Source: an uncultured Planctomycetia bacterium (GTDB lineage: Bacteria; Planctomycetota; MHYJ01; WSZJ01). Taken from it: 64,000 nucleotides of DNA. Within the stretch, counting starts at the first letter, position 1. The number at the start of each line of letters is the position of its first letter. The notes under the pieces are model-generated. The model was not told where the DNA came from. It was given only the letters and a program-made list of their open reading frames with translations, and did not search any database. The position numbers were made by a program, and so were the translations under genes. The DNA is taken from the NCBI GenBank assembly GCA_963706735.1, contig CAVPNQ010000096.1, positions 2,368 through 66,367 on the forward strand, in the 5' to 3' direction. Of this stretch, positions 1 through 64,000 are shown piece by piece.

Positions 1-1
1 T

Positions 2-697
2 CTCGTCGCAAAACTGCTCGGGATCGACGCCGAGCCGGTGCACGTCGAGTTCGGCCTCATGCGGATCATCCGCGACGGGCAGCGCGAGAAGATGGCCACG
101 CGCAAGGGGACGATCGTGCTGCTGGCGGACGTGATCCAGGAAGCGGTGGACCGGGTGCACGAGATCGTGGCGGACCGTGAGTGGGACGCGGCGAAGAAGG
201 ACCGGATCGCGCACGCGGTCGGTATCGGGGCGGTGATCTTCAACGACCTGTCGCGCGGGCGGACGAGGGACATCGACTTCAACCTGCAGCAGATGCTGGA
301 TTTCGACCCCGAGACGAAGGCGTTCAAGGGGGAGACAGGGCCGTACCTGCAGTACACGCAGGCGAGGCTGACGAGCGCGCTGAGGAAGTACGGGAAACCT
401 GTGACGGGCGACATCGATTTCAGGCTGCTGGCGACCGACGACGACAAGGGCGTGGCGCGCCAGGTCGGCCGCTACCCGCAGATCGTCCAGGACGCCGCGA
501 CGCGCTACGAGCCGTCCATCGTCAGCCGCTTCCTGATCGACCTGGCGGGCGAAGTGAACCGTTTCTGGAAGCAGCAGCGGATCATCAGCGACGACCAGGC
601 CCTGACGGCCGCGCGCATCCTGCTCATAGCCACAGCCAGGCAGGTCCTCCTGAGTGGCCTGGCCTTACTCGGGATAGAAGCGCCGGAAGAAATGTAA
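2..697 (+). CDS. argS: arginine--tRNA ligase, C-terminal fragment (5' end lies outside the window)
   Basis: The frame is open from the window edge. The translation (GTIVLLADVIQEA, GPYLQYTQARL, ending IEAPEEM) fits the end of the class I ArgRS core plus the DALR anticodon-binding domain. TAA stop at 695-697. Confidence 0.85.
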   Translation, partial: LVAKLLGIDAEPVHVEFGLMRIIRDGQREKMATRKGTIVLLADVIQEAVDRVHEIVADREWDAAKKDRIAHAVGIGAVIFNDLSRGRTRDIDFNLQQMLDFDPETKAFKGETGPYLQYTQARLTSALRKYGKPVTGDIDFRLLATDDDKGVARQVGRYPQIVQDAATRYEPSIVSRFLIDLAGEVNRFWKQQRIISDDQALTAARILLIATARQVLLSGLALLGIEAPEEM

Positions 698-744
698 TTC
701 CGAATCCGCCCAAACGACCCGTCCGCCCCCGTACCATACTCACC

Positions 745-831
745 GCAACCCTCAACCCCCAACCCCAACCGAACCCCGAACTCAGAACCCCGAACTCCGA
801 ACTCAACTTCCGGAACCCAAAACCCCCAACC
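745..831 (+). repeat. C/A-rich intergenic element of about 85 bp, copy 1 (immediately 5' of a gene start)
   Basis: The core acccccaaccccaaccgaaccccgaactcagaaccccgaactccgaactcaacttccggaaccc matches the reverse complement of about 52630-52700 with 5 mismatches in 64 nt (aligned by eye). It ends 1 nt before the GTG start at 832. Confidence 0.8.
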
Positions 832-1767
832 GTGCCCAGCCAAGCCCCCCTTCTCCAGGTCACCGACCTCCTCAAATCCTACGGCCGCGTCCAGGCCCTC
901 CAGGGCGTGACGCTCTCCGCCAGCTCCCGCGCCATCGGCCTCCTCGGTCCCAACGGCTCCGGCAAGTCCACCCTCATCAAGGTCCTCCTCGGCCTCATCC
1001 GCCCCACCGCCGGATCCGCTTCCGTCCTCGGCCTCGACTCCCAGCGCGACGCCCTCCGCATCCGCCAGATGACCGGGTTCATGCCCGAGACCGAATGCAT
1101 GATCCCGCGCATGAGCGCCGTCCAGTTCGTCACCCTCGCCGGCCAGCTTGTCGGCATGTCCGGCGGCGACGCCCTCGCACGCGCCCACGACGTCCTCCAC
1201 GCCCTCGACCTCGGCGAAGCCCGCTACCGCGACATCGATACCTACTCCACCGGCATGCTCCAGCGCGTCAAGCTCGCCCAGGCCCTCGTCCACCACCCCC
1301 AGCTCCTCTTCCTCGACGAACCCACCAACGGCCTCGATCCCAAGGGCCGCGACGAAATGCTCGGCCTCATCAAGGACATCTCTTCCCGGAAGGGCATCAA
1401 CGTCGTCCTCTCCAGCCACATCCTCCACGACGTCGAGAGCGTCTGCGACGAGCTCGTCGTCCTGCACCGCGGACGCCTCGTCGCCGCGGGGCCGCTCAAG
1501 ACCATCATCGGCACCGCCGAAAGCGCCCTCGAAATCCGCTTCCGCGGCGACCGCGCGGCGCTTGAAGGTGCCATGCGCAAGGAAGGGCTTTCGCCGCGGG
1601 CCGCGTTCGAGGGGGACCGGATGGTCGTGCCGGTGGCGGACGTGAAGGACACGGCGCCGGTCCTGCGCGCGGCGGCGAAGTGCGGCGCGCAGGTGCGGCA
1701 CCTGGCGCCGGCGCAGAAATCGCTCGAGGACGTCTTCGCGGGGCTGATCGAGGGAGCGGAAAAATGA
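832..1767 (+). CDS. ABC transporter ATP-binding protein
   Basis: Walker A GPNGSGKST, ABC signature YSTGMLQRV, Walker B LLFLDEPTNGLD. An in-frame GTG at 832 gives the typical N-terminus (LLQVTDLLKSYG). The longer ORF from 181 overlaps argS in another frame. Confidence 0.85.
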   Translation: MPSQAPLLQVTDLLKSYGRVQALQGVTLSASSRAIGLLGPNGSGKSTLIKVLLGLIRPTAGSASVLGLDSQRDALRIRQMTGFMPETECMIPRMSAVQFVTLAGQLVGMSGGDALARAHDVLHALDLGEARYRDIDTYSTGMLQRVKLAQALVHHPQLLFLDEPTNGLDPKGRDEMLGLIKDISSRKGINVVLSSHILHDVESVCDELVVLHRGRLVAAGPLKTIIGTAESALEIRFRGDRAALEGAMRKEGLSPRAAFEGDRMVVPVADVKDTAPVLRAAAKCGAQVRHLAPAQKSLEDVFAGLIEGAEK

Positions 1768-2636
1768 CCCAGCCGACCTCTTCGAGCCCGATTTTCGACC
1801 AGACCTACCAGCCCTGGCAGGGGACGTTCGTGTCGCATGCCTTCCGCGCCCCGGTCATCGCCATGGCCGCGACCCGGAACCTCATCCGCAGCAACGGAGT
1901 CGCGTTCGGGCTCGTCTACGGGCTCGCGGCGCTGATCCTCGCGATCGTGATGCTCCTCGTCCTCATGGAAGTCAAGATCCCCTCCGACGCGCTCTACAGC
2001 GCGTTCGGGGCCTCCGTCTTCATCACCTGCCTGCTCCTCGTCCCCGTCGCCGGCGGCAACCTCATCTCGGCCGACATCCGCCACAACGCCCACCTGATGT
2101 ACTTCTCGAAATCGATCTACCGCATCGACTACATGGCGGGGAAGGGCGCCGCGGCGCTTCTCCTGCTGACCCCGGGCATCCTCGTCCCCTGCCTGCTCGC
2201 CGCGGCGATTCCCGCGGTGATGTCGTTCGTGCCGGTCTCCAATGCATACCTCGCGCGCGTGTTCGCGGCACTCCTCCTCCTCATTCCCGTCGCGCTCCTG
2301 CCCGCCGTCGCCGTCTGCATGGCGATTTCCTCATGCACGCGCCGCGCCTGGCTCGCCGGGATCGGGTGGTTCGCCATCTTCGCGATCCCCTGGGTCGTCG
2401 GGAAGACGCTCGAGGGAGCGCGGCTGAAGTGGGGACACATGGTGTCGTTCAACGGAAACCTGAGCGCCATCGCGGCGTGGGTCCTGCCGCTTCCAGAGTC
2501 CGGGAAGTCGATGCTGGTGGACGAGCGCTTGAGGTACGCGGATCCCTGGCTGTCCGTGCTGATCCTTTCGGCGATCACAGCCGGCTCTCTCGCGCTCGTG
2601 TTCTGGCGCATCGGCATCACGGAGCGCCGCTCGTGA
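1764..2636 (+). CDS. multi-pass membrane protein, probable ABC-2-type permease partner
   Basis: ATG at 1764 overlaps the upstream TGA (ATGA coupling). The translation is hydrophobic with several predicted TM helices and sits between two ABC ATPase genes. Confidence 0.6.
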   Translation: MTQPTSSSPIFDQTYQPWQGTFVSHAFRAPVIAMAATRNLIRSNGVAFGLVYGLAALILAIVMLLVLMEVKIPSDALYSAFGASVFITCLLLVPVAGGNLISADIRHNAHLMYFSKSIYRIDYMAGKGAAALLLLTPGILVPCLLAAAIPAVMSFVPVSNAYLARVFAALLLLIPVALLPAVAVCMAISSCTRRAWLAGIGWFAIFAIPWVVGKTLEGARLKWGHMVSFNGNLSAIAAWVLPLPESGKSMLVDERLRYADPWLSVLILSAITAGSLALVFWRIGITERRS

Positions 2637-3571
2637 ACGCACCCGCGCCTGCGCTGCCGCTCGTCCTCTTCGAGCACGTCACCCGCTGGTACGGGCAGGT
2701 GGTGGCGCTTCGAGACGTCACCATCCCCATTGGCGCCGGGATCATCGGGCTGCTCGGCCCGAACGGGGCGGGGAAGACGACGTTCATCCGCGTGCTCACC
2801 GGGACGATGCCTCCGTCGCAGGGGCGCGCCCTCCTGTTCGGCGAGCCGGCGTTCGGGTCGCCGAACCTCTACCGCCGCATCGGCTACTGCCCCGACCACG
2901 ACAACTTCTTCGAGTTCATGACCGGCCGCGAGTTCGTCGAGACCCTCCTGGGCGTCCACGGCTACGGTGGCGCCGACCGGCGCGCCCGCGCCGCGCGCGC
3001 CCTCGACCGCGTCAAGGCGGCCGACTTCGCCGACCGGAAGATCTACACGTACTCCAAGGGCATGCGGCAGCGGCTCAAGATCGCGCAGGCGCTCGGGCAC
3101 GACCCCGAGCTGCTCATCCTCGACGAGCCTCTGAACGGCGTGGACCCGCTGATCCGGCGCGACGTGATCGACCTCGTGAAGGAGCTGGGCAAGGAAGGGA
3201 AGTCCGTGATCGTCTCGAGCCACGTCCTGCACGAGGTCGAGGCGATGACGCCGAACATCGTCCTCATCCACAAGGGGCGCGTGAAGGCCTACGGCAACGT
3301 GCACGAAATCCGCGGGCTCATCGACCGCCACCCGCACTCGATCGAGCTCCGCACGCCGCGCCCCCGCGACCTGGCTGCCCTTCTCGCCCGCCAGCCCGAC
3401 GTCTCCGAGCTCGTCATCGCCGAGGGACAGGTCACCCTTCGCACCCCCGCCCCCGACCGCTTCTATTCCGCCCTCCCCGCCCTCCTCCTCGAGTCCGGCA
3501 TCGACGTCCACGAACTCCACAGCCCCGACGACAACCTCGACGCCGTCTTCCGCTACCTCACCGAGGCCTGA
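2633..3571 (+). CDS. ABC transporter ATP-binding protein (second ATPase of the module)
   Basis: GTG at 2633 overlaps the upstream TGA (GTGA). Walker A GPNGAGKTT, signature YSKGMRQRL, Walker B LLILDEPLNGVD. Confidence 0.85.
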   Translation: MNAPAPALPLVLFEHVTRWYGQVVALRDVTIPIGAGIIGLLGPNGAGKTTFIRVLTGTMPPSQGRALLFGEPAFGSPNLYRRIGYCPDHDNFFEFMTGREFVETLLGVHGYGGADRRARAARALDRVKAADFADRKIYTYSKGMRQRLKIAQALGHDPELLILDEPLNGVDPLIRRDVIDLVKELGKEGKSVIVSSHVLHEVEAMTPNIVLIHKGRVKAYGNVHEIRGLIDRHPHSIELRTPRPRDLAALLARQPDVSELVIAEGQVTLRTPAPDRFYSALPALLLESGIDVHELHSPDDNLDAVFRYLTEA

Positions 3572-3573
3572 CC

Positions 3574-4458
3574 ATGAGCCCCCTCCCCGGCCTCCTCGCC
3601 TCCGCCCGCCTCGCGCTTCGCCAGTTCATGAACGGCCCGCGCAAGTGGCTGCTGCTGCTCCTCGGCGCGGTCTTCCCGGGGATCATCGCGATCTTCGCGT
3701 TCGCCGTGGAACACGGCCCGGTCAACCCGTTCCTGCAGGTCTTCGAGGGAATCTACCTCTCGGTCATCCTTCTCCTCATCGCGCTTCTCGGCGCCACCTC
3801 CGGGTTCTCCGGCGACGCCGAGGACGGCACCGTCGTCTACCTGTTCACCCGCCCGACGCCGCGATGGGCGATCGTGATGGGGAAGTGGCTGGGGACGGTT
3901 CCACCGCTGGTCGCGCTGGCGCTCCTGCCGGTGTTCGTGTCGTGGGGACTGGCGCAAAGCAGCCCTGCGGACAGTTCCGGATCGGTCGCCGACGAGCGCG
4001 CCGCCATGCGGCCGGAAGGGGGCGGCTCCGCGCCCGGCACAGGCGCACCCAACCGCAGCTCGGCCCCGCCCCGCGGGCGAACCGTCCGCGAAATCCCGGG
4101 CGCCAAAGACCTCGCCCTCGTCTCCTTCGCCACCGCCGTGTCCGTCCTCGAGTTCGGCACCCTCTTCTTCGCCCTCGGTGTCGTCGTCGGTCGCCCTTAT
4201 GTCGTCGGCCTCTGCTACTCCGTGCTCTTCGAACTCATCCTCAGCCTCACCCCGTTCAAGATGTGGGTCCTCTCCAAGATGCTCCGCGGCGCCGTCTTCC
4301 GCATCCCCACCCCCGTCCCGCGCTTCTGGGAAGGCGCCCTCGAGGATCTGCCGTCCGCGACGGTGTGCGTGATCGGCCTGGTCGTCGTCCCCGTCGCGTC
4401 GCTGGCGGTCGCCACGATCGTCGTCGGGCACAAGTCGTACCTGGCGAAGGCGGACTAG
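3574..4458 (+). CDS. ABC-2-type permease-like membrane protein
   Basis: ATG lies 3 nt after the previous stop. There are several hydrophobic segments with a Gly/Ser/Pro-rich loop. Last gene of the 4-gene module. Confidence 0.6.
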   Translation: MSPLPGLLASARLALRQFMNGPRKWLLLLLGAVFPGIIAIFAFAVEHGPVNPFLQVFEGIYLSVILLLIALLGATSGFSGDAEDGTVVYLFTRPTPRWAIVMGKWLGTVPPLVALALLPVFVSWGLAQSSPADSSGSVADERAAMRPEGGGSAPGTGAPNRSSAPPRGRTVREIPGAKDLALVSFATAVSVLEFGTLFFALGVVVGRPYVVGLCYSVLFELILSLTPFKMWVLSKMLRGAVFRIPTPVPRFWEGALEDLPSATVCVIGLVVVPVASLAVATIVVGHKSYLAKAD

Positions 4459-5450
4459 GCCGGAGGCTCGCCCTTCCCCTTGAAAAAACCGGCCGCCCCT
4501 TCGCGCGCCGCCAGCGCCACCCCCAGCCCCACGATCAGCGCGTCCGACAGCCTCTGCACCGCCGCGTACGCCGCCGCTTCCGGCGCCCCGATCCCGATCA
4601 GCGAGAACGTCCAGACGACGCCGCTCTCGAACACGCCGAGCCCCCCGGGCGTGACGTGGAACGCCAGCACTACCTGAGTCATAACGAAGATGAGTGCCAT
4701 CTCGTCGAAAGGCGTCGCCCGGCCGAGAAAGTGGAAGAACACAAGCGGCTTCAGCACCACCAACGCGAGCGGCCCGCCGGTGAGCAGAAGAGCTGCCCCG
4801 AAGGCCGCCCGGTGGTCGCGGAATGTCTCCTGGATCTTCCCCTCGGTGTCCGCAGCCCACGCGCGGAGCCGCTCACCGCGCTTTCCCAGCACCCGCAACA
4901 CCCCGGACGCCAGTGGCCACCTCAGGACAAACGCGGCGAAGACCACGAGGAACGCCACGAGGAGGCCTGCGGCGACTCCGGTGGCCGTCCATTTCAGCCC
5001 GCGCGGCAGGTCGAACCGCCAGACCATCGTGGCGGTGCAGACCAGGATGGCGACGAGGAACCCCGTGAACTCGGCGAATTTGTTCGAAATGACCGTCGCC
5101 GCGACGTCGCGCGAGGGTAACCCGAAGCGCCGGCTAATGTGCCAGATCCGCAGGGGTTCGCCGCCGAGGTACATCGAGGGGGCGAGGTAGGCGAGGGAAT
5201 TGCCCATGAGGAACGATGCCAGGGTGGCCCGGAAGGGGATCTTCCAGCCCCTGGAGCGCAGCAGGGCGTGCCAGCCGACCGCCTGGAGCGCGAGGATGAG
5301 AAACGACCAGCCCGCGAAGGTCGCCACGCCGCCGGGACCGATGCGCTTGAGCACGGCCCGGGTTGCAGGCCAGTCCAGGCGCGTGGCCAGGAATGCCAGC
5401 AGCCCGAGAGCCAGAAGGACCGACAGGACTGCGAGGAGGCGCTTGCGCAT
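4455..5450 (-). CDS. flippase-like / lysylphosphatidylglycerol-synthase TM-region family (UPF0104) membrane protein
   Basis: 331 aa and polytopic. The N-terminal pattern RLLAVLSVLLALGLLAFLATRLDW...LLRSRGWKIPF is typical of the UPF0104/LPG_synthase_TM family. Confidence 0.6.
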   Translation of the reverse strand: MRKRLLAVLSVLLALGLLAFLATRLDWPATRAVLKRIGPGGVATFAGWSFLILALQAVGWHALLRSRGWKIPFRATLASFLMGNSLAYLAPSMYLGGEPLRIWHISRRFGLPSRDVAATVISNKFAEFTGFLVAILVCTATMVWRFDLPRGLKWTATGVAAGLLVAFLVVFAAFVLRWPLASGVLRVLGKRGERLRAWAADTEGKIQETFRDHRAAFGAALLLTGGPLALVVLKPLVFFHFLGRATPFDEMALIFVMTQVVLAFHVTPGGLGVFESGVVWTFSLIGIGAPEAAAYAAVQRLSDALIVGLGVALAAREGAAGFFKGKGEPPA

Positions 5451-5630
5451 GGGTGGGGCCTGGGGCCAGTTCCGAGCGGCCAGCGGCCGGCGGCCAGTGT
5501 ACGACGCGCGAGGAGCCGGGTGGCATGTTCGAGTCCTGGCCGCTCGCCGCTGGCCGCTGGTGACTGGTTACAAAAAAACCGGGGGCCACGTTTGGCCCCC
5601 GGCTCCGGTTACGCTTTCTCGCCCGCAGTC

Positions 5631-6722
5631 CTAGCTGATCAACGGCACTCCGCCCGCCTTGCCGGCCTTCGGCGCCGGGGCCGCGGCCTCGCCGCCGCCC
5701 GCCGCCTTGCGCTTCTTCTCTTCCGAGATCGCCGCAATCAGCGCGCCCGCCGCAACCGCCTTCAGCGGGTCCTTCGCATGACGCACGCCCTTGACCGGGA
5801 TCGGAAGACCGATCTCGCGCAGGCAATTCTTGAAGCGGTCCACGAACCCCGGGGGCTTGCTCGTTCCGCCGGCGATCACGATCTCGACAGGCTCGTCGAT
5901 CGTGGCGTTGGCGGCCTTGAGCTGCTGGCCGATGTTCGTGATGACGTAACGGATCAGGTCCTCGTAGTAAATCTCGAGCGCGACCATGATCTGGTCCGTC
6001 GGGTCGATCCTGTCGAAGTTCAGGTACTTCTCCTTGTGGCTCTGCACCTTCGACACCGGCACGCTCCTCACCTTCGCCACCTGCCGGTCGATCCAGTCGC
6101 CCGAACGCCCGCAGGAGAACTCAAGCAGCTTCTTCGCGCGCCACGACGCCGCGAGGTTCACCATGCCCGCGCCCCACGAAATCGCGATGCCCGTGAACGG
6201 CAGCACCTCGTTGTTGATCGTGACCGTCGGGTTCTCGCTGTAGATGATGCACATGGCTTCGTTAATACACTTCACGTCGTACCCGAGCTTCTTGAGGAAC
6301 CGCTCGAGCACCATCCGGTGGAACGTGACGTCGAATTCGGCGTCGATCGGGTTGGCGGGCATCGTCGCGCAGATGACCTCGCCCGGGTAGCTCGGCTTGC
6401 CCACCACGGCCTCGAGAAGAACTTCCATCATGCTGATGGCTTCTTCCTCGCCGGGGTTCAACACGCCCTTCGCCATCGGGCGGCGATAGTCCTTCTGGTT
6501 TCCCGTCACCATCGAGAACTTGAGAGCGTCCTCGCCGACGACGTAGATCTGCTCGCCCTTGATGATGTAGAAGGCGCCGGCCTTCGTGAGCATGTCTTCC
6601 GCGAAGTCCTCGTTGGGCATCGAGAAGAACGCATCACGTTCCATCGTGAACACTTCCTTGCCGTCCTTGAGCTCCGCTCCCACGAGGAAGCACGTCCCGA
6701 TGTCGACTCCCTTAGCGCACAT
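5631..6722 (-). CDS. actin-fold (ASKHA) ATPase, divergent actin/ParM/MreB-like protein with a Lys/Ala/Gly-rich tail
   Basis: Phosphate-1-like GVDIGTCFLV at the N-terminus, phosphate-2-like ISWGAGMVN, adenosine motif IAGGTSKPPGF. The C-terminal tail is EEKKRKAAGGGEAAAPAPKAGKAGG. An SD-like aaagggg lies upstream. Confidence 0.65.
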   Translation of the reverse strand: MCAKGVDIGTCFLVGAELKDGKEVFTMERDAFFSMPNEDFAEDMLTKAGAFYIIKGEQIYVVGEDALKFSMVTGNQKDYRRPMAKGVLNPGEEEAISMMEVLLEAVVGKPSYPGEVICATMPANPIDAEFDVTFHRMVLERFLKKLGYDVKCINEAMCIIYSENPTVTINNEVLPFTGIAISWGAGMVNLAASWRAKKLLEFSCGRSGDWIDRQVAKVRSVPVSKVQSHKEKYLNFDRIDPTDQIMVALEIYYEDLIRYVITNIGQQLKAANATIDEPVEIVIAGGTSKPPGFVDRFKNCLREIGLPIPVKGVRHAKDPLKAVAAGALIAAISEEKKRKAAGGGEAAAPAPKAGKAGGVPLIS

Positions 6723-6799
6723 TCCGGCCCCTTTCTACCAGATGGTGATCAATGTGCCGTGGCAGGGCGGCCGTGCCGCCCCGCGAGGCCCTCTGTTTG

Positions 6800-7621
6800 T
6801 TAGTCGATTCCGCCGAGCAGGTCGGCCATGCCGCCTGCGTCGCCTTCGCCCGCCGTCTGCTTGCCGATCTTCTCGAAGTTCGCCGTCAGCTCGTTCTCCT
6901 TCGACTCAAGCAGCTTGAGGCGGGCCTTGATTTCGACCTCGGTGAGCCGGATGCGCTCGTTGGCCCCGCTGTCCATGCTGCCGTCGCCCAGCGCCTGGCG
7001 CGGTCCCGCCGCCACCATGCCGCTGAGGAGGCCCTTGAATTCCTTGAGAAGCGTGTCGCGGAACTCGTTGAACTGCGTGAGGACGGCCTGGGACCGCTGG
7101 CGTTCCTCCAGCACCGCCTTGCGCAGCTCCAGCACCTCGCGCTTGATCAGCGTCTTCTCGTCCTTCTCCTTGTCGAAGAACGACGACCGCAGCTTGTCGA
7201 ATTCCTTCTTCAGCCACCCGTTGTCGCCGTCCATCGTCTGGATCAGCTTCTTGAGGTCGTCGAAGTCCGATCGGATCTGCTCGACATCCTTCGAGCCCGC
7301 AAGCACGGTCCGCAACTCGTTGAGCGCCTTGATCACGGTGTCCTTGTCCGGCGATTTCAGGATCACCTGCCTCAACTCCTCGATCCGCGACTTGATCTCG
7401 CTCCGGGTCTCCTCCTTCACGAGCACCGCTTCGTTCGAGCCGGGCTCCGACTTCTTCACGTTCTGGAGGTACCCTTCTTCAAGCGCGAGCTTGAGCTGCC
7501 TGGACTGCTCGACGCGCTCCCGCCCGATCTTGTCCAGGTCGAAGTAGTCCTTGGCGGGGATCTTGACCTTGAGGTCTTCGATCTGTATCGAGCCGCGCAG
7601 GACGTTCTTGACGATCCACAT
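6800..7621 (-). CDS. coiled-coil protein, upstream partner of the actin-like ATPase
   Basis: 273 aa. A short N-terminal domain is followed by about 200 aa of heptad-like, charged, K/E/L-rich sequence. SD ggaga upstream; same strand, 77 nt upstream of the actin-like gene. Confidence 0.6.
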   Translation of the reverse strand: MWIVKNVLRGSIQIEDLKVKIPAKDYFDLDKIGRERVEQSRQLKLALEEGYLQNVKKSEPGSNEAVLVKEETRSEIKSRIEELRQVILKSPDKDTVIKALNELRTVLAGSKDVEQIRSDFDDLKKLIQTMDGDNGWLKKEFDKLRSSFFDKEKDEKTLIKREVLELRKAVLEERQRSQAVLTQFNEFRDTLLKEFKGLLSGMVAAGPRQALGDGSMDSGANERIRLTEVEIKARLKLLESKENELTANFEKIGKQTAGEGDAGGMADLLGGID

Positions 7622-7765
7622 ACCTTGAAATCTCCGGTATTTGGCCGGGACCGGGCGTCCCAGGGGTAGGTTGAGTTTTGTACCCCGCGCGTGGCCCCCG
7701 AGTCAAATGCTTTTGGCCAGGCCGGGCGTGGGAAGCGGTTCGGAGGGGAAAATTACGCCTTCCTG

Positions 7766-7795
7766 CGGACCCCGCGACCGGCGCACCGGGGTCCG
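7766..7795 (-). terminator. GC-rich hairpin downstream of tRNA-Ala
   Basis: cggaccccg / cggggtccg 9-bp stem with a 12-nt loop, about 35 nt 3' of the tRNA on the minus strand. No clear U-tract. Confidence 0.35.
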
Positions 7796-7829
7796 GCCAG
7801 CCAGAACGAATGCCTTCGGCGCACCTGAA

Positions 7830-7902
<73 letters not shown>

Positions 7903-8092
7903 GTCCGGGTGAGCCGAAGGAGGCGGGAGGATAGCGATGTGTTCCCGGACCGTCAAGGTTGCGCACTCCACCCCCTCGCCCCGGCGGCCGGGACAGGGGC
8001 TTCGAAAACAAAACACCGGACCGCAGCGGCCCCCCCGCGACAAAAAAACGGGGCCCCTTCGGTTGAAGGGGACCCCGTCGCAAGTTCCGCCG

Positions 8093-8542
8093 CTACTCGA
8101 TCGTGACCTTCGTCGCCACCCCGACCTTTGTCAGCGCGTACACGCTCAGGCGCCCCAGGCTCGTCCCGGCCGCCACCATCTTGTCGATGATCGCCTGCAC
8201 CCGGTCTTTCGACCGCGCCAGCGAAAGCTTCCGCCCGACCTTCACCAGGAACGCCCCGCCGCCTGCCGCCTTGCGCCCCGATCCCGGAGGACGCCCCGGT
8301 CCGCGCCCCTTCTTGCCGGCCTTCTTGCGCTTGCCGGCTTTCTTCCGGGCAGGCTTCGCCAGGTCCGGTCGCACCGCGTTGATCAGCTCCGAGAGCTTGG
8401 GCATGAACAGCCCCTGCCCGAATTCGTGCTTCACCGCCTTCTGGATCTCCCGGAACTTCACCTTCGAAGCCTCGGTGATGCTGGTCAGGTGCTTCCCGAG
8501 GAAATCCTTCACCTTGTCGAAGTCCAGCGTGCTGGCCGCCAT
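8093..8542 (-). CDS. small basic protein with an AT-hook-like KRKKAGKKGRGPGRPPGSGRK segment (hypothetical, possibly DNA-binding)
   Basis: 149 aa. A strong SD (aggagg) lies 6 nt upstream of the ATG. The central Lys/Arg/Gly/Pro tract resembles AT-hook GRP cores. Lies between two tRNA genes. Confidence 0.6.
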   Translation of the reverse strand: MAASTLDFDKVKDFLGKHLTSITEASKVKFREIQKAVKHEFGQGLFMPKLSELINAVRPDLAKPARKKAGKRKKAGKKGRGPGRPPGSGRKAAGGGAFLVKVGRKLSLARSKDRVQAIIDKMVAAGTSLGRLSVYALTKVGVATKVTIE

Positions 8543-8713
8543 CGGTCCTCCTTGGAAAAGTCTTCGTAAACGCCAATGTGTTCCCTAATGCGGGCGTGCA
8601 TTAGACGCCAATGCAGTCCCAATGCAATGTTTTTCGGTGCGCAATATTGGAAGCGCCCCCGCAAGGCGCGCCGCGAAGCAGGCGCGCCACCATCCGATTC
8701 TCGTTTCCACAAG

Positions 8714-8856
8714 CATCCGGAGGCTGGAAGACGCGGGGTGGAGGCGAGCCGTGGGGAGGGGCGGCGGCGCGAACAAGGCGTCCCCGGGATCAAGCCCCCG
8801 CCGCCGCCGCCCTTCCCCCGGCGACCCTCCACCCCGCGTCTTCCAGCCTCCGGATG
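8714..8856. repeat. perfect 31-bp inverted repeat (long hairpin) abutting the 3' end of tRNA-Val
   Basis: 8714-8744 catccggaggctggaagacgcggggtggagg is the exact reverse complement of 8826-8856. The 81-nt spacer is itself GC-rich and partly self-complementary (ggggaggggcggcggcg / cgccgccgccgcccttcccc). Confidence 0.85.
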
Positions 8857-8928
8857 GGCGGCAGAGGATTTGAACCTCTGACCTCCTGCGTGTCGAGCAG
8901 GCGTTCTAGCCAGCTGAACTAGCCGCCC
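8855..8928 (-). tRNA. tRNA-Val (anticodon GAC)
   Basis: The reverse complement folds as GGGCGGC-TA-GTTC-AGCTGGCTA-GAAC-G-CCTGC-TCGACAC-GCAGG-AGGTC-AGAGG-TTCAAAT-CCTCT-GCCGCCC-A. Confidence 0.9.
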
Positions 8929-8967
8929 CGGTAAGGCGCGGGATCCTACACGGCGTCGCGGAGACTG

Positions 8968-9876
8968 TCAAACGACCTCCGTCGAAGCGATGACCTTGAG
9001 CAGTTTGTCGCCGTAGCGGCGCAGCAGCGAGGGGGGGAACCCGGCCGCGCGCAGTTCCGCGTCCGTCGTCGGGTTCTTCTCGGCGATGGTGCCCATCATC
9101 CTGTTGCCGACGCTCATGAGAAGCGCAATGTGCCCCTTGTTGGCCATCTCGGTGCGCCAGTCCAGCAGCGCCCGGAGGCGCGCCCGGGCTTTCTTGTCCC
9201 GGTTCCGCCGCGAAAACCCTTCCTCGTACGGATGCGCCTTTGGCGGCTCGTAGGCTTTCACCGACGCCAGCATCGCCTTGATCCCCTCGCGCACCGCGTC
9301 GGTCTTGCCCGCCGCGGCGACGCGCTCGCCGAGCACGCGTGCGATTCCCGGGAGGACCCATGCGTCCAGCGCCCCGTACTTGAATTGCCCAGGGGACAAG
9401 GGCCGGACCCGCCAGTTCGACTGCTGGCTCCCCTTGGTCATCGTCACCATCAGGCATTCCCGCGCCAGCTCGCGCAGGTTCGGGCTCGGGAACGCCAGCA
9501 CCTGCGCCGCCACCAGCGTGTCGAAAACATTCTCCGCCAGGATCCCGTTCACCCGCTTGAGCACCGCCAGGTCCCCGATCCCTCCGTGAACGACGAGCAC
9601 ATGAAGCGGGCTCGCGTACAGCGCTTCGATGATCGGCTTGTACTCGAACGCCAGCGAGTCGATCAGCCACGCTTCTTTCCCGTCCGAGATCTGGATGAGG
9701 GCGATCTCGCAGTGGTGCTGGCCCGTGAGCGTGGTCTCGATGTCGAGCCCCCAGGGCTCCTGTCGGGCGATGATGCGCTCGCGGAGGCGCTCGCCCGACT
9801 CCGGGTCGGAGACCCAGTGGATGGGGAAGGGAAGGGTTTCCTTGAAGGATTCGGGGGGGGGAAAGGGGGTGGGCAC
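8968..9876 (-). CDS. rnd: ribonuclease D (DEDD 3'-5' exonuclease plus HRDC-like C-terminus)
   Basis: Exo I motif WGLDIETT, then DTLVAAQVL and YGALDAWVL motifs. The C-terminal region resembles HRDC (LLDWRTEMA...IAEKNPTTDAELRA). Confidence 0.8.
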   Translation of the reverse strand: MPTPFPPPESFKETLPFPIHWVSDPESGERLRERIIARQEPWGLDIETTLTGQHHCEIALIQISDGKEAWLIDSLAFEYKPIIEALYASPLHVLVVHGGIGDLAVLKRVNGILAENVFDTLVAAQVLAFPSPNLRELARECLMVTMTKGSQQSNWRVRPLSPGQFKYGALDAWVLPGIARVLGERVAAAGKTDAVREGIKAMLASVKAYEPPKAHPYEEGFSRRNRDKKARARLRALLDWRTEMANKGHIALLMSVGNRMMGTIAEKNPTTDAELRAAGFPPSLLRRYGDKLLKVIASTEVV

Positions 9877-10135
9877 AGGAGAGTTCTAGCAGATTCTCCA
9901 ACGATTGGTCAAAAGGCAGGGGCCAATGCGACGGGGGAGGCGTGAGTGAATGCCCCTTCACGGGGAGCCGAGGCCGGGATGATCCCGATCTGCACCGCCG
10001 TTTCGAAGCCTGGCAGGCAAAAAAACTATTGCTTGAACGGCGAGGGTTCAATCGTAAAATCTCACTCCTCAGGCATGGCTTCGCAGGGGGTGGGGTGGAG
10101 CCAACAAAATTCGCACTCGTTGAGGGGAACAAAAA

Positions 10136-11911
10136 ATGATGCATCGGCTGTTCGCGTGTCTGCTCGTGCTCGGCGCCTGCGCGAGTTCCGCCTCGGCGCA
10201 GTCGGTGATTTACGGCGAGAATTTTGACGGCGGTCCCGCCGGGACCTTGCCGGCTGGATGGTCTGCGGATGCGCCGACTGGCACGGTCGGCTGGTCGGTG
10301 GACGCCACTCCGGCCGTGGACGGCGTCACTTCCGGGATGCACACGTTCTCCGGAGGCTGCTACGCCTCCATTCCCAGCACCCCGATGCCGCCCCCCATGT
10401 TCGGCACGGCTCCGTTCACGCTCAATTTCAATAACGGCGTCAATACAGAGAGCGGCGGGCTTTACTCAGGAGGGGCAACCTCTCCCGTGGTCACGGTTTC
10501 CTCCCTGACAGGAGTGACTTTGACGTTCTGGTGTCGTCATGAGGGCCTGACCTGCGATGTGTCGCCGTCGGCCGCCGGATTCGGCAGCGATCAGAAGTTC
10601 GTCGAGATCCTCGATTCAACAGGCTCAACTGTCTTGCTCTCCGTCCAGATCTGCGTCGATGCCGATGGCGACGGCGCGGCTCCTTATACCTCGAGCAGCC
10701 CGCTGATCAACACCTGCTACGAGATGTTCTCTGCTCACACCCATACCCTCGACATCAGCGGAATCGCGGTCACATCGTTCCGCATCCGGTTCCGGGCGAA
10801 CGAAGTCGTGGAAAGCACCTTGGCCGCTACCCTCGGGCCGGACACGCTCTGGATGGGATGGTTCGTCGATTCGGTCTCCGTGAACTGCCCCACGGCCGAC
10901 CTCGCTGCTCCGACCATTCCCACGCAAATCGCGCCCGCTTCGGGGATCACCGTTGTTTCCCCTGTCGTGTTCGACTGGTCCGACTCGACAGATACGGCTC
11001 CCTGCGGCCCTGGCACCGTGGTGTACCGCCTCCAGATCGACAATCTGGGAACAGTCGGCTTTCCCGACTTCGATATCCTCGGCATTGGAGCCTCAACGGC
11101 AGCCCAGGCCCTTGCTCCGGGCAGCTACGAGTGGCGAGTGCTCGCGACCGACGGAAGCGGGAATTCCAGCGCGTTCACGGGTTTGTCACCGTTCGACGTT
11201 GAAGTCAACCTTCCACCGGATCTGGCCGACACGCTGTTTGTCAACGAGTCCATCAACGGGGCCCAGAATGGGGAACCGGGTTTTGTGGATCCCGTGACGG
11301 ACCAGGAGCCCGTGTTCAGCGCGATTTATCGTGACGCCAATGCGGCGCCGGATTTTGCCGCGGGCCTGCGTTACCAGGTTTCTCTCGACCCAACGTTTGC
11401 CACCTTCGTCTTCGATTCCGGGCTGGTCGGCCTCAGCCCGGTGCTGCCCGATGACACGCGTTGCCCGGATTTGACGATCAACGTCACGCTGTCTCGCGAT
11501 ACGGTGTACTTCTGGCGTATCCAGTTCACGGACGTTGGTGGAATCACCGGCGCGTTCAGCCCGGCCCAATCGTTCCGCATCGGAGATGACTTCGAATTCG
11601 GCGTCCGGAAGGGCTCGTCTCACCACGGTCGTCGTTGCTGGGTTGCGACCGCGGCGTGGGGTAGCGAGTCTTCGCGCGTGGTGACGGAGTTGCAGGCTTG
11701 GCGAAGCAGCGCACTCGAAGCTGTCCCCGTGGGCCGGATGGCTTCCCGCGCGTATCACGTCGGCGGAGCCGTGGCCGCCGAGGGGATGTCGAAGTTGGGC
11801 ATCGTCGAGGTGTTCAAATCACCCCTGACCGGCTCGCTAGCCTCGATCGCGATCATCGGCATGCTGTTCATCCTGGCGATCGGCGCATCCCGTTTCAGCG
11901 TCCGTAGCTAA
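10136..11911 (+). CDS. secreted repeat/Fn3-like protein with a C-terminal Cys-x-x-ATAAxGS box and membrane anchor
   Basis: Signal peptide MMHRLFACLLVLGACASSASA with an SD gagggga upstream. The C-terminus is CWVATAAWGSESSRVVTELQAWR followed by the TM helix SIAIIGMLFILAIGA, resembling the recurrent CFxATAAYGS-type C-terminal sorting box (family name recalled, not verified). Confidence 0.7.
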   Translation: MMHRLFACLLVLGACASSASAQSVIYGENFDGGPAGTLPAGWSADAPTGTVGWSVDATPAVDGVTSGMHTFSGGCYASIPSTPMPPPMFGTAPFTLNFNNGVNTESGGLYSGGATSPVVTVSSLTGVTLTFWCRHEGLTCDVSPSAAGFGSDQKFVEILDSTGSTVLLSVQICVDADGDGAAPYTSSSPLINTCYEMFSAHTHTLDISGIAVTSFRIRFRANEVVESTLAATLGPDTLWMGWFVDSVSVNCPTADLAAPTIPTQIAPASGITVVSPVVFDWSDSTDTAPCGPGTVVYRLQIDNLGTVGFPDFDILGIGASTAAQALAPGSYEWRVLATDGSGNSSAFTGLSPFDVEVNLPPDLADTLFVNESINGAQNGEPGFVDPVTDQEPVFSAIYRDANAAPDFAAGLRYQVSLDPTFATFVFDSGLVGLSPVLPDDTRCPDLTINVTLSRDTVYFWRIQFTDVGGITGAFSPAQSFRIGDDFEFGVRKGSSHHGRRCWVATAAWGSESSRVVTELQAWRSSALEAVPVGRMASRAYHVGGAVAAEGMSKLGIVEVFKSPLTGSLASIAIIGMLFILAIGASRFSVRS

Positions 11912-11976
11912 ACAAGTCCTTCTCGAATCGCGGGCCGCCCTCCTTGGGGCGGCCCGCGGTGTTTAGGGGGATCGAA

Positions 11977-13884
11977 TTGAAGAAAAGGGCAGGAATCACG
12001 CTCAGGTCGGCGGGCGCGATCGTTGCAGCCTTCGCCCTCGCCGGCGTTTCCCGGGGAGAAGATGCCATCGGTCCAGAGAAGGAACCTCCCTCCGACGGTG
12101 CGGACCTGGAAGGGTCCATTCTTCCGAGAGGCGCATTTGCGCGATTCGGCACGATTCGTTTCCGGAACTCTTCTTCCGCGAAATCCGTGCATTTTGCGGG
12201 ACCCGACGTGATTTTCTCCGTGCTGCCGGATAAAGTCCTTTCGTTTCTGGATTGGCCCTCCGGGAAGCGGAGATTGCGGGTCCTGCTGGACGGGACGGCT
12301 ATTGCGTGTGCCGCGCCGAACAGGCCGGGAAACCTGGTGCTGGTCGCGCTGACAGACGGGCACGTGACGGTAGTGAGCGTGGCGACAGGCAAGAAGGTCT
12401 CCGGGTTTCGGTCGGGCGGAGGTGTGACCCGTTCGATGGCGGTATCGCCCGACGGGAAACTCGTTGCGTGTGCGGGTGACGACGGAGCGGTCCGCATCGT
12501 TCGAATTGAAACCGGCACGGAGCAGAAGGCTCTGGTCGTCGGTTCGTCTCGGCTGGCGGGAGTCAGCTGGGCGAGTTCGGGAGCGATCGCGGCGGTCGAT
12601 TCCGATGGGGTCGTGGCGGCATGGAACGGCACGTTTGATCCGGTCGGGCGTTTCCAGGCTCCGCCGGGCACCACGCTGATTGCGGCTTCTCCCACCGGTG
12701 ACATCATCTGGGTCGCCGGCAGGAATCCTGGAGTTGGCGGATGGGATGCGAAGAACGGCAAGCGGAATTCCCTGCTTGAGACCGGCGAAGAGGAAACCGC
12801 GAGCCTGGCCCTGTCACCGGACGGCTCTGTCCTGGTCGCTGGAGGAGCTCGTGGCAACGTGAGGGCCTGGGAGTCCCAGAGCCTGAAGAAGCTCTTCACC
12901 TTCGACAGCCGCGTCGGCCGCGTCACGGGAGTCGCCTTCGCGCCCGACGGCAAGTCCATCGTTTCCGTTGGAGAGGACCGGGAGGTCCTGGTCCAGGATT
13001 GCCGAACGGGCGCGAAAATCGCGCCTCAGCCTGGGCACGCGGAAACAGTGACTTGCCTGGACCTGTCCCCGGACGGAAAGCGGCTGGCCACGGGATCGGC
13101 GGATCGGCAAGTCATGGTTTGGGACGCAAACACATCGAAGTTCCTTCTCGCGCTTCCGCGGCTGCCGGATTCCGTCAACGCGCTCGACTGGACGCCGGAC
13201 GGGACCCACCTCGTCATCGGGTGCGGCAAGCGGCTCGCTGTCTGTACCGCGGCGGCCACCGCGACGCCGAAGTTGTTCGAGACGGGGGCGGGAGCGATCC
13301 GTGGGGTTTCCTGTCTCCCCGGTCGCGGTGTCCTCACGGGCGGGACCGACACCATGATTCGCCTGCTGGACCCGACGTCAGGCCAGGTCCTATCGGAATT
13401 TGCAGGGCACTCCAGCATGGTGCGTGGCGTGGCCTCCGATTCCCAGGGGAGGCGCTTCGCCAGCGCGGGCGCCGACGGACGCGCGGCGATCTGGTCGCAG
13501 CCGGACGGCAAGCCACTCTGGCTCGACGCGGTGCGTGGCCCGTACACCTGCGCGGTTTTTTCCGCGGACGGCAAGCGGCTGGCGACGGGATCCGGTGACG
13601 CCTGCGTGCGGATCTGGGACGTCGAAACTGGAAAGTTGCAGCTCCTCGTGCGCGGGTTCGACGGGGAAATCCTGGGCATTGCCCTCTCGCCCGACGGAAC
13701 TCGCCTGGCCGCGAGCACAGTCGGGAATTCCGTGCGGGTCTGCGATTCCACGCGCGGCGCGGAGATCGCCGTATTCCATGGGCTTGGAGGGGAAGTCCGC
13801 GGTGTGTGCTGGGGAAGCGACTCGGACACCCTGTATTCAGCCATGTTCGAAACGACGGCGATCGGATGGAGGATCGCGAAATGA
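11977..13884 (+). CDS. WD40-repeat beta-propeller protein with signal peptide
   Basis: There are many WD-like repeats (GHxxxVxxLxxSPDGxxLATGSxDxxVRIWD). The proposed TTG start at 11977, 6 nt after aggggg, gives the signal-like MKKRAGITLRSAGAIVAAFALAG. The track start at 11944 is also TTG. Confidence 0.8.
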   Translation: MKKRAGITLRSAGAIVAAFALAGVSRGEDAIGPEKEPPSDGADLEGSILPRGAFARFGTIRFRNSSSAKSVHFAGPDVIFSVLPDKVLSFLDWPSGKRRLRVLLDGTAIACAAPNRPGNLVLVALTDGHVTVVSVATGKKVSGFRSGGGVTRSMAVSPDGKLVACAGDDGAVRIVRIETGTEQKALVVGSSRLAGVSWASSGAIAAVDSDGVVAAWNGTFDPVGRFQAPPGTTLIAASPTGDIIWVAGRNPGVGGWDAKNGKRNSLLETGEEETASLALSPDGSVLVAGGARGNVRAWESQSLKKLFTFDSRVGRVTGVAFAPDGKSIVSVGEDREVLVQDCRTGAKIAPQPGHAETVTCLDLSPDGKRLATGSADRQVMVWDANTSKFLLALPRLPDSVNALDWTPDGTHLVIGCGKRLAVCTAAATATPKLFETGAGAIRGVSCLPGRGVLTGGTDTMIRLLDPTSGQVLSEFAGHSSMVRGVASDSQGRRFASAGADGRAAIWSQPDGKPLWLDAVRGPYTCAVFSADGKRLATGSGDACVRIWDVETGKLQLLVRGFDGEILGIALSPDGTRLAASTVGNSVRVCDSTRGAEIAVFHGLGGEVRGVCWGSDSDTLYSAMFETTAIGWRIAK

Positions 13885-15326
13885 CCTCATCCCGGCGGTG
13901 GCTCGTGGTGCTGTCGATTGCGTCCCTTTTCGCATCTCGCTGGCTTCTGCGTGGTGAAGACGGCCCCGTGCCCGCTCCCGAGCTTCGTCCCTGGTCCGAA
14001 TCCAGGCTTGAGTGGGAATGGAGGTGCCGGGCGGTCGTGCAGCGGCCGGCCGTCGCGGAGTTCACCGCAGGTGAAAAGAAGCTCCCGGTCGAAGGCCGCA
14101 TTGCGCTTCTCGTGGTCGCGGCCGCCGGTGCCGACCCGGGAGATCTGTTGCAGGCTGCCCAGGAGCTGGCGAAGCCGTCGCCGCTGGTGGACGTGGCCTG
14201 GGTTGCTCCGGACGAGGCCACCGCGGGGGTGTTGCAAAAATCCGGCGCCCGGGGCGTGCGGGGAGCGGTCGTCCCGGAAGTCTGCGACCTGGTCAGTCCC
14301 GAACTCCGGCCGGCCCTGCTCGTCGTCGCTCCGGACCGGAAAATCGCCTTCGTCCATCCCGCCGGTCCCTCGTGGGACGCGCAATCCGTGGCCGACGAGC
14401 TGGCGATGCTGCGGCGGATCGCCGATCCGAAGTCGCCGCCGGTCGCGCCGCCGGCCCCCACGAGCGAATTCCGGGGCGCACTCGCCTGCGCCGCCTGCCA
14501 TCGTTCGGAGTTTGCCGACTGGCTGCTAACCCCGCACTCCGTCGCCGTGGACGAGCTTTCCCTGCTCGGCAAGGACACCGACGCCTCGTGCCTGCCCTGC
14601 CATGTCGCGGGCTGGAACCAGAAGGGCGGTTATGCAACCCCCGGGGCCGATCGGAGGCTCTCGCACGTGCAGTGCGAGACCTGCCACGATCCCCAACGCA
14701 CGCACGCCGGCGACAAGCGCCTGCGACGTGAAGAATACGCAGCGCGCTGCCGGACGTGCCACACGCCTTCAGCATCGATCGCCCCTGACATCGCCATGTC
14801 CATTCCCTCGGTCAGCCATCCGAACGCCGCCAATGCCGACAAGATCACCTGGGAGTTCCGTGACCACGCGATCGAGACTTTCCGGGAAAACACGTATTTC
14901 CAGTACTGCTCCAAAACAGCCTATGTCGGTTCCGAGTCGTGCAAGTCCTGCCACGAAGCCGCCCATAAGCAGTGGGGCGATTCACCCCACGCCGGCGCAT
15001 TCGAAACGCTTCGCAAGGCGAAGAAAGAACGCGAAGCGGGTTGCGTCCCGTGCCATACCACCGGCTTCGGGCACGAAGGCGGCTTCCAGGACGAAAAGTC
15101 CACGCCTGCCGTGGCTCACGTGGGGTGCGAGTCCTGCCATGGTCCCGGGAAAATGCACAACGAAGCCAAGACCCGCGAAGAGCGGTTGTCGTCGATATTC
15201 AGATTCGACGAGAAGTGCCCCACCTGCGTCGTCCAGCGGATCTGCCGGACGTGCCATACGTCCGAGCACGACCCGGACTTCAGCCTCTCCAAGGCGCTGG
15301 AGAAGATCCGCCACGGGAACCGATAA
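13881..15326 (+). CDS. octahaem c-type cytochrome with an N-terminal thioredoxin-fold-like region
   Basis: Eight CxxCH motifs (CAACH, CLPCH, CETCH, CRTCH, CKSCH, CVPCH, CESCH, CRTCH) form two tetrahaem-like halves. ATG at 13881 overlaps the WD40 stop (ATGA). N-terminal signal/TM segment RRWLVVLSIASLF. Confidence 0.85.
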   Translation: MTSSRRWLVVLSIASLFASRWLLRGEDGPVPAPELRPWSESRLEWEWRCRAVVQRPAVAEFTAGEKKLPVEGRIALLVVAAAGADPGDLLQAAQELAKPSPLVDVAWVAPDEATAGVLQKSGARGVRGAVVPEVCDLVSPELRPALLVVAPDRKIAFVHPAGPSWDAQSVADELAMLRRIADPKSPPVAPPAPTSEFRGALACAACHRSEFADWLLTPHSVAVDELSLLGKDTDASCLPCHVAGWNQKGGYATPGADRRLSHVQCETCHDPQRTHAGDKRLRREEYAARCRTCHTPSASIAPDIAMSIPSVSHPNAANADKITWEFRDHAIETFRENTYFQYCSKTAYVGSESCKSCHEAAHKQWGDSPHAGAFETLRKAKKEREAGCVPCHTTGFGHEGGFQDEKSTPAVAHVGCESCHGPGKMHNEAKTREERLSSIFRFDEKCPTCVVQRICRTCHTSEHDPDFSLSKALEKIRHGNR

Positions 15327-15776
15327 TCAGGCGGTTGGCTCCCCGGAACGACCTTCCACCGCCGGCGGCAGCAACCCCTTCTTCCTCAGCCTCTCCTCCG
15401 CCTCCGGGTCGTGAATGAAGTACGTCCCGAACTCGATGGCGTCGAATTCGTTCAGCTCGCCCGCGCGCAGCCGCAGCCCCGGCACGAACTGCTGGATCGC
15501 CTCCTCCACCTTAGCGATAAACCCCTCGAACTTCGCTTCCGGAAGCACCACGTGCGCCGTCACCAGGTCGTTGGCCTCGGCCTGGGCGATGAAGTGCATG
15601 GCCTCGATGCGGCCGTCGAGGCGGCGCTTGGAGACGACGCGCCAGCAAAGGCGGGAGCCTTTGTGCTCGGCCCAGTCGGTGGAAGCGACGCGGTGGATGG
15701 CCTCGCCCTTGCGCATGTGGAGGGCGGCCTTGCGGGGGCCGTCGGGTCGCGGGGGGAAGGCGGGGGGTTGCATCAT
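15327..15776 (-). CDS. hypothetical protein
   Basis: 149-aa ORF whose ATG overlaps the stop of the upstream dehydrogenase gene (ATGA). No motif recognised and the start is uncertain. Confidence 0.45.
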   Translation of the reverse strand: MMQPPAFPPRPDGPRKAALHMRKGEAIHRVASTDWAEHKGSRLCWRVVSKRRLDGRIEAMHFIAQAEANDLVTAHVVLPEAKFEGFIAKVEEAIQQFVPGLRLRAGELNEFDAIEFGTYFIHDPEAEERLRKKGLLPPAVEGRSGEPTA

Positions 15777-16801
15777 GGGACGAGGACGATCTTACCGAGA
15801 TTCTGGCGCGCTTCCATGCGGCGGTGGGCGTCGGCGGCCTGGGCCAGCGGGAAGGTGCGGTCGACGACGGGGCGGGCCTTGCCGTGGGCGATGAGGCGAA
15901 GGGCCTCGATGAGTTCCCAGCGGGAGCCCATGTAGGCGCCGAGGATGGAGACCTCGGGGACGTAGAGGGAGCGGAGGGGCATGGTGAACTGCTTTCCGGC
16001 GGTCGCCCCGCAGCAGACGACGCGGCCGCCGCGGGCGCAGAGGGCGGCGGCGGCGGCGGTGAAGTCGCCGCCGACGTGGTCGACGACGAGGTCGGCGCCG
16101 CGGCCGCCGGTGAGCCGGCGGACTTCGTCGCCGATGTTTTTATTTGAAGAGCTGTCCAGCGCTTCCCATGCCCCCAGCTTCTTCGCCAGCGCGACTTTCT
16201 CCGGGCCGCCCGCGGCGGCGATGACGCGGGCGCCGGCCGCGGCGGCGAGCTGGACCGCGGCGATGCCGACGCCGCCGGCGGCGCCCGGGACGTGGACGGT
16301 CTCGCCGGGGCGGAGGTGGCCGCGGGTGAAGAGCATGTGCCAGGCGGTGAGGAAGACGAGCGGGATCGAGGCGGCCTCGGGGAACGGCATGCCGGGAGGG
16401 ATGGGGAGGCAATTGCGCGCGGGGACGACGGTGTGAGTGGCGAAGGTGCCCTGCGTCTGGAAGCCGTGGATGCGGAACGAGGGGCAGCGCGATTCGTGGC
16501 CCGCAAGGCAGTCGGGGCAGGAGCCGCAGGAGAGGCCGGGGGCGATCATGACGGCATCTCCCGGCTGGACGGCCGTCACGCCGGGGCCCACGGCCTCCAC
16601 GATCCCCGCGCCATCGCAGCCGCCGATGTGCGGCATCGGGATCTGTGCGCCCAGGCCGATCCTCACCCAGATGTCCAGGTGGTTCAGCGCGGCCGCGCGC
16701 ACAGCCACGCGCACTTCGCCGGGCCCGGGTTGCGGGTCGGGCAGTTCCGCGGCCTCGAGAACCTCCGGGCCGCCGTGCTGGCGAAACACGATGGCCTTCA
16801 C
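15773..16801 (-). CDS. zinc-type alcohol dehydrogenase / quinone oxidoreductase (MDR superfamily)
   Basis: 342 aa. GroES-like N-terminus (MKAIVFRQHGGPEVLE...), a Cys-rich zinc region (GLSCGSCPDCLAGHESRC) and a Rossmann GAAGGVGIAAVQLA. Confidence 0.85.
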   Translation of the reverse strand: MKAIVFRQHGGPEVLEAAELPDPQPGPGEVRVAVRAAALNHLDIWVRIGLGAQIPMPHIGGCDGAGIVEAVGPGVTAVQPGDAVMIAPGLSCGSCPDCLAGHESRCPSFRIHGFQTQGTFATHTVVPARNCLPIPPGMPFPEAASIPLVFLTAWHMLFTRGHLRPGETVHVPGAAGGVGIAAVQLAAAAGARVIAAAGGPEKVALAKKLGAWEALDSSSNKNIGDEVRRLTGGRGADLVVDHVGGDFTAAAAALCARGGRVVCCGATAGKQFTMPLRSLYVPEVSILGAYMGSRWELIEALRLIAHGKARPVVDRTFPLAQAADAHRRMEARQNLGKIVLVP

Positions 16802-16832
16802 TGAAACCCCCAGGACATGAGGACCGCGAACT

Positions 16833-17189
16833 TTAACCCTGCTTCGCCACCCCGATCTGGATCGACCGGATCACGACCTCAATCACCATCGAGTCGTCGA
16901 AGAAACCGATCACCTGCGTCTTGTCCGGGATCACGTCCTTCCCGTTCAGCAGGTACAGCAGCCCCGCCGCCACGATCGCATCCACGCCCTTCTTCTTCTT
17001 CCACCGATCCTCGTGCAGCACGCTCGCCAGCCACTCCACGTCCGACTTCAGGCGCTTCGGCATCGCCTTGGACCGCAGCTTCTTCGGCAACCCCTTCTCA
17101 ATCGTCTTCTTCGCCGCTTCCAGCTGCCGGTCGTCGCGCGGGTAATACGGGGACTCCACGAGCTCTTCGAGCGTCTGGATGGTGGGCAT
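16833..17189 (-). CDS. DUF1232 (YkvA-like) family protein
   Basis: Only the last 118 aa of the 617-aa track ORF look like protein (KGVDAIVAAGLLYLLNGKDVIPDKTQVIGFFDDSMVIEVVI). An alternative ATG lies at 17219. Confidence 0.6.
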   Translation of the reverse strand: MPTIQTLEELVESPYYPRDDRQLEAAKKTIEKGLPKKLRSKAMPKRLKSDVEWLASVLHEDRWKKKKGVDAIVAAGLLYLLNGKDVIPDKTQVIGFFDDSMVIEVVIRSIQIGVAKQG

Positions 17190-17242
17190 GGGGGAGATGA
17201 TAGGAAGCGGCTGCCGCATTGAGAAGAAAAGGGGCGGCGGGG

Positions 17243-18799
17243 TTATTTTTCGGGAAGGGCGTCGGCGAGGGCGCTGAAGGGGATGGGGCCGAGGGAGAGG
17301 AGGCGGTCGTGAAAGGCGCGCTCGTCGAACTTCGGGCCGAGGCGGTTCTTTTCGGAGGCGAGGAGGCGATCGAAGCGGTCGCGGCCGACGATGTAACCGG
17401 AGTAGTAGCCGGGGGAGGCGAGGTAGCGGGAGACCTCCATTTCGGCGCTGGGGCGTTCCATGCCGACGCTTTCGACGAGGAGGCGGACGGCTTCGTCCTT
17501 CGTCATGCCGCCGAAGTTGCAGCCGACGTCGATGATGACGCGGGCGCAGCGCCAGAGGCGCATCTTGAGCTGGGTGAGGCGGGTGCGGTCGTCGTAGTAG
17601 CCGTGGCGGGCCATGAGTTCCTCGCAGTAGAGGCCCCAGCCCTCGACGTACGCGGGGTTGTAGAACCATTTCGGGACGTCGCGGTCGCGGCGGGCGGCGA
17701 TCGCGAACTGCAGGTGGTGACCGGGGATGGCCTCGTGGAGGGAGACGACGCGGATCCAGAAGCGGTTGTTCCCGCGCAGGACTTCCTCCTGCTCGGCCTT
17801 CTTGAGGCGGGTGACCGGTGAAACGACGTACACGCCCTTGAGTTCCGGGTCGGCGGGATCGAGCGGGCGGTAGTACCCGTAGGGCGTGCGGTCGTCCTTG
17901 TCGCCCCATTCGGCGCGCACGTGCGAGGCCCAGTCGGGGACGGTCACGAACCCTTCCTTCTTCACGAACGCTGCCGCGCGCTCCATTTCCGCCCGGCACG
18001 TGTCGAGCAGCTGTTCCGCGTCCGGGTGGTCGAGGCGCAGGTCGGCGGCGATCTCCCGCCACGTGCGGGCCGCGTCGATCTTCTTCGCGACCGCGGCGAG
18101 CTCGACCTCGGTCTCCCGGAAAAGGCGCTTCCCCAGGGCGAGAATATCGGAAGGGGAGTCGTCGATGCCGACCTCCCAGCGGAAGTAATGGACGAATTCG
18201 CGCCAGCGGAGGTCGCGGGCGCGGCGCTCGGTGCGGCGGTCGGCGAGTCTGCTGCGTTCGGAGAGGAAGCGGAGGAGGGCGGCGAAGGCGGGGAGTCTGG
18301 GGCGGCGGGGGTGTTTCTCGATGGACTTGAACAGGGGTGAGAGAGCTTCGTCGTTGCGGCGGGCGTCTTCGCGGTCGATGTGCTCGAGGGCGGCGCGGGC
18401 GTCCTTTGAAGCGGCTTCGAGGCGGGCGAGGAAGGTGGCTTCCGCGGGGGTGCCGAGGGCGGCATCGGCTTCGGCGGCGTCGGGGAGCCAGGCGGAGACG
18501 TCGCGGTGCTCGAGGTCGAGTTCGGTCCAGGCCTCGAGGTGCTGGCGCAGTCGGTGCTTCATCAGGGAGAGGTCGAGCCGTTGCGGGCCGGACAGAGTCG
18601 CTTCGTCGAACCCGGTCTCCAGCGACGAGAGGAATTCCTCGGCTTCTTCGACTTCGGCGGCGCGGAGGTGGCCGCGTGCGTGCCACGCGCTGCCGCCGAG
18701 TTCACGGGCGCGGCGGGCGAGGTTCTCCGCGGCGTCGCCGGGGGGCGCCGCGAGGGCAGGGAGGGCGAGAAGGGCGAGCAGGAACCAGGTCCGGCGCAT
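17243..18799 (-). CDS. DUF885 family secreted protein (metallopeptidase-like HExxH-variant HEAIPGHH)
   Basis: ATG at 18799 gives the signal peptide MRRTWFLLALLALPALAAP. The HEAIPGHHLQ and YVEGWGLYCE motifs are typical of DUF885. Confidence 0.75.
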   Translation of the reverse strand: MRRTWFLLALLALPALAAPPGDAAENLARRARELGGSAWHARGHLRAAEVEEAEEFLSSLETGFDEATLSGPQRLDLSLMKHRLRQHLEAWTELDLEHRDVSAWLPDAAEADAALGTPAEATFLARLEAASKDARAALEHIDREDARRNDEALSPLFKSIEKHPRRPRLPAFAALLRFLSERSRLADRRTERRARDLRWREFVHYFRWEVGIDDSPSDILALGKRLFRETEVELAAVAKKIDAARTWREIAADLRLDHPDAEQLLDTCRAEMERAAAFVKKEGFVTVPDWASHVRAEWGDKDDRTPYGYYRPLDPADPELKGVYVVSPVTRLKKAEQEEVLRGNNRFWIRVVSLHEAIPGHHLQFAIAARRDRDVPKWFYNPAYVEGWGLYCEELMARHGYYDDRTRLTQLKMRLWRCARVIIDVGCNFGGMTKDEAVRLLVESVGMERPSAEMEVSRYLASPGYYSGYIVGRDRFDRLLASEKNRLGPKFDERAFHDRLLSLGPIPFSALADALPEK

Positions 18800-18860
18800 T
18801 TGGAGAAGTGTACGAAACCTCGCGGATGGGGAGCCTCGCCCTTTGTTAACATCCCGCCCC

Positions 18861-20180
18861 ATGAAATCGCTTGTCCTGTTCCTGCTTGCCTCGGGCGCGA
18901 CGATCGCGGCCGCGGATCCCCTTCGGTACTCGACGGAGCCGGGAGAACTTGACTCCTGGTCCGCGCACTTTTCGCGCGAGACGATCGTCCGGCGCGGCGG
19001 CTCGGTCGAGAGGTTCCTGTGGGCGCGCGCCGGGATGCAGCGTGCCACCGCGTGCGCGCGCGAGAACGGCCGGACCCTTTTCGCCGTGGAAACTGACCAC
19101 GGGCCCGCCCGCGTTTCCGCCTACACCGTTGACGGCCAGGATCGTGCGCGGGCCGAGGCGGACAGGCTGTCGAGGATGCTGCCTGCCCCTTCGAAGGAAG
19201 TTTCGTTTCTCTGGCTCGACGATCGGGGCCGGGGGGCGCCTGAGCCGCGGGATCCGTCTCTCGAGGAAGCGGTTCTGCGGGCGCTGGACGAGGTCGAGGT
19301 GTTTCCCGAGGGGGACGAAGCCTCGTGGTCGAGGGAGGGACGGTCGGGAGCGGTGGGCTGGAAGGCGGTTTTTGCGCGGACCGGGGGGACGGTGAAAGGG
19401 ACGTTCACGTTCACAACCGCGGAACTCGGCGGTGCGCGCGTGGCGTTCGATGCCGGGACCGCGACGCTGACGATGCTGGGCGGAAGCGTGCGGTCGATTG
19501 AAGGGAAAGCGTCGTGGACGGTGGCGACGAAGGATGGGACCGAGCGCAACGAGATCAAGTTTTCGCTGACGGGAAGCCGCGGGACCGCCATGGCGGCTGC
19601 CGAGGCTTCAGACAGTGCCGCGGACGCCGCTCCGCTCATTTCGGCGCAGGAGGCGTGGCGCGACGGCGAGCGCGATCGCGCGGTCGAGCTCTGGGAAAAG
19701 GCCGCCGCGGATCCCGCGAACCGGTGGGCCTCCTTCGCCCGCGGCCGGGCCGTGGACGCCCGCCGCGAACTCCCGATGCTCGGCCAGGCGGCGCCCGCCC
19801 TCAAGGCGACGGCGTGGATCGGCGCGGCGCCGGAAGCGGGCGAGTGGCAACTCGTGTACTTCTGGGCGACCTGGGCCCCGCGCTGCGAGCCGGAGCTCGC
19901 CGGGCTGGCCGCCCTGCTCAAGGGCCGGACCCGCGTGTCCGGCGCCGGCGTCACGCGCGCAGATTCGCTTCAGTCCGAGGACGTCATCCGCAGCGCCGTC
20001 TCGCGCCTCGCGCTCCCGTTCGGGGTCGCGCTCGACGACGGCAGCCTGACGAAGGCCTTCAAAGTCGAAGCGCTTCCCCGGGTCTTCCTCGTGGATCCCG
20101 ACGGCAGGGTGCGGTTTGAGGGGATGGGGAGCGAAGTGGAGACGCTGAAGTCGGTGATGGACAAGCTCGCGGGGGAGTAG
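18861..20180 (+). CDS. secreted protein with a C-terminal TlpA/redoxin-like thioredoxin fold (single-Cys WAPRC site)
   Basis: ATG at 18861 gives the signal MKSLVLFLLASGATIAAA. The C-terminal WQLVYFWATWAPRCEPEL...ALPRVFLVDPDGRV matches the redoxin fold, but the first Cys of CxxC is replaced by Ala. Confidence 0.7.
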   Translation: MKSLVLFLLASGATIAAADPLRYSTEPGELDSWSAHFSRETIVRRGGSVERFLWARAGMQRATACARENGRTLFAVETDHGPARVSAYTVDGQDRARAEADRLSRMLPAPSKEVSFLWLDDRGRGAPEPRDPSLEEAVLRALDEVEVFPEGDEASWSREGRSGAVGWKAVFARTGGTVKGTFTFTTAELGGARVAFDAGTATLTMLGGSVRSIEGKASWTVATKDGTERNEIKFSLTGSRGTAMAAAEASDSAADAAPLISAQEAWRDGERDRAVELWEKAAADPANRWASFARGRAVDARRELPMLGQAAPALKATAWIGAAPEAGEWQLVYFWATWAPRCEPELAGLAALLKGRTRVSGAGVTRADSLQSEDVIRSAVSRLALPFGVALDDGSLTKAFKVEALPRVFLVDPDGRVRFEGMGSEVETLKSVMDKLAGE

Positions 20181-20189
20181 GGGTGCGTG

Positions 20190-20434
20190 GCCGGAATTGC
20201 AGTGGCGTCTGAGAGAGACTTGACGCGAGCCATGGCCTCGAAAAGGCAAACTCAAAACCGCGAAACGCAAAGCCAAACGCCAAACGCAAAACAGCAAACA
20301 AGATACACGTGTGACGCCATTCTGCAGGCCATTCGACGACGTTGCCGGACTTGTCGTTTGCCGTTTGTCGTTTGCTTGAGGGTTCTCTGTTTTGCCTTTG
20401 CCGTTTCCCCTCCCGGCCACCCTGCAATTCCGGC
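20190..20434. repeat. imperfect palindrome of about 245 bp with 13-bp terminal inverted repeats (MITE-/REP-like)
   Basis: Terminal arms gccggaattgcag (20190-20202) and ctgcaattccggc (20422-20434). The internal C/A-rich arm (caaacgccaaacgcaaaacagcaaac) faces a G/T-rich arm (gtttgccgtttgtcgtttgc). It begins 10 nt after the stop at 20180. Confidence 0.75.
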
Positions 20435-20647
20435 TATGCACCCGGGGAGTAGGCCCCGCACACTTCGTTCATGTCTGCCCCGGCCCCGTCCACGGCTGCA
20501 CGCGTTTCGGCCTTTCCCGCCCGGCGGTCGCGGCGCGCGTAACTCCTTTTGCCCTTTAGTCTTCCTCTGCGCGGCGCTACGATCCTGCGGGTCGGGGTTG
20601 CGGGCACCTTGTTTGCGCTCTTCTGCTGTCACTGTCGGAGAAACCCT

Positions 20648-22045
20648 ATGCGCACCCTGCTCCTGTCGATCGTGCTGGCGGCCGTGGCGGCCGCCGAGAA
20701 CCGCGTGACGGTCGTCGCCATCGACGACCAGATCGGTCCGTCGACCGTTTATCTCGTGAAGCGATCGCTGGAGGCGGCGAAGGCGGACGGTTCGACGCTT
20801 GTGGTGTTCGAGATCAACACGCCCGGCGGGCGCGTGGACTCGGCGCTGGACATCACGGACCTGATCGAGCGGTCCGGGTTGCCGACGGCCGCGTACGTCA
20901 AGGCGGGCAACTTCGGCGGCGCGCAGTCCGCGGGCGCGCTGATCTCGATCGCGTGCGGGCGCATCCTCATGGAACCGAGCGCGACGATCGGAAGCGCGCA
21001 GCCGGTGCAGAGCGACGGCGTCATGGCGAGCGAGAAGGTGATCTCCTGGGTGGCCGCGCAGTTCCGCGCGAAGGCGGAGAAGCGCGGGCTGCCGGCGCTG
21101 GTCGCCATGGGGATGGTCGATCCCGACCTCGAGATTCGCGAAATCGAGATCGAAGGCGCGCCGCGCCTCGTGGACGGGCTCCAGTTCGCCCAGATGGAGC
21201 AGCAGGGAAGCAAGCTCAAGGTCCTGCGCGTGGTGAAGCAGAAGGGCAAGCTCCTGAACCTGACCGCCACCGAGGCGCGCCAGCTCGGCATTTCGTACGC
21301 GACGGTGGACTCCCTGGAAAAGGCCTACGCGGCGCTCGGCACCGTTCCCGGCACCGTCGTGAAGATCTCCAGCAGCTGGAGCGAGACCTTCGTCGCCTTC
21401 ATCACGCAGGGGCTCGTCACCGGCCTCCTGATCGCCCTCGGCTTCATCTTCATCTGGGTCGAGTGCAAGACCCCGGGCGTCGGCGTCCCCGCGCTCCTGG
21501 CGGCGTGCTGCTTCGGCCTCATCTTCTTCGGCCACTACCTCGTCGGACTCGCGCAGGCGACCGAGATCCTGCTCTTCGTCCTCGGCGCGGCTCTTCTCGT
21601 CGCCGAATTCCTCACGCCCGGCTTCGGCGTCGTCGGCGCCTCCGGCCTGCTCCTCATGGTCTGCGGCCTGGTCCTCGCCCTCCAGAGCTTCGTCATCCCC
21701 TCCAACCCCTACCAGTGGAACTCGCTGGTCGGTAACTTCCTCACCCTCACCGCTTCCACCGGCGCGGCCGTCCTCGGCTTCGCCTGCATCGTCCGATTCC
21801 TCCCCAGCACCCCCATGTTCGGGAAGCTGGTGCTGAAGTCGGAAGTGCCGCCTGCGGAGGCGCCGGCCGCGACGGTGCTGGTCGGCCGCGAGGGGCTCGC
21901 GCTCACGCCGCTTCGGCCCTCCGGCAAGGTCGAGGTGGACGGGATGACGGTGGACGTGGTGGCGGAAGGGGAGTTCGTGGACATCGGCTCGAAGATTGCG
22001 GTGGTGAAGGTGGAAGGCCCGAGCGTCGTCGTGAGACGGGTATAG
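20648..22045 (+). CDS. nfeD: NfeD family membrane-bound ClpP-class serine protease
   Basis: Signal peptide, ClpP-like N-domain (VVAIDDQIGPSTVYLVKRSLEAA...INTPGGRVDSA), four to five TM helices, and a C-terminal OB-like LRPSGKVEVDGMTVDVVAEGEFV. Confidence 0.8.
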   Translation: MRTLLLSIVLAAVAAAENRVTVVAIDDQIGPSTVYLVKRSLEAAKADGSTLVVFEINTPGGRVDSALDITDLIERSGLPTAAYVKAGNFGGAQSAGALISIACGRILMEPSATIGSAQPVQSDGVMASEKVISWVAAQFRAKAEKRGLPALVAMGMVDPDLEIREIEIEGAPRLVDGLQFAQMEQQGSKLKVLRVVKQKGKLLNLTATEARQLGISYATVDSLEKAYAALGTVPGTVVKISSSWSETFVAFITQGLVTGLLIALGFIFIWVECKTPGVGVPALLAACCFGLIFFGHYLVGLAQATEILLFVLGAALLVAEFLTPGFGVVGASGLLLMVCGLVLALQSFVIPSNPYQWNSLVGNFLTLTASTGAAVLGFACIVRFLPSTPMFGKLVLKSEVPPAEAPAATVLVGREGLALTPLRPSGKVEVDGMTVDVVAEGEFVDIGSKIAVVKVEGPSVVVRRV

Positions 22046-22058
22046 CGGAGCCAAGGCC

Positions 22059-22508
22059 ATGACAATGATCCTGACCATCTACGCGCTGTCGATGCTGCTG
22101 ATCCTGGGCGAGCTCATCATGCCCAGCGCGATCCTCGCGATCGTCGGCACCGGCGGGCTCGTGGGCTCGATCGCGTGGGCCTGGAGGGCCGAAGGCTGGC
22201 CGAACGGGCTCTGGATGCTCGTCGTCGCCGTCGTGATCGTGCCGGCCGCGATCGTGCGGGCGGCGAAGAAACTCACCCTGCAGGCTCAGCTCGAAGGCAC
22301 GGGCGCTGTGCCCGCGCCGGGAATCCTGCCCGGAATGGAAGGACATGCCGCAACGCCGCTTCGGCCCACGGGCGTGGCGATTTTCAACGGACAACGAATG
22401 GACGTCCTGACGAACGGCGAGCCTGTCGATCGCGATGCGGCCATCCGCATCGTGTCGGTCGAGGGAAACCGCGTCGTCGTGGCGCCCGTCGAAAGGAGAA
22501 TCGGATGA
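22059..22508 (+). CDS. short NfeD-like membrane protein (TM region plus C-terminal NfeD OB domain)
   Basis: 149 aa. Two to three TM helices, then [29 protein letters not shown]. Directly precedes floA. Confidence 0.7.
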
Positions 22509-23521
22509 ACCCGATCATGCTCGCCGAAGTGCAGCCTCTTCACCTGGTTCTCGGCATGGCCGGGGGAATCGTGCTGCTGGTGTTCCTCATCGTCGTCGCC
22601 AATTTCGGCTTCCTGTACATCCAGGCGATGATGTCGGGAGCGCACGTGGCGCTGTGGGACCTGATCGGGATGCGTCTCCGGAAAGTGGACCCGCGGCTGA
22701 TCGTGATTACGCGGATCACGGCGTCGAAGGCCGGCCTGCCGATCACGACGGACAAGCTGGAAGCGCACTACCTGGCCGGCGGGCACGTCGAGCGGGTGGT
22801 GAACGCGCTGATCGCGGCGAACAAGGCGTCGATCCCGCTGACGTGGGACCGTGCGACGGCGATCGACCTGGCGGGACGCGACGTGCTGGAGGCGGTGCAC
22901 ACGAGCGTTCTTCCGAAGGTGATCGACTGTCCCGACCCGCGGCGAGGGCGCGACACCGTGAGCGCGGTCGCGAAGAACGGCATCGAGCTCAAGGTGAAGG
23001 CGAGGGTGACGGTCCGCACGAACCTCGACCGGCTCATCGGCGGCGCGACGGAAGAAACGATCATCGCGCGAGTCGGCGAAGGCATCGTGACCTCAATCGG
23101 ATCGGCGGAAAATCACCACGCCGTGCTGGAAAACCCGGACCACATTTCGAAGACCGTGCTCCAGAAGGGCCTGGACGCCGGAACGGCGTTCGAGATCCTT
23201 TCGATCGACATCGCGGACATCGACGTCGGCGACAACATCGGCGCGAAGCTTCGCACGGACCAGGCCGAATCGGACAAGAAGGTGGCCCAGGCCGAGGCGG
23301 AAAAGCGGCGAGCGATGGCGGTCGCGGTCGAGCAGGAAATGCAGGCGAAGGCGATGGAAAACCGCGCGGAGGTCATCAAGGCGGAGGCCGAGATTCCGCT
23401 CGCGATCGCGGCCGCTTTCAAGTCCGGCAACATCGGCGTCATGGACTACTACAAGATGAAGAACGTGCAGGCAGATACCGACATGAGGAAAGGCATCGCA
23501 GGGCAGCAGAAGCAGGGGTAG
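22505..23521 (+). CDS. floA: flotillin-like protein FloA (UPF0365/YqfA family, SPFH)
   Basis: ATG at 22505 overlaps the upstream TGA. The translation [34 protein letters not shown]...[24 protein letters not shown] is characteristic of FloA. Confidence 0.85.
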
Positions 23522-23593
23522 TTCAACCGTGAACTCTTGATCGCCGGCGCGGGAAGCGGAACACGCTTCCCGCGCCGGACAGGAATCGAAACC

Positions 23594-24142
23594 ATGGTCA
23601 CCGCCGGCGGCGACGGGCTCATCACGATCCTCTTCTGGGGGGTCGTGTTCGTCGTTGGAGCCTTCGCTTCCGCGGCGAAAAAGAAACGCCAGCAGAGGGA
23701 AGCGCTGGAGACGCAGGAGCAGCTGCGCCGCGTGGACGAGGCGATCCGCAATGCCCGGCAGCGGGCCCCTGCTCCGCACGCGTCGGCCGAGCCGGTTTAC
23801 GCCCAGGCGGTCGCGCTTCCTGAGGTCGTGTACGGCGTCACGCAGTCGGCCCCGCAGGTCCTCGAGGTCGCTTCACCTGCCTTCCGCCCGGCGACGTTTG
23901 CCGCCTCTCCGCAGGCCGTACCCGTCGCACCGGCCTCGCAGTCGGAAGGCCCCGCGCGCCCCGGGGCCTGGGAACTCGCTCGCATGGAGGCCGCCGCGGC
24001 CGGGGCGCCCAAAACCCTTCCGTCCCAGAGCGGACAGGATGACTCGCTGTTCGCACCTCCAACGCTCCGCGAGTTGCGCGAAGCGATCGTCTGGCGCGAG
24101 ATCTTCGGCCGGTGCACGGCCATGAAGGTGCGGTCATGGTGA
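23594..24142 (+). CDS. hypothetical single-pass membrane protein (Pro/Ala-rich)
   Basis: ATG at 23594, TM helix LITILFWGVVFVVGAFA, then a KKKRQQRE stop-transfer. Same strand, directly after floA. Confidence 0.5.
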   Translation: MVTAGGDGLITILFWGVVFVVGAFASAAKKKRQQREALETQEQLRRVDEAIRNARQRAPAPHASAEPVYAQAVALPEVVYGVTQSAPQVLEVASPAFRPATFAASPQAVPVAPASQSEGPARPGAWELARMEAAAAGAPKTLPSQSGQDDSLFAPPTLRELREAIVWREIFGRCTAMKVRSW

Positions 24143-24480
24143 TCGACCTGATCATCCGGCTCATCCAGGAAGCGAATCAGCGCAGCCAGCAGGCGCAGCA
24201 GGAAGCGGTGCGCCAGCGCGCGGCGGCGGAGGGCATCCCGATGGCGATGCCCGCGCAGACCGGGCCGAAGAAAAAGAAGAAGAAAAAGAAGCAGCGCGCG
24301 GAGCAGAGCGTGGAAGGGCCGCAGCGGCCGCGGCAGGCGAAGCGTGCGCCGTCGGCGCAGACGGAGGAGGCGCTCGTCCCTGTGGCCGCCCCGCCGGAGG
24401 CCACGGACCCCCGCCGCCTCTTCATCCTGAGCGAAATCCTGGGGCCGCCCGTCGCGCTTCGCGACGAAGAGGACTATTAG
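24136..24480 (+). CDS. hypothetical small protein with a poly-lysine run
   Basis: ATG at 24136 overlaps the previous stop (ATGGTGA). It contains KKKKKKKK encoded by the aag/aaa run at about 24268-24292. Its C-terminal motif SEILGPPVALR echoes WREIFGR of the previous protein. Confidence 0.45.
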   Translation: MVIDLIIRLIQEANQRSQQAQQEAVRQRAAAEGIPMAMPAQTGPKKKKKKKKQRAEQSVEGPQRPRQAKRAPSAQTEEALVPVAAPPEATDPRRLFILSEILGPPVALRDEEDY

Positions 24481-24534
24481 TCGCCCGCTCGCTCGGGGTT
24501 CGCCTTCCGCCCGCGCACTTGGCACAATCCGGCC

Positions 24535-26427
24535 GTGAGCCTCGCGCTTCTGATGGTCGCGCATGCCGGCCTGTGGATCCTTGCGATCGCGCTGCAGCGG
24601 CGCGTCCCGGCGGAGTCGCGGGCGGGGTCGGTGGCGCTGGCGGGGCTGATCCATGCGGTGCTGGCGAGCGTGCTGGCGCTGGGGCTGGGCCTGTTCGGCG
24701 CGCTGGCGCCGGTGCGGATGACGGTCGCGGGGGCGGCGGCGGGAGCGCTGGGTTTTGCGCTCGGGGGCGCGGCGGCGCTGAAGGAGGCCGGCCGCGCGGC
24801 TGAAGAACTCGTGCGCGGGCTCCGCCAGGAATCGGCCGGGGTCGCGATCCTGCTCGGCGTCTTTGCGCTTTTTCTCGTCTTCCGCCACGCCGTCAACGCG
24901 TGGATCTTCGTGCCGTACACGTTCGACGAGCACGCGTACCACCTGCCGCACCTGGTTTCGTGGGTCCAGACGGGGTCGCTCGCCCGCCCGGCGATGGTGG
25001 ACACCCGCGCGTATTTCCCCGCCGGGATGCAGCTGCTCCAGGCCTGGTGGGTGGTGATCCCGCACCATGATGTCCTCGTGGAAATGGCGTCGCTGGAGAT
25101 GGCGGCACTGGGGGCGGCGGCCACGGCCGCGCTCGCGCGGGCTCTCGGCGCCACGCGCTGCGGCGCGATCCTGGCCGGACTGCTCTGGGCCTGCGCGCCG
25201 ATCGTCCTGGCGCAGGGCTCTTCCGCCATGAACGACGCCGCCGCCGGGTCGCTGGTCCTGGCCGCCGCGGCGTTTCTCGTCCGCCCCGCGAACCCGCACC
25301 GCGCGATCTTCCACGCCTCGCTCGCACTGGCGCTGGGCGCCGGCATCAAGCCGACCGTGTTGTTCGTGGTTCCCGCGCTGGCGATCCTCGCGGTCGTGGC
25401 ATGGCGAAGGGCGAAAGGCGCGGAAGCGGCGCCCGAGGCTGCGCCCCCCCGCGCGTGGTGCCGTGTCTGCGCCGCGTCGCTCGCCGTCTGCGCGGTGGTG
25501 TGCGGTCTCTGGTGGTACGGGCTCAACGCGCGCGACTTCGGAAACCCGTTCTACCCCGTGACGGCAGGCGCTGGCGGCTCGCAGAAGATCAGCCCGATGC
25601 CTGCGACGATGTCGGGCGGCCCCTCCTTCAGCAACCTGTTCGCCAGCCTGCGCGACGTGTTCGGCTCCCGGTATGTTCGTTTCGACCCTCTCGTCACGCC
25701 CGTGGCGGACCGGACGGGATGGGGGTTGCCGATCTCGATCGTGGGGCCGTTCGCGCTGGCCTGGCTGGCCGTGCGCGACCGGCGGTGGCGGCTTCCCGCC
25801 GGCGTGTTCGCGGCCGGGATCGTCCTGACGTACCTCCTGGTCGAGCACGACAAATACAACGCGCGCTTCGTCCTCTGGGCCGCCGCGCTTCCGGCGGCCG
25901 CGCTCGCGACCGTCGTGGCGCGGCTCCCGCGCGGATGGATCGCCGTCGCGCTCGTCGCGTACGCCGCCGGCGCCGACCTCGTGCGCACCTCCGTCCCCGC
26001 CGCGTTCTGGCAGCGCGGCCAGTCGGGAAACCTCCAGGTGGACGAGCCTTTCCTCAAGGACTACCTGCGCATCCCCTGGGAACGCCGCGACGCCCGCTAC
26101 GTCACCCTCGCCCGCTTCGTCGGCGTCCCCGGCGGCCCCGACGAGTTCCTGCGCTGGCAGGCCCGCTACGACGAAAACATGCCCGTCCTCTGCCTCACGG
26201 CGGGCTGGCCTGCCGCCGCCCTCGCCCGCGCTGATTACCGCCGCCGCGTCGAGTTCGCATCCCCGAAATCCGCCGACGACCTCCTCGCCACCCTCCGCGC
26301 CCGCGGGTGCCGCCGCCTCTTCGTCTGGGCCGCCCCCGAGGACGTCCAGCGCGCCGTCGCCGACGCCGTCGCCAACGGATCCCTCCGCCCCATGCACGCC
26401 GGCTGGTTCGAGCGAAGCGGACCGTGA
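24535..26427 (+). CDS. polytopic membrane protein, putative GT-C-type glycosyltransferase (ArnT/PMT-like)
   Basis: 630 aa with at least 10 hydrophobic helices. An early loop Asp/Glu motif (YTFDEHAYHLPH) is followed by a C-terminal soluble domain. Family assignment is by architecture only. Confidence 0.5.
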   Translation: MSLALLMVAHAGLWILAIALQRRVPAESRAGSVALAGLIHAVLASVLALGLGLFGALAPVRMTVAGAAAGALGFALGGAAALKEAGRAAEELVRGLRQESAGVAILLGVFALFLVFRHAVNAWIFVPYTFDEHAYHLPHLVSWVQTGSLARPAMVDTRAYFPAGMQLLQAWWVVIPHHDVLVEMASLEMAALGAAATAALARALGATRCGAILAGLLWACAPIVLAQGSSAMNDAAAGSLVLAAAAFLVRPANPHRAIFHASLALALGAGIKPTVLFVVPALAILAVVAWRRAKGAEAAPEAAPPRAWCRVCAASLAVCAVVCGLWWYGLNARDFGNPFYPVTAGAGGSQKISPMPATMSGGPSFSNLFASLRDVFGSRYVRFDPLVTPVADRTGWGLPISIVGPFALAWLAVRDRRWRLPAGVFAAGIVLTYLLVEHDKYNARFVLWAAALPAAALATVVARLPRGWIAVALVAYAAGADLVRTSVPAAFWQRGQSGNLQVDEPFLKDYLRIPWERRDARYVTLARFVGVPGGPDEFLRWQARYDENMPVLCLTAGWPAAALARADYRRRVEFASPKSADDLLATLRARGCRRLFVWAAPEDVQRAVADAVANGSLRPMHAGWFERSGP

Positions 26428-28130
26428 CCGGCGGACTGTGGGAATCCCAGGAAGCGTTTGCGGGGGCGGAAGGGCCCGCCGCGCGGGTGGCGCTCTCGTG
26501 GGTGCTCGCCGTGTTCGCGCTCGTCCCCGCGATCGTGCTCATCGGCGGCTCGCTCCGGCCGAAGTCCTGCTGGCTCCGGTCGATCGCCCATTTCGTCGCG
26601 CGGCCCCGCTGGGGCGCGCCCCTCGTCGCCGCCCTCGTCGCGCTGCTCATGAGCGGCGCCCTCTCCGCCCGCCACGCCGTCGTCCCGTACATCCACGACG
26701 AGTTCGCGTACCTCCTCCAGGGCGACACCTTCGCCCACGGCCGCCTCGCCAATCCCGCCCCTCCCGCGTGGCAGCACTTCGAGACCTTCCACGTCCTCGT
26801 CCAGCCCACCTGGTCCACGAAATATCCGCCGGGCCAGGGCCTCACGCTCGCCTTCGGCCAGGCAGTCTTCGACGCTCCCATCGCCGGCGTCTGGCTCGCC
26901 TTCGCCGCCGCCTGCGCCGCCGTCGCCTGGGCCGCCCGCGCCTGGCTCGGCCCCCGCTGGGGCCTCGTCGCCGGCCTCATGGCCGCCGTCCACCCCGCCT
27001 TCCATATCTTCAAACCCTTCACCTGGACCCAGTCCTACTGGGGCGGCGGCCTCGCGTTCCTCGGCGGCGCCCTCGTCCTCGGCGCCTGGCGCCGCCTCGA
27101 CCGACGCGCCGCCATCCCCGCCGCCCTCGCACTCGGATGCGGCCTCGCCATCCTCCTCGTCACCCGGCCCTGGGAAGGGGCCATCGCGTCGCTTCCCGTC
27201 GCCGCGGGCCTCATCGCGAACTTCCTCAACAACCCGGCCAACCGCCGTCCCCTCCTGCTCCGCGTCGCCACGCCCGTCGCGCTCGTCCTCCTCCTCACCG
27301 CCGGCGGCATAGCCCGCATTAACGCGGCCGCGACGGGAAGCGCCACCACCATGCCCTACGTTCTCTACGAGCAGCAGTACGCGGCCGCGCCGATCTTCAT
27401 TTTCCAGGAAGCGCCTCCGGCGCGGTGGAACGAGCACCCGCAGATCATCGCGTACCACGGCGGCTGGAGCCGGGCGATCTGGGCGAAGCAGCGGACGCTG
27501 AAGGGGTTTCTCGCTGTGGCGGCGTTCAAGTGCTTCCTGATCTGGAACTTCTATCCCGGGGCGTATATGGCGCTGGTGCCGGGGTTTTTCATGCTGCTGC
27601 GATCGAGGAGGTTCGGGCGGATTTCGCTGGTGATCGTCTTCGGGCTGGTCGCGACGCTCTGCACGTGCTGGACGCAGCCTCACTACGTCGCGCCCTCTGC
27701 GGCCGCCTTCTTCCTGTTCTGCGCCGCCTGCGCGCGCCGGCTGGCCTGCTGCCTCAAGAACCGCCGCGCCGCGCTCTGGCTCGCGGCGGCGGGGCTGCTG
27801 TCGAGCCCCGTCTTCCTGCTGTTCGGCGGGTTCATCCTGCATTCGCGGACGCGCCCTGCGTGGGCAGACCATCGCACGCGGATCGTCGGGAAACTCGAAG
27901 AAACCCCGGGGAACCACCTGGTCCTGGTGAAGTATGCGCCGCTTCACAACATCAATTTCGAGTGGGTCTACAACAGCGCGGACATCCCTTCGCAGAGGAT
28001 CGTCTGGGCGCGTTCGATGGGGGAGGAGAAGGACGCGCGCCTGCTGGAAGCCTATCCCGGCCGCTCGCTGTGGATTCTCGAACCCGACCGCGGAGTGCCG
28101 CAGCTCTCGCCGGCCGGCCGCACGAAATAG
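26424..28130 (+). CDS. second polytopic membrane protein, putative GT-C-type glycosyltransferase
   Basis: GTG at 26424 overlaps the previous TGA (GTGA). The loop motif YIHDEFAYLLQGDTF is analogous to the upstream paralogue. Confidence 0.5.
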   Translation: MTGGLWESQEAFAGAEGPAARVALSWVLAVFALVPAIVLIGGSLRPKSCWLRSIAHFVARPRWGAPLVAALVALLMSGALSARHAVVPYIHDEFAYLLQGDTFAHGRLANPAPPAWQHFETFHVLVQPTWSTKYPPGQGLTLAFGQAVFDAPIAGVWLAFAAACAAVAWAARAWLGPRWGLVAGLMAAVHPAFHIFKPFTWTQSYWGGGLAFLGGALVLGAWRRLDRRAAIPAALALGCGLAILLVTRPWEGAIASLPVAAGLIANFLNNPANRRPLLLRVATPVALVLLLTAGGIARINAAATGSATTMPYVLYEQQYAAAPIFIFQEAPPARWNEHPQIIAYHGGWSRAIWAKQRTLKGFLAVAAFKCFLIWNFYPGAYMALVPGFFMLLRSRRFGRISLVIVFGLVATLCTCWTQPHYVAPSAAAFFLFCAACARRLACCLKNRRAALWLAAAGLLSSPVFLLFGGFILHSRTRPAWADHRTRIVGKLEETPGNHLVLVKYAPLHNINFEWVYNSADIPSQRIVWARSMGEEKDARLLEAYPGRSLWILEPDRGVPQLSPAGRTK

Positions 28131-28137
28131 GAGAGGG

Positions 28138-28509
28138 CTACATCCCGACGCGCCACTTCACGCCGTCGGGAAACGACTCCAGCGCCGCCCCGCCTCTCCC
28201 GCGGCTCACTTCGAAGATCTCCCCCTGCCCCGAGCCGCGCACGATGGAGGTCTCGACGAGAACGCGGAGCCCCCGGGCGCAGAATTGCGCGTACGGCACC
28301 TCCAGGATCGCGGGCGGCTTCACCTTAGCGAGCTTGCCGGCCGAGAACTTCCACGCCCCGGCGCGCTCCCCGGTGCAGTACCCGTGGGTCCAGTCGGCCT
28401 CCGCGTATTCCACGATCGTCCACGCGCGCCGGCTGCGCTTCTTCATCGCGGCCGCGACCGCCCGGGCGACCGCCGTTCCTCCGTCGTGTTTCGCGCGTGC
28501 CTTGACCAT
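28138..28509 (-). CDS. hypothetical protein
   Basis: 123-aa ORF, last gene of the minus-strand operon. No motif recognised. Confidence 0.4.
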   Translation of the reverse strand: MVKARAKHDGGTAVARAVAAAMKKRSRRAWTIVEYAEADWTHGYCTGERAGAWKFSAGKLAKVKPPAILEVPYAQFCARGLRVLVETSIVRGSGQGEIFEVSRGRGGAALESFPDGVKWRVGM

Positions 28510-28513
28510 GTTT

Positions 28514-29308
28514 TTATTTCATCGACCCCGGGGCGACCGGGTCCCAGCCGGGGAGCTTCCCGCGCAGGCCGCGCAGCGACAGCCACACCTCGTTGAAGAT
28601 CGACAGCACCAGTCCCCCCGCGATGATCCCCGCGCTCGCCATGATCCACGTGTCGTGCTTCCGGTCCTTCCAGCCTTCCCAAAGGTACACGCCTCCCGCG
28701 GCGAGCCCCACGAAAACGACCGCGAGCGCCCCCAGCAACCCCAGGTACCGCCACAGGACGCGCCGGTTGTCCCGGTGCACCCGCACGATCCCCCCGGCGA
28801 TCGAGAGGTTCCACCAGAAGAGCGAGAACAGGCAGATCCCCCAGCGCCCGTCGTTCGCGTAGGACCACGTGTGCGGCCAGACGCCGAACGTGAATGCGAC
28901 CAGCAGCGCCGAGACGCCGAACAGCCGGAGCTGAAGCGACCACTTGCGCGACTTGTGGCGGTACATGCGCATGGAGAGGAGGGCGCCGGGCAGGCCGCCG
29001 AGGGTGCAGAGGTAGACGAGCGTCTTCTCCGACACCCGCCAGTCGCCCTTCTCCGCCCGCCGCTTGTCCTCACGCCACACAAGGAGGCTGATCAGGTTCA
29101 CGAGGAAGAGCCAGACGCCGAGCTTGAACCACGCGCGCTCCGGGTGGCGAGGGTCCTTGTCGAAGAAGAACATCTCGGACCCGTCCATCGCGAACCAGAC
29201 GACGAGGGGGAGGATGTAGAGCAGCCAGTAGATCTTGTTGAGCGACCAGAAGGGGAGCGTGCGGCGCTGGGCGGCGGGGGGTGAAGCGGCGGGGTCGGCG
29301 TCGCGCAT
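28514..29308 (-). CDS. DUF1294 domain membrane protein
   Basis: ATG at 29308. The segment TLGGLPGALLSMRMYRHKSRKW is the DUF1294 signature region, flanked by extra TM helices. The longer track ORF extension is Arg/Gly-rich shadow sequence. Confidence 0.65.
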   Translation of the reverse strand: MRDADPAASPPAAQRRTLPFWSLNKIYWLLYILPLVVWFAMDGSEMFFFDKDPRHPERAWFKLGVWLFLVNLISLLVWREDKRRAEKGDWRVSEKTLVYLCTLGGLPGALLSMRMYRHKSRKWSLQLRLFGVSALLVAFTFGVWPHTWSYANDGRWGICLFSLFWWNLSIAGGIVRVHRDNRRVLWRYLGLLGALAVVFVGLAAGGVYLWEGWKDRKHDTWIMASAGIIAGGLVLSIFNEVWLSLRGLRGKLPGWDPVAPGSMK

Positions 29309-29343
29309 GGGCGGATTATGGCGGGGGAGTGGCAGGGCGGGCA

Positions 29344-29853
29344 CTACTTCCGGTGCTCCTCCGCGATGCTGACGTGCATCCGGGCGATCTTCTCGACGAG
29401 CGCGGCGGTCCTCCGCCCGGCCATGGACTCCTTCGACCACCCGCCGGCGTCGGTGACTTCGGCCAGGGTCGCCTCGTTCGGCGGCTGGCCCTTCGCGAGG
29501 ACGGCCACCCGGGCCTTGAACGACGGCCGGTCCTCGCCGTGGCTCGACACGCGCCAGCCGAGCGCCCGCACCGCTTCGTCCCCGAGCCAGAAATCCTCGA
29601 GCGTCGCGCGAATCACGAGATCCGCGGAGGCCTCGTCTCCCGCCCGCCCGAAACCCGCGTCGGACACCGCCGTCGCGGCCGCGAGACGGATCCGCACGGC
29701 CAGCGCGTTCCGGTCGAGTTCCGCATGCGTCGCGGCAATGACCGGCTCTGCGACCCAGACGGTTCCCGCCACCGGGACCGGGTCGTTCTCGAACTGCAGC
29801 CCCGTACATCCCGCCAGGAACAGGACTGCCACCGACACGAAGAGCCGCTTCAT
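29344..29853 (-). CDS. lipoprotein (hypothetical)
   Basis: ATG at 29853 gives MKRLFVSVAVLFLAGC with the lipobox LAGC. It overlaps the stop of the upstream permease gene by 4 nt. Confidence 0.65.
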   Translation of the reverse strand: MKRLFVSVAVLFLAGCTGLQFENDPVPVAGTVWVAEPVIAATHAELDRNALAVRIRLAAATAVSDAGFGRAGDEASADLVIRATLEDFWLGDEAVRALGWRVSSHGEDRPSFKARVAVLAKGQPPNEATLAEVTDAGGWSKESMAGRRTAALVEKIARMHVSIAEEHRK

Positions 29854-31304
29854 TTCTTCTCCTTCCAGGTCCGGGTCTCCCCGTCGAATGTCGCCGATCC
29901 ACCGTTCGATTTCCACCATGCCGCAAGCACATCCAGCCCCTCGTTCTCGCCCGCGGGGGCCCCCGCCGCGGGCAGCGCCTTCTTCAGGGAGGTCAGCGCG
30001 CCGACACGGGCCATGTGACCCTCGGCGTCGCGCGCAAGGGCGAACAGGCGCTCCAGCCCGGCAGTCTCGCCGAGTTCGGCCAGCGCCGCCGCCGCCTTCA
30101 GCGGGACCCACTCGTCCTCGTCGTCCTTCGCCGCGAGCAGCTTCAGCTCCGGAATCGCCTCCGCTGCGCCGATAGCGCCGAGCGCTTCAGAAGCGCTCTC
30201 CTTGACGCCGGCATCCCGGTCGCGAAGCAAAGCGATCAGTTTCGGCACCGCGGGCCGGTACTTCTGGTCCCCCAGCTTGTGCGCCGCCTCGCTTCGCTTC
30301 GCCGCCAGTTTGTCCGAAAGGTCCAGCAGCAGGTCTTCCGGCGCGTCGCCGTGACGGTGGCTCAAGGCTTCCTGCCGTTCTCGATCTTCTTCGCCCTGCT
30401 GCCTGAGGACGTGCACCAGGCTCCACCCGATCGCGGGTACGACCAGGCAACCCGCGGCCACGAGGGCGGCGGCGCGAAGGCGGTTCGCCGCGAAGTAGAC
30501 GGTCCTGCCGATCCCGGCGGCCAGCAGCACGGCCGCGAAGAAGCAGATGATGGTGGGGCCACTCGGGCGGTCGAACGAAAAGAGGATGCCGACGGCCGAA
30601 ACGACGGTGCCGAGGACCCACGCGATCGCCAGGCGCGCCCGGATCGACTCGGCGAACATCGTCGCGACCACCGCAGGGGCGATGAGGAAACAGAACACCA
30701 GCAGCACCCCGGCGATCGCCACCGAAGACGTGATCACGAACCCGAATGACAGGTAGAAAAAGAAGTCCCAGAGCCGCACGTACAGCCCGTCGGCCCGGGC
30801 CTTTTCGAGGTCGAACGAAATCGCCAGGAACTGGCGGCGGAACACGAAATGGAAGGTTCCCACGACCGCGTAGATGCCCGCCGTCTTGAGCAGCTGTCCC
30901 TTCGTGACCCAGACGATGCTGCCGGACAGAAGCGCCTTGAGGTGCTCGTCCCCCTGGTGCGCCGCGTCGGTCAGCAGGATCGCCGCCGCCGCCGCAATCG
31001 CATAAACCAGCCCGACGATCGCTTCCTGCGGCACCTTTTCCCGCCGCGTCCGGGTCGCTGCGAACACCGCGGCCCCCGCCAGCGTGAACCCCAGCGACAC
31101 GAAATACGCCGTCGGGCTGCGCAGGTCGTGCCCGAGCAGGAAGGCGACCGTCCCTCCGAGCGCCGCAATCTGCGCCATCGCCAGGTCCACGAAGATCACC
31201 TTGCGCGCGAGGACGTGGATCCCCAGGTATCCGTGGATCCCCACCAGGACCAGGCAGGCCAGGAACGGAAGGACGAGGACGGGAAGATTGTGAAGGGCCT
31301 CCAT
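29850..31304 (-). CDS. metal ABC transporter permease (ABC-3/ZnuB-TroCD family) fused to C-terminal HEAT repeats
   Basis: The N-terminal 280 aa or so are typical ABC-3 permease (LVGIHGYLGIHVLARKVIFVDLAMAQIAALG). The C-terminal 190 aa or so contain PBS-lyase-type HEAT repeats (AVPKLIALLRDRDAGVKESASEALGAIG). Confidence 0.8.
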   Translation of the reverse strand: MEALHNLPVLVLPFLACLVLVGIHGYLGIHVLARKVIFVDLAMAQIAALGGTVAFLLGHDLRSPTAYFVSLGFTLAGAAVFAATRTRREKVPQEAIVGLVYAIAAAAAILLTDAAHQGDEHLKALLSGSIVWVTKGQLLKTAGIYAVVGTFHFVFRRQFLAISFDLEKARADGLYVRLWDFFFYLSFGFVITSSVAIAGVLLVFCFLIAPAVVATMFAESIRARLAIAWVLGTVVSAVGILFSFDRPSGPTIICFFAAVLLAAGIGRTVYFAANRLRAAALVAAGCLVVPAIGWSLVHVLRQQGEEDRERQEALSHRHGDAPEDLLLDLSDKLAAKRSEAAHKLGDQKYRPAVPKLIALLRDRDAGVKESASEALGAIGAAEAIPELKLLAAKDDEDEWVPLKAAAALAELGETAGLERLFALARDAEGHMARVGALTSLKKALPAAGAPAGENEGLDVLAAWWKSNGGSATFDGETRTWKEKK

Positions 31305-32297
31305 TCAGCGGGCCTCCCCGCTGACTTCCTTGACGATGCGGGCGATGGCCGCGAGGGCGTCGTCTCCCTCGAGCGGCACCGACACCGTCCGCGCCCCCGT
31401 CTTTTCTGCGATGAGCCGGACCGGGGACTCGTCGTAGAACGGCTGCGTCACCACGAGCCCGATCTTCCGCTCCCGCATCATGAGGATCACGTCCGCGGAA
31501 TGCGCCGCGCTGGCGGGAATCCCGGGCCGCGGCTCGACCGTGGCGGCAAGCTTCATGCCGAATCGCGCCCAGAAGTAGTTCATGCTCGTGTGGAACGACA
31601 CCACTTCCTTTCCCTTGAGGGACGCCATGTCCTTCAACCAGCCTCCGACTTTCTCCGTGAGCTTGTTGTCGCTCACCCATTTGTCGAGTTCGCCGGCCTC
31701 CGCCAGCCTCGCCAGCTTGCTCCCCCCGGCTTCCTCGACGAGCGCGGCACCGAACATCGCTTCGTCGAGCTTTCGGTGGTACGCCTTGAGATTCGCCGCA
31801 TACGACTTCGCCCCCTCGGCGTCGAGCGCCGAAAGCCGCTCGGAGATGCCCGTCGCGATTCTCCGAAGCGCGATCGGGTCGATGCAGAAGTGCGGGTTGC
31901 CCAGCGCATGAACGTCTCCCATCGAGCGATCCACCGTTCCTGTCGGCAGATCGATCACCGAAACGAACGACGAAGCGTCCAGGTACCCGTTCGCACCCGC
32001 CTGCACCTTCCCGTTCCGGCAGCCTTCCAGGAGCGGGGGGACCCAGCCGATTTCCAGCTCCAGCCCGTTCACGATGAACAGGTCCGCGTTGCGCAGTTCC
32101 ACGATGAAGGAAGGCTTCGCGTCAACGAAGTGCGGGTCCTGCCCGGCCTTCGCGAGCACGACGACGTCCACTCGGTCCCCGCCGACTTCGCGGGCCACGC
32201 TTCCCAGCGACGGAATCGTCACCACGACCTTCGTTTTCGCTTCCGCCCCGGACACGAGTGCAACGGCCAGCACGATCGAGTTCAGGAATGTTTTCAC
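31305..32297 (-). CDS. metal ABC transporter substrate-binding protein (TroA/ZnuA cluster-9 family)
   Basis: Signal peptide, then VVVTIPSLGSVAREVGGDRVDVVVLAKAGQDPHFVDAKPS...NGLELEIGW and the later DVHALGNPHF His-containing motifs. Confidence 0.85.
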   Translation of the reverse strand: MKTFLNSIVLAVALVSGAEAKTKVVVTIPSLGSVAREVGGDRVDVVVLAKAGQDPHFVDAKPSFIVELRNADLFIVNGLELEIGWVPPLLEGCRNGKVQAGANGYLDASSFVSVIDLPTGTVDRSMGDVHALGNPHFCIDPIALRRIATGISERLSALDAEGAKSYAANLKAYHRKLDEAMFGAALVEEAGGSKLARLAEAGELDKWVSDNKLTEKVGGWLKDMASLKGKEVVSFHTSMNYFWARFGMKLAATVEPRPGIPASAAHSADVILMMRERKIGLVVTQPFYDESPVRLIAEKTGARTVSVPLEGDDALAAIARIVKEVSGEAR

Positions 32298-32388
32298 AGG
32301 CGTCCGCGGCGGTTCAGGCCGCGCTCCTTGTTCCAGTGGGTGTCATGAATTCCGCGGGCGTTCGCCGTCGAACGCCCGCGGGTCCGGA

Positions 32389-33747
32389 TCAGAACTTGTG
32401 CGCTCCGTGCGTGCCGAGCAGGAACTCCACCTGCAGCCAGACCGAATGCTCGTCCTTGCTCGACCCGTGGAACGATGCGATCGCCGAGCCGTGGTCGTAG
32501 TTGTACTGGAGCCGGATCTTGCTGAACTCGGTCGGGTAGAACGTCAGCGCCGCCGAGATCCGGTAGCGCGGGTCGAATTCAAAATTGTCACGATCGTCGT
32601 GGGCCAGTTCGCCCTTTCCCTGGTCCCACCGCGCCCCGACCGTCCAGCGGTGCGTGAACCCCCAGACGACCTGCGCGTAGTACCCCCAGTCCCACAACTC
32701 GTCGTGCTCGAAGGAGTTGCCGTCCTCGTCGAACCCGCGCGCCTGCTCGAACCGCCGCCCCATCCACTCCGCCTGGAACTGCACGAAGGGCCAGCCGTGG
32801 TCGTTCTGAAGCGGCTTCCATCGCAGGTAGAAATCGGCGCCCAGCAGGTCCGTGTCGGCGCTTCCGCCCGTTGAATTCGGCCCGTGCGCCCATGAAGCGC
32901 CGATCGTCGTCGAGATCGTGTCGCCAAGGTCGAAATTGGAAGCGACGCGCACGAGGTACTGCAGGTCCTCGAGGGTCGCGACGTCGCGGCCGTCGGCGTT
33001 CACGTAGAAGGGGGATTCCTCCTCGTTGATGAAGCTGTGCGTGGTTCCGCCGTTGGCGTTGAACACCCCTGCGGTTGCCAGCAGGAACCACGGCGTCGGC
33101 GCGAGCCACGACACCTCGGCGCCCTGCGATCTCAACCCCTCGGGGCCGAGGAAACGGGAGTTCACCACAGGCTGGTCCACGAATTGCCATGCGTGCGGGT
33201 GCATCAGGTTCAGGCGCCCGAACGACTCGAACATCTGCCCCGCCTTGACCTGGAAACCCCACGGAAGGCAGGTGGTCGTCAGGAACGCTTCCTCGAGCTC
33301 GACCCCCGTTTCGCCGTCCTGATCGATCTTGAGGATGACGTGCACCTCGCCGTTGAAGTACGGGTCCACTGCGCCTTTCCCCGTAATCTCCAGATTCTGG
33401 ATCGTGAAGCCGCGCCGGCGCGGGTCGTGGTCGCCGGCCTGAAGCGACCGGATGACCTCGTCCCTCGCGGAAGACGTTCCGGCCGCGAACAGCAGGTCGA
33501 ACGAGAGATCGAGCAGCCTCGCGCTCGCCCCGCCGCCCAGGGGCAGGCTGGCCAGCCCGCCCGAGGCCGGCGGCGTCTTGTCCATCTCCGCTTCCAGCTC
33601 TTTCTCGAGTTCCCGCTTGTTCTTGTCCTTCTCGAGCGCCTCGATCCGCTTGTTCGCGTTGTCGAGATCCTGCCTCAATTTCTCCAGCTCGCCAGCCTGG
33701 GCGTAGACGCTTCCCGCGATGAGCAGGGAAGCCAGTGCGATCCGCAT
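32389..33747 (-). CDS. outer-membrane beta-barrel porin-like protein with an N-terminal coiled-coil
   Basis: ATG at 33747 gives the signal MRIALASLLIAGSVYA. Alternating beta-strand pattern with a C-terminal aromatic residue (…HGAHKF). Lies upstream of the metal-binding protein gene. Confidence 0.7.
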   Translation of the reverse strand: MRIALASLLIAGSVYAQAGELEKLRQDLDNANKRIEALEKDKNKRELEKELEAEMDKTPPASGGLASLPLGGGASARLLDLSFDLLFAAGTSSARDEVIRSLQAGDHDPRRRGFTIQNLEITGKGAVDPYFNGEVHVILKIDQDGETGVELEEAFLTTTCLPWGFQVKAGQMFESFGRLNLMHPHAWQFVDQPVVNSRFLGPEGLRSQGAEVSWLAPTPWFLLATAGVFNANGGTTHSFINEEESPFYVNADGRDVATLEDLQYLVRVASNFDLGDTISTTIGASWAHGPNSTGGSADTDLLGADFYLRWKPLQNDHGWPFVQFQAEWMGRRFEQARGFDEDGNSFEHDELWDWGYYAQVVWGFTHRWTVGARWDQGKGELAHDDRDNFEFDPRYRISAALTFYPTEFSKIRLQYNYDHGSAIASFHGSSKDEHSVWLQVEFLLGTHGAHKF

Positions 33748-33873
33748 GGGGTGACTCCGCAAGGGTTCCGTGGGTGGTTGTGAAACGAAATGGCACCGGG
33801 AGCCCGTGCGTTCGGGAGAGGCCGCCTGCACGGACGGAGTCCGGGCGCGGCGGGAGTCCTGCGAAGCCGGGCT

Positions 33874-34212
33874 CTAGAAGACCGGCGGCGCCCTTGCGGG
33901 GGCGGAGGAAGGAATGCCGGCGACGACGACCGACACGGGACGCGTCGCGGGAGGAAGGGCGGGGGGTTCACCGGCCGCGGTCGGCGGCGAGCCGGGTTCG
34001 GAAACAGAGGGAAGCGCGAGGAGTCCACAGACGGTGCACTGGTCTTCGTCGTGGCACTCGTGGCGGAGCGACTCGCGATCGGCGCCCTCGGCGCAGTGCT
34101 CGTGGCCTCGCAGCGCTTCCATCTCATGGAGCGGCCCGGCCGTGCCGGCGACGAAAGTCGCGACGGCCAGAAGGGCGAATACGGCGGGTTGGAGGCGAAG
34201 GCGGGTGCTCAT
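33874..34212 (-). CDS. small secreted His/Cys-rich protein (hypothetical, possibly metal-binding)
   Basis: ATG at 34212 gives the signal-like LQPAVFALLAVATFVAG, then HEMEALRGHEHCAEGADRESLRHECHDEDQCTVC. Confidence 0.5.
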   Translation of the reverse strand: MSTRLRLQPAVFALLAVATFVAGTAGPLHEMEALRGHEHCAEGADRESLRHECHDEDQCTVCGLLALPSVSEPGSPPTAAGEPPALPPATRPVSVVVAGIPSSAPARAPPVF

Positions 34213-34312
34213 GCGGGGAGTTCTACACCAATACGGAAGAGGATGGCCGGAAATTCGACCGGACGACAACGGCCACCCTGCCCCGGTTCGAGGGCAGGGC
34301 GGCGAGAGTCGC

Positions 34313-34426
34313 TTACTTCTTCGACTTGGCCTTGGACTTCTTCACGGACTTGACCGCTTTCGACTTCGCGGGAGTCGAGGAGCAGCCCGAGCTGGTGCAA
34401 CCGCAGGACGATTTCTTCATGGCCAT
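34313..34426 (-). CDS. unannotated 37-codon ORF encoding a Cys/Ser/Lys-rich peptide MAMKKSSCGCTSSGCSSTPAKSKAVKSVKKSKAKSKK
   Basis: Below the track's length cut-off. ATG at 34426 is preceded by ggaga 8 nt upstream; TAA stop at 34315-34313. It is followed by an 8-bp GC hairpin (34276-34299). First ORF of the metal-uptake operon. Confidence 0.4.
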   Translation of the reverse strand: MAMKKSSCGCTSSGCSSTPAKSKAVKSVKKSKAKSKK

Positions 34427-34603
34427 GGTGCCGTTCTCCGAGTGTGGACCCGGGCCCGCCCGGTTTCCGAGTGGAAACCAGGCGGCCCGTGTCGGGCATT
34501 GTGCCCTCGCCGTGCGGCGCGGCGAGGCAAATCTGGATCAGCAGGTCAGCCCTTCGGTGAGCATGTCTCTACCCGCACGAAACACCCTGGGCCCCCCGAG
34601 GCG

Positions 34604-34643
34604 TTTTTCCTTTTTAGTTTTTCCTTTTTAGTTTTTCGTTTCC
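34604..34643. repeat. tandem T-rich (A-tract on the other strand) 14-nt direct repeats in a divergent promoter region
   Basis: tttttcctttttag x2, then tttttcgtttcc. It lies 60-100 nt upstream of the CBS gene start (34704). Confidence 0.7.
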
Positions 34644-34703
34644 TTGCCGTTGCCTTGGCCGCCGCCGTTCCCGATCCGCTTCCCACGTACCCCGGAGCCC
34701 CCC

Positions 34704-35342
34704 ATGTTCGTCCGCGAATGGATGTCCTCCCCCGCCGTCACGATCCAGGCCCGCGTCCCCGCGCCCGTGGCGCTGGAGTTCATGCAGAAGCACCACATCC
34801 GCCGGCTGCCCGTGATCGAGAGCGGCGCGCTGGTGGGGATCATCACGAAGAGCGACCTGTTTTCGGAGCTGGGGAAGCACAAAGGCGACCGGGCGACCTC
34901 GAAGAAGACGGTGGAGGACGTGATGACGCCGGGGCCGTACACGGTGTCGCCGGACGACACGTTCGAGAGCGCGGCGCTTCTGATGCTGAAGCAGAAGATC
35001 TCGGGGCTTCCGGTGGTGAAGCTCGACAAGGTCGTCGGGATGCTCACGGAGTCGGACGTCTTCCGCGCCTTCGCGGCGATGCTGGGGCTCGCGGAGCACG
35101 GCCCGCGCATCACGATGCAGATCCCGGACACGGAGGACCTGCTCGAGGGCGTCCGCAAGCGCGCCGGCCGCCTGAAAATCCGCACGCTGGTGACGCTGTA
35201 CAACCCGAGGGCGAAGCGCTGGGATGTGGCGGTGCGCGTGCGCGGGCGGATGGGGGAGGACGACCCCGAGCCGGCGCCGCAGCCTGCGAAGCGAGGCGCC
35301 AGCGGGCTGATCAGGCGTCCGCCGGCCGAGCCGACGAAATAG
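34704..35342 (+). CDS. CBS-pair domain protein with a C-terminal ACT-like region
   Basis: Two CBS motifs (VREWMSSPAVTI...HHIRRLPVIESGALVGIITKSDL and VEDVMTPGPYTV...ISGLPVVKLDKVVGMLTESDVF). Confidence 0.8.
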   Translation: MFVREWMSSPAVTIQARVPAPVALEFMQKHHIRRLPVIESGALVGIITKSDLFSELGKHKGDRATSKKTVEDVMTPGPYTVSPDDTFESAALLMLKQKISGLPVVKLDKVVGMLTESDVFRAFAAMLGLAEHGPRITMQIPDTEDLLEGVRKRAGRLKIRTLVTLYNPRAKRWDVAVRVRGRMGEDDPEPAPQPAKRGASGLIRRPPAEPTK

Positions 35343-35346
35343 CTGC

Positions 35347-36771
35347 TTAGGGCACGGAGACGGTCGCGGGCGCGCAGAACGGCCCGCGGTTGCCGCCGAG
35401 GTCGTAGGGCTGGACGCGGTAGGTGTAGTCCGTGCCGGGCGAGACATCCGGGTCCGTGAATCCGTGCGCCTTGTTCGACCCGATGTGGCGTTCCGGCTCG
35501 TCCTTCGCGCTCCGGTAGATCGAGTACCCCTGCACCGCCTCGTTGTCCGTCGCCGCCGGCCACTTGAGATAGACGCGGCCGTCCTTGTACTGGGCCGCCA
35601 GCACGGACCCCGCGGGCCAGCTCGGCGGCTCGCGATCCGCGCTCTCGGGCGCCTGGATCTTCCCCTGCGGCCACAGCACGCACACGACCCGCTTGAAGTT
35701 CTCGTCCAGGTTCTTGCAGATGTTCCCGTACACGCACCGGATCACCGTGTCCGCGCGCCCCGCCGCCACCTTCTTCGGCCAGTCGGGGTCCGCCAGCAGC
35801 GGCCGAGCCATCCCGATCAAGTCCGCCTTCCCCTCGTTCAGGATCCGCTCCGCGAACGCCGGGTCCGAAATCTTCCCCGTGGTCACGATCGGCGTCGTGA
35901 ACCCGTGCTGCCGCACCCACTCCCTGATCCCCGCCGCGATGTACACGTTCAGCCCGTCCGGGTAGTCCGCCCCCGGCATGCACCGGTCCCCGGAATACCC
36001 CGTGTACGGGTACAGCGGCGCCCCCGGCTTATGAATCGCGTCCTCGAACTTCCCGCCGGCGCTCACCGAAATGTAATCCATCGACAACTGCGCCATCCGA
36101 AGCGCAATCGCCCGCGAGTCCGGGACCGAATACCCGCCCTTGATGCACTCCTCGCCGTCAAACCGCACGCCGAGCATGAAATCCCGCCCGACCTGCCGCC
36201 GAACCTCCTCGATCACTTCCCCCATCAGCCTCATCCGGTTCGCCAGCGACCCGCCGTACTCATCCTTCCGGTTGTTCTTCGCCGACAGGAAACTCGACAG
36301 CGTGTACGCGTGCGCCATGTGCAGCTCCACGCCGTCGTACCCGCACTCCCGCGCCCGCCGCGCGGCGGCGCCGTACGCGACGACAATCTCGCGGATCTCG
36401 TCCTTCGTCAGGTCCCCCACAAGCTGCCGCCACCCGCTCCGCGCGATCTTGAGAAAGTGGATGATCTGCGGAACGACCTTGGAAGGGCCCGCGCCGTGCA
36501 CCCGCTTCGCCAGCTCCGTCAGCCCCGGCTTGAACTCGTCCCCGCAGATGCGCAAGAGCGGCCCCGACTTCGCCGTATGCACCGCCATCGCTTCCACCAC
36601 GATCAGCCCCGCCCCGCCTTTTGCGAAGCGAACGTAGCGATCCGTGATGTCCGCGTTGATCGCGCCGTCTTCGCCCGAGAGCCGCGTCACCATCGCCGGT
36701 ACGACGATCCGGTTGGGAAGAGTGACGCCGTTGATGGGGAAGGGCTGGAAGAGCGCCGGGAAGCTGGCCAT
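35347..36771 (-). CDS. NADH:flavin oxidoreductase (Old Yellow Enzyme family) with a C-terminal Fn3-like domain
   Basis: ATG at 36771. The sequence FPINGVTLPNRIVVPAMVTRL...GYDGVELHMAHAYTLSSFLS... is typical OYE TIM-barrel. The C-terminal 90 aa or so (YLKWPAATDNEAVQGYSIYRS...YRVQPYDLGGN) look like Fn3. Confidence 0.8.
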   Translation of the reverse strand: MASFPALFQPFPINGVTLPNRIVVPAMVTRLSGEDGAINADITDRYVRFAKGGAGLIVVEAMAVHTAKSGPLLRICGDEFKPGLTELAKRVHGAGPSKVVPQIIHFLKIARSGWRQLVGDLTKDEIREIVVAYGAAARRARECGYDGVELHMAHAYTLSSFLSAKNNRKDEYGGSLANRMRLMGEVIEEVRRQVGRDFMLGVRFDGEECIKGGYSVPDSRAIALRMAQLSMDYISVSAGGKFEDAIHKPGAPLYPYTGYSGDRCMPGADYPDGLNVYIAAGIREWVRQHGFTTPIVTTGKISDPAFAERILNEGKADLIGMARPLLADPDWPKKVAAGRADTVIRCVYGNICKNLDENFKRVVCVLWPQGKIQAPESADREPPSWPAGSVLAAQYKDGRVYLKWPAATDNEAVQGYSIYRSAKDEPERHIGSNKAHGFTDPDVSPGTDYTYRVQPYDLGGNRGPFCAPATVSVP

Positions 36772-36838
36772 GGGGGCGCATGCTAGCCGAGGGCGGCGAT
36801 TCGGGACAATTTCGGCTTCGTCCAGCCGTTCCTGCAGC

Positions 36839-37603
36839 ATGAGAATCGCGACGACGGCATTCCTCCTCCTGGCCTCGTGGCGCCTGTCCGCCGAAGAACC
36901 CCGCGACCGCGCCGAGGTCCTGAAACTCGGCGCAAAGGTCGTCGCGTCCACCCGCGACGGCGTCTACACCGTCGAGTGGCTCCCCGCAGACCTCGACAAG
37001 AAAGACGCCGGAAGCGTGCGCGTGCTTTTCGCCCTCCACGGCACGCAGGGCCACGCCGAAACCTCCGTCCGCCTCTGGCAGCCCTTCGCGAAAAAACGCG
37101 GCGTCGCCGTCGTCGCGCTCCAGTGGTGGCTCGGCGACGACGCCTACCTGCAGCCGAAGGAAGCGTACGCGTTCATCGAGACTCGCCTGGCCGCGCTTCG
37201 CAAGGACCACCCGGCCATCGCCGAAAAGGGCCACCTCCTCGACGGCTTCAGCCGCGGCTCCGCGAACGTCCCCGGCCTCGCGATCATCGACCGCGACCCG
37301 AAGAAAGGCGTGTTCAGCCTGTTCATCTGCGACTCCGGCGCCTGGCCCGAGGACAAGCCCCCGCCGTACGTCCGCGACGCCGGCGACGACGCGTTCAAAG
37401 GGCAGCGCTTCGTCGGCTACTTCGGCGGCAAGGACGTCCAATTCGGTGCGCCGGCGACGAAGAACGGGCGCGCGGCGAAAGCGTTCATCGAGAAGCGCGG
37501 CGGCAAATTCGAGCTGTGGTACGAGCCGGAGGACGGGACGCACGGGACGTTCATGAACACGCCGAAGATGGTGGAAGCGGCGCTGGATGTCTGGCTGAAG
37601 TAG
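36839..37603 (+). CDS. secreted alpha/beta-hydrolase-like protein (esterase/depolymerase-like)
   Basis: ATG at 36839 gives the signal MRIATTAFLLLASW. The GFSRGS nucleophile-elbow-like motif (GxSxG) and a late His (EDGTHGTF) are present. Confidence 0.6.
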   Translation: MRIATTAFLLLASWRLSAEEPRDRAEVLKLGAKVVASTRDGVYTVEWLPADLDKKDAGSVRVLFALHGTQGHAETSVRLWQPFAKKRGVAVVALQWWLGDDAYLQPKEAYAFIETRLAALRKDHPAIAEKGHLLDGFSRGSANVPGLAIIDRDPKKGVFSLFICDSGAWPEDKPPPYVRDAGDDAFKGQRFVGYFGGKDVQFGAPATKNGRAAKAFIEKRGGKFELWYEPEDGTHGTFMNTPKMVEAALDVWLK

Positions 37604-37970
37604 GGCGAAGGGCGCGTCGGCAGCGCCGGCGGTTGCGTGCCGCGATCAATCAGGGATTCGATTGGAGTGGTCGGAGTGCTCTTACTTCGTGCCCAGTTCG
37701 CGTACGAGATGGCCACACAAATGCACCGAACTACCGGAAAGGCATTGATCGAGCTCTTCGGGAAGTTGGGGCTTTACAAATCAGCGACTCCGAGCCTAGA
37801 CCAAAGCGCACCATCAAGCAGCAGTCTGTTAGGTGAGGTGTAGGTAACTTCGAGCACCCCGTCCTATGGAGAGCGCCTACGTACCATTGCGCGCCATTTT
37901 TTGTTGAAAAAGTCTTGCCACGTGCAGTTGTGCATGTACCATCCCTGCATCAACACAGGGAGGCAATCCG

Positions 37971-38429
37971 ATGGACCGAGTCAAGATCGCAGAAACGCTG
38001 TTCGTGGCAGTGGGTGAGGCGAAGGCCGAGCGCGAGCGCCTGTTGCCCCAGCTCAAGGCGATCAACGAGCAACTCAACCAGCTCGACGCAGTAATCGCGG
38101 CCGGCGACGCCTACCTGCGTGGGTTCAAGGCCATCCCGGACGCGGCCCCCATCGCCGCGGCGGCAGAGAAGACGTCGGCGACCCAGCCGACGGGCGAGCA
38201 ACCTCGTGCGATGCTCGGAAAGGGAGAACTCCCGCGGATTGTGAGGGCACTCTTGGCCAACGGCAAGGAACTGACGATCCCCGAAATCGTCCGCGACGCG
38301 CGCATCGCTTTCGGCAAGGCGCTGTCTTCTGGAAGCCTAAGGACGATGCTCAATCGACAGAAAAAGACCGGCACGTTCATGCCCGGGGCCCGGGGTTGGA
38401 AAGTCGTTCCGAGAAAAGAAGGAGCGTAG
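37971..38429 (+). CDS. hypothetical protein (N-terminal coiled-coil, C-terminal winged-helix-like segment), first gene of the low-GC patch
   Basis: Good SD gggagg 7 nt upstream of the ATG. Local GC is visibly lower than the flanks. The segment LPRIVRALLANGKELTIPEIVRDARIAFGKALSSGSLRTML resembles small HTH/wHTH modules. Confidence 0.6.
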   Translation: MDRVKIAETLFVAVGEAKAERERLLPQLKAINEQLNQLDAVIAAGDAYLRGFKAIPDAAPIAAAAEKTSATQPTGEQPRAMLGKGELPRIVRALLANGKELTIPEIVRDARIAFGKALSSGSLRTMLNRQKKTGTFMPGARGWKVVPRKEGA

Positions 38430-38440
38430 CCAATAAAAAA

Positions 38441-38456
38441 GCCCCGTCGCCGGGGC
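38441..38456. terminator. short GC hairpin flanked by an A-run
   Basis: aaaaaa-gccccg-tcgc-cggggc, located between the stop at 38429 and the tRNA at 38471. Confidence 0.35.
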
Positions 38457-38470
38457 TCAAGACTGAGGTC

Positions 38471-38558
38471 GCGTGCATGGCGGAATCGGCATACGCAGCG
38501 GTCTTTAAAACCGCGGCTCCTTGGCGGGAGATTGAGGGTTCGACTCCCTCTGCACGCA
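38471..38558 (+). tRNA. class II (Leu-type) tRNA with anticodon UUA, a predicted ochre (UAA) suppressor
   Basis: Manual fold: GCGTGCA-TG-GCG-GAATCGGCATA-CGC-A-GCGGT-CTTTAAA-ACCGC, a variable arm of about 18 nt, then GAGGG-TTCGACT-CCCTC-TGCACGC-A. The anticodon is positions 38505-38507 (TTA). The D-arm is near-identical to bacterial tRNA-Leu, and the discriminator is A. Confidence 0.7.
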
Positions 38559-38566
38559 TCGAGGTT

Positions 38567-38661
38567 GCTGGCATGGCGGAATTAGCAGACGCAGCCGACT
38601 TGGGATCGGCGGGGGTATCCTTGACCGGGGCCCCGTACGGGTGCAAGTCCCGTCGTCAGCA
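38567..38661 (+). tRNA. atypical 95-nt Leu-type tRNA-like gene with anticodon UGG (possibly a pseudogene or non-canonical tRNA)
   Basis: Fold: GCTGGCA-TG-GCG-GAATTAGCAGA-CGC-A-GCCGA-CTTGGGA-TCGGC, a 26-nt variable region, then ACGGG-TGCAAGT-CCCGT-CGTCAGC-A. The acceptor has 6/7 pairs, the T-loop has G at position 55, and the variable region is over-long. The flanks cgaggt/acctcg extend the stem and are followed by cttttt. Confidence 0.45.
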
Positions 38662-38819
38662 CCTCGCTTTTTCACAGAACGTAGAAGCGATGGCCATCTA
38701 ATCGCCGCTGCATCGACATGTCAAGAAGATCTCTTGCCGCGCTGCGTCAACTCCTCGGCGCGCCAGCCTGATCACCTTTAGGAGTTTATTTCAAATCCGC
38801 TTGCCGGCGCGCCCAAGCC

Positions 38820-39400
38820 TGAAGCTGCCCCCATCTTTTGGAAGGTGACTATGCAGTGATTTAGGCAAAGTCGCCGTCTGAAACGTTTGGTCGGTCATCT
38901 GTCATCGGTCAGAGGCGGGGGAAGCACGCCGTCGAGTTCAAGGCCCGGGTGGCGCAGAATGCGGGGCCCGGACGCAAGACTCTTGGCGATCTGGGGGCGG
39001 CCGCCGGGTGCATACGACGGTAATCGCGGGGTAGAACCGGATACTCCTCGATGCGGCGCCGCATCCTTTCGCCCGAGGTGTCTCAGTTAGAGGGCAGTCG
39101 CGGGGCGGATATCATGGCGCCTCTGTACGAGCACACCGGCCCGTTCAAGATGTTGCTGGACGGCCAAAGAATAAGCTCTGATCGGCGAGATGCGACAGAA
39201 GCGCGCCTGGATCGAGCCGGGTTACTCGAAAATAGCCCTCTCGCGGTAGTGCCGGCTGTCCGGCCCGCGCGGTCGAGCTACTACTATGTGCCGATGGCTA
39301 CGGAAAGCGCGTCGTATCTACGTCTGAGGAGGGCGGTCCCGTACGCTCGAACGGATGCGTACAGCTGGATCTTGACCGAGTGGCCAGAACAGAGTCCTGG
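38820..39400 (+). pseudogene. decayed IS3-family transposase (orfA plus 5' part of orfB) with a possible left inverted repeat
   Basis: tgaagctgcccccatc at 38820 resembles IS3/IS407-type IR ends. Translated fragments AVEFKARVAQNAGPGRKTLGDLGAAAG, LYEHTGPFKMLLDG, IEPGYSKIALSR*CRL and RSSYYYVP match the conserved orfA/orfB N-terminal regions, but they are spread over frames with TAA/TAG stops. The fragment is truncated before the DDE domain. Confidence 0.65.
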
Positions 39401-39474
39401 GCCGGATGGGTTCAAGTGTTCGCGTGGGCGGGTGGCGCGAAGCGCTCGACACTCCGTATACTCCGTCACCAACA

Positions 39475-40761
39475 ATGCCACACCTCCAACAAAGCCTCTT
39501 CGGTGAGACCCAGCCTCTTTCAACGCGGCCAAAGAAGGCGGATACCTCCTCAACGTTCGCCGGGAACACCAAGCTCCCCGTGCATCGCTGGTTTCGTTTC
39601 AGCCCTGGATTCTCGGCGCCATGGGCCGAGTCGGTCATTCGAGATGCAGGAGCAACCCGCGTCCTGGATCCGTTCGCCGGGTCGGGTACCACGCTCCTTG
39701 CTGCAGAGGATGTCGGAGTGGAAGCCATCGGGGTAGAGGCTCATCCGTTCATATATCGCGTCGCTTTCGCGAAGCTGTTTCGTCGTTCTGACCCGGAAGA
39801 TTTCCTCGCGCGAGTCCGAAAAATTCGTTCCTCCGCCGCGCGGCGCAAGGGATCCAGTGAGGGGTACCCGTCGCTCGTAGAGCGGTGTTACCCGCCGGAC
39901 GTGCTTGCTGCACTGGATGCGCTTCGCGCAGCGGTAGAGGACTCTCGCGATGATTCAGCAGCATGGCATCTCTCCTGGATGGCGCTGGTGTGCATCTTGC
40001 GGATGTGCTCCCCGGTGGGAACGGCCCAGTGGCAATACGTGCTGCCCAGCAAGGTGAAAAAGCGCACGGCAGAGCCCTTCATGGCGTTCGATTCGATGAC
40101 TCAGGGCATGGCCGCGGACATGCGAACGGTAAGGTGCGCCGGGCCCCGAGCCCGTGTACTCGCGGGTGACGCCCGAAACCTAGCTGACGTGCCGGACGGC
40201 TGGGCCGATCTCGTCGTTACCTCGCCTCCGTATCCCAACAACTACGACTACGCTGACGCGACACGGCTTGAGATGTGTTTCTTCCGCGAAGTAAATGGCT
40301 GGGGGGATCTCCAAGAAACGGTGCGCAGGCTCTTGGTTCGAGCCTGCACGCAACATGTCCCGGAGCGAGCCGTGAATCTCGGCGAAGTGCTCGCCGCGCC
40401 CGAGTTGGCACCCATCCGCAAACCACTCACCGAGGTCTGCGAACAACTCGCCGAAATCCGGAAGACGAAGGGCGGGAAGAAGACCTACCACCTCATGGTC
40501 GCGTGCTATTTCCACGATCTTGCGCGAACGTGGCAGGCACTCCGTCGCTGCGCCGCTCCCGGCGCGCGCGCGTGCTTCGTCATCGGGGATTCAGCTCCTT
40601 ACGGTGTCTACGTCTCGGCCGTGGAATGGTTGGGTGAACTGGCGCTCGGCGCCGGATTCAGGACTTGGGAGTTCGAGCGGACGCGGGATCGAAACGTAAA
40701 GTGGAAGAATCGAAAACACCGCGTCCCGCTTTGCGAGGGGCGACTTTGGGTGAAAGGCTGA
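39475..40761 (+). CDS. SAM-dependent DNA methyltransferase (N6-A/N4-C type; motif I before motif IV)
   Basis: ATG at 39475. Motif I VLDPFAGSGTTLLAAE, motif IV LVVTSPPYPNNYDY, and a C-terminal FVIGDSAPYG. Followed 3 nt later by a nuclease-like gene. Confidence 0.75.
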   Translation: MPHLQQSLFGETQPLSTRPKKADTSSTFAGNTKLPVHRWFRFSPGFSAPWAESVIRDAGATRVLDPFAGSGTTLLAAEDVGVEAIGVEAHPFIYRVAFAKLFRRSDPEDFLARVRKIRSSAARRKGSSEGYPSLVERCYPPDVLAALDALRAAVEDSRDDSAAWHLSWMALVCILRMCSPVGTAQWQYVLPSKVKKRTAEPFMAFDSMTQGMAADMRTVRCAGPRARVLAGDARNLADVPDGWADLVVTSPPYPNNYDYADATRLEMCFFREVNGWGDLQETVRRLLVRACTQHVPERAVNLGEVLAAPELAPIRKPLTEVCEQLAEIRKTKGGKKTYHLMVACYFHDLARTWQALRRCAAPGARACFVIGDSAPYGVYVSAVEWLGELALGAGFRTWEFERTRDRNVKWKNRKHRVPLCEGRLWVKG

Positions 40762-40764
40762 TCG

Positions 40765-41628
40765 GTGGCTACCTCCCCGACACACAGGTTCGGCCAGATC
40801 ATCGGCGATGTTCTCGAGGCGGCGCTAAATGAACCGCTTTCGGAAGTGGCGAAGCGACACGGGCTGTACCTCGACTGCAAACGCCCGCGCGCAGCTCGAG
40901 GTGGAAAGTCGAAAGTCGGATGGGATGACAACAAGGGGAACCGGCACGACTTGGATTATGTCCTAGAGGCGGGTGGAACAGACGCTACCGTTGGACGGCC
41001 GAAGGCATTCATCGAAATCGCGTACCGCCGCTATACGAAGCACTCGCGCAACAAGTCCCAAGAAATTCAAGGCGCGATCACTCCGCTCTGCGAAACGTAC
41101 GCACAGGACCACCCGTTCATCGGCGGCGTGTTGGCCGGCGTCTTCACGGAGGGATCGCTTACCCAACTTCGCTCTCACGGATTTGACGTGCTCTACATGC
41201 CGTTCGACAGCATCGTCAAGGCCTTCAAGGTGGTCGGGATAGACGCGTACTTTGATGAGGAATCGGAGGATTCTGAGGTGCAACGCAAGGTGGACAAATG
41301 GAATCGTCTCCCCGCGAACGCCACAGCAAAGGTCGGGGCAGAGATGCGCAAGGTCGAAAGCGCCGCGTTTGCCAAGTTCGTGACTGGGCTGGAGGTGGCG
41401 CTCAACCGTTCGGTCACTTCGGTTTTCGTGCTGGCCTTACACGGCCAAGCGAAGGAGGTGACCACTGTCGAGTCCGCCATTGCCTTCATCGACGGGTTTA
41501 ACGAAGCGAGGGCGGGTGGAAAGTTTGTGAGGTTCGAGGTAAATGTCCGCTACTCGAATAGAGACGAGATTCGCGGCACGTTCGAGTCAAAAGTAGAGGC
41601 CATCAGGTTTCTGCAGAGCCTTGTCTAG
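40765..41628 (+). CDS. putative restriction endonuclease (PD-(D/E)XK-like), partner of the methyltransferase
   Basis: GTG start 3 nt after the MTase stop. The segment NRHDLDYVLEAGG...KAFIEIAYRRYTKH resembles a D...E-x-K nuclease core. No other family recognised. Confidence 0.5.
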   Translation: MATSPTHRFGQIIGDVLEAALNEPLSEVAKRHGLYLDCKRPRAARGGKSKVGWDDNKGNRHDLDYVLEAGGTDATVGRPKAFIEIAYRRYTKHSRNKSQEIQGAITPLCETYAQDHPFIGGVLAGVFTEGSLTQLRSHGFDVLYMPFDSIVKAFKVVGIDAYFDEESEDSEVQRKVDKWNRLPANATAKVGAEMRKVESAAFAKFVTGLEVALNRSVTSVFVLALHGQAKEVTTVESAIAFIDGFNEARAGGKFVRFEVNVRYSNRDEIRGTFESKVEAIRFLQSLV

Positions 41629-41866
41629 GCGCCACTGTTCCGCCCCGCTTCGAGCGCCTGCCGCGATCTCGCATGCTTGATGCTCTCCGAACCTGGCTGA
41701 ACCTAACCGCAGAACACCTCCGCAGCGCAGTCGGTTGCGCGACAAATTCCTTCCGGTATTCCGGCGCACCGAGAGATCCAAACCACGTCGGCCCGCGTTG
41801 ACTCTGTGTATGCACACCGGTAGCCTCCCGACCACGCAACTCACCGAGTTCCCGTGCGTACCGCTC

Positions 41867-44197
41867 ATGCACAAATCACCCATGTCCGGTTTCGGGACGA
41901 CGCCGCGCGAGCCTCCGCGCGAAGTGGGGCGGTATCGCCTCGTGTCCCCGCTGGGGCAGGGAGGCATGGGCATTGTGTTCGAAGCGGAGGACCCCGACCT
42001 CGGGCGACCCGTCGCGCTGAAGTTCATGAATGCGGGGCCGCTTCTTGAAGAGCACGTCAGCCGGTTTCTTCGCGAGTCGCGGCTGGCGGCGCGGCTTCGA
42101 CATCCGAACATCGTCACGGTGCATGAAGTCGGGACGGCGGAGCTCTACGGGAGTCCGGTGCCTTATCTCTGCATGGAACTCGTCCGCGGGCGGACGCTCC
42201 AGGACGAACTCGCGGGTGCCGGATCCGACCTGAAGGGCGTCGTTTCGATGCTCGAGCGGATTTCCCGGGCGGTCCACTACGCGCACGAAGAAGGCGTGCT
42301 GCATCGCGACCTCAAGCCGTCGAACATCCTGATCGACGCCGCGGGGACGCCTTTCCTCACCGACTTCGGCCTCGCCCGGCCGCTCGACAACGCGACGCAG
42401 CTCACGTTGAGCGGCGTCATGATCGGCACTCCGGACTACATGTCGCCGGAGCAGGCCACGGGGCGCACGAGGGACCTTGGGCCCTGGACCGACGTGTGGT
42501 CCCTCGGCGTCATCCTCTACCAGGCGGCGACGAAAACGCTGCCGTTCCGGAAGGACAACGTCCTGGGCACGCTCGCGGCGATCCGGGAAGACGACCCGAC
42601 TCCCGTGCTCCAGCTGAACCCCGCCGTTCCCGCGGACCTCGATTTCATCGTGCGCAAGGCGCTTCAGAAGTCGCACGCGCGGCGGTACGCGACGGCGCGC
42701 GACCTGGCAAACGACCTGAAGCGCTGGCTGGTCGGCGAGAAGATCGAGACGGACTCGGGGATGCCGCTGGGCCCGGAGAGGCAGCGGACGCGCAACGTGC
42801 GCGACCTGTGGGAATCGCTTGGGCACACCCTGCTGCTCAAGGGCGACTACATCGGGGCGGAAGAGGCGTTCGAAGCGGTGCGCGACGCGGCGGAGCGGCA
42901 GGGCTCGAGTTCGCCCGCGAGCGAGGCTCGCCAGCTGCGGAATCTCGCCATCGTGTCCGCGCGGCTCGGGCGCATCGAGGTGGCGATCCGGCGATGCACC
43001 GAGGGGATTTCGAAAGCGGGAGCCGACGATCCGGCGGGTGCGGCCTGGCTCCACGCAGTGGCCGGCCTGGCCTGCTGCTACGACGGCCGCTTCGCCGACG
43101 CGGCCCTGCGCGCCGGGTGCGGGAGGCAGCGGCTGGAGGAATCGCCGGCGGGATCGGAGGCCGACCGCGCGGGCGCCGGGGCGATGCTCTTTCGGACCGA
43201 GGGCAACGTGCTGCTGGGACAGGGGCAGCCGCTGAAGGCGGCGCAGGCGTTCGAGGCGGGGCTCGCGCTGAGCCGGAAATGCGGGGACCTGGTGGAAGAG
43301 TCCACCGCGCTCTTCAATGTGGCGGACGCCTACGCCCATGCCGGCGATGCGCGGCGGGCGCTGGCGGGTTTCGAAGAAGCGCTGCTGGCGAAGGCGGCGC
43401 TGGGGGACCGGTGGGGGCTGGCGGGCACGCACAACAAGCTGGCGTGGCTCTGCCTGGAAGGAGGGAACCCGCAGCGGGCGCTGGAGATGGCGATCCGGGG
43501 GACGCGCCTGGCGGAGCAGACCGAGGACCGCCGGATGATCGCGATCAACCGCCTGGCGCTGGGGCAGATCCGGCTGTCGCGCCACGAGATGGAAGAGGCT
43601 CGGCGCGAATGCGTGGCGGCGCTCGATCACGCGGCCGCGATCGGGGCGACGCCGGAGGTCATCGAGTGCCTGCTCGGGCTCGCGGCGGTGGACCGCACCG
43701 AGGGGCTGCTCGTCCGCGCCGGGGAACGGGTCGCGCGGGCGAAGGCGCTCGCCGAGCAGTCCGGGGAGACCGCGCTGGCCGAAGTCGAGGCGCGGTTCGC
43801 CAGGGTGAGAACCCCCGCGCTGGACCTCGAGGCGATGGTGGAGGTCTGCGAAGCGCATGCCGCGACGGGCCAGGTGGACAAGGCGGTCGAGATTCTGCGG
43901 TCGCTCGCGGAACGGTCGGCCGCCATCGGGTCCGATTCCGCAGAGGCGGACGCCCGCCTGCTTCTGGCTCGATTGACGAGCGATGTAGTCCAGGCCCGTT
44001 CCGCGCAGGCCCTTGCCGACAGGATCGGGACGCCCCTGCGCCGGGCCCGCGCAGCCCGGCTCGTGGCCGACCTCGGCGGGGGCACTTCGGATCGCGCCGC
44101 GGCGGAATTGCTGAGAGCTCAGCTTCTCCGCGGCGTGCCACCCGACTGCGTCGAGGCCGCGCTGGCCGCGTGGGGAAAGGGCCCCCTTCCGATTTAA
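41867..44197 (+). CDS. serine/threonine protein kinase with a C-terminal TPR/tetratricopeptide-like array
   Basis: Gly-loop GQGGMGIVFEA, VALK, catalytic HRDLKPSNIL, DFGLA, MSPEQ, then about 480 aa of TPR-like helices. The start is ATG 41867 or 41882. Confidence 0.85.
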   Translation: MHKSPMSGFGTTPREPPREVGRYRLVSPLGQGGMGIVFEAEDPDLGRPVALKFMNAGPLLEEHVSRFLRESRLAARLRHPNIVTVHEVGTAELYGSPVPYLCMELVRGRTLQDELAGAGSDLKGVVSMLERISRAVHYAHEEGVLHRDLKPSNILIDAAGTPFLTDFGLARPLDNATQLTLSGVMIGTPDYMSPEQATGRTRDLGPWTDVWSLGVILYQAATKTLPFRKDNVLGTLAAIREDDPTPVLQLNPAVPADLDFIVRKALQKSHARRYATARDLANDLKRWLVGEKIETDSGMPLGPERQRTRNVRDLWESLGHTLLLKGDYIGAEEAFEAVRDAAERQGSSSPASEARQLRNLAIVSARLGRIEVAIRRCTEGISKAGADDPAGAAWLHAVAGLACCYDGRFADAALRAGCGRQRLEESPAGSEADRAGAGAMLFRTEGNVLLGQGQPLKAAQAFEAGLALSRKCGDLVEESTALFNVADAYAHAGDARRALAGFEEALLAKAALGDRWGLAGTHNKLAWLCLEGGNPQRALEMAIRGTRLAEQTEDRRMIAINRLALGQIRLSRHEMEEARRECVAALDHAAAIGATPEVIECLLGLAAVDRTEGLLVRAGERVARAKALAEQSGETALAEVEARFARVRTPALDLEAMVEVCEAHAATGQVDKAVEILRSLAERSAAIGSDSAEADARLLLARLTSDVVQARSAQALADRIGTPLRRARAARLVADLGGGTSDRAAAELLRAQLLRGVPPDCVEAALAAWGKGPLPI

Positions 44198-44203
44198 GCC
44201 CGC

Positions 44204-44878
44204 CTAACCATTGAGGCCGGCGATCCAGAGGATGCCGACGACGAGGTTGAACGACCCCGCGACGATGCTGATCGTCTTCTGGAACTGAAGCGTGGGCGTG
44301 GTCCGCCGGCGGATCATCGCGGCGACGCCGATCGCGTAGGCGATCATCGAGACCGTGACGCCGATGCCGAAGGCCGCGAGGAACAGGAACGCCATCGCTT
44401 CCGAACCCGCGAACGCCGCGGGAATCGCGACCACGACCGCTCCGGATCCCGCCAGCCCATGGAGCAGCCCCATGAACGTCGGGGCGTGCCGGTGGACGTG
44501 CCCCGGGCCGGCGGCATGGGAGTGCGCGTGGGCATGGACGATCCCGTCTCCGTGCTCGTGCACGTGCTGGTGCAGCTTGAAGGCCCTTCGGAACGACCAG
44601 AGCGCGATCAGGATCAGCGTCGCGCCGACGATCCGCTCGCCCCACGCGCCCATGAACTCGTGGCCGATCTTGAGGTGCATCGCGGCGACGCCCACGCCCA
44701 GCACCATGAGCCCGTGGCCCGCCGCCCACCGCGCCGCGTAGCCGACCGCGTTCTTAACCGAGGGAGCGCTTCCCACGAACGCCGTCATCGCGGCGATGTG
44801 GTCCGGGTCCAGGGCGTGGCTCAGCCCGAGGACGGCGCCCGTCCCGATCATGATGGCCGGATGTGACATGGGATCCAT
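44204..44878 (-). CDS. nickel/cobalt transporter (NiCoT / UreH-like family)
   Basis: ATG at 44878. The NiCoT-like signature HALDPDHIAA is in TM2, with a His-rich loop HQHVHEHGDGIVHAHAHSHAAGPGHVHRH and the second-half motif LLHGLAGSG. Confidence 0.75.
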   Translation of the reverse strand: MDPMSHPAIMIGTGAVLGLSHALDPDHIAAMTAFVGSAPSVKNAVGYAARWAAGHGLMVLGVGVAAMHLKIGHEFMGAWGERIVGATLILIALWSFRRAFKLHQHVHEHGDGIVHAHAHSHAAGPGHVHRHAPTFMGLLHGLAGSGAVVVAIPAAFAGSEAMAFLFLAAFGIGVTVSMIAYAIGVAAMIRRRTTPTLQFQKTISIVAGSFNLVVGILWIAGLNG

Positions 44879-44980
44879 TCCGCAATCAGTCTGACAGGCG
44901 GGGGAAATCGTCGCAATCCCGTTGTAGGGCGTGACAGAATCACAGAACTCCTCCCGGGGATCCGCGTCCAAGACGCACCC

Positions 44981-45844
44981 ATGAAGCGCCTCCTGGTCAT
45001 CCTCGCCTTGCTCACAGCGACGGTCCTCTCGCCGGCCGGGGAGGACGTGGAAGGGCTGGCCCGCGAAATCATCTCCGACGACGACGAAACGAGGCTGACG
45101 GCGATCGACCGGCTGGAGCGGGGAGGCCCGGAATCGGCCCCCGCCCTTCACGCGCTCTTCGCGCATCGCGACGCCCGGGTTCGCGACGCGGCCGCGAACA
45201 TTGCCCGGAGCCGCAAGGATTTCGGGACGTTCGCCGCCGACCTCGCGGTGCTGCTTCGCGATCCCGACGCCGGCAACCGCTGGACCGCCGCGTACGTCCT
45301 CGGAAAGGGAGGCGCCGCTTCCGCCCCCGCCGCGCCGGAGCTGGTCCGCTCGATGCTGGACCCCTCGCTGCGCAACCAGGTCGCCGCGAAATGGGCCGTG
45401 GCCGCGATCGGCGAGGCCGCGTGGCCCGCGCTCGTCGAAACGCTGCGCGAGCCCTCGACGATTCTCGCCGCCCGCGCGTTCGGCCTGATCTCCGGGCCCG
45501 GCGAGCAGATCCAGGGCGGGGAAGCCTGCGCGCGGGGTGCGCTTCGGTTCGCACTCCAGAAGAGCCCCGAGCCCTCGATCCGGCGCCAGGCGGCGCGCGT
45601 CCTTCGTAGGCTCGCTCTTCTTGGAAGCGACGAAGAAGCCGCGCTTCTCAAGGCCGCGCTCGACGACGAGTCGGCGGACGTGCGGATCGCGGCGGCCGAA
45701 GCGCTGGCTCGCGTCCCTCAGGAACGGTTCGAGAACGTCCGGCGCAGTCTGCGCGAGGGGCGTCACGACGCTGATCTGAAGGCCCGCGCGGCGATCATCG
45801 AAGTCCTGAAGAAACTCGGTGCCGGCGAGGAGGAGCTCAAGTGA
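44981..45844 (+). CDS. HEAT-repeat protein with signal peptide
   Basis: Signal MKRLLVILALLTATVLSPA, followed by repeated xxVRxxAAxALGxxG HEAT/PBS-lyase motifs. Confidence 0.75.
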   Translation: MKRLLVILALLTATVLSPAGEDVEGLAREIISDDDETRLTAIDRLERGGPESAPALHALFAHRDARVRDAAANIARSRKDFGTFAADLAVLLRDPDAGNRWTAAYVLGKGGAASAPAAPELVRSMLDPSLRNQVAAKWAVAAIGEAAWPALVETLREPSTILAARAFGLISGPGEQIQGGEACARGALRFALQKSPEPSIRRQAARVLRRLALLGSDEEAALLKAALDDESADVRIAAAEALARVPQERFENVRRSLREGRHDADLKARAAIIEVLKKLGAGEEELK

Positions 45845-46995
45845 AGCGCTTCGCCATCTTGCTGCTCGCGTTCGCGGTCGGGTGCGATAAGCCGGCCGTG
45901 AAGGTGCCGCTGCCGGTCGCGGCGTCGAAGACCGGGCGCGGGACGCCGCCGCCGGGCAAGGGGGAGATCCGGCCGGGGACGTTCATCCCGTGGGTCGAGC
46001 CGGGCCGTTCGGCGGACGACTGGATCCGCGACCTGCGCGACGGGGACGACCATGAACGGTGGCAGGCGCGGTTCAACCTGGCGCAGATGAAGGGCGAGGC
46101 GGTGCCGAAGCTCGTGGAGATGCTGCAGTCCGCGGACGCGAAGATCCGGGAGCTCGGTGCGTGGGGGCTGGCCGGAATGGGCCGCGAGGCCGTCGCCGCG
46201 CTCGGCCCGCTGGTCGCGGCATTGCGCGACCCGAACGAGCAGGTCGCGCAGCAGGCCGCGATGGTTTTTCCGCGGCTCGGTCCGGACGCCGCCTCGGCGG
46301 CGCCCGCGCTGGTCCGCGCGATCCTCGAGGGGCTCGTGGACACCAATCTGGGCCTCGCGACGACGCTCGTGCGCGTGTTCGGAACCGCAGGGGAGGACGC
46401 CCTGCTGGAGGCCCTTCGCGAGCCGAATCTCGAGCGGGTCCTGTGGCTCTACCGCAACCTCGACGGCAGCATGGTCGGCACCGAGGACTTCGCCGTGTGG
46501 CTCCTCGAGCGGGCGTTGCGCACCCACGCCGACGCGGCGGTGCGCCGTCGCGCCGTCGAGGTCCTCAGCCGCCTCGGACGCGATACCGCGCTCGCCGACG
46601 CCACCCTCATCCGCGCCCTTCTCGAGGACGCCGACCCCGCCGTCCGCGCAGCCTGCGCCCGTCTCCTCGGCCGGCTCTCCAGCGACGATGACGATCTGCG
46701 CGAAGCGGCGCTTCCCGCTCTGCGCGAAGCCGCGAAGGACCCCGATCCCGCCGTCTCCCGGGCAGCCACCACGGCCGCACGGCGCGCCGAACCCGCCGGA
46801 AACGTCCACTTCCAGAACGACGCGAGGCGCAAGGAAGAAGAAGCGGCGATCCTGGAGCGGCAGGGGAAACCGGAGGCGGCGGCGGCGATCTACCGGGAAC
46901 TGCTCGAGGAGCACGACGACGATCCGCATGCCCCGGCGTGGCGCCAGGCCCTCGAGAAGATCAGGACAGCCGCGGGCGGCGATGGCGAGAAGTAG
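45841..46995 (+). CDS. HEAT-repeat lipoprotein
   Basis: GTG at 45841 overlaps the previous stop. Lipobox LLAFAVGC, followed by HEAT repeats. Confidence 0.7.
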   Translation: MKRFAILLLAFAVGCDKPAVKVPLPVAASKTGRGTPPPGKGEIRPGTFIPWVEPGRSADDWIRDLRDGDDHERWQARFNLAQMKGEAVPKLVEMLQSADAKIRELGAWGLAGMGREAVAALGPLVAALRDPNEQVAQQAAMVFPRLGPDAASAAPALVRAILEGLVDTNLGLATTLVRVFGTAGEDALLEALREPNLERVLWLYRNLDGSMVGTEDFAVWLLERALRTHADAAVRRRAVEVLSRLGRDTALADATLIRALLEDADPAVRAACARLLGRLSSDDDDLREAALPALREAAKDPDPAVSRAATTAARRAEPAGNVHFQNDARRKEEEAAILERQGKPEAAAAIYRELLEEHDDDPHAPAWRQALEKIRTAAGGDGEK

Positions 46996-47204
46996 AGCCG
47001 GGCAAGGGTTCGCACGCTCATCGGATTTTCATCTCCCGCGCAATCTGGCCCGGGCCGCTGCGGAAATCCAGCCTGAGCAGGGCCGAATGAGCCGCCGCGC
47101 CGCTTCCGGAACGGCACCGCGATTGCGGCGAATCCATGGGCCTAACCGCAAGCCCGGACGGCTCGGGCCGACGCGTCGCACGCCAGCTGGCCAGGAGATG
47201 AACC

Positions 47205-47804
47205 ATGGACCCCTCTTTCGAACTGCCCGCTCTCCCTTCGCAGCAGGCCCCCGGCCGGCCGGCGCCTCCTCATCGCAGTGCCCTCTTCGTCCGCGCGCCC
47301 GGCGAAGTCCTCCCGGACATGCACGACACCGCCGTGATCTCAGGCGGCCTGGCCGCCGCGTTCTACAACTGCGGCAGCGACCGCCTGCAGCGCGGGGAGC
47401 TGGAAGCGGCGATCTCCGACTTCACGGAAGCGTTGCGCCTCGACCCGTCGCTGGCCCTTGCCTGGAACAACCGCGGAGTGGCGCGGGAAATCTCCGGCAA
47501 CCTCGACGGCGCGCTCCAGGACTACGAAACCGCGCTGCGCATCGACCCGATCCTCGCCTCGGCCTGGAACAACCGCGGCCTCATGAGTTACCGCGCCGGC
47601 CAGCTGCAGCAGGCACTTCACGACCTGGACCAGGCCGTCGCAATCGACCCGCTCTACATCAGCGCGCTGTACAACCGGGGGATCGCCCGGTGCCAGCGCG
47701 GCAACCTGGCCGGCGCCGCGAACGACTTCAAGCGCGTCCTGCGGATCAACCCCGAGCATGAGGAAGCGGCGATCGAGCTGGCGGCGCTGCAGGGGATTGC
47801 GTGA
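47205..47804 (+). CDS. TPR-repeat protein
   Basis: Four consecutive 34-aa TPR units (AxxDFTEALRLDPSLALAWNNRG...). Confidence 0.8.
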   Translation: MDPSFELPALPSQQAPGRPAPPHRSALFVRAPGEVLPDMHDTAVISGGLAAAFYNCGSDRLQRGELEAAISDFTEALRLDPSLALAWNNRGVAREISGNLDGALQDYETALRIDPILASAWNNRGLMSYRAGQLQQALHDLDQAVAIDPLYISALYNRGIARCQRGNLAGAANDFKRVLRINPEHEEAAIELAALQGIA

Positions 47805-47937
47805 GCGAATTGAGGCAAGCCCCGCTCCGACGCTCGTTCGCGCCGCACCGGAACCCTTCGACTCGCCCTTCGGGCTCGCTCAGGGTAAGCCGGGCCGTGC
47901 GGAGGCTGGGAATGAGAAACCTGGTCCTCGGCCCGGC

Positions 47938-49137
47938 TCAACGCGTCAGTTCCCGGGCGATGACGAGGCGCTGGATTTCGCTCGTGCCTTCGTAGATGCG
48001 AAGGGCGCGGACGTCGCGGTAGAGGCGCTCGACGACGGATCCTTTCGTCACTCCCAGTCCGCCGTGCAACTGAACCGCGCGGTCGATGACGGCGTGCGCG
48101 TGGTCCGTCGCAAACAGCTTGGACATCGCTGCGGCGATCTTGAGCCCGGCGCCGCCGCGGTCGGCCTCCCAGGCCGCGCGGGCCACCAGGAGCTCGCCGG
48201 CCGCGAGCTCGGTCGCCATGTCGGCGAGCATGAACTGCACGCCCTGGAACCCGGCCAGCGGTTTCCCGAACTGCTTGCGCGCCTTCGTGCGGTCCGTGGA
48301 CTCCTCCAGCGCCCGCCGCGCCATCCCGCACGCCGCCGCGCCGACGGTGGGCCGGAAGCGGTCCAGCGTCGCAAATGCGATCCGCAGGCCGTCCCCCTCG
48401 GCGCCCAGCCGCTCCGATTCCTTCACGTCCACGCTGTCGAAGATCAGCCGCCCGATCGGGTGCGGCGAAATCACCTCAATCGGCCTCGACTTCAACCTCG
48501 GCGCCCCGCCCTTCACCACGAACGCGCTGAACGCGTCCTTGTCCCCGGGCGCCGTCCGCGCGAAAACGACCGTGACCTCCGCAATCCCCGCGTTCGAGAT
48601 GAACGTCTTCTCCCCGTCCAGCCGGTAGAAATCGTCCACCCGCTTCGCCTTGAGCTGCATCCCCGCCGGGTCGCTTCCCGCCTCGTCTTCCGTCAGCGCG
48701 AACGCCGCGATCGCCCCTTCCTCGATCCGCGTCAGCCACGTCTTCCTCTGCGCCTCGCTCCCGCCCACCAGGATCGGGATCGCCCCCAGCCCCTGCATCG
48801 CGAACATCGCGTCCGCCAGCGCCGACGCCCGCGCCAGGTGGTACCGGATGATCGAGCACGCCCGGATCTCCCCGCGCACCGCGTGCCCGAGCCACCGCCC
48901 GTTCGCCAGCCGCAGCACGTACTCCCGCGCGTTGTCCTCCGTCGCCACCTCGTCCGTCCCCGCCAGCGGCGCAATCTCCCGCTTCACGAATTCCTCGATC
49001 GCCCCCGCCACCTGCCGGTGGCCTTCGTCGAAGAACGGAAGCGCATCCCACGGGCCGCCCGCAGGTTTGTAGGCCGGCAGCGGGTCGGGCGGCGGCTTGA
49101 AGGACTGCGTGCGGTAGGGCTGGTTCTTGCCGCTCAT
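47938..49137 (-). CDS. acyl-CoA dehydrogenase
   Basis: ATG at 49137 (399 aa). C-terminal YEGTSEIQRLVIAREL and the internal FALTEDEAGSDPAGM motif. Confidence 0.9.
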   Translation of the reverse strand: MSGKNQPYRTQSFKPPPDPLPAYKPAGGPWDALPFFDEGHRQVAGAIEEFVKREIAPLAGTDEVATEDNAREYVLRLANGRWLGHAVRGEIRACSIIRYHLARASALADAMFAMQGLGAIPILVGGSEAQRKTWLTRIEEGAIAAFALTEDEAGSDPAGMQLKAKRVDDFYRLDGEKTFISNAGIAEVTVVFARTAPGDKDAFSAFVVKGGAPRLKSRPIEVISPHPIGRLIFDSVDVKESERLGAEGDGLRIAFATLDRFRPTVGAAACGMARRALEESTDRTKARKQFGKPLAGFQGVQFMLADMATELAAGELLVARAAWEADRGGAGLKIAAAMSKLFATDHAHAVIDRAVQLHGGLGVTKGSVVERLYRDVRALRIYEGTSEIQRLVIARELTR

Positions 49138-49922
49138 TTGAAGCGCGGCTCCTTCTTCGCCTTGACGGCCTCGTAGGCGGCCTTGAAGTCGGGGTGCAGC
49201 ATGCAGAGGGCCTGCGCCTGGGCCTCGGCCTCGAGGGCCTGTGACAGGGAAGCGCCGAGCTGTTTGTTGAGGAGCGTCTTCGTCATCGCGAGCCCGAACG
49301 CGGGACCCGCCGCGAGCTTCGCGGCGACCTCCGATGTTTTCTTTTCGAGATCGGCCGCCGGGACGATCGCGTTGAGGAAACCGATCCGAAGCGCTTCGTC
49401 CGCAGGGAAGACGTCGCCCGTCATGAGCAGTTCGGTCGCCTTCGTCCAGCCGACGATCCGCGGCAGCAGGAACGTCGCCCCCATGTCGGCCCCGCTGATC
49501 CCGACCTTCGTGAACACGAACCCGAACTTCGCCTCGGGAACCGCGTACCGGAAATCGCTCGCCATCGCCACGATCGCGCCTGCGCCGACGCACGCCCCGT
49601 TGATCGCCGCGACGATCGGCTTCGGGCACGCGCGCATCGCCTCGACCAGGTCGCACGTCATCCGCGCGAACCTGTACACGTCCTCCGCGTCCCGCCCGAA
49701 CAGCTGCGAGATGATCTCTTCCCGGTCCCCGCCGCTGCAGAACCCCTTGCCCGACCCCGTGATCGTCACCGCGCGCACTTCGCCCACCGTCCCGAGGTGC
49801 CGGAACAGGTCGCGCAGCTCCCCGTACACTTCGAACGTCAGCGAATTCAGCGTCGCCGGCCGGTCGAGCACGATCCGGCCGACGCCGTTCGCCGCGGAAT
49901 ACCTGAACGATTTCGGCGTCAT
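49134..49922 (-). CDS. enoyl-CoA hydratase/isomerase (crotonase family)
   Basis: ATG at 49922. The translation GRIVLDRPATLNSL...GKGFCSGGD...ACVGAGAIVAMASD is typical crotonase. Confidence 0.9.
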   Translation of the reverse strand: MTPKSFRYSAANGVGRIVLDRPATLNSLTFEVYGELRDLFRHLGTVGEVRAVTITGSGKGFCSGGDREEIISQLFGRDAEDVYRFARMTCDLVEAMRACPKPIVAAINGACVGAGAIVAMASDFRYAVPEAKFGFVFTKVGISGADMGATFLLPRIVGWTKATELLMTGDVFPADEALRIGFLNAIVPAADLEKKTSEVAAKLAAGPAFGLAMTKTLLNKQLGASLSQALEAEAQAQALCMLHPDFKAAYEAVKAKKEPRFK

Positions 49923-50338
49923 CCCCGCCCCCCGACCGGCAGGTACGCCGTCCCCTTGATCTCCACCATCGCCCCGTCCTCCACCAGCCCCGCCACCACG
50001 ACGCACGCCATCGCGGGATAGTTCCTCCCCATCACCGGCTTCCACACCTCGCCCAGCTTCTTCAGGCTGTCGTTGTACGCCTGCTTGTCCGTGATGAAGA
50101 TCGTCATCTCCGCGACGTTCTCCGGCCCGCCGCCCGCGTGCTTCACCACGTCCATGAAGTTGCGAAGCGCCTGGTCGAACTGCCCGACGAAGTCCTTCGA
50201 GACGATCCGCTTGGCGTGGTCCCACGCGACCTGCCCCGAGATTTCGAGGGCGCGTGCATTCGGCGGGGCCTGCATGCCGTTGTTGTAGCCGGACGGCTTG
50301 CCCAGCGTGGCCGGGTTGACGGCGGTGAGGAAGCTCAT
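49919..50338 (-). CDS. RidA/YjgF/L-PSP family protein
   Basis: ATG at 50338 (139 aa). Typical ISGQVAW...MTIFITD...PAMACVVVAGLVEDGAMVEIKGTA. Confidence 0.8.
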   Translation of the reverse strand: MSFLTAVNPATLGKPSGYNNGMQAPPNARALEISGQVAWDHAKRIVSKDFVGQFDQALRNFMDVVKHAGGGPENVAEMTIFITDKQAYNDSLKKLGEVWKPVMGRNYPAMACVVVAGLVEDGAMVEIKGTAYLPVGGRG

Positions 50339-50393
50339 GGGGGGATTGTAGGGAGTGAAGCGGGGAGTGGTGAGTGTTGAGTATTGAGAAACT

Positions 50394-51014
50394 CTACTCA
50401 GGCAGGTGGACCTGCTTCTTGCCATCCACGGTCCGGATGACCGGACGGGTGGTCGCAATCGTGGCCGCCCGCCGGGCGGCGAGCAGATCCGGGATGCGTG
50501 TCCACGGCAGAAGGGCCTCCAGGTTCTTGATCGTCGGGAAGACCATCGGCAATTCGCCCCGGCGGTGGCCTTCGAGCGCCTGCTGCGGCGTGGCCCAGCG
50601 CAGCTCGATTCCCTCGATGCGGTCCGGCTGCGGGTCCTGCCCGGGCGGCAATTCTGCGACGAAGAAGAAAGTGTCGAAGCGCTTCGGAACTCCCTCCGGC
50701 GTCACCCACCGCGCCGTCCAGACGAGCGACGCCGGCTCGACGCGGACCTGCGCTTCCTCGTACAGCTCGCGCACGGCGCAATTCCGCGCGGTCGCGATTT
50801 CGTCCGCGCCCCGGTCCGCCGCTTCCACGATCCCGCCCGGGAAGACCCAGTTCCCGGGCACGAACGACGCCCGCTCGGCGCGCCGCTGCAGCAGGACCTC
50901 GAACGGCTCGCCGCGCAGCACGATCACGCTCGCGGACGGCACGATCGGCGCATCGGCCGGGCCCGTGCCGGCGCCGCGCGGAAGCTGGTCGTCGCGGACG
51001 TCGTGCGTGCTCAT
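50394..51014 (-). CDS. NUDIX hydrolase
   Basis: ATG at 51014. Nudix box GGIVEAADRGADEIATARNCAVRELYEEAQV. Confidence 0.8.
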   Translation of the reverse strand: MSTHDVRDDQLPRGAGTGPADAPIVPSASVIVLRGEPFEVLLQRRAERASFVPGNWVFPGGIVEAADRGADEIATARNCAVRELYEEAQVRVEPASLVWTARWVTPEGVPKRFDTFFFVAELPPGQDPQPDRIEGIELRWATPQQALEGHRRGELPMVFPTIKNLEALLPWTRIPDLLAARRAATIATTRPVIRTVDGKKQVHLPE

Positions 51015-51033
51015 CTCCGCAGCCCGCCCCGCT

Positions 51034-51822
51034 TCAACACGCCATCTCCCCGCCGCACACCGCGATCGCCTGGCCGTTGATCCCCCGGGCCCCCGGCGAA
51101 CACAGGTACGCCACCGTCTCCGCAATCTCCTCCGGCGAAAACAGCCGGTGCTGCGGGCTTATCGCCTCGATCTCGTTGCGGATGCTCTCCGCGGGCCGCT
51201 TCGTCTTCTGGCTCATGATCTCGATGTTCACCGCCGTCATCTGGCTGTCCACGTACCCGGGGCACACCGCGTTCACCGTGATCTTCTTCCCGGCCAGCTC
51301 CACCGCCAGCGCCCGCGTGAACCCCACCAGCCCGTGCTTCGCCGCGCAGTACGCCGCGATGTACGGATATCCCTTCAGCCCCGCCATCGACGCCACGTTC
51401 ACGATCCGCCCGTGGCCGGCCGCGAGGAGGTGGGGAAGCGCCAGCTGCGTGACCGTGAAGGCGCTCGTGAGGTCGAGCGCGAGCATCTCGTCCCAGAGCG
51501 AGCGCGTCGTCTTCGCGAAGGGCGCGCTCTTCCCGGTTCCCGCGTTGTTGACGACGATCGTCAGGCCGCCGGCGGCGGAAGCGAGGTCGCGGACGACGCG
51601 CTCGATGTCCTCCTGCACGGTCACGTCCCCGGGGAGCTCGATCGCTTCGCCCCCCGCCGCGCGGACTTCCGCCGCCGCTTCACCGAGCTCCGAGGGCGTC
51701 CGCGACATGAGCCCGACCTTGGCGCCAGCGGCTGAGAGGCGGAGGGCGACTGCGCGGCCGATGCCGCGTCCCGCGCCCGTGATGAGCGCGACTTCGCCGG
51801 TCAGGTTGCTTTGGGAGGGCAT
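51034..51822 (-). CDS. short-chain dehydrogenase/reductase (3-oxoacyl-ACP/CoA reductase-like)
   Basis: ATG at 51822. TGAGRGIGRA, NNAG and the YxxxK site (YIAAYCAAKHG). Confidence 0.9.
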   Translation of the reverse strand: MPSQSNLTGEVALITGAGRGIGRAVALRLSAAGAKVGLMSRTPSELGEAAAEVRAAGGEAIELPGDVTVQEDIERVVRDLASAAGGLTIVVNNAGTGKSAPFAKTTRSLWDEMLALDLTSAFTVTQLALPHLLAAGHGRIVNVASMAGLKGYPYIAAYCAAKHGLVGFTRALAVELAGKKITVNAVCPGYVDSQMTAVNIEIMSQKTKRPAESIRNEIEAISPQHRLFSPEEIAETVAYLCSPGARGINGQAIAVCGGEMAC

Positions 51823-51836
51823 GGGTTCGGCCGGCC

Positions 51837-52577
51837 TTACCCCATCTCGGACTTGATCGCCTCGAGCCAGATCTCGACGAGCGTCTGCCACAGGATTTCC
51901 CCGTGTTCCGGCGACGACACCGCCGGCTCGCCGAAGTACGCGTCGTTCGCGCCCATCGCCCCGAACGTCGTCACGCCCTGCTTCATCTGTTTCACGAGGC
52001 CGAGCTTGATGGGGGGAAGGGTCTTCATCTTGTCCTTCTTCACCAGGTCGCGGGACTTGCTGGCGAGAAGAAGGGAGGTCTCGTAGCAGCCGGCGTGGCA
52101 GTCGCCGCTCTGGAATTCCGGCGACAGGCGCTGCGCGAGCGGCTTGCGGCAATGGTTCGTGAAGATGACGTGCGGCCGTTCGAGGAAGTCCTGCGCGACT
52201 TCTTCCAGGACGCGGATGTGGGCGGGTTCGAGGTGCGAGTTGATCAGCGCGACGTTTTCGATCCCGTGCCGGCCGAGCGACCGGAAGATATCCGAGAGCA
52301 GTTCCTTGGCGGTGTTGGGCGAGAGCGAGATCGTCCCCGCGAATTCCGCCGCGTAGTTCGTCACGGCGTAGTTCACCGGCGGGAGGATCACGACCGGTTT
52401 CGGCGCCAGCGCCTTCGAAAGGCGCTCGCACAGCTCGATGGAGAGCAGGACGTCCGTGTAGAGCGGGAGGTGCGGACCGTGGGCTTCCACCGCCCCGATG
52501 GGAAGGAGGGCGAGGGGCTTCTTATGGAAGAGGTCGTCGGCTTCCCGCCATGTCAGGTCTGTCAGCGAAAGGGACAT
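51837..52577 (-). CDS. creatininase-family amidohydrolase
   Basis: LPIGAVEAHGPHLPLYTD and the later His/Glu metal ligands are typical of the creatininase/MftE/ArfB family. Confidence 0.75.
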   Translation of the reverse strand: MSLSLTDLTWREADDLFHKKPLALLPIGAVEAHGPHLPLYTDVLLSIELCERLSKALAPKPVVILPPVNYAVTNYAAEFAGTISLSPNTAKELLSDIFRSLGRHGIENVALINSHLEPAHIRVLEEVAQDFLERPHVIFTNHCRKPLAQRLSPEFQSGDCHAGCYETSLLLASKSRDLVKKDKMKTLPPIKLGLVKQMKQGVTTFGAMGANDAYFGEPAVSSPEHGEILWQTLVEIWLEAIKSEMG

Positions 52578-52618
52578 TGGCGCGGATAATACGGGAGGTG
52601 GGCGGAAAGCAAAAGATT

Positions 52619-52712
52619 TGGTTTTGGTTTGGGGTTGGGGTTCCGGACGTTGAGTTCGGCGTTCGGAGTTCTGGGTTCGGGGTTTGGTTGGGGTTGGGGG
52701 TTCGGGGTTTAG
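52619..52712 (-). repeat. C/A-rich intergenic element, copy 2 (same orientation relative to its downstream gene as copy 1)
   Basis: The reverse complement reads ...acccccaaccccaaccaaaccccgaacccagaactccgaacgccgaactcaacgtccggaacccc... It lies about 40 nt upstream of the creatininase-family start at 52577 (minus strand). Confidence 0.8.
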
Positions 52713-52811
52713 GCGTTATCGGGGGCTGGATATGGCGTAGACGACCTTCGCGCCGCCGACCAGGCCGTCCACTGCGCCGTTCCTCGCAACCCGCAACCCG
52801 AAACTCGCAAC

Positions 52812-54356
52812 TCAGCCGTTGGTCAGCTTCTTCCTCTCGATCTTCCCCCGGTCGTTCCTCGGTAACGCTTCCATCCACTCGACGAACCGCGGCGCCTTGT
52901 ACCGCGCAAGCTTCGCTTTCACATGCTCGACGAGCGCGTTCTTCAGCGCCTCGTCGCGCTTCTGACCATCGTTGGGCACCACGAACGCCTTCGGCAGCAC
53001 CAGGCCGTTCTCGTCCTTCACGCCGATCACGCAGCACTCCTTTACCGCCGGGTGCTGAAGGAGGCAGTTCTCGACCTCGAGCGGGCTCACCCAGATGCCG
53101 CCGATCTTGAGCATGTCGTCGGCGCGCCCCTCGTACCAGTAGTAGCCGTCCGGGTCGCGGCGGAACTGGTCGCCCGTGCAGTACCAGTCGCCGTGAAGCA
53201 GCTGCCTCGTCCGCGCGTCGTCCTGCCAGAACCCTGTCATCGCGCTGTCGCCATTGATCCACAGCGTCCCGATCTCCCCGTCCGGCACCACGTCGCCGTT
53301 CGGGCCGCACACCTTCGCGCGGTACCCCGGCACCAGCTGGCCGAGACTGCCGGGCCGCACCTTGCCGATCTGGCCGCTGATGTAGATGTGGAACATCTCC
53401 GCGCTCCCGATCCCGTCCAGGATGTCCACCTTGAACCGCTTCAGCCAGCGGTCGTACAGCTCGCCGGGAAGCGCCTCGCCGGCGGAGACGGTGATGCGGA
53501 GGCAGGAGAGGTCGGCGTCCTTGCCCGCCGGGTCCTCGAGCATCTTGTTGATCGTGGTGGGGACGTTGGTGAGGACGGTGGGGCGGTACTTCGCGATGAG
53601 CGAAAACAAAACATCGGAGGTCGCGCGCTCCTCGAAGAGCACCGTCGAGCCGCCGACCGCGAAGGGGAACCAGAGGTTGGTGCCGGTGGCGTAGCCGAAG
53701 AAGAGCTTGGGGACGCCGATGGTCCGGTCCGACTCGGTCATCTGCAGGATGCCCTTCGCGTAGCGCTCGGTGTTCCAGGCGAAGTCGTGCTGGAGGTGCA
53801 TGCACGCCTTGGGTTTCCCGGTCGATCCGCTCGTGAACAGCCAGACCGCCGGGTCGTCCTTGTGCGTCGGCGCGTTCTCGCAGTGCGCCGGCTGGGCCGC
53901 GCAGGTCTTCTCGTAGGAGAGGAACGGCCCCGGGTCGCCGCCTACGACGAGCAGGTTCTTCGCGTACTGGAGCTGCGGCCGCAGCTTTGCCAGCCCTTCC
54001 ACGAGTGAGTGGTGCACGACCGCCGTCACCGCCCTCGTGTAATTGAAGTAGTAGACGAAGTCCTCGACCGGGAGGAGCGGGTTCGCCATCGCGAGCACCG
54101 CGCCGGCTTTGTGGACGCCGAACAGCGCCGTCACGAACGCGGGGCAGTCCGGGAGGATGATGAGAACGCGGTCTTCCTGCCGGACGCCGAGGGAGCGAAG
54201 TGCGCCCGCGGCGCGGCAGGCGCCTTCCTGGATTTGGCGGTACGTCCACTTCTCGTCCCGGTAGTACACCGCGACCTTGTCCGCGCGGCCGTCGCGGATG
54301 TTGTGGTCGAGGAAGTAGTCGGAGAGGTTGAACTGGTCCGGGATGGGGTCGAGCAT
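52812..54356 (-). CDS. aryl/benzoate-CoA ligase family AMP-dependent synthetase
   Basis: ATG at 54356 (514 aa). AMP motif WLFTSGSTGKPKACMH, YGxTE variant GYATGTN, GDWYCTGD, and a C-terminal PRNDRGKIERKKL. Confidence 0.85.
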   Translation of the reverse strand: MLDPIPDQFNLSDYFLDHNIRDGRADKVAVYYRDEKWTYRQIQEGACRAAGALRSLGVRQEDRVLIILPDCPAFVTALFGVHKAGAVLAMANPLLPVEDFVYYFNYTRAVTAVVHHSLVEGLAKLRPQLQYAKNLLVVGGDPGPFLSYEKTCAAQPAHCENAPTHKDDPAVWLFTSGSTGKPKACMHLQHDFAWNTERYAKGILQMTESDRTIGVPKLFFGYATGTNLWFPFAVGGSTVLFEERATSDVLFSLIAKYRPTVLTNVPTTINKMLEDPAGKDADLSCLRITVSAGEALPGELYDRWLKRFKVDILDGIGSAEMFHIYISGQIGKVRPGSLGQLVPGYRAKVCGPNGDVVPDGEIGTLWINGDSAMTGFWQDDARTRQLLHGDWYCTGDQFRRDPDGYYWYEGRADDMLKIGGIWVSPLEVENCLLQHPAVKECCVIGVKDENGLVLPKAFVVPNDGQKRDEALKNALVEHVKAKLARYKAPRFVEWMEALPRNDRGKIERKKLTNG

Positions 54357-54364
54357 GGCCCGGC

Positions 54365-54967
54365 TTAGTCCTCCGCCTTCTGCACGTCGTGCCTGTCGAA
54401 CCCCGCATTCACGGGCAGCGCCGGGCAGACGATCCTCCAGCGGCGCGGGTCGCGGAAATCGCCGAGCTCGCAGAACCGGATGATCCGCGCGTCCGCTCCG
54501 AGGTGCGCCTTGATCAGCGCCAGCCCGGCGAATTCGTTCGGCGTCACCGTCTCGTTCTTCTGCTTGATCGACAGGTAGATCAGCTTCCGCGGCGTCTCTT
54601 TCCAGATCACCAGGTCCGGCGCCTTCGCGAAGTTCTCGACGTTCGGGCCGACCTTCTTGCGGAACTCCTCGAGCGGCGCGCCGACGAACGCCTCCATCGC
54701 GGCCGATCCCCGCTCGACCCACGGCTTGCGATTCTCGGACTTCTTCCACAGCTCGAACCACAGCGCCGAAAGCGACTGCCATCCGCCGCAACGGTAGTGG
54801 TGAACCGCCGTCATCTCGAGAAAGTACGACCGCGACGACTTCGCGAACTTCGGGTCGTCACGGAATTCCTCCGGCACCAGCCACTTGTCCCCGCTGACCC
54901 ACTTCTCCTGGTCCGCCGGGTCGAACGTCAGTACCTCTTCACGGATCTCCACCACCGGTCGCGTCAC
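54365..54967 (-). CDS. hypothetical protein, translationally coupled between thioesterase and CoA ligase (weak VRR-NUC/PD-(D/E)XK-like motif)
   Basis: GTG at 54967 overlaps the thioesterase TGA (GTGA). The segment APDLVIWKETPRKLIYLSIKQKNETVTPNEFAGLALIK resembles the G-x-PD...E-V-K...Q pattern, but with Ser in place of Glu. Confidence 0.45.
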   Translation of the reverse strand: MTRPVVEIREEVLTFDPADQEKWVSGDKWLVPEEFRDDPKFAKSSRSYFLEMTAVHHYRCGGWQSLSALWFELWKKSENRKPWVERGSAAMEAFVGAPLEEFRKKVGPNVENFAKAPDLVIWKETPRKLIYLSIKQKNETVTPNEFAGLALIKAHLGADARIIRFCELGDFRDPRRWRIVCPALPVNAGFDRHDVQKAED

Positions 54968-55416
54968 TTTTTGCCTCCGCCCGCAAGGGCTCTCACCTGC
55001 TCCAGGGCTGTCCGGTACTTGGCCGGCAGCTCGATGCTCTTCCACTGTTCGGGGTCCACCGCCACGGTCGTCTGGGTGCAGCGCGCGGCCACGCGGCCCT
55101 TGTTGAGGACCTCGTAGCCGAAGATCACTTTGCTGCGCCCGATCTCCACGACGCGCATGGCGATTTCGACCTCGTCGCCGAATTCCTGGGGAGCCAGGAA
55201 GTCGGCGTCAAGGTGGACGGTCGGAAAACCGATCTTGTCGTGCTTCAGCATCACGGCGTACGGAATGTCCAGGACCTCCTTGAAGAAGTCCTCCATGGCG
55301 ATGTGGCAGAAGTGGAACTGGCGGGGGAAGTAAAGGATGCGGGCAAAATCGACGTCGGCGAAGCGGATGGAGATGGTTTTGGTGAAAACGCCGTTGGGCG
55401 CGCGGGAGGGGGGCAT
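54964..55416 (-). CDS. acyl-CoA thioesterase (4HBT/YbgC hotdog fold)
   Basis: 150 aa. The sequence IRFADVDFARILYFPRQFHFCHIAMEDFF...GDEVEIAMRVVEIGRSKVIF is typical of the 4-hydroxybenzoyl-CoA thioesterase family. Confidence 0.8.
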   Translation of the reverse strand: MPPSRAPNGVFTKTISIRFADVDFARILYFPRQFHFCHIAMEDFFKEVLDIPYAVMLKHDKIGFPTVHLDADFLAPQEFGDEVEIAMRVVEIGRSKVIFGYEVLNKGRVAARCTQTTVAVDPEQWKSIELPAKYRTALEQVRALAGGGKK

Positions 55417-55598
55417 GGGGGAGGGGCTAGGATAGGGTGGAGGCGTGGAGGTCAGAAGAGATTTCCGTCGTGGGGGGAGGGAAGGGGGGGCGTCAGGCTC
55501 AAGTAAATTTTCTTAATGTTTGGCTGAATCCTGCGTATCACTTGCTAGAATTCCTTCTGCTGTCGCGCAGGGGACCCCATCTTTCGAGGCATCGAGCC

Positions 55599-56603
55599 GT
55601 GAAATTCATCTCATCGTTCCTGTTCGCCGGCCTGCTGGCTGGCGTCGTTTGTGCCCAGGACACCCCGCCGGCCGATCCTCCCAAGGACCCGCCGAAGGAA
55701 GGCGATCCGAAGGAAGGCGATCCGGTTCCCCTGGAACCGACGACCGAATGGTCCAAGACCTGGCAGGGCGCACGCAATTCCGCCCAGAAGCGGCAGGGCT
55801 ACGCGATCATGTGGGTCCAGGCCGACAAGCAGGCCGACGGATCGGACGCGCCCCACACGTCGCGCCTCCAGGACATGTACTTCAACCGCCCCGAGGTGTA
55901 CCACGACCTGAACGAGCAGTTCGGGTGCTGGAAGGGGTCGATGGCCGATGCCCAGCAGCAGGGAGGCAAGCACCTGCAGGACGCCGGTGTCACCAAGGGA
56001 CCGGCGCTTCTTTACGTCGATCCGGACACCGGCGAGGTAGTAGACAGCTACGTCGGGCGCTTCACGTACCAGGAAATCGGCGAAGTGACGAAGGCCGTGA
56101 TGGAAGGGAACAACCGGAAGAAGGTCGAGGAGAAGTTGAAGGACAAGGAGAACGCAGGGGACACGAAGCTGCAGCTGCTGTACGGGGACGCGCTGGTGCG
56201 GACGGGCGACACGAAGGATGCGCGCAAGGCGTACGCGGTTGTGCTGAGTAAGTCGAACGACATGAAAGAGAAGATCATGGCCGAAGTGGGCCTGGCCTGG
56301 TGCGACCTGAAGGAGAAGAAGTACAAGGAAGCGATCGAGAACTCGGAAAAGGCGATGGCGCAGATGCCTCCGATGATTCCGCCGCGCGGGACGTGTCTTT
56401 ACATCCAGGTGTGGGCGTACTACGAGCAGAACGAGCTGGATGAGTGCTCGAAGGTGGCGACCGTCCTGCGTGAGACGCTGATCCGCACGACGCACGGATG
56501 GAAGCTGAACGACGACATCATCGACATCGGGTACTGCTTCATCTGCAAGGTCAAGTTCAACCCGGGCTCGCCGCACAGCTGCGAACCGACCGAACCGAAG
56601 TAG
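55599..56603 (+). CDS. secreted thioredoxin-fold-like plus TPR protein
   Basis: GTG at 55599 gives the signal KFISSFLFAGLLAGVVCA. A Pro/Asp/Lys-rich linker, a thioredoxin-like segment without CxxC, then TPR-like helices. Confidence 0.6.
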   Translation: MKFISSFLFAGLLAGVVCAQDTPPADPPKDPPKEGDPKEGDPVPLEPTTEWSKTWQGARNSAQKRQGYAIMWVQADKQADGSDAPHTSRLQDMYFNRPEVYHDLNEQFGCWKGSMADAQQQGGKHLQDAGVTKGPALLYVDPDTGEVVDSYVGRFTYQEIGEVTKAVMEGNNRKKVEEKLKDKENAGDTKLQLLYGDALVRTGDTKDARKAYAVVLSKSNDMKEKIMAEVGLAWCDLKEKKYKEAIENSEKAMAQMPPMIPPRGTCLYIQVWAYYEQNELDECSKVATVLRETLIRTTHGWKLNDDIIDIGYCFICKVKFNPGSPHSCEPTEPK

Positions 56604-56621
56604 AGGCCCAGGAATCACGAC

Positions 56622-56658
56622 GCGGGGCCGGGGAGCGATCCCCGGTCCCGTTTTTTTT
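56622..56658 (+). terminator. intrinsic terminator
   Basis: gcggggccgggga-gcga-tccccggtcccg hairpin followed by tttttttt, 20 nt after the stop at 56603. Confidence 0.8.
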
Positions 56659-56782
56659 GTGTCCCCGGCGCAGGACAGCGCCGCGCCGCTGGAAGCGCGA
56701 CGGGCGTGGGGAAGTCCCGGCACGCGCCTTGCTCTATACTGGCCGGGAGGGAAGAAGTGTCCTCTTTTCCGGAGTGCTGGAC

Positions 56783-57862
56783 ATGATCCGCGCCGCCACG
56801 TTCGCCATGCTGCTGCTCGCCGCCGGGGCCGCCCGCGCCGACCTCATCACCCTCAAGGATGGACGCGTCATCGAGGGGGACGTGATCTCCGACGACGGGA
56901 AAGTCGTAAAGGTCAAGCTGCGAATGGGCGCGGTGACGCTCGAAAAAGACCAGATCGCCTCGATCGAGGAGAAGGCGACGCCGGAGCAGGAGTACGAGGC
57001 TCGGCTGGCGAAGCTGGATGCCGGCAGCGCGAGGGAAAACTTCGATCTCGGGGCGTGGGCCGAAATGGTGAGGCTCGAGAAGCTGGCCGTGAAGCACTAC
57101 ATCGCGGCCGCCACCCTGGACCCGGAGATGAAGGTCGCGGTTGACGAGTTGACGTCGCGGGACTGGCACCTGGTCGAGGGCGAGTGGCAGGACGCCGACA
57201 CCTACTACCCTTCGCGCGGCTACGTCCGCTTCGAAGGCCGCTGGGCCCACCCCCTGGAGTACTCCTGGCGCCTGTCGCAGCAGATCCGCAAGAAGCTGGA
57301 GGAGCGGCTGGCCGCTTCCCGCTCGCAGGTGTCGCGCGAACACAGCGCCGGCGCGCGCGCGGAGGCCGCGGGAATCGCCGCCCGCCGCACGATCGCCACC
57401 CGGACCGCCGAGCGCCGCGAAGCAGAGGCCGCGATCCCGGATGCGGAAGCGGCGGCCCGGACGGCGGAGCGGGCCCGCGACCGGGCGGAGCGCGTGGTGG
57501 AGCGCGCGCAGTGGAGCTACGACCAGGAGCGGCTGCGCCAGCAGCGCGGGGAACCCAACGCGCTGGGGCAGGCGGACATCGACCTGAGGCAGGCGAAGCG
57601 CACCTTCGCGCTCGCGGAGTTCGACCGCGCGACGGCGGAGCAGCGCGTGACGGATCTCAACAAGCTCACGGCCGCGCTCTCGGCCGCGATCGAGGATGCC
57701 GAGGAATCCGCGGCGAAGAACGAGAAGATCGCGGCCGCCGCGGCGGAGGCCGAAAAGGAAGCGCTGGCGGGGCTTCACGAGGTCGAGCAGCAGGTGGAGG
57801 CCGCGAAGGGCGCCGAGGAAAAAGCGAAGGCGGAGTGGGAGAAGGCAAAGCCCGCGAAGTAG
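56783..57862 (+). CDS. secreted coiled-coil protein (hypothetical)
   Basis: ATG at 56783 gives the signal MIRAATFAMLLLAAGAARA. The C-terminal half is Ala/Glu/Arg-rich coiled coil. Confidence 0.6.
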   Translation: MIRAATFAMLLLAAGAARADLITLKDGRVIEGDVISDDGKVVKVKLRMGAVTLEKDQIASIEEKATPEQEYEARLAKLDAGSARENFDLGAWAEMVRLEKLAVKHYIAAATLDPEMKVAVDELTSRDWHLVEGEWQDADTYYPSRGYVRFEGRWAHPLEYSWRLSQQIRKKLEERLAASRSQVSREHSAGARAEAAGIAARRTIATRTAERREAEAAIPDAEAAARTAERARDRAERVVERAQWSYDQERLRQQRGEPNALGQADIDLRQAKRTFALAEFDRATAEQRVTDLNKLTAALSAAIEDAEESAAKNEKIAAAAAEAEKEALAGLHEVEQQVEAAKGAEEKAKAEWEKAKPAK

Positions 57863-57909
57863 CCCGGGCGAGGGAACCGCTTCCGCGCGCTGAGGGTACA
57901 ATCGCCGGG

Positions 57910-60216
57910 ATGAAGAAACTTGCCGCGGCCGTCCTGGCGCTGTCCTCCGTGGTCGCCGGTTGCGAAAAGAAAACTCCGGCCGCGGCGCCTCCTCCCCCGG
58001 CGGGCGGCCCGGCCGTCCCCCCGCCCTCAAACGGCGGCGGATCGAAGCCCCCGACCGATGGCGGATTCGCCCCCGTCAATTCCTACCAGGGCCGCGACAT
58101 CGAGCAGTGGGCCGCCCTCCTCGAATCCCCGAACCGCGACGAACAGAACTCCGCCATCATGGCCCTCGGCCGCATCGGGCCCGCTTCCGTCCCCGTCCTG
58201 CGCGACCGCCTCCGGCACAAGCACGCCGACGTGCGCGTCGCGGCGGCCACCGCGTTCGGCGTGCTCGGACGCATGGGCGCCGACGGCGTGCCCTCGCTCG
58301 CCCTCGCCCTGTCCGATGAGGACTTCAAGGTCCGCGTGGCCGCCGCCGAGGCCCTTCGAGCCATGGGACCCGTCTCGGCTCCCGCTTCCGGCGCGCTCGT
58401 CCTGGCCCTCGCGGACGACGCGGGCAAGGTCCGCGAGTTTGCGGTGCAGGCGCTCGCGGCGATCGGGCAGCCCGCCGTCCCGGACCTCGTCGCCGCCACG
58501 CGCGAAACCGGCCGCGCCATCCGCGAACGCGCCCTCAACGCCCTCGCTTCCATGCTCCCGGGCGTCACTCCTCCCGTGGAGCCGTTTCGCGAAGCGATTC
58601 TCGAGCCGGCGACGCCGCTGAGGCTGGCCGGTGTGCGCGGGCTGGCCCGCATGGGCGCCGCCGCGGCTCCCGCGGCCGCCGAAATCGCCAGCCTGCTCAC
58701 GGATGCCGACCCCACGGTCGCCGAGATCGCGACCGATGCGCTCGCCAAGATCGGCCCTTCCGCTCTAGAGCACATCCAGAAGAACATCGCCGGCGCCACG
58801 CCGCAGGTCCGGGCCCGCGCGTTCAAGTCCATGGGCGGCTGCGGTGCCGCGGCCGTGCCGTTCCTCAAGGCGGGGCTCGCCGATCCCGAATCGACCGTCC
58901 GGTTCGCGGCCGCCGGCGCCCTCGGCGTCATCGGCCCCGCCGCGGCCGACGCGGCGCCCGCCCTCGTCGAACTCCTCGGGGACCCCGAAGAGGGCACCGC
59001 CGGGCGCGCCGTCTGGGCGCTCGGGCGCATCGGCGCAGGCGCCATCGAATTCCTCGAGGGCGCCCTCGTGCTCCCGTCCGCGCTCGCCCGCCGCCGCGCC
59101 TGCGCGGCGCTGGGGGAAGCAGGCCCGGCGGGCGCGCCCGCCGCGGCATCGATCGTCCGCGCGCTCCGCGACGAGAACGCCGAAGTCCGCGCCGCTGCTG
59201 CCGAGGCCCTGGGCAAGCTAGGCCCGGCCGCCGCGCCCCAGGCCGTCGCCGCGCTCGCGTCCCCCGATCCGTTCACCCGCGCCGCCGCCATCCGCGCCCT
59301 CGGCGCTTTCGGCGCCGAGTCCGTCCCCGCCCTCATCGAAGTGCTCCGGAAGCCCGAGTCATTGCTTCAGCGCCTCGCCGCCCAGGACGCCCTCAAGTCG
59401 ATCGGCTCTCCCGCGCTGGTCCCGGTGGCCGCCCTGGTCAAGGACGAAGACAAGGACCTCCGCGCCGCGGCGGCCGAGGTCCTGGGGGGGATGGGCGCGT
59501 CGGGCGTCCCCGTTCTCATGGAACTTCTCGACAGCAAGGACCCCGCGCTCCGGAAGCTTGGCGCGGAGAAGCTCGGCCTCGCCGGGCAGATGGGCGGGCC
59601 CGCGATCCCGGCGCTCTGCGTGCTCCTCCGCGACACGGACGTCGAAATGCGCCGCGCCGCGGCGACCGCCATCGCCGCCATCGGCACCAAGGACAGCGCC
59701 TCATCGGAAGCTTGCGAGAAGGGGCTCACCGATGTCGATCCCGTCGTGCGGGCCGCGTGCGTCATGCCGTACCTCGCCGGCTGCGCGCAGGTCAGCGACG
59801 CCGTGGCGAAAATCGCCCCCCTGGCGCGCGATCCTGACAGCCGCGTGATCGCTTCCGCCCTCCTCGCCCTCACCAGCGACGTCCCCAACATGCTCGGATC
59901 CATCGGCCCGCTCTTCCACGAGGTCGCCATCCCGGCCATGGTGGACGCCTCCCTGAACGCCGACCCCGCGGCCCGCATCGCCGCGGCCGCCGCCCTCGGC
60001 GCCGTCGCGGGGCGCGACGCCGCTCCCGTCGAAGCGCTGGTCAAGCTCGGCAAGGACAAGGACGCCACCGTCCGCGCCGCAGCCTGCACCGCCATGGGCG
60101 GAATCCGCCCCGACCTGTCCGGCAGCGCGAAGATCGTGCTCCGGGAAGCGGCGAAGGATCCCGAGGCCGCGGTGCGCGACGCGGCGGAAGCGGCGCTGAA
60201 GAAGCTCGGCGAGTAG
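57910..60216 (+). CDS. large HEAT-repeat lipoprotein (about 20 PBS-lyase-type repeats)
   Basis: ATG at 57910 gives MKKLAAAVLALSSVVAGC (lipobox). The translation is repetitive: DxxVRxAAAxALGxIGPxAxxAxPALxxxL. Confidence 0.8.
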   Translation: MKKLAAAVLALSSVVAGCEKKTPAAAPPPPAGGPAVPPPSNGGGSKPPTDGGFAPVNSYQGRDIEQWAALLESPNRDEQNSAIMALGRIGPASVPVLRDRLRHKHADVRVAAATAFGVLGRMGADGVPSLALALSDEDFKVRVAAAEALRAMGPVSAPASGALVLALADDAGKVREFAVQALAAIGQPAVPDLVAATRETGRAIRERALNALASMLPGVTPPVEPFREAILEPATPLRLAGVRGLARMGAAAAPAAAEIASLLTDADPTVAEIATDALAKIGPSALEHIQKNIAGATPQVRARAFKSMGGCGAAAVPFLKAGLADPESTVRFAAAGALGVIGPAAADAAPALVELLGDPEEGTAGRAVWALGRIGAGAIEFLEGALVLPSALARRRACAALGEAGPAGAPAAASIVRALRDENAEVRAAAAEALGKLGPAAAPQAVAALASPDPFTRAAAIRALGAFGAESVPALIEVLRKPESLLQRLAAQDALKSIGSPALVPVAALVKDEDKDLRAAAAEVLGGMGASGVPVLMELLDSKDPALRKLGAEKLGLAGQMGGPAIPALCVLLRDTDVEMRRAAATAIAAIGTKDSASSEACEKGLTDVDPVVRAACVMPYLAGCAQVSDAVAKIAPLARDPDSRVIASALLALTSDVPNMLGSIGPLFHEVAIPAMVDASLNADPAARIAAAAALGAVAGRDAAPVEALVKLGKDKDATVRAAACTAMGGIRPDLSGSAKIVLREAAKDPEAAVRDAAEAALKKLGE

Positions 60217-60225
60217 AAGGGGCCG

Positions 60226-60254
60226 AAAAAAAACCGGCGGGCATCGCCCGCCGG
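60226..60254 (-). terminator. intrinsic terminator for the minus-strand DUF867 gene (hairpin shared with the converging HEAT gene)
   Basis: ccggcgggc-atc-gcccgccgg is preceded on the plus strand by aaaaaaaa, which is a U-tract on the minus strand. Confidence 0.75.
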
Positions 60255-60276
60255 CTTGTGGGTTCACACTCGACGC

Positions 60277-60930
60277 CTATCCCAGCTCGCGCACGACCTC
60301 GATCAGCGCCGTCACCAGCTGCGCCGCCGCCCCGCGAATCGCCGGGACCGCTTCGTCCCGCAGCGCCCGCGGCAGCTCGATCTGCACGCCCTTCTTCGGC
60401 ACCCGGTTGATGATGTTGTCCTTGTGGTGCCCCACCAGGTCGTCGGGAATGCGCGCGTGCTCGTCCACGACCTCGTAGGCGCCCTTCAGCGCATGCCTCA
60501 TCGCCCCGGCGCACAGTTCGACCGCTTCCGCAGCCAGCCCGCTCACGTACACCGGCCCGCCGTCCTTCGTGCGGCCGTGCCCGTGGATCGAGATGGCGAC
60601 GCGGGTCGCGGCAATCGCCTGGTCGAGTTTCGGCGAAATGCCGGTGGTCATGCGCGTGACGGTCACATGAAGCGCGGTGTTTCCGGTCGGGCGCTTCGCG
60701 GACAGGACGTACAGCGTGGCGCCGGTGGCCTGTGCGACGGCGCGGGCGATTTCCTCGGTGCCGGGCTCGATGCCTCCGCCGTGGGGGGCGAAGATGCCGA
60801 CGCCGTTGCCGGGCAGGAAGACCTCGCGGACCGCGGGGTCCTTGAGGACGGCCTTGAACTCGGGTTCCTTTGAGGATTTGGCCGAGGACTTGGCCGACGA
60901 CTTGGCGGGCTTGGCTTTGAGGACTTTCAT
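60277..60930 (-). CDS. poly-gamma-glutamate hydrolase-like protein (DUF867/PghP/YjqB family)
   Basis: ATG at 60930. The translation IFAPHGGGIEPGTEEIA...VAISIHGHG...QIELP is characteristic of the phage-associated PghP/UPF0714 zinc hydrolase fold. The N-terminal tail is KAKPAKSSAKSSAKSSK. Confidence 0.65.
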   Translation of the reverse strand: MKVLKAKPAKSSAKSSAKSSKEPEFKAVLKDPAVREVFLPGNGVGIFAPHGGGIEPGTEEIARAVAQATGATLYVLSAKRPTGNTALHVTVTRMTTGISPKLDQAIAATRVAISIHGHGRTKDGGPVYVSGLAAEAVELCAGAMRHALKGAYEVVDEHARIPDDLVGHHKDNIINRVPKKGVQIELPRALRDEAVPAIRGAAAQLVTALIEVVRELG

Positions 60931-61116
60931 TCTTTTCTCCCTCTTGCGCGGAAAGCCGATTGTACCCGAAAGAGGGGTGCGGCGGGAGGGGGAACTTTGG
61001 GAATTGCCGCGGTGCGTCAGGGGCGGGAGGACTTGTCCGCGAAAAGCGTCCTCTTGCAAGGATTTATGTTTTTGAAGCGGAGGTCTTGCGTGCCGCGACT
61101 CCGAGGAATCGTTCCG

Positions 61117-61959
61117 TCACTCCTCGTGGACGTAAGCTTCAAGAATTTCGATTTCGCTCTTCAGATCAGATGCGCTGGCTTCAACGCCGTCCATCCCGGT
61201 TTCCACATCGGACATCCCGGACTCCAAGTCGATCATCAGTAGCTCAAGGTCATCGCGTACGTCTCGCCAGTTCGAGCGTCGGTCGGAGAATTCACCGACC
61301 TTTGACGTGACGTTGTCCACTTCATCCCGCAGCCGAGCAACCTCGCTTGTCAGCTCTGACACTTCGTTTTCGAGCGCCTCGGCCTTCGCCTCAAGTTCTC
61401 CCCCTGTGGTGTCGGTCCCCGGTTGACGGGAAGTCGTATGGGGCCGTTCCGAGTCTCCAGGAGGCGAAGGTGTTCGGAAATAGAGGACGAAATTCAGAAG
61501 AACGGAAACTATCGAGACTCCAACCCAGATGCCTGCCGCGTTGGGACGCGCACTCTGGGAGACTGATCGGTGAGAAGTGGACTCATCCTCCGGGTCGAAC
61601 AGCATATCCGCCGCATCTGGATCGTCATCCGTGGGAAGGCCATCTGATGCGGATTCATCCTCCGGGTCTAACAGCATATCCGCCGCGTCGGGATCGTCAT
61701 CCGTGGGAGATTCATCTGAAGCGGATTCATCTTCCGGGTCGAACAGCAGATCTGCAGCCTTGATTTCATCTTCTGCGGGTCGGCCATCTGAAGAGGACTC
61801 ATCCTCAGGGTAGTGGGTAGTTGCCGCTCCATCTCCGCATACCCTCCCAGAGTGGGCATCGAAGGAAGTGCCACACAACCGGCAACTGACCCGATGCGTT
61901 CGCGCATCTGTCGGTGGGCGCTCCTTAGACATTCCGCACTTCGGACACCGGAGTCGCAT
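61117..61959 (-). CDS. zinc-ribbon (MJ0042-type) membrane protein with acidic tandem repeats and a C-terminal coiled-coil
   Basis: The start at 61959 (MRLRCPKCG...CRLCG) follows gggaga with 5-nt spacing. About 2.4 copies of a 24-aa acidic repeat (LFDPEDESASDxxPTDDDPDAADM), one TM helix (IWVGVSIVSVLLNFVLYF), then a heptad-rich tail. GC is lower than the flanks. Confidence 0.65.
   Translation of the reverse strand: MRLRCPKCGMSKERPPTDARTHRVSCRLCGTSFDAHSGRVCGDGAATTHYPEDESSSDGRPAEDEIKAADLLFDPEDESASDESPTDDDPDAADMLLDPEDESASDGLPTDDDPDAADMLFDPEDESTSHRSVSQSARPNAAGIWVGVSIVSVLLNFVLYFRTPSPPGDSERPHTTSRQPGTDTTGGELEAKAEALENEVSELTSEVARLRDEVDNVTSKVGEFSDRRSNWRDVRDDLELLMIDLESGMSDVETGMDGVEASASDLKSEIEILEAYVHEE
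61583..61760. repeat. 72-bp tandem repeat (about 2.4 copies) inside the zinc-ribbon protein gene
   Basis: The unit tcatcctccgggtcgaacagcatatccgccgcatctggatcgtcatccgtgggaaggccatctgatgcggat recurs with few substitutions. Confidence 0.8.
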
Positions 61960-62198
61960 GGCACTCTCCCGAGATAGAGAATCCACAGAAGTGTAGATTG
62001 GGTTGGCATGCGAGAAGCACGAGATCTCAAACCAAACGATTGGATGAGATCCGCGGTTAGATCCGAGCGAAGGGGGAGCGCTTCGTTTGCTCGGTCATTT
62101 GCTACGTTCGACGGTCGCGCACGGTCACGTCGCCGTCCCGCCACTTCTCGCCGCAAGCCCTTGTGTCCTTACGTGTTTCCAGTCACCTTCGGGCGTTA

Positions 62199-62233
62199 GG
62201 CGGAGTGGCGGAACTGGCAGACGCAACGGATTC
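62199..62233 (+). repeat. orphan 5' half of tRNA-Leu(CAA) (att-like direct repeat, left copy)
   Basis: ggcggagtggcggaactggcagacgcaacggattc is identical to 63907-63941. The sequence diverges inside the anticodon loop and no T-arm or acceptor 3' strand follows. Confidence 0.85.
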
Positions 62234-62506
62234 CCAATCGTTTCAAGTAGTTTCGCGGAGATTCGACCAGGCGAGCAGCAAGGGGATTCTTCCCGCGGCG
62301 GCCCGTATTCGTTTCACGGCGGTCTCTCGGCCGGATTTCCGCCCCCTCGACTGTCTTCGACTCGTCGGATGGCACAAGTACGGCACAACAGTACCCGGGC
62401 AACCCTCGCGAGGTAGAATCGAGCGACGGCGCAGCAGGGTCGCGCTCCTTTTGGGTGGCGAGGTCAAGCCAGACCTCTGGACCGCCTTCGGCTTTCACGG
62501 AGGTTG

Positions 62507-63721
62507 ATGGTGGACCGCAAGCTTCCCGAAACGTGGAGAGTTCCAGCTTTCATCGCGATGCTTCAAACTCCAGAAGCGACGAAGCTGGAGTGGTGGCCGG
62601 GGATGCATGACCTGGATCGCTTCTACTCCATGGTCGAGCGTCTCTTCGGGATCAAGAAGGATGACTTCCCCCGCAACGGTCCCCAGTCTTCGCTCAACCT
62701 GAAGCAGTATTTAGAGATGCCACGTGTAGAAGAGCGTAACCGCAAGGAGATGGCGAGGTTGATTCGAGCGGGAACGGTGTCTGTGCGCCCTGAGCACAAC
62801 ACGGCATTCGCCCTCGAATTGCTCGACCCGGACAGGTACGGCGAAGAATTTGAAAGGTCTTCTACTGGAGCGAGTGGAGGAGTTGACATGCCGAAGGCGA
62901 GGTCTGGGGGCGGTGAAGAGCGAAAACCTAAGAGAGAGATTGTTCACTTGAGGGTCGATAGGGAGAGAGCGGCTTCGCTCTTGCAAAACTGTCTCGACGA
63001 GATGAAGGAGCACTACATTCCCGACCTTGCGATGAATCACTTCGCGCCCGGGATAAGGGCCAAAGCACAGACGTGGACGGACAAATGCGAGGCAGTCCTG
63101 AAGTTGATTTTCGGAGAAGGTCAGACCGTCGACGACTTCTGTGATGCTGGAACCCCGTTCTATTCTGCGGATGACTTCGTCCATCGTTATAAGAAGCTCC
63201 TTGGGGTTCAAGCGTCACTTCCGTACATCGAACAGGCGAACCCGATAGCGGCTGTCCCGAAGGCACCGAACTACTCCACCACGAAGGTCTTCATCGTTCA
63301 CGGGCACGCGCCCCTTAGGCACGAAGTGGAACTCTTCCTAACGAAGATCGGGCTCACCCCGATCATCCTTGAGGAACAAGCCAGCAAGGGAATGACGGTG
63401 ATCGAGAAGCTGGAACACTGCGCCGATGTCGGCTTCGCCGTGGTCCTTCTCACGCCTGACGATGTGGGAGGCAAGCTGGCCGAAGATCCCACCAAGCAGG
63501 CGTTGAAGCCGCGGGCCCGTCAGAACGTGATCCTGGAACTCGGCTACTTCGTCGGGAAGCTCGGAAGGGATCGAGTCTGCGCACTCAAGAAGGGTGAACT
63601 TGAAGAGCCCGGCGACTTCGAGAACGTCGTGTACGTCTCGTACGATGATGGGAAGTGGGGCATCAAACTTGTGAAGGAGCTTGAGGCCGCAGGGATGACT
63701 GTGAATCGCGGGGGGATGTAG
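62507..63721 (+). CDS. protein with a C-terminal TIR-like nucleotide-binding domain (CAP12/Pycsar-effector TIR type) and an unknown N-terminal domain
   Basis: The C-terminal 140 aa or so read KVFIVHGHAPLRHEVELFL...FAVVLLTPDDVG...ARQNVILELGYFVGKLGRDRVCAL, matching the COG4271/PF10137 pattern including the conserved Glu. The N-terminal 260 aa or so are unrecognised. The start is ATG 62507 (the track uses TTG 62504). Confidence 0.7.
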   Translation: MVDRKLPETWRVPAFIAMLQTPEATKLEWWPGMHDLDRFYSMVERLFGIKKDDFPRNGPQSSLNLKQYLEMPRVEERNRKEMARLIRAGTVSVRPEHNTAFALELLDPDRYGEEFERSSTGASGGVDMPKARSGGGEERKPKREIVHLRVDRERAASLLQNCLDEMKEHYIPDLAMNHFAPGIRAKAQTWTDKCEAVLKLIFGEGQTVDDFCDAGTPFYSADDFVHRYKKLLGVQASLPYIEQANPIAAVPKAPNYSTTKVFIVHGHAPLRHEVELFLTKIGLTPIILEEQASKGMTVIEKLEHCADVGFAVVLLTPDDVGGKLAEDPTKQALKPRARQNVILELGYFVGKLGRDRVCALKKGELEEPGDFENVVYVSYDDGKWGIKLVKELEAAGMTVNRGGM

Positions 63722-63906
63722 CTAGCGAATACCCGAAGCCCCCCGCGCAACCTCAGGCCAAAGGCACTTCTTCAGAGTTCCCCCAGCACCACCCCGAAAC
63801 CGGGCGGAAGTGACACAAGTACGGCACAAGCGGCGAAGTCGGCGCAGGTTGTGTAGCAGGCGCAGTTGACGTAACCTCTTGCTCGACACACAAGTGAGTG
63901 TCACTC

Positions 63907-63990
63907 GGCGGAGTGGCGGAACTGGCAGACGCAACGGATTCAAAATCCGTCGGGCTCACACCCGTGAGGGTTCAATTCCCTCCTCCGCTA
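63907..63990 (+). tRNA. tRNA-Leu (anticodon CAA)
   Basis: Fold: GGCGGAG-TG-GCG-GAACTGGCAGA-CGC-A-ACGGA-TTCAAAA-TCCGT, long variable arm CGGGCTCACACCCGTG, then AGGG-TTCAATT-CCCT...CTCCGCT-A. G1:U72 is a wobble pair. Confidence 0.85.
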
Positions 63991-64000
63991 TCGTCTCGAA

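Follow-up and report, generated by a model that had tools for sequence, protein, structure and literature searches.

A volactin-family actin-like ATPase and its co-inherited helical partner: a probable chromosomal cytoskeletal module in Planctomycetota

In the 64,000-nucleotide stretch of planctomycete DNA that was analysed (the window), a gene for a 363-aa protein with actin-type nucleotide-binding motifs is preceded on the same strand, at a distance of 77 nt, by a gene for a 273-aa protein with long helical segments. This raises the question whether the two products work together, the first as a filament-forming protein and the second as its adaptor, or whether a different function or mere vicinity explains the arrangement. 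The answer was sought in the family and fold of the actin, in the anatomy of the partner and in the distribution of both genes over other genomes.

The gene pair and its surroundings

Both ORFs of the predicted two-gene arrangement were found (Table 1) and their start codons agree with the N-termini that are kept family-wide, MAK/MCAKxxDIGT for the actin and MWIVKN for the partner. A hairpin resembling an intrinsic terminator begins 25 nt past the actin stop codon and folds with -32 kcal/mol (z-score -2.7). It is absent from the list of the consensus terminator scan, and the same scan lists no terminator-like site in the spacer between partner and actin. The hairpin with its T7 run behind the actin stop, together with the short spacer, was counted in favour of an operon. 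A promoter scan found no sigma-70-like site ahead of the partner gene.

The housekeeping surroundings that had been described for the locus were confirmed. Two tRNA genes and an RNase D-like gene were located near the pair and an open-ended ORF at the start of the window reads like the C-terminal part of a tRNA synthetase. The neighbourhood is that of a chromosomal housekeeping region. Within the source genus a tRNA lies on one side of the pair and a gene for an LPG-synthase-like membrane protein on the other. Scans for defence-system and phage families returned nothing over threshold except one phrog of unknown function (E 0.005).

Table 1. Features of the locus, in positions of the window
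Feature	Position	Strand	Basis or remark
Intrinsic-terminator-like hairpin, ~9-12-pair GC stem (fold-dependent) + T7	5572..5606	(-)	sequence reading, fold
Volactin-family (type-B clade) actin-like ATPase, 363 aa	5631..6722	(-)	PF25216 match, AF2 model, Foldseek, tree
Disordered C-terminal actin tail: EEKKRK patch, Ala/Pro/Gly linker, terminal VPLIS	5634..5723	(-)	pLDDT, pI
Spacer partner-actin, 77 nt, with purine-rich AAAGGGG upstream of actin ATG	6723..6799	(-)	sequence
Partner protein, 273 aa	6800..7621	(-)	no Pfam/NCBIfam family; kept directly upstream of type-B actins
Partner conserved C-terminal block, residues 224-273	6803..6952	(-)	alignment
Genus-specific helical (coiled-coil-like) insertion, ~residues 90-180, approximate bounds	7082..7354	(-)	alignment, model
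Partner N-terminal globular domain, residues 1-57	7451..7621	(-)	AF2, invariant residues
tRNA-Ala	7830-7902		neighbour of pair
tRNA-Val	8855-8928		neighbour of pair
RNase D-like gene	8968-9876		3'-5' exonuclease + HRDC

Family, fold and motifs of the actin

The original prediction described the 363-aa protein as a divergent actin-fold ATPase that does not read like MreB, FtsA, ParM, MamK, PilM or DnaK. The actin fold and the distinction from these families were borne out, but the protein is not unclassified. It clearly belongs to the Pfam family Volactin (PF25216), which it matches with 251.3 bits (cut-off 35, 2.1e-74) from residue 3 to 331, covering positions 2-321 of the 321 in the profile. 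It is the sole PF25216 gene that the family search found in its genome; the H. volcanii genome, searched as a control, likewise returned a match over the cut-off. In tblastn the actin is 38-40% identical over 88% to proteins of Natrinema, Haloarcula and Halogeometricum (E 2e-64 to 2e-72; sequences taken from a plasmid collection), and these haloarchaeal volactins themselves score 437-466 bits on PF25216. A tree places the 363-aa protein in a planctomycete clade with SH-aLRT 100, and this volactin clade is named type B in the present analysis. Searching PDB chains with the actin sequence returned nothing meaningful, and a search aimed at archaeal sequences with the family member of Polystyrenella longa gave six close relatives only. 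Cultured Planctomycetaceae carry a divergent member of the family, such as Pla110_03660 of P. longa. The predatory planctomycete Ca. Uab amorphum also has an 'actin-like protein', but this is a lokiactin homologue unrelated to the volactin-type actin and was set aside.

The AF2 model of the actin has a pLDDT of 90.6 and a pTM of 0.87. Its top 50 Foldseek matches consist of MreB, BeeR, FtsA, crenactin, actin and Arps; Hsp70, sugar kinases and EutJ do not occur in this list. The solved folds nearest to the model are all those of filament-forming actins.

All three predicted motifs were located in the protein: GVDIGTCFLV at residues 5-14 (phosphate-1), ISWGAGMVN (phosphate-2) and IAGGTSKPPGF (adenosine). 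The DIGT motif, the catalytic-Glu region NEA, GISxGAGM, GGDWID and the adenosine GGTS align with the haloarchaeal volactins. The phosphate-2 motif had been called degenerate for want of its Asp. That description has to be abandoned, because the Asp-less GISFGAGMTN is identical in haloarchaeal volactins. The usual Asp is missing throughout the volactin family.

The basic Lys/Ala/Gly tail noted before is present as well. It ends in ...EEKKRKAAGGGEAAAPAPKAGKAGGVPLIS, has a pI of 9.8 and falls below a pLDDT of 55 from about residue 341 onward. An S-x-EKKK patch followed by a lineage-specific terminal peptide was found across 120 actin homologues, and the ending [VI]PL[IV]S is kept in the homologue P0003 (78% identity) despite a different linker.

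The partner protein and its linkage to type-B actins

Pfam and NCBIfam scans of the 273-aa partner left every family below its cut-off. An exhaustive search for its own family yielded 286 cluster representatives. The family has three subfamilies, and across them it is mainly the N- and C-terminal ends of the protein that are conserved. The N-terminal domain (pI 9.4) is predicted to consist of four short strands, two helices and a fifth strand (pLDDT 86-91). It carries 10 of the 12 invariant residues (W2, N6, D28, L29, D30, R34, A46, G50, L52 and K57) and is recognisable in each subfamily. At the other end the conserved block comprises a helix, LTEVEIKARLKLLESKENELTANFEKIG, a Gly-rich linker and the terminal peptide MADLLGGID; R234 and L269 are invariant in it and L226, A233, G253 and D267 nearly so. 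The acidic-leucine terminal peptide is retained across 62 full-length representatives of the three subfamilies.

The partner had been read as almost entirely coiled coil after a short N-terminal domain. The AF2 model agrees with the domain and with the long helices that follow it, one of which is 71 residues long. However, most partner orthologues are only about 200 aa long, which marks the long coiled coil as an insertion specific to the genus. The insertion, missing from these shorter orthologues, has heptad scores of 0.6-0.8 and is modelled as long helices. A transmembrane or hydrophobic segment was not found in the 273-aa protein. Both a fold search with the whole model and a profile search against the PDB gave generic helical or coiled-coil chance matches only.

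To describe the distribution of the pair, 301 Planctomycetota genomes were sampled. A member of the PF25216 family occurs in 114 of them and a type-B actin in 23 (~8%), which is too few for a core function of the phylum. The partner is present in all 23 type-B genomes; in 22 of them the two genes are same-strand neighbours, and the pair spans 11 family-level groups of this survey. In a second survey 185,579 species were scanned with a partner pattern. It returned 28 partner loci, every one from an uncultured MAG and 27 labelled Planctomycetota, Planctomycetia or Ca. Brocadiia. Of the 26 loci that are informative, 24 have the actin immediately downstream. Six related species keep a spacing of 76-81 nt. 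Two species-level lineages (G250 and GCA_050249295.1) retain both genes unlinked. The pairing exceeds chance by far. Neither of the outcomes named beforehand as refuting the first reading occurred: the two genes are conserved together, and no confident match of the actin to a kinase, Hsp70 or EutJ was obtained. All carriers of the type-B pair are uncultured MAGs, with groundwater, lake and wastewater as source habitats. FtsZ was not detected in any of the 23 type-B genomes.

Distant subfamilies of the partner also precede volactin genes. Among seven distant representatives checked, five are followed after 11-14 nt by a volactin-type gene; four of these genes score over the Pfam cut-off and the fifth is a 75-aa fragment of 21 bits. 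The contigs that carry these distant pairs gave no PHROG matches, so a viral origin is not supported, and the partner profile misses the genes upstream of the volactin-like genes in two named huge phages. The term lineage-specific, which had been applied to the element, suits the type-B actin and its partner subfamily but not the entire actin family, in which haloarchaea share.

Many loci place the pair between TPR and histidine-kinase genes, and proteins of both kinds are encoded around it in many other lineages. In the loci compared, the terminal peptide of the actin showed no clean correlation with the neighbouring TPR genes, a comparison in which ORF picking was confounded by antisense ORFs in the high-GC DNA.

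In the three haloarchaeal loci examined, the gene upstream of volactin encodes a membrane protein of the DUF7139 family (PF23600). Homology of the type-B partner to DUF7139 was rejected (hhalign probability 0.1) and homology to the partner of type-A actins was not detected. A C-terminal docking motif common to type-A partners, the DUF7139 tail and type-B partners was also looked for. With a profile of the type-A partner C-termini, a DUF7139 tail came out on top among 3,187 ORFs (E 0.018), but the same profile matched type-B partners with E 0.17-2 only and in inconsistent registers. As the type-B partner shows detectable homology to neither, it has no precedent for its mode of binding.

Proposed working of the pair and its relation to known systems

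Because the partner lies almost always directly in front of a volactin-type actin, the two probably form a filament-plus-adaptor system. We regard it as reasonably probable that the pair is a chromosomal cytoskeletal module, made of a volactin-family filament protein and a partner dedicated to it as adaptor or regulator. By analogy with Haloferax volactin, an archaeal relative that is about 40% identical, the 363-aa actin is most likely an ATP-binding protein that polymerises into filaments. That the partner physically binds the actin we infer from gene linkage and co-occurrence. The partner would be a soluble, elongated protein, probably self-associating through its helical stalk, and would adapt or regulate the volactin filament with the N-terminal domain and the C-terminal peptide MADLLGGID as its working parts. 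Most likely one of these parts attaches to the actin, leaving the other for a cargo or a cell site. Docking by the terminal peptide is suggested by analogy with ParR, whose C-terminal peptide docks on the filament subunit. The flexible basic tail of the actin with its short terminal peptide (VPLIS in the source genus) would probably recruit further, lineage-specific factors. The module is not a replacement of MreB, as the genome has a genuine MreB elsewhere (MreB_Mbl, 447.8 bits), nor is it a plasmid partition system.

The cellular process served by such a module could be the positioning of an organelle or compartment through a coiled-coil adaptor, in the manner of MamK/MamJ or Mad28/Mad25. 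The complex endomembranes of Planctomycetota would be in keeping with this. Magnetosomes are positioned by actin-like proteins with coiled-coil partners, and two-hybrid assays show Mad28 interacting with coiled-coil Mad25 alone (PMC12748827). A NCBIfam MamK-family model gives a weak match to actin residues 59-216, but its 27.3 bits are far under the cut-off of 400, and linked cargo genes are absent in the source genus, where the flanks are the tRNA and the LPG-synthase-like gene. We consider positioning rather unlikely; it is in any case a special case of the filament-and-adaptor explanation and not a true alternative to it.

On the reading of the pair as a type II (ParMRC/AlfAB-like) partition system, the partner would bind a centromere as an adaptor of the ParR kind, and chromosomes or an episome would be pushed or pulled by the actin. 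The layout of actin plus adaptor gene fits this, the dynamics of volactin have been likened to those of ParM (PMC10869688), the related haloarchaeal salactin affects DNA partitioning (PMC10746226), and both the N-terminal domain of the partner and the tail of the actin are basic. However, centromere-like or iterated repeats were not found: positions 5300-8100 contain only short, chance-like repeats and there is no array in 7622-7829. The fold predicted for the N-terminal domain is neither ribbon-helix-helix nor HTH. No DNA-binding family exceeded its cut-off on the partner, where the only match was an HLH of 18 bits inside the coiled coil, and the actin has no Pfam ParM/StbA match at E <= 1. 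Its matches in the plasmid collection are confined to haloarchaeal megaplasmids with housekeeping genes. The order of partner then actin, the chromosomal context, the spread over 11 family-level groups and the frequent position between TPR and histidine-kinase genes also argue against partition, which we judge unlikely.

The absence of the canonical phosphate-2 Asp would also suit a non-polymerising ASKHA ATPase of the chaperone, kinase or EutJ kind that works with a co-factor such as a GrpE-like exchange factor. The small strand-rich domain and long helices of the partner are loosely like GrpE, and polymerisation of bacterial volactins is extrapolated from the archaeal relative only. Yet haloarchaeal volactins have the identical phosphate-2 motif, and the H. 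volcanii protein on which the family was founded assembles into dynamic filaments in living cells; the 363-aa protein has no substrate-binding domain, the Foldseek result speaks for actins, and Pfam/NCBIfam kinase or Hsp70 matches amount to BglK alone, with 13.6 bits against a cut-off of 550. This makes such an ATPase improbable. That the genes merely lie side by side and the helical protein serves some unrelated purpose, for instance as a pore-forming toxin, is suggested by weak partner matches to Bacillus HBL (18.9 bits, cut-off 29.1) and NheC (25 bits, cut-off 420), by the NCBI name of one partner fragment ('alpha-helical pore-forming toxin family protein, partial') and by the pair being split in two lineages, but the matches are well under their cut-offs and confined to residues 67-147 in the genus-specific insertion that most orthologues lack, the partner has no hydrophobic segment, and its co-occurrence with the actin in every type-B genome, with an adjacency that recurs in distant subfamilies, leaves this reading very improbable and close to refuted.

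Volactin was named in 2024 (Schiller et al. 2024) and its binding factors were called 'as-yet unknown' by the authors (PMC10869688). The papers searched contain no description of the type-B actin and partner pair. Going beyond the cytoskeletal module proposed here, it is conceivable, though we hold this only tentatively, that the partner founds a first family of proteins binding volactin, with an architecture like that of the actin-binding adaptors of eukaryotes and with a tail-end motif on the actin that recruits TPR and histidine-kinase factors, and that this family travels with volactins beyond Planctomycetota. Between a tiny conserved head and an acidic-leucine end there would then lie a helical spacer free to evolve, and the family would include the pairs on metagenomic contigs of unassigned origin. 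If this were true, and considering the unrelated type-A and archaeal partners, volactins would constitute a regulated, adaptor-driven cytoskeleton of Bacteria and Archaea, possibly extending to the huge phages that carry volactin-like genes. Volactin has so far been studied in one haloarchaeon, and a large bacterial branch has now become visible, with one clade that has a strictly co-inherited partner of clear modular anatomy. The regulation and anchoring of volactin filaments thereby become testable with two small proteins, in a phylum whose cytoskeletal biology is poorly known. The database labels 'hypothetical protein', 'FtsA', 'MreB' and 'pore-forming toxin' can be corrected.

Among the known systems, MamK/MamJ and Mad28/Mad25 likewise combine an actin-like protein with coiled-coil or acidic adaptors to position a structure, but they belong to a magnetosome context, whereas the neighbours at the planctomycete locus are tRNAs, RNase D and the LPG-synthase-like protein. 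The analogy with ParM/ParR and AlfA/AlfB, which had been drawn for this locus, holds for the two-gene layout: in ParM/ParR/parC, AlfA/AlfB and Alp7A/Alp7R, too, an actin-like ATPase is encoded beside a small dedicated adaptor. It fails for the centromere repeats, the RHH/HTH adaptor and the plasmid location of ParMRC-type systems and for their gene order, which is reversed here; the planctomycete pair is single-copy and chromosomal and has no recognisable DNA-binding domain. Of the solved folds, that of MreB comes nearest to the actin (Foldseek E 1e-14, TM ~0.6), and MreB is likewise an actin homologue encoded on the chromosome that has a binding partner of its own, RodZ. Identity to MreB structures is nevertheless about 15%, there is no Pfam MreB_Mbl match at E <= 1, and RodZ has a TM segment and an HTH domain, both of which are absent from the planctomycete partner.

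The closest comparison is with volactin (VolA, HVO_2015) of Haloferax volcanii, which forms dynamic filaments in vivo as seen with VolA-msfGFP (PMC10869688). The planctomycete actin differs from the haloarchaeal volactins in its bacterial host, its separate and strongly supported clade, a 7-residue insertion before phosphate-2 and a tail that is basic and ends in a terminal peptide, where that of the archaeal proteins is acidic. Its upstream gene encodes a soluble helical partner instead of the 4-TM DUF7139 protein, and the part that volactin plays in the rod-to-disk transition cannot be transferred to the planctomycete actin. Common to both are the PF25216 family, the size and the fold, the phosphate-1, phosphate-2 (GISxGAGM) and adenosine motifs, and a conserved same-strand gene directly upstream of the actin.

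Family membership of the actin and its clades

Both open reading frames were located exactly where the original prediction had placed them, with the same coordinates, strand, lengths and intervening gap, and the motifs and the Lys/Ala/Gly tail cited for the actin were present. The actin had been regarded as an unclassified divergent protein. However, it is no orphan: it matched the Pfam Volactin profile (PF25216) over its entire extent at 251 bits, the cut-off being 35, and so belongs to a known, named family. One planctomycete homologue has already been named 'volactin' by NCBI. An NCBIfam search yielded matches to MamK and salactin only, both sub-threshold, and a sequence search of the PDB retrieved no related sequence. 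In Haloferax volcanii the actin homologue volactin forms dynamic filaments and is required for the timely rod-to-disk transition (PMC10869688). Orthologues from haloarchaeal megaplasmids (437-466 bits on PF25216) were 38-40% identical to the window actin. Their phosphate-2 motif, GISFGAGMTN, likewise lacks the Asp, and because archaeal volactins share this feature it is a family trait and not the degeneracy that had been supposed.

Volactin matches above the cut-off were present in 114 of the 301 Planctomycetota genomes sampled. Phylogenetic analysis of 58 sequences, with the MreB of the window's genome as root, recovered two planctomycete clades with an SH-aLRT of 100 each, for which the names type A (31 rows) and type B (21 rows) were coined in this analysis. 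The haloarchaeal volactins occupied the unresolved centre on short branches, and two Planctomycetaceae proteins had very long ones. The window actin falls within type B, the hallmarks of which are a 7-residue insertion before phosphate-2 and a C-terminal tail. It is the only Volactin-family member in its genome, where a genuine MreB (448 bits) is also encoded. FtsZ was not found in this genome, and FtsZ_C was detected in 0 of the 23 type-B genomes, with positive controls in 13 of 14. Planctomycetota are generally known to lack FtsZ, and its absence is therefore not discriminating.

In all type-B actins the last core helix is followed by a basic S-x-EKKK patch, a disordered linker rich in Pro and Ala, and a terminal peptide that is lineage-specific. 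Most of these proteins end in ...PDVIDIEAGV and others in ...DIEIETEI or a basic ending; in the window's genus the peptide is [VI]PL[IV]S. The last of these persists in a relative (78% identity) despite a quite different linker, which is, as judged from the sequences, the hallmark of a short linear motif.

A very divergent volactin-family gene was observed in Polystyrenella longa (L002, Pla110_03660) and in further complete genomes of its family-level group. It reaches 320 bits on the Pfam model, yet shares only ~22% identity with types A and B, and one source names it MreB (rod shape-determining protein). This gene of cultured Planctomycetaceae provides a tractable experimental entry point. 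Two uncultured huge phages (L098, LR745208.1, 485 kb; L099, LR756511.1, 595 kb) each encode a volactin-like actin that is 31-32% identical to the window actin across 88% of the latter; the genes upstream of them were not detected by the type-B partner profile.

The partner family and its linkage to the actin

No Pfam or NCBIfam family matched the partner above its cut-off, PADLOC and PHROGs gave nothing, and neither fold nor profile searches revealed a solved relative. Weak HBL/NheC matches arise from a helical insertion unique to the window's genus, to which the NCBI name 'pore-forming toxin' on a partner fragment can likewise be traced; orthologues outside the genus measure about 200 aa. The N-terminal domain of ~57 residues (four short strands, two helices and a strand; model pLDDT about 90) is basic and contains 10 of the 12 invariant residues. 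It is followed by a variable helical middle part and an acidic C-terminal part with a conserved block, terminating in an acidic-leucine peptide that reads ADLLSNL in most orthologues and MADLLGGID in the window. A hydrophobic segment was not found in the partner. When 1.84 billion representatives were searched exhaustively with an HMM, 286 members were retrieved, whose ends define three subfamilies (MWIVKN...ADLLSNL, MxWIIQS...LDALDELGI and MFFIVNKTK...DELENLL), all of which retain the head and the terminal peptide. In a protein of 4,325 aa (P0261) six separate stretches matched positions 16-96 of the partner profile, in its N-terminal part, and the head domain may also be present as a repeat in this giant protein.

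The terminal peptide of the partner is unchanged across the tail-peptide classes of the actin. This suggests a conserved target for it, in the simplest case the actin core, and the tail peptide of the actin would recognise lineage-specific factors.

That the two genes are conserved together was clearly borne out. Searched over the 301 genomes, the partner profile matched 25, including all 23 type-B genomes, and the genes were adjacent in 22; in genome G250 the partner is retained on a different contig. The two matches beyond the type-B genomes were a contig-end fragment and an N-domain-only match. Of the 21 type-B loci fetched, 20 have the partner immediately upstream of the actin and in the same orientation. 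All carriers of the type-B pair are uncultured MAGs. So are the 28 partner loci found by a pattern scan of one genome per species (185,579 species), an undercount because a single peptide pattern was used; the label is Planctomycetota, Planctomycetia or Ca. Brocadiia for 27 of them and just 'uncultured bacterium' for the remaining one. The actin directly followed the partner in 24 of the 26 scan loci uncut by a contig end. In both exceptions the pair is split, and one of these MAGs demonstrably keeps both genes, on different contigs. Five of the seven distant partner representatives whose contigs were read have a volactin-type gene within 11-14 nt downstream (four above the Pfam cut-off, one a 75-aa fragment).

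On metagenomic contigs (L100, L101-L103, L094, L097) partners of the distant subfamilies, ending in ...DELENLL or ...LDALDELGI, are followed by a Pfam Volactin gene at 12-14 nt. Dense same-strand small genes beside a PhoH-like gene were seen in L101 and L094, and a polyA-polymerase-family gene and a NucS-like gene in L097; a PHROG search with seven L101 genes (neighbours and pair) gave no match.

Structure of the locus

Coordinates of the features discussed (window positions unless a fetched haloarchaeal megaplasmid locus is named)
Feature	Position	Strand	Remarks
Actin-fold ORF, 363 aa	5631-6722	-	sequence
Partner ORF, 273 aa	6800-7621	-	sequence; gap to actin ORF 77 nt
149-aa protein	8093-8542	-	
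tRNA, anticodon UUA (loop CUUUAAA)	38471-38558	+	Rfam tRNA 56.4 bits; ARAGORN 'tRNA-Stop'
tRNA, Pro anticodon UGG	38567-38661	+	Rfam tRNA 38.4 bits
DUF7139 (PF23600) gene, L056	2977-3900		
DUF7139 (PF23600) gene, L057	2920-3828		
DUF7139 (PF23600) gene, L058	2797-3696		

As predicted, the surroundings are chromosomal and of a housekeeping nature: tRNA-Ala (208 nt upstream of the pair), tRNA-Val, an RNase D-like gene and a gene for an LPG-synthase-like membrane protein, together with ABC-transporter-like ORFs and, as read from the sequence, the end of a tRNA synthetase-like ORF. The start codons of both genes align with the N-termini of all homologues, a purine-rich stretch precedes the actin ATG in the short spacer, and a strong hairpin with T7 starts 25 nt past the actin stop; in the window the two genes resemble a bicistronic operon. 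Its flanking genes vary between species of the genus, so that it behaves like a self-contained unit. In many other type-B lineages (e.g. loci L035, L038 and L046), where ORF calling was crude, the pair is enclosed in a co-directional cluster of five genes in the order small TPR protein, partner, actin, large TPR protein (480-810 aa) and histidine kinase (HisKA + HATPase_c). This cluster is absent at the window locus and in the window's genus.

The 149-aa protein, encoded between the tRNA-Ala and tRNA-Val genes, has a Lys/Arg/Gly/Pro-rich middle (KKAGKRKKAGKKGRGPGRPPGSGRK) and is without any family match. Elsewhere in the window two tRNAs similar to each other stand in tandem, both with long variable arms and discriminator A. 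The one with the UUA anticodon would read the UAA stop codon, and the UGG tRNA is unlike a normal tRNA-Pro, which has no long-arm scaffold. They may be a suppressor tRNA and a mis-decoding tRNA.

Possible mode of action and comparison with other volactins

The pair is probably a filament-plus-adaptor module. What the analysis establishes directly is the family and fold of the actin, its conserved motifs, and the linkage and joint inheritance of the two genes. We infer that the actin would polymerise in an ATP-dependent manner into a volactin-type filament, and that the dedicated, elongated partner would bind it and set its assembly, anchoring or cargo via its two conserved ends in the cellular process that the pair serves. 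A MamK/Mad28-like system for positioning organelles, to which we assign a low probability, is really a special case of this filament-plus-adaptor reading. Slightly less probable still is a ParMRC-like segregation system, which would have to operate without a centromere, a DNA-binding fold or a plasmid; iterated repeats able to act as a centromere were not found at the window pair. It is improbable that the actin-fold protein is a non-polymerising ATPase: the 50 best solved-structure matches to its confident AlphaFold model (pLDDT 90.6, pTM 0.87) were MreB, BeeR, FtsA, crenactin, actin and Arps, and sugar kinases, Hsp70 and EutJ, named beforehand as contrary identities, did not occur among them. 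That the two genes are unrelated neighbours is hardly credible, as the recurrence of the pairing at large evolutionary distance is difficult to account for unless they are functionally linked.

A literature search found no paper linking volactin with Planctomycetota, and for the partner family neither a model nor literature was found. Planctomycete homologues are discussed neither in the founding volactin paper (PMC10869688) nor in the salactin paper (PMC10746226). The conserved neighbour of archaeal volactins is another one, a 4-TM protein of the DUF7139 family without homology to the planctomycete partner. This protein of about 300 aa directly precedes volactin on the same strand in 3 of 3 haloarchaeal loci examined. 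Its alignment reads as a hydrophobic N-terminal half with ~four putative transmembrane segments and an acidic cytoplasmic tail, ending in a conserved ...GLLxRxRSLF. In published imaging archaeal volactin filaments contact the membrane by their tips, and the DUF7139 protein is a candidate membrane anchor.

At the type-A loci (L003-L031) the same-strand upstream partner measures 230-450 aa, and its C-terminal block is conserved (...LFS...ESNLxxVEVK...GGVxxxLAKLKxLq). With a profile of this block an archaeal DUF7139 tail came first of 3,187 ORFs (E 0.018); type-B partners reached only E 0.17-2, in registers that did not agree. Some type-A genes are in tandem and others belong to far longer reading frames (up to about 940 aa) that may be fusions. 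Type-A actins are accompanied by yet another partner family.

Follow-up and report, generated by a model that had tools for sequence, protein, structure and literature searches.

A leucine-type tRNA with a UAA-reading anticodon and its relatives, a family of anticodon-mismatched tRNAs carried by transposons

To our knowledge, natural bacterial tRNAs in which the body and the anticodon are mismatched are very few, namely the allo-tRNAs, tRNAProX and SelC*-type tRNAs, and none of these is Leu-type or bona fide transposon cargo. The allo-tRNAs of Acidobacteria, Clostridia and Proteobacteria are class II-like, bear diverse mismatched anticodons including UUA, and are found near transposon-related and toxin–antitoxin genes; they have been proposed to act as missense or nonsense suppressors and/or as regulatory RNAs, and active allo-tRNAs are toxic on induction in E. 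coli (Mukai et al., 2017; PMC5389517). The tRNAProX/tRNAProA genes of Streptomyces and Kitasatospora combine a proline body with another anticodon and are linked to a dedicated neighbouring gene (PMC10404621; reviewed in PMC11415595). Here we compare these systems with a tRNA gene from an uncultured Planctomycetia bacterium, termed tRNA1, and with its relatives elsewhere.

tRNA1 lies at positions 38471–38558 on the plus strand of the window (the whole 64-kb stretch of DNA that was analysed). A preliminary description had folded it by hand as a class II, leucine-type cloverleaf with a 7-bp acceptor, a Leu-like D-arm, a discriminator A and UUA at 38505–38507, and this was borne out by direct reading, by ARAGORN and by Rfam. 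ARAGORN found five tRNA genes in the window and called 38471–38558(+) as tRNA-Stop with the anticodon tta. The Rfam model RF00005 aligned over the full length of the gene with 56.4 bits (gathering score 29, E = 1.7e-9), comparable to what the window's three ordinary tRNAs score, with zero non-canonical pairs flagged and no broken stem. On direct reading, the anticodon loop extends from C38503 to A38509 as CTTTAAA, placing TTA (38505–38507) at positions 34–36 within the arm GCGGT-CTTTAAA-ACCGC. The acceptor (GCGTGCA/TGCACGC) has 7 bp, the T-arm is GAGGG-TTCGACT-CCCTC, the discriminator is A73 (38558) and the variable region comprises 19 nt with a 5-bp stem. CCA is not encoded, which is likewise the case for the host tRNA genes in the window. 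The folding energy of the cloverleaf is −36.4 kcal/mol, as compared with −36.8 kcal/mol for the minimum-energy fold.

The D-arm of tRNA1 (GGCGGAATCGGCATACGC) is Leu-type and matches the corresponding arm in the genuine tRNA-Leu(CAA) of the window (63907–63990), which is GGCGGAACTGGCAGACGC. Its Leu-type features (TGGCGGAATCGGCATACGCA) comprise G10-C25, C11-G24, G12-C23 and G13.A22, together with A14, A15 and G18G19, and the variable region ends in T, hence U48 is present and can pair with A15. Of the features expected of a LeuRS substrate, A73, the long variable arm and the Leu-type D-arm are all present, but a leucine anticodon (NAG or YAA) is not. Judged by its sequence, tRNA1 is a tRNA-Leu by body only and not a Leu isoacceptor by anticodon. 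The anticodon is instead that of an ochre suppressor, being complementary to UAA and presented in a 7-nt loop, CUUUAAA, with U33 and a purine at position 37.

The preliminary description treated tRNA1 as a single gene. The gene is real, but it has a tandem partner, a degenerate UGG copy 9 nt downstream that had been missed. This Leu-type class II tRNA-like gene, tRNA2 (38567–38661, plus strand), was identified by ARAGORN, as a 97-nt tRNA-Pro(tgg) at 38567–38663(+), and by Rfam RF00005, which scored it at 38.4 bits (threshold 29) with one mismatched pair flagged. Its loop, CTTGGGA, gives the proline anticodon UGG (38601–38603), while the Leu-type D-arm and A73 are kept. tRNA2 has an A7-C66 mismatch, and its D-loop has AG in place of GG (AATTAGCAGA), so that G18 is absent. 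Its T-loop, TGCAAGT, is the sole non-TTC T-loop among the 93 members of the family described below, its variable region of 26 nt is the longest in the family (13–19 nt in the others), and its cloverleaf is less stable than the minimum-energy fold by 4.6 kcal/mol. This copy probably has little or no activity. A repeat search located a tandem duplication (38465–38612, plus strand) with units at 38465–38516 and 38561–38612, each including a 6-nt leader GAGGTY; the units are 75% identical over 52 nt at a spacing of 96. The two genes thus originated in a tandem duplication, and tRNA2 is a diverged duplicate of tRNA1.

The pair is part of a small foreign island (37.6–41.7 kb), in which a gene for a 152-aa protein is followed by tRNA(UUA) and its UGG duplicate and then by an IS3-like remnant and a restriction–modification pair. 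The lower-GC patch, IS remnant and restriction–modification pair mentioned in the preliminary description are all real, as judged from GC content (0.60–0.63 at the island and ~0.68 elsewhere in the window), six-frame translation and PADLOC. The transposase remnant (38850–39400, plus strand, approximate boundaries) is broken by stops and was recognized by six-frame translation (...EFKARVAQNAG..., ...SRSSYYYVP...); its assignment to IS3 is by these motifs and not from a profile search. Downstream lie a type II DNA methyltransferase (39406–40761, plus strand; PADLOC MTase_II, 9.7e-143; Pfam N6_N4_Mtase) and a type II restriction endonuclease (40765–41628, plus strand; PADLOC REase_II, 3.6e-64). 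The IS3 insertion and the restriction–modification genes may have replaced whatever stood 3′ of the tRNAs.

The 152-aa ORFan (37971–38429, plus strand; GC3 0.77, TAG stop) is a putative regulator of the tRNA genes. AlphaFold predicts a helix over residues 2–54 with a pLDDT of ~90, corresponding to an N-terminal coiled coil, then a disordered linker and a C-terminal part of low pLDDT with helices at 86–96, 103–114 and 120–133 and strands at 134–139 and 142–147. The prediction therefore amounts to a coiled coil followed by a winged helix (three helices and a β-hairpin). Searches of 5.8 billion clusters and of 1.84 billion representatives returned no homologue of the protein, so that the context of the locus could not be traced through it, and no Pfam, NCBIfam or PADLOC match was obtained. 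Upstream of the ORF, a consensus match revealed a σ70-like sequence, TTGCCA-16-TACCAT (37915–37942, plus strand), the one site found against 0.4 expected, a match to the consensus alone that does not imply function; it is a candidate promoter for an ORF–tRNA–tRNA transcript. In the gap that separates the ORF from tRNA1, a hairpin search revealed a G+C-rich hairpin (38439–38458, minus strand) whose T-run is on the minus strand. As the plus strand has no T-run here, the hairpin need not stop plus-strand read-through. No separate promoter for tRNA1 was visible in the window locus, where this hairpin sits between the two genes.

Homologous tRNAs were found in many other genomes. A DNA pattern search, in which a Leu D-arm, the loop CTTTAAA and GGTTCRA were required and the anticodon was thus fixed, matched five viral contigs and 49 of 185,579 species genomes. 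In ten of these matches, all actinobacterial or deltaproteobacterial, the loop has 8 nt, and three others sit in tRNA arrays; the remainder share the 7-nt loop of the window. An anticodon-blind sample came from a second search, anchored on the neighbouring coiled-coil/winged-helix protein, which gave nine viral and 71 metagenomic loci. Among the 56 unique 5′ class II tRNAs of this sample, ARAGORN assigned UUA to 29, UCC to 14, UGG to three and UGC to two, with one each of UGA, GGA, ACC, GCC, CCA, CCC, UCA and GUC; a leucine anticodon was present in none of the 56. The earlier remark that tRNA1 is one substitution away from tRNA-Leu(UAA) is hence literally true but misleading, since the family is systematically non-Leu and includes the sense anticodons UCC, UGG and UGC. 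UGG and UCC each occur on several different backbones, indicating that these anticodons were acquired repeatedly, and the window carries two of the recurrent anticodons (UUA and UGG). The theme of the family is mis-decoding by a leucine body, beyond stop-codon read-through alone.

Genomes, metagenomes and viral contigs together yielded 93 distinct class II tRNAs with a Leu body, which we parsed into arms. A73, a 7-bp acceptor and a 5-bp T-stem are present in all 93, and the T-loop is TTCRANN in 92. The scored pairs of the acceptor, D, anticodon and T stems are 98–100% canonical, with one to six pair types each, except for 27:43, the closing pair of the anticodon stem, which is canonical in 31% of the 93 sequences and is mostly G·A or A·A. 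Covariation is seen in the outer stem pairs of the family; the innermost three, which are G:C, show no variation. All 93 anticodon loops have 7 nt, U33 and a purine at position 37, and the identity of position 37 tracks position 36, in that three of the four UGG loops have G37 and all remaining loops have A37. The elements that carry these tRNAs often have a second tRNA-like gene, of class I and ~75 nt, in which the acceptor, D and T arms are kept, the anticodon arm has decayed and the loops are odd. As the Leu-type tRNA keeps a perfect anticodon arm alongside this decayed one, its anticodon stem-loop is under selection, and the contrast between decayed and intact arms is, at the sequence level, the best available argument for its use. 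Cultured carriers of the family are Roseovarius salinarum N53, Cognatishimia sp. MH4019, Rhodovulum marinum DSM 18063, Mesorhizobium helmanticense CSLC115N, Sphingomonas horti MAH-20, Sphingomonas sp. SRS2, Acidicapsa dinghuensis 4GSKX, Dyella flava DHOC52 and Rhizobacter sp. Root404.

The nearest precedent is provided by the allo-tRNAs, which share with the Leu-bodied family a mismatch between body identity and anticodon as well as links to transposons. However, allo-tRNAs have an 8/4 or 9/3 acceptor/T-stem and Ser (or Ala, G3:U70) identity, whereas the Leu-bodied tRNAs have a 7/5 arrangement, a Leu-type D-arm and A73 throughout. G73 is the Ser-type discriminator. An 8/4 fold for tRNA1 was ruled out, as U8 faces C65 and there is no eighth acceptor pair. 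Position 3:70 is G:C in tRNA1 and T:A in tRNA2 (acceptor GCTGGCA/CGTCAGC), neither being G:U. Next nearest are tRNAProX and tRNAProA, which likewise put the anticodon of another amino acid on the body of one identity and have a dedicated neighbour. These are class I tRNAs with Asn, Thr or Ala anticodons that are found alongside a ProRS isoform and do not travel on transposons; the family described here has a Leu body, no synthetase gene nearby, and a winged-helix protein and a transposase as neighbours. With classical ochre suppressors and the suppressor tRNAs of recoded phages, tRNA1 has in common a UUA anticodon that reads UAA, and UAG by wobble, and carriage by mobile elements. In E. coli, the classical ochre suppressors arose by point mutation of tRNAs for Tyr, Lys, Gln or Glu. 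Recoded phages use their suppressors to read their own in-frame stops, whereas the transposase and regulator genes linked to the tRNAs here are without in-frame stops, and, unlike in recoded phages, the same Leu tRNA body also bears sense anticodons.

A mobile-element origin for tRNA1 had been proposed, and its closest relatives do prove to be cargo of IS1595/IS1-type transposons. At ~30 of the loci with a 7-nt loop, a ribosome-binding site lies within 20–30 nt past the tRNA and serves a gene of ~130 aa, whose product has an N-terminal coiled coil, a C-terminal winged helix and the motif (T/S)V(S/G)SLLSRLK; against Pfam, this family protein gave weak MarR-type matches only. The class I tRNA-like gene often comes after it. 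In most loci a convergent IS1595-family transposase (PF12762 + PF12760) lies 3′, with an IS1-like transposase (PF03400) substituting in others, and tblastn detected one or other type in 72 loci. A simple inverted-repeat search missed the ends of the elements, which emerged only on locus-to-locus comparison as the fixed ends of common segments. They are 24-bp terminal inverted repeats (GGCGATTGTATATTTGACAAACCC), flanked in ~18 loci by 8-bp target-site duplications such as TAAGGTTA, TAAATTTG and TTCGACAA, and delimit elements of 2.0–3.7 kb. The relatives thus share the hallmarks of the IS1595 family, namely a zinc-ribbon plus DDE_Tnp_IS1595 transposase, terminal inverted repeats and 8-bp target duplications, and most family tRNAs reside within IS1595-family transposons, adjoining the coiled-coil/winged-helix gene. 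In more than 55 loci, a divergent acidic ORF of ~50 aa (KFKEAARxLExDDDxxRF...) lies 5′ of the tRNA. In the sphingomonad elements the promoter of the tRNA coincides in part with an inverted repeat, TTGATAGC-N5-GCTATCAA, an arrangement that suggests auto-repression.

Not all carriers conform to this plan. In the acidobacterial loci L020 and L023 and in the Kofleriaceae MAG locus L016, tRNA(UUA) adjoins IS1-like or SWIM-DDE transposases, and in L016 a coiled-coil/winged-helix-like gene lies 5′ of tRNA(UUA), on the same side as in the window. A Sulfitobacter plasmid bears a related IS1595 that lacks a tRNA, and the family protein had no match among phage records or plasmid records. A transposase that depends on the suppressor was ruled out, as the linked transposases are intact and without in-frame stops in nearly all loci; the rare in-frame stops occur in fragments or do not match the anticodon (for example, L128 has tRNA(UCA) but TAA). 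Siguier et al., in defining the IS1595 family in 2009, reportedly noted passenger genes of unknown function. In the non-subscription full-text literature we found no report of tRNA genes as IS1595 cargo and no description of transposon-borne or Leu-type mismatched tRNAs; a 2024 review of natural mistranslating tRNAs includes no Leu-type or IS-borne family. Leu-bodied tRNAs with 'wrong' anticodons thus form a widespread and apparently undescribed family that travels on transposons.

How does the window copy relate to this family? tRNA1 is 80–82% identical to family members from other phyla but 70% identical to the host tRNA-Leu(CAA), and the variable-arm string TCCTTGGCGGGA is common to tRNA1 and the sphingomonad elements. 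The AlphaFold model of the 152-aa protein has the same architecture as the transposon-borne family protein, with the gene order reversed. Alignment of the winged helices of the two by hhalign gave a weak match (E 0.0088, probability 4.6%), and the motif (T/S)V(S/G)SLLSRLK is matched only loosely (SSGSLRTMLNRQKK). We found no IS1595 or IS1 transposase, no terminal inverted repeat (at up to 8 mismatches) and no acidic ORF in the window, nor an 8-bp target duplication for the window copy. The sequence evidence supports the view that tRNA1 derives from a tRNA family that is transposable-element cargo, and the window copy would be, at best, a stranded or independently assembled derivative of the transposon module.

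We favour the reading, to which we assign a probability of about one half, that tRNA1 is a mobile-element-derived, repressor-limited ochre suppressor, which we infer to be charged with leucine and to insert it in decoding. The 152-aa ORF, tRNA1 and tRNA2 would be transcribed jointly from the promoter at ~37915–37942, with the 152-aa protein limiting transcription of the three-gene unit. tRNA1 would be released by RNase P and 3′ processing, CCA would be added by the host CCA-adding enzyme, and LeuRS, which in bacteria disregards the anticodon, would charge the tRNA with leucine via A73 and the Leu-type D-arm/A15:U48 core. E. coli LeuRS identity resides in A73 and tertiary core elements, and the anticodon is not used. 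Partial charging with Tyr or Pro may also occur, because U35, A36 and A73 are among the determinants for TyrRS, and G35, G36 and A73 serve ProRS. The charged tRNA1 would then read UAA, and UAG via U34 wobble, as leucine at a low level; other ochre suppressors with U34 read UAG too. Counting against this reading are the lack of a visible promoter for tRNA1 alone and the hairpin ahead of it, the absence from the window of the usual transposase, inverted repeats and acidic ORF, the weak profile match of the 152-aa protein to the family, and the scope for charging by TyrRS.

Several features count in favour of decoding, namely the selected anticodon loop, the tracking of position 36 by position 37, the set of Leu identity elements (A73, the Leu-type D-arm and U48), which work on E. 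coli tRNA-Leu has established as sufficient for LeuRS whatever the anticodon, and a bias in stop codons. The regulator gene that is co-transcribed with the tRNA ends in TAA in seven of 51 UUA-type elements as against 12 of 28 elements whose anticodon is a different one (p = 0.006 by Fisher's test and 0.024 when the data are crudely collapsed, statistics that ignore kinship); mean GC3 in this comparison is 0.58 for the UUA-type and 0.61 for the others. We regard the rarity of TAA stops in UUA-type elements as an indirect sign of decoding. Codon and stop usage argue against strong decoding. The 30 confident ORFs of the window end in TGA (12), TAG (11) or TAA (7). TAA is hence a genuine stop here, as had been claimed, and terminates three of the four genes cited as examples (697, 15326 and 6800). 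Efficient suppression would be costly, since TAA and TAG together end 18 of the 30 host genes, and the 152-aa ORF itself has a TAG stop readable by a U34 ochre suppressor. C-terminal extensions after TAA in the window genes range from 11 to 222 codons with no pattern, and programmed extensions were rejected. By hand-summed counts, UCC-type elements with both genes have 13 GGA and 36 GGG among 193 glycine codons, and UUA-type elements have ~95 GGA and ~90 GGG among ~1,072. The UCC-type elements therefore do not avoid GGA and GGG in their own genes, which speaks against strong mis-decoding by these relatives and rules out a 'private code' or codon avoidance. The LSRLK motif is recovered by standard translation across all anticodon types. 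In the window, CCG, possibly readable by a U34 Pro-box anticodon, is the commonest Pro codon (30 per 1000). Any decoding would therefore have to be weak or tightly repressed, in keeping with the operator-like repeats and the degenerate UGG copy.

Other readings of the locus have to be weighed against this one. It is very improbable that tRNA1 is a decaying pseudogene of the host tRNA-Leu(UAA), or that its loop reflects a base-calling error at 38506. One base separates the loop from that of tRNA-Leu(UAA), the neighbouring UGG copy is visibly degenerate, and the host tRNA-Leu(UAA) lies outside the window and so is not directly comparable. However, the stems of tRNA1 are free of mismatches and its Rfam score is in line with those of the genuine window tRNAs, and the strong compensatory variation in the family denotes purifying selection on the fold. 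A substitution error in particular, raised in the preliminary description, is very unlikely because the Logan assembly of run ERR12036780, which may share the window's reads, is 100% identical across 17,190 bp including tRNA1, and because the same loop occurs on the same body in 64 other distinct relatives from several phyla (about half from the search that required the loop and 29 from the anticodon-blind, protein-anchored search). An unlikely, though less remote, alternative is a role without decoding, in which the anticodon would have no bearing on translation and the tRNA fold would help to process or stabilize the neighbouring mRNA (RNase P/Z punctuation), supply a promoter cassette, or act as a cofactor or att-like site for the element. 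The spacing of the regulator's ribosome-binding site 20–30 nt past the tRNA, with a second tRNA-like element closing the operon, does resemble tRNA punctuation; the elements' own genes do not shun the codons that their tRNA would misread, and the link to IS1595, IS1 and SWIM-DDE transposases is more constant than that to any single cargo protein. Yet a neutral loop should have decayed as in the class I gene, whereas a 7-nt loop with U33 and a purine at 37, on a stem of four or more pairs, is kept in all 93 sequences. The tracking of position 36 by 37 and the retention of A73, the D-loop GG and the T-loop TTC are also at odds with such a role, and the TAA-stop bias is hard to account for if decoding does not occur.

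A third possibility keeps the chemistry of the suppressor reading and differs in purpose. Here a winged-helix repressor would silence Leu-bodied tRNAs that act as conditional proteotoxic effectors, and de-repression upon phage infection, stress or loss of the repressor would cause stop, Gly, Pro or Ala codons to be read as Leu, leading to growth arrest; the tRNAs would then be abortive-infection or addiction-like cargo of the transposon. We consider this rather unlikely. A quarter of the family has Gly anticodons and others have Pro, Ala, Ser, Trp or Asp anticodons; leucine at the matching codons would be very damaging, and allo-tRNAs inserting Ser at Leu codons killed E. coli when induced (PMC5389517). 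The repeat over the sphingomonad tRNA promoter fits tight auto-repression, and the window copy lies in a defence-type island beside a restriction–modification pair. However, an antitoxin that is only a repressor gives no post-segregational killing, because loss of the genes also ends tRNA synthesis; moreover, the proteins have no PADLOC match, the trigger is not known, and the commonest anticodon, UUA, is the least toxic choice in TGA-rich hosts.

Returning to the reading of tRNA1 as a repressor-limited ochre suppressor, a broader model for the family is possible, if doubtful. IS1595/IS1-superfamily transposons might carry a compact, repressor-controlled 'mis-decoding cassette', whose effector is a Leu-charged tRNA with an anticodon repeatedly re-targeted to UAA, GGA, CCA, GCA, UCA, UGG, UGA or GAC. 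The tRNA would then be a programmable translational poison or read-through switch, with roles in defence, addiction or stress-induced proteome diversification, and the window would hold a domesticated two-tRNA version. If true, such a cassette would represent a type of RNA effector without known precedent in bacteria. The presence of the family in cultured strains means that the question is open to direct testing. If the tRNAs are charged and used, mobile elements would spread stop suppression and Gly/Pro/Ala-to-Leu mistranslation between bacteria, and the family would constitute a candidate ready-made, orthogonal-looking suppressor set for synthetic biology. It would then also bear on how the genetic code changes, on how mistranslation is tolerated or exploited, and on possible new mechanisms of defence or addiction.

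The Leu-type tRNA(UUA) gene of the window (38471–38558, plus strand) and the degenerate Leu-type UGG copy downstream of it (38567–38661, plus strand) form a single low-GC island together with a complete type II restriction-modification pair at 39406–41628 (MTase_II, 9.7e-143; REase_II, 3.6e-64). A stop-interrupted remnant of an IS3-like transposase (38850–39400) directly borders the 5′ end of the methyltransferase gene; the sequence TGACTATGCAGTGATTTAGG, at about 38850, is a candidate for the left end of this remnant. Among 30 confident ORFs in the window, 12 terminate with TGA, 11 with TAG and seven with TAA, a share of TAG that is high for a genome of ~68% GC. In the same ORFs the codons TTA, CTA and CCA are almost unused (0.3, 0.4 and 1.2 per 1000 respectively).

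Stop usage was also tabulated for the IS1595-type elements, the 2.0–3.7 kb transposons that carry a Leu-bodied tRNA with a non-Leu anticodon. Their transposase genes end mostly with TAG or TAA and rarely with TGA; in elements whose tRNA has the anticodon UUA, a hand count from the table gives ~19 TAG, 11 TAA and 2 TGA. In contrast to the adjacent transposase gene, the coiled-coil/winged-helix regulator gene co-transcribed with the tRNA prefers TGA. A conserved acidic ORF of ~50 aa, found in more than 55 loci and divergent from the tRNA promoter (for example in the related loci L022, L134 and L002), carries the motif KFKEAARxLE(T/C)DDDxxRFxxxLxKLVKxKP and has no match in Pfam. In L053, we observed a 25-nt match of 80% complementarity (3268–3292 versus 5012–5036) that links the Leu-type tRNA gene, at its 5′ end, to the stretch encoding the CPHCG zinc ribbon of the transposase; this match is probably due to chance.

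The IS1595-type elements also contain a second tRNA-like gene, of class I, situated ~460–510 nt downstream of the Leu-type tRNA (for example, L002, 1602–1676; also L053 and L078). Its acceptor, D and T arms are good, whereas the anticodon arm is decayed: ARAGORN calls include GCU, ACU, CGU, AGU, CGC and CCG as well as loops of 6 nt. The gene also frequently lacks CCA. This gene may serve as an RNA-processing signal rather than as a decoder.

Two further groups of Leu-type tRNA were recognized. In L038, L042 and L048, from Firmicutes, Thiomargarita and Clostridia MAGs, the anticodon UUA is carried on a different anticodon stem, NAGGA/TCCTN, and two of the three genes (L038 and L042) lie in tRNA gene arrays, adjoining Met, Asn, Gly or Cys tRNAs. 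They seem to form a lineage of candidate ochre suppressors in their own right. The other group, present in Solirubrobacterales MAGs (L008, L009, L010, L013, L017, L024, L031, L033 and L046) and in L036, has an anticodon loop of 8 nt, CUUUAAAA, on a fully paired 5-bp stem; ARAGORN calls it ‘ttaa’. No transposase is found near these loci, several pairs of which have kilobases of flanking sequence in common, and in four Solirubrobacterales loci (L009, L013, L017 and L024) a tRNA-Met lies ~3 kb away. The 8-nt-loop tRNA, which is kept in ~10 species-level MAGs, has the appearance of a chromosomal tRNA-Leu(UAA) whose loop is longer by one U, and this extra U raises the question of its mode of decoding.

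Follow-up and report, generated by a model that had tools for sequence, protein, structure and literature searches.

The window analysed here (64,000 nt from an uncultured Planctomycetia bacterium) encodes, as the second of two tandem tRNA genes, a class II tRNA of the leucine type whose anticodon, UGG, is one of proline (tRNA2; its tandem partner is referred to as tRNA1). We propose, with about even confidence, that tRNA2 is an intact accessory gene of a mobile lineage of Leu-type tRNA(UGG) genes, and that it would be charged with leucine and allow a low level of proline-to-leucine decoding. The lineage to which it belongs is usually the cargo of insertion sequences of the IS1595 family, where it stands convergent with the transposase gene. 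This lineage is widespread and apparently undescribed, and its link with IS1595 had been missed by the preliminary description of this DNA.

Structure of the tandem tRNA genes

Both genes are called by ARAGORN, tRNA1 with the anticodon tta (38471-38558) and tRNA2, which starts 8 nt after it, as tRNA-Pro(tgg) (38567-38663). With the Rfam tRNA model (RF00005) run over the whole window, tRNA2 (38567-38661) reaches 38.4 bits (E = 1.6e-4) vs 56.4 bits for its neighbour; the covariance-model check that had been suggested thus gave a score above the gathering score of 29. A family model (R1), whose training set includes tRNA2 itself, gives it 80 bits. The acceptor stem is of 7 bp (GCUGGCA/CGUCAGC) with a single mismatch, A7·C66, every one of the 5 bp of the T-stem is a standard pair, the D-arm (UGGCGGAAUUAGCAGACGC) is of the Leu type, the D-loop (AAUUAGCAG) contains A18 and G19, and the discriminator A73 is the A at 38661. 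When paired by hand (unscored), the variable region would give about 8 bp of helix, with UAU bulged out and UUGAC in the loop. The features of the tandem and of its surroundings are collected in Table 1.

Table 1. Features of the tRNA tandem and its surroundings, in window positions (G003, sister genome; L093, the homologous locus in the same-genus genome G004)
Feature	Position	Strand	Basis
Strain-specific lower-GC island, 4.1 kb	37637..41750	.	homology break vs G003; GC profile
Promoter-like site upstream of the 152-aa gene	37915..37942	+	consensus match only
Orphan protein, 152 aa; predicted long N-terminal helix, disordered linker and C-terminal winged helix	37971..38429	+	AlphaFold model
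Strong intrinsic terminator, opposite strand, just 5' of both tRNAs	38431..38458	-	terminator scan
tRNA1, Leu-type class II, anticodon UUA, tandem partner	38471..38558	+	ARAGORN, Rfam
5' flank CGAGGU(U), lengthens the acceptor helix by pairing with the 3' trailer	38560..38566	+	fold; counterpart in G004 homologue
tRNA2, class II Leu-type tRNA, 95 nt, UGG, 7/5 cloverleaf, A73	38567..38661	+	ARAGORN, Rfam, parser
A18, replacing the near-universal G18; pairs with G55	38584	+	co-occurrence with G55
UGG anticodon; loop CUUGGGA, U33, G37	38601..38603	+	sequence, ARAGORN, Rfam alignment
Variable region, 26 nt	38611..38636	+	parsed; homologous arm with compensatory changes in L093
G55, T-loop UGCAAGU	38643	+	parsed sequence
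3' trailer CCUCG and T5 run; putative terminator of the tRNA operon	38662..38672	+	fold; L093 layout alike

The preliminary description was correct in each of its points, that is, the 95-nt Leu-like class II body with UGG (borne out by ARAGORN, Rfam and direct reading), the 26-nt variable region, the TGCAAGT T-loop with G55, the one acceptor mismatch and the 8-nt spacing. It was also right about the likeness of the 5' half to that of the neighbour, the two genes forming a direct repeat with 75% identity over the 5' half and leader and 65% identity overall. Likewise, the extension of the acceptor helix by the flanks, followed by a U-run, is confirmed by the fold, in which CGAGGU (38560-38565) pairs with ACCUCG (38661-38666) ahead of TTTTT (38668-38672) and which reaches -52.6 kcal/mol (z = -2.5) for tRNA2 and its flanks. 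The 3' trailer and T5 run are likely the intrinsic terminator of the tRNA operon; the extended acceptor stem encloses a full cloverleaf, and a consensus terminator scan made no call on this multibranch stem. A terminator role besides the tRNA role is plausible, since the acceptor extension and U-run recur with compensatory changes in the homologue of the same genus.

A covarying family of Leu-type tRNA(UGG) genes

The family was surveyed with the pattern TGGCGGAA-N5-9-ACGC-N6-CTTGGRA in one genome per species (185,579 species), which yielded 97 loci, where by our own estimate some 43 chance matches are expected. Chance matches were removed by a structural parser that required an acceptor stem and a T-arm, and 27 class II A73 tRNA(UGG) genes were kept in addition to the window's copy; L102, the 28th tRNA-bearing scan locus, failed the parser because of an odd T-arm. 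Overall, about 45 UGG relatives with a Leu-type body and A73 were found in at least nine phyla, the scan loci coming from Acidobacteriota, Planctomycetota, Verrucomicrobiota, Gemmatimonadota, Armatimonadota, Proteobacteria, Chloroflexota, Actinomycetota and Binatota. The pattern also matched the 5' halves of tRNA-Leu genes in seven loci (L048, L056, L060, L062, L065, L071 and L076), where CUU is followed by about 100 nt or more with GCTCAAATTCGGGGAA and which look, by eye, like intron-interrupted tRNA-Leu(UAA) genes.

Among the 26 distinct sequences, 99% of the stem cells pair, and double-sided changes occur at 15 pairs (112 cells); in the anticodon stem, on which the selection did not depend, 5/5 pairs show compensatory changes. 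None of 500 shuffles matched the observed covariation, and slid registers also fell far short of it. The check for covariation among homologues that had been called for therefore found many homologues and strong compensatory change, and, with an above-threshold covariance score and many covarying homologues, tRNA2 presents the opposite of the low score without conserved homologues that had been named as grounds for giving it up.

The A18:G55 pair and the long variable arm

A18 and G55 occur together in four of the 26 distinct members of the family (those of the window, L053, L089 and L116), and the remaining 22 carry G18 and U55, with A18/G55 in 0/22. A metagenome scan blind to the anticodon looked for class II tRNAs that combine an A18 D-loop and a UGCAA T-loop, and it recovered at least 89 well-formed genes; among the matches listed, 71 have leucine anticodons and 14 have UGG, with one each of CGG, AGG, GCU and UCA. 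The 71 listed genes with leucine anticodons have variable regions of 13-18 nt, and variable regions of 22-33 nt were seen, among the matches listed, only in members with proline anticodons. The A18/G55 tRNA-Leu genes (loci L119-L237, e.g., L121, L125 and L143; 71 among the first 120 matches) include all five isoacceptor types.

Since G55 is always paired with A18, and since the combination is common in ordinary metagenomic tRNA-Leu genes, G55 is no defect. To judge from these sequences, A18:G55 occurs naturally in tRNA-Leu in place of G18:Ψ55 and is no sign of decay; in its covariation, nature has in effect run an experiment on a tertiary pair that is almost universal in tRNA. The preliminary description had listed G55 and the long arm as non-canonical features, and both are indeed there, but they are traits of a lineage and not anomalies. 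The score of tRNA2 in Rfam lies just under the range of those of its A18/G55 relatives that exceed the threshold (40.5-54.6 bits; two others are below it). Four genomes that carry the A18/G55 type were examined, and none of them has a class II tRNA with A18/G55 besides its UGG tRNA.

Could the gene be a local product of its neighbour, or no tRNA at all? Of about 115 class II tRNAs, the 15 closest to tRNA2 have UGG without exception (72-78% identity) and tRNA1 is only 65% identical, which excludes both a local anticodon mutation and the recombination scar that had been considered earlier; the scar is further contradicted by the match of A18, in the 5' half, with G55, in the 3' half. The more general idea that the sequence is a tRNA-like terminator hairpin, or a scar of two tRNA halves, is scarcely credible. 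The extended acceptor helix and U-run are terminator-like and the 5' half is similar to that of the neighbouring tRNA, but the closest relatives along the whole length are without exception UGG tRNAs, the two halves fit each other at positions 18 and 55, and the full cloverleaf covaries across 26 relatives. The covarying family and the intact cloverleaf are equally at odds with the earlier suggestion of a tRNA-like structure merely doubling as a terminator.

Association with IS1595 elements

A DNA search of 60 related genomes returned a single true homologue, in the same-genus MAG G004 (JBBTCT010000022.1, locus L093). It also forms part of a tandem, in which a Ser-like class II tRNA with a Trp anticodon (CCA) is followed by a 95-nt Leu-like UGG tRNA with a canonical GG/UUCGAAU elbow (55.5 bits with Rfam), whose flanks, UGAGGCU/AGUCUCA ahead of T5, are the compensatory counterpart of the acceptor extension in the window. 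Ahead of the tandem lies a 141-aa ORF and behind it, on the opposite strand, the gene for an IS1595-family transposase with PF12762 and PF12760, and perfect 21-bp inverted repeats (CGGGATTATGCACTTGACAAA) flank the ORF, both tRNAs and the transposase, delimiting an element of 2136 bp. Because the chromosomal surroundings of this tandem are unlike those of the window, the tRNA module must be mobile.

The same association holds for the family at large. With the G004 transposase as tblastn query, 22 of the 28 scan loci that bear a tRNA proved to adjoin an IS1595 transposase, and no chance locus did; in the metagenome scan, among the matches listed, such a transposase stands beside 9/15 UGG loci vs 0/71 Leu loci. 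As a rule the two genes converge (tRNA -> <- transposase), and 14-250 nt separate the 3' end of the tRNA from the stop codon of the transposase. A Bryobacteraceae chromosome has two 100%-identical copies of 2118 bp, tRNA included, whose ends are inverted repeats related to those of G004, so that the tRNA is enclosed by inverted repeats in both of the two elements with mapped ends. A few copies lie in predicted viral contigs, again next to a transposase. In a transposase-first, tRNA-blind sample of 401 Planctomycetota genomes, transposase relatives were found in 43, and the family covariance model, run on the 30 loci fetched, detected Leu-like cargo tRNAs with UGG in three cases and UGC in one. 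A test for co-phylogeny of tRNAs and transposases was not significant (Mantel r = 0.10, p = 0.21). IS1595 elements (ISfinder) have a DDE transposase with an N-terminal zinc ribbon, short terminal inverted repeats and room for passenger genes; what sets the present case apart from those with other passengers is that a tRNA is a regular passenger in the family, and that the window lacks the IS itself.

Several minor observations were made on these elements. The motif (C)UUGAC appears in the variable-arm loops of the window's copy (38619-38626), L093, L042, L116, L173 and L226, and the terminal repeat of the IS, CACTTGACAAA (L093 727-747 and 2842-2862), has the same motif as its core; the motif is a -35-like hexamer as well, and all this may be coincidence. 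A link between the variable-arm CUUGAC and the inverted-repeat core CTTGACAAA was considered and dropped, because a motif so short, and so variable from one relative to the next, cannot carry it. In L094 (976-1049) and L061 (~880-955), the UGG tRNA has another irregular tRNA-like gene immediately upstream, which in L094 is of class I, 74 nt long, and carries the Ser anticodon CGA. Some IS1595 transposase frames contain in-frame stops, namely a TGA at a conserved Glu in L044, a TAA in G190:C50, a TGA in G187:C72, and a TGA and a TAA in G433:C23; such frames may be pseudogenes, or suppressor tRNAs among the cargo may read them.

A stranded cassette in a strain-specific island

The cassette lies in a 4.1-kb strain-specific island, since the homology to the sister genome G003 ends at ~37637 and restarts at ~41750. 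Seven other genomes of the genus lack it. Its content comprises the 152-aa gene, the two tRNAs (UUA and UGG), IS3-like fragments, and a DNA methyltransferase (PF01555) with a nuclease-like partner; none of its ORFs encodes a synthetase. G003 bears an unrelated 2.4-kb insert at this site (G003:C63 ~8964-11431), and the intergenic site, between an esterase-like gene and a Ser/Thr kinase gene, appears to be an insertion hot spot in the two species. No IS1595 transposase was detected by tblastn in the window or the genome, nor any inverted repeat in the window in a search allowing 3 mismatches. The island would be a recent acquisition in which tRNA2 is stranded but intact, next to a second tRNA with a wrong anticodon (UUA), the transposase and repeats having been lost.

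This situation raises the question of whether tRNA2 is a relic, real by descent yet functionless here, a decayed IS1595 cargo whose disabling mutations have yet to accumulate. The loss of transposase and repeats fits such a reading, as do the degraded IS3-like remnant adjoining tRNA2, the absence of the island elsewhere in the genus, the A18/G55 body that is foreign among the host's own Leu tRNAs, the low Rfam score for the A18/G55 subfamily, and the A7·C66 mismatch, which within the family is found in tRNA2 alone. On the other hand, all the family-invariant bases are present, 19 of the 20 stem pairs are intact, and next to a wrecked IS3 the tandem, its two terminators and the small gene have stayed whole. 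On balance, a relic appears unlikely, and an intact accessory gene is the reading followed below.

The 152-aa protein encoded upstream has no sequence relatives by word search or by full HMMER. Its AlphaFold model (pLDDT 86) has winged-helix fold matches, and a winged helix is thus suggested by the fold. Similarly built small proteins precede 12 other UGG tRNAs; with the window's protein counted in, HARE-HTH matches 3 of the 13, and the profile comparison of the 152-aa protein with these positional analogues is weak. In five loci of Terriglobia/Acidobacteriota belonging to the subgroup with short variable arms (L021, L023, L074, L079 and L103), a gene for a protein with an NYN domain (173-185 aa; PF01936, E = 5e-25 for the L023 protein, the one scanned) stands in for the winged-helix gene, divergent and ~70-85 nt upstream of the tRNA(UGG).

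Aminoacylation and codon use

E. coli LeuRS requires A73 and a set of elbow features (A15:U48, G18G19, A20a, G18:U55, G19-C56 and U54:A58) and ignores the anticodon and the variable arm, and C2-G71 blocks SerRS (PMC9976931). Besides A73, tRNA2 carries C2-G71 and, in its D-loop (AAUUAGCAG), the final U of the variable region and the T-loop, the determinants A15:U48, G19-C56, U54:A58 and A20a; the leucine determinant G18:U55 is replaced by A18:G55. To judge by these rules, LeuRS should accept it as a substrate, with Pro-to-Leu substitution at CCA and CCG as the outcome. The host LeuRS may charge it poorly, because G18:U55 aids leucine identity in E. coli and A18/G55 is foreign to the hosts.

In the proposed course of events, sequence features suggest that tRNA2 would be transcribed together with tRNA1 and that transcription would stop at the extended acceptor helix and U5; the transcript would be processed to a mature tRNA. 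By the identity rules, LeuRS, blind to the anticodon, would charge it, and ProRS may do so in parallel by way of G35, G36, G37 and A73. The charged tRNA would then compete with the host tRNA-Pro for CCA and, through wobble, for CCG, and the result would be a low-level Pro-to-Leu ambiguity, chiefly at CCA, the rarest proline codon of the host (1.2 per 1000 codons and 2% of Pro codons, with CCG at 32 per 1000). The most likely outcome would be leucylation, perhaps with some prolylation, and the decoding of both codons; mistranslation by tRNA2 is a plausible candidate effect. The alternatives may be partial charging by ProRS, poor charging by the host or a non-translational role.

Is a supply of proline then what the gene is for? 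A functional proline tRNA in a Leu-type body, charged by ProRS and supplying CCA/CCG decoding for the element in the manner of phage tRNAs, seems very unlikely to us. The presence of three or four bacterial proline determinants (G35, G36, G37 and A73) speaks for it, but the body fails the rules for tRNA-Pro, being class II with a 26-nt variable region, G1-C72 and A15:U48 (vs class I, C1-G72 and G15:C48), and with its A73 it retains leucine identity. Codon supply also fails to account for the sister cargo tRNAs, in which UGC, CCA and UUA stand on the same Leu or Ser bodies. A canonical tRNA-Pro(UGG) gene, moreover, is found in the genus, in G003 and in the IS-carrying G004, so the Leu-type tRNA is an extra and no replacement, and a role of tRNA2 as substitute for a lost tRNA-Pro(UGG) was rejected on this account; the canonical gene is missing from the host's 83%-complete assembly, where its absence is probably a gap.

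Codon use within the elements was examined in an alignment of 16 transposases from UGG-bearing elements, in which a private recoding of proline codons would place these at leucine columns. Codons at conserved proline columns amount to 17/43 for CCA, 40/88 for CCG and 13/35 for CCC, the first two being as frequent there as the last, and those at Leu or hydrophobic columns to 1/43 for CCA, 7/88 for CCG, 1/35 for CCC and 1/7 for CCT, without enrichment. Private recoding of these 16 transposases is consequently unsupported, and efficient leucine insertion would harm the carrier element, because its transposase uses CCA and CCG at conserved prolines. This use fits a proline supply, which is also weakly favoured by a rough comparison of transposases with flanking ORFs (CCA 25% vs 15%; CCA and CCG together 77% vs 63%).

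Antisense features and a possible non-translational role

The opposite-strand terminator just 5' of the tandem would, from its position, halt antisense transcripts traversing the tRNAs. Such a terminator is also present 5' of the tRNA in the G004 locus and in many relatives, and with a strict detector it was scored in 11/41 relatives vs 6/64 controls. The G004 locus has, in addition, an antisense promoter-like site (TTGACA, 17 nt, TATTCT). In the window, a weak antisense promoter-like site (TTGACA, 17 nt, TTAGAT; 38696-38724, minus strand) was seen by eye, below the scan threshold, 64 nt downstream of tRNA2, and matches the stronger G004 site in position.

These opposite-strand terminators and the promoter-like site in G004 make antisense control, or a role at the RNA level, possible. 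Could tRNA2 then be an RNA that is not translational at all, e.g., an antisense to the 3' end of the transposase mRNA, a ligand of the winged-helix or NYN protein, or part of a decoy or toxin-antitoxin system? In favour are the transposase stop codon lying so close to the tRNA 3' end on the other strand, the winged-helix or NYN-domain neighbour, and the published irregular tRNAs, which are charged in vitro yet unused in translation (PMC5389517). Against it, 13 of the 14 anticodon-blind UGG relatives (among the matches listed) retain U33 together with a purine at 37, UGG is conserved although the tRNA stems diverge to 46-83% identity, and the CCA end is encoded in several of the relatives' genes, all of which indicates ribosomal use. 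A purely non-translational RNA is therefore quite unlikely, and a translationally active tRNA with leucine identity is kept as the working interpretation.

Relation to known systems

Natural tRNAs in which body and anticodon disagree are rare, special cases, such as the allo-tRNAs, tRNAProX and the tRNAs of CUG-clade yeasts. The allo-tRNAs and irregular-tRNA polycistrons of soil bacteria have 8/4 or 9/3 acceptor/T-stems and mostly serine identity (Mukai et al. 2017, PMC5389517). With them tRNA2 shares the class II body, the long variable arm, an anticodon at odds with the identity and, sometimes, the tandem arrangement; allo-tRNAs, which come mostly from Acidobacteria and soil metagenomes, also have transposon-related and toxin-antitoxin genes nearby, and the tRNA2 family is likewise associated with transposons. 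The likeness that had been drawn earlier holds in this functional sense, but the defining 8/4 or 9/3 structure (a 12-bp branch) is absent: tRNA2 has a 7/5 cloverleaf, a 7-bp acceptor and 5-bp T-stem, and is Leu-type with A73, so it is no allo-tRNA. Systematic carriage in IS1595 elements, a property of its family, has not been described for allo-tRNAs.

The tRNAProX/ProRSx systems of Streptomyces and Kitasatospora are also a natural bacterial mismatch of identity and anticodon, with a supposed regulated mistranslation involving proline (PMC10404621, PMC11415595). They are, however, a mirror image, in which Pro-type bodies carry Ala, Asn or Thr anticodons and a dedicated synthetase is provided, whereas tRNA2 is a Leu-type body with a Pro anticodon, its island has no synthetase and the carrier of its family is a transposon. 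The exploitation of anticodon-blind SerRS or LeuRS is, on the other hand, alike in the tRNA-Ser(CAG) of CUG-clade yeasts and in engineered tRNA-Ser(UGG), the latter substituting at proline codons as is proposed for tRNA2 (PMC11415595, PMC6827378); those tRNAs are chromosomal or engineered and eukaryotic, and tRNA2 belongs to a bacterial, Leu-type and mobile lineage. In its manner of working tRNA2 thus resembles the mismatched tRNAs, yet it fits neither the allo-tRNA nor the tRNAProX family. A literature search whose reach mostly stopped short of subscription journals found no Leu-type tRNAs with a wrong anticodon and no tRNA cargo in IS1595.

Here the mismatch is the property of a large, structurally conserved lineage that rides on a common transposon family in at least nine phyla. 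If such tRNAs are charged and used, missense decoding could move horizontally like a resistance gene, and the annotation label "tRNA-Pro" would be misleading. A broader scheme, which we regard as doubtful, would have IS1595 spreading a LeuRS-chargeable tRNA retargeted to CCA, sometimes with a reader of stop or Trp codons, held in check by antisense transcription from the side of the transposase and by the winged-helix or NYN proteins, so that CCA ambiguity would be both transferable and regulated; the A18:G55 swap could then tune recognition by foreign LeuRS enzymes. As one carrier of a UGG tRNA, Granulicella sp. L46 (locus L116), is cultured, the question is directly testable.

As a last observation, the genome that contains the window also has, outside it, an array of 36 tRNA genes in ~5 kb (C121:39116-44217) for nearly all amino acids, among them short class-I-like tRNA-Leu genes as well as a tRNA-Pro(UGG) whose position 33 is C (C33), and a similar tRNA array is present in the relative G048 (L016).
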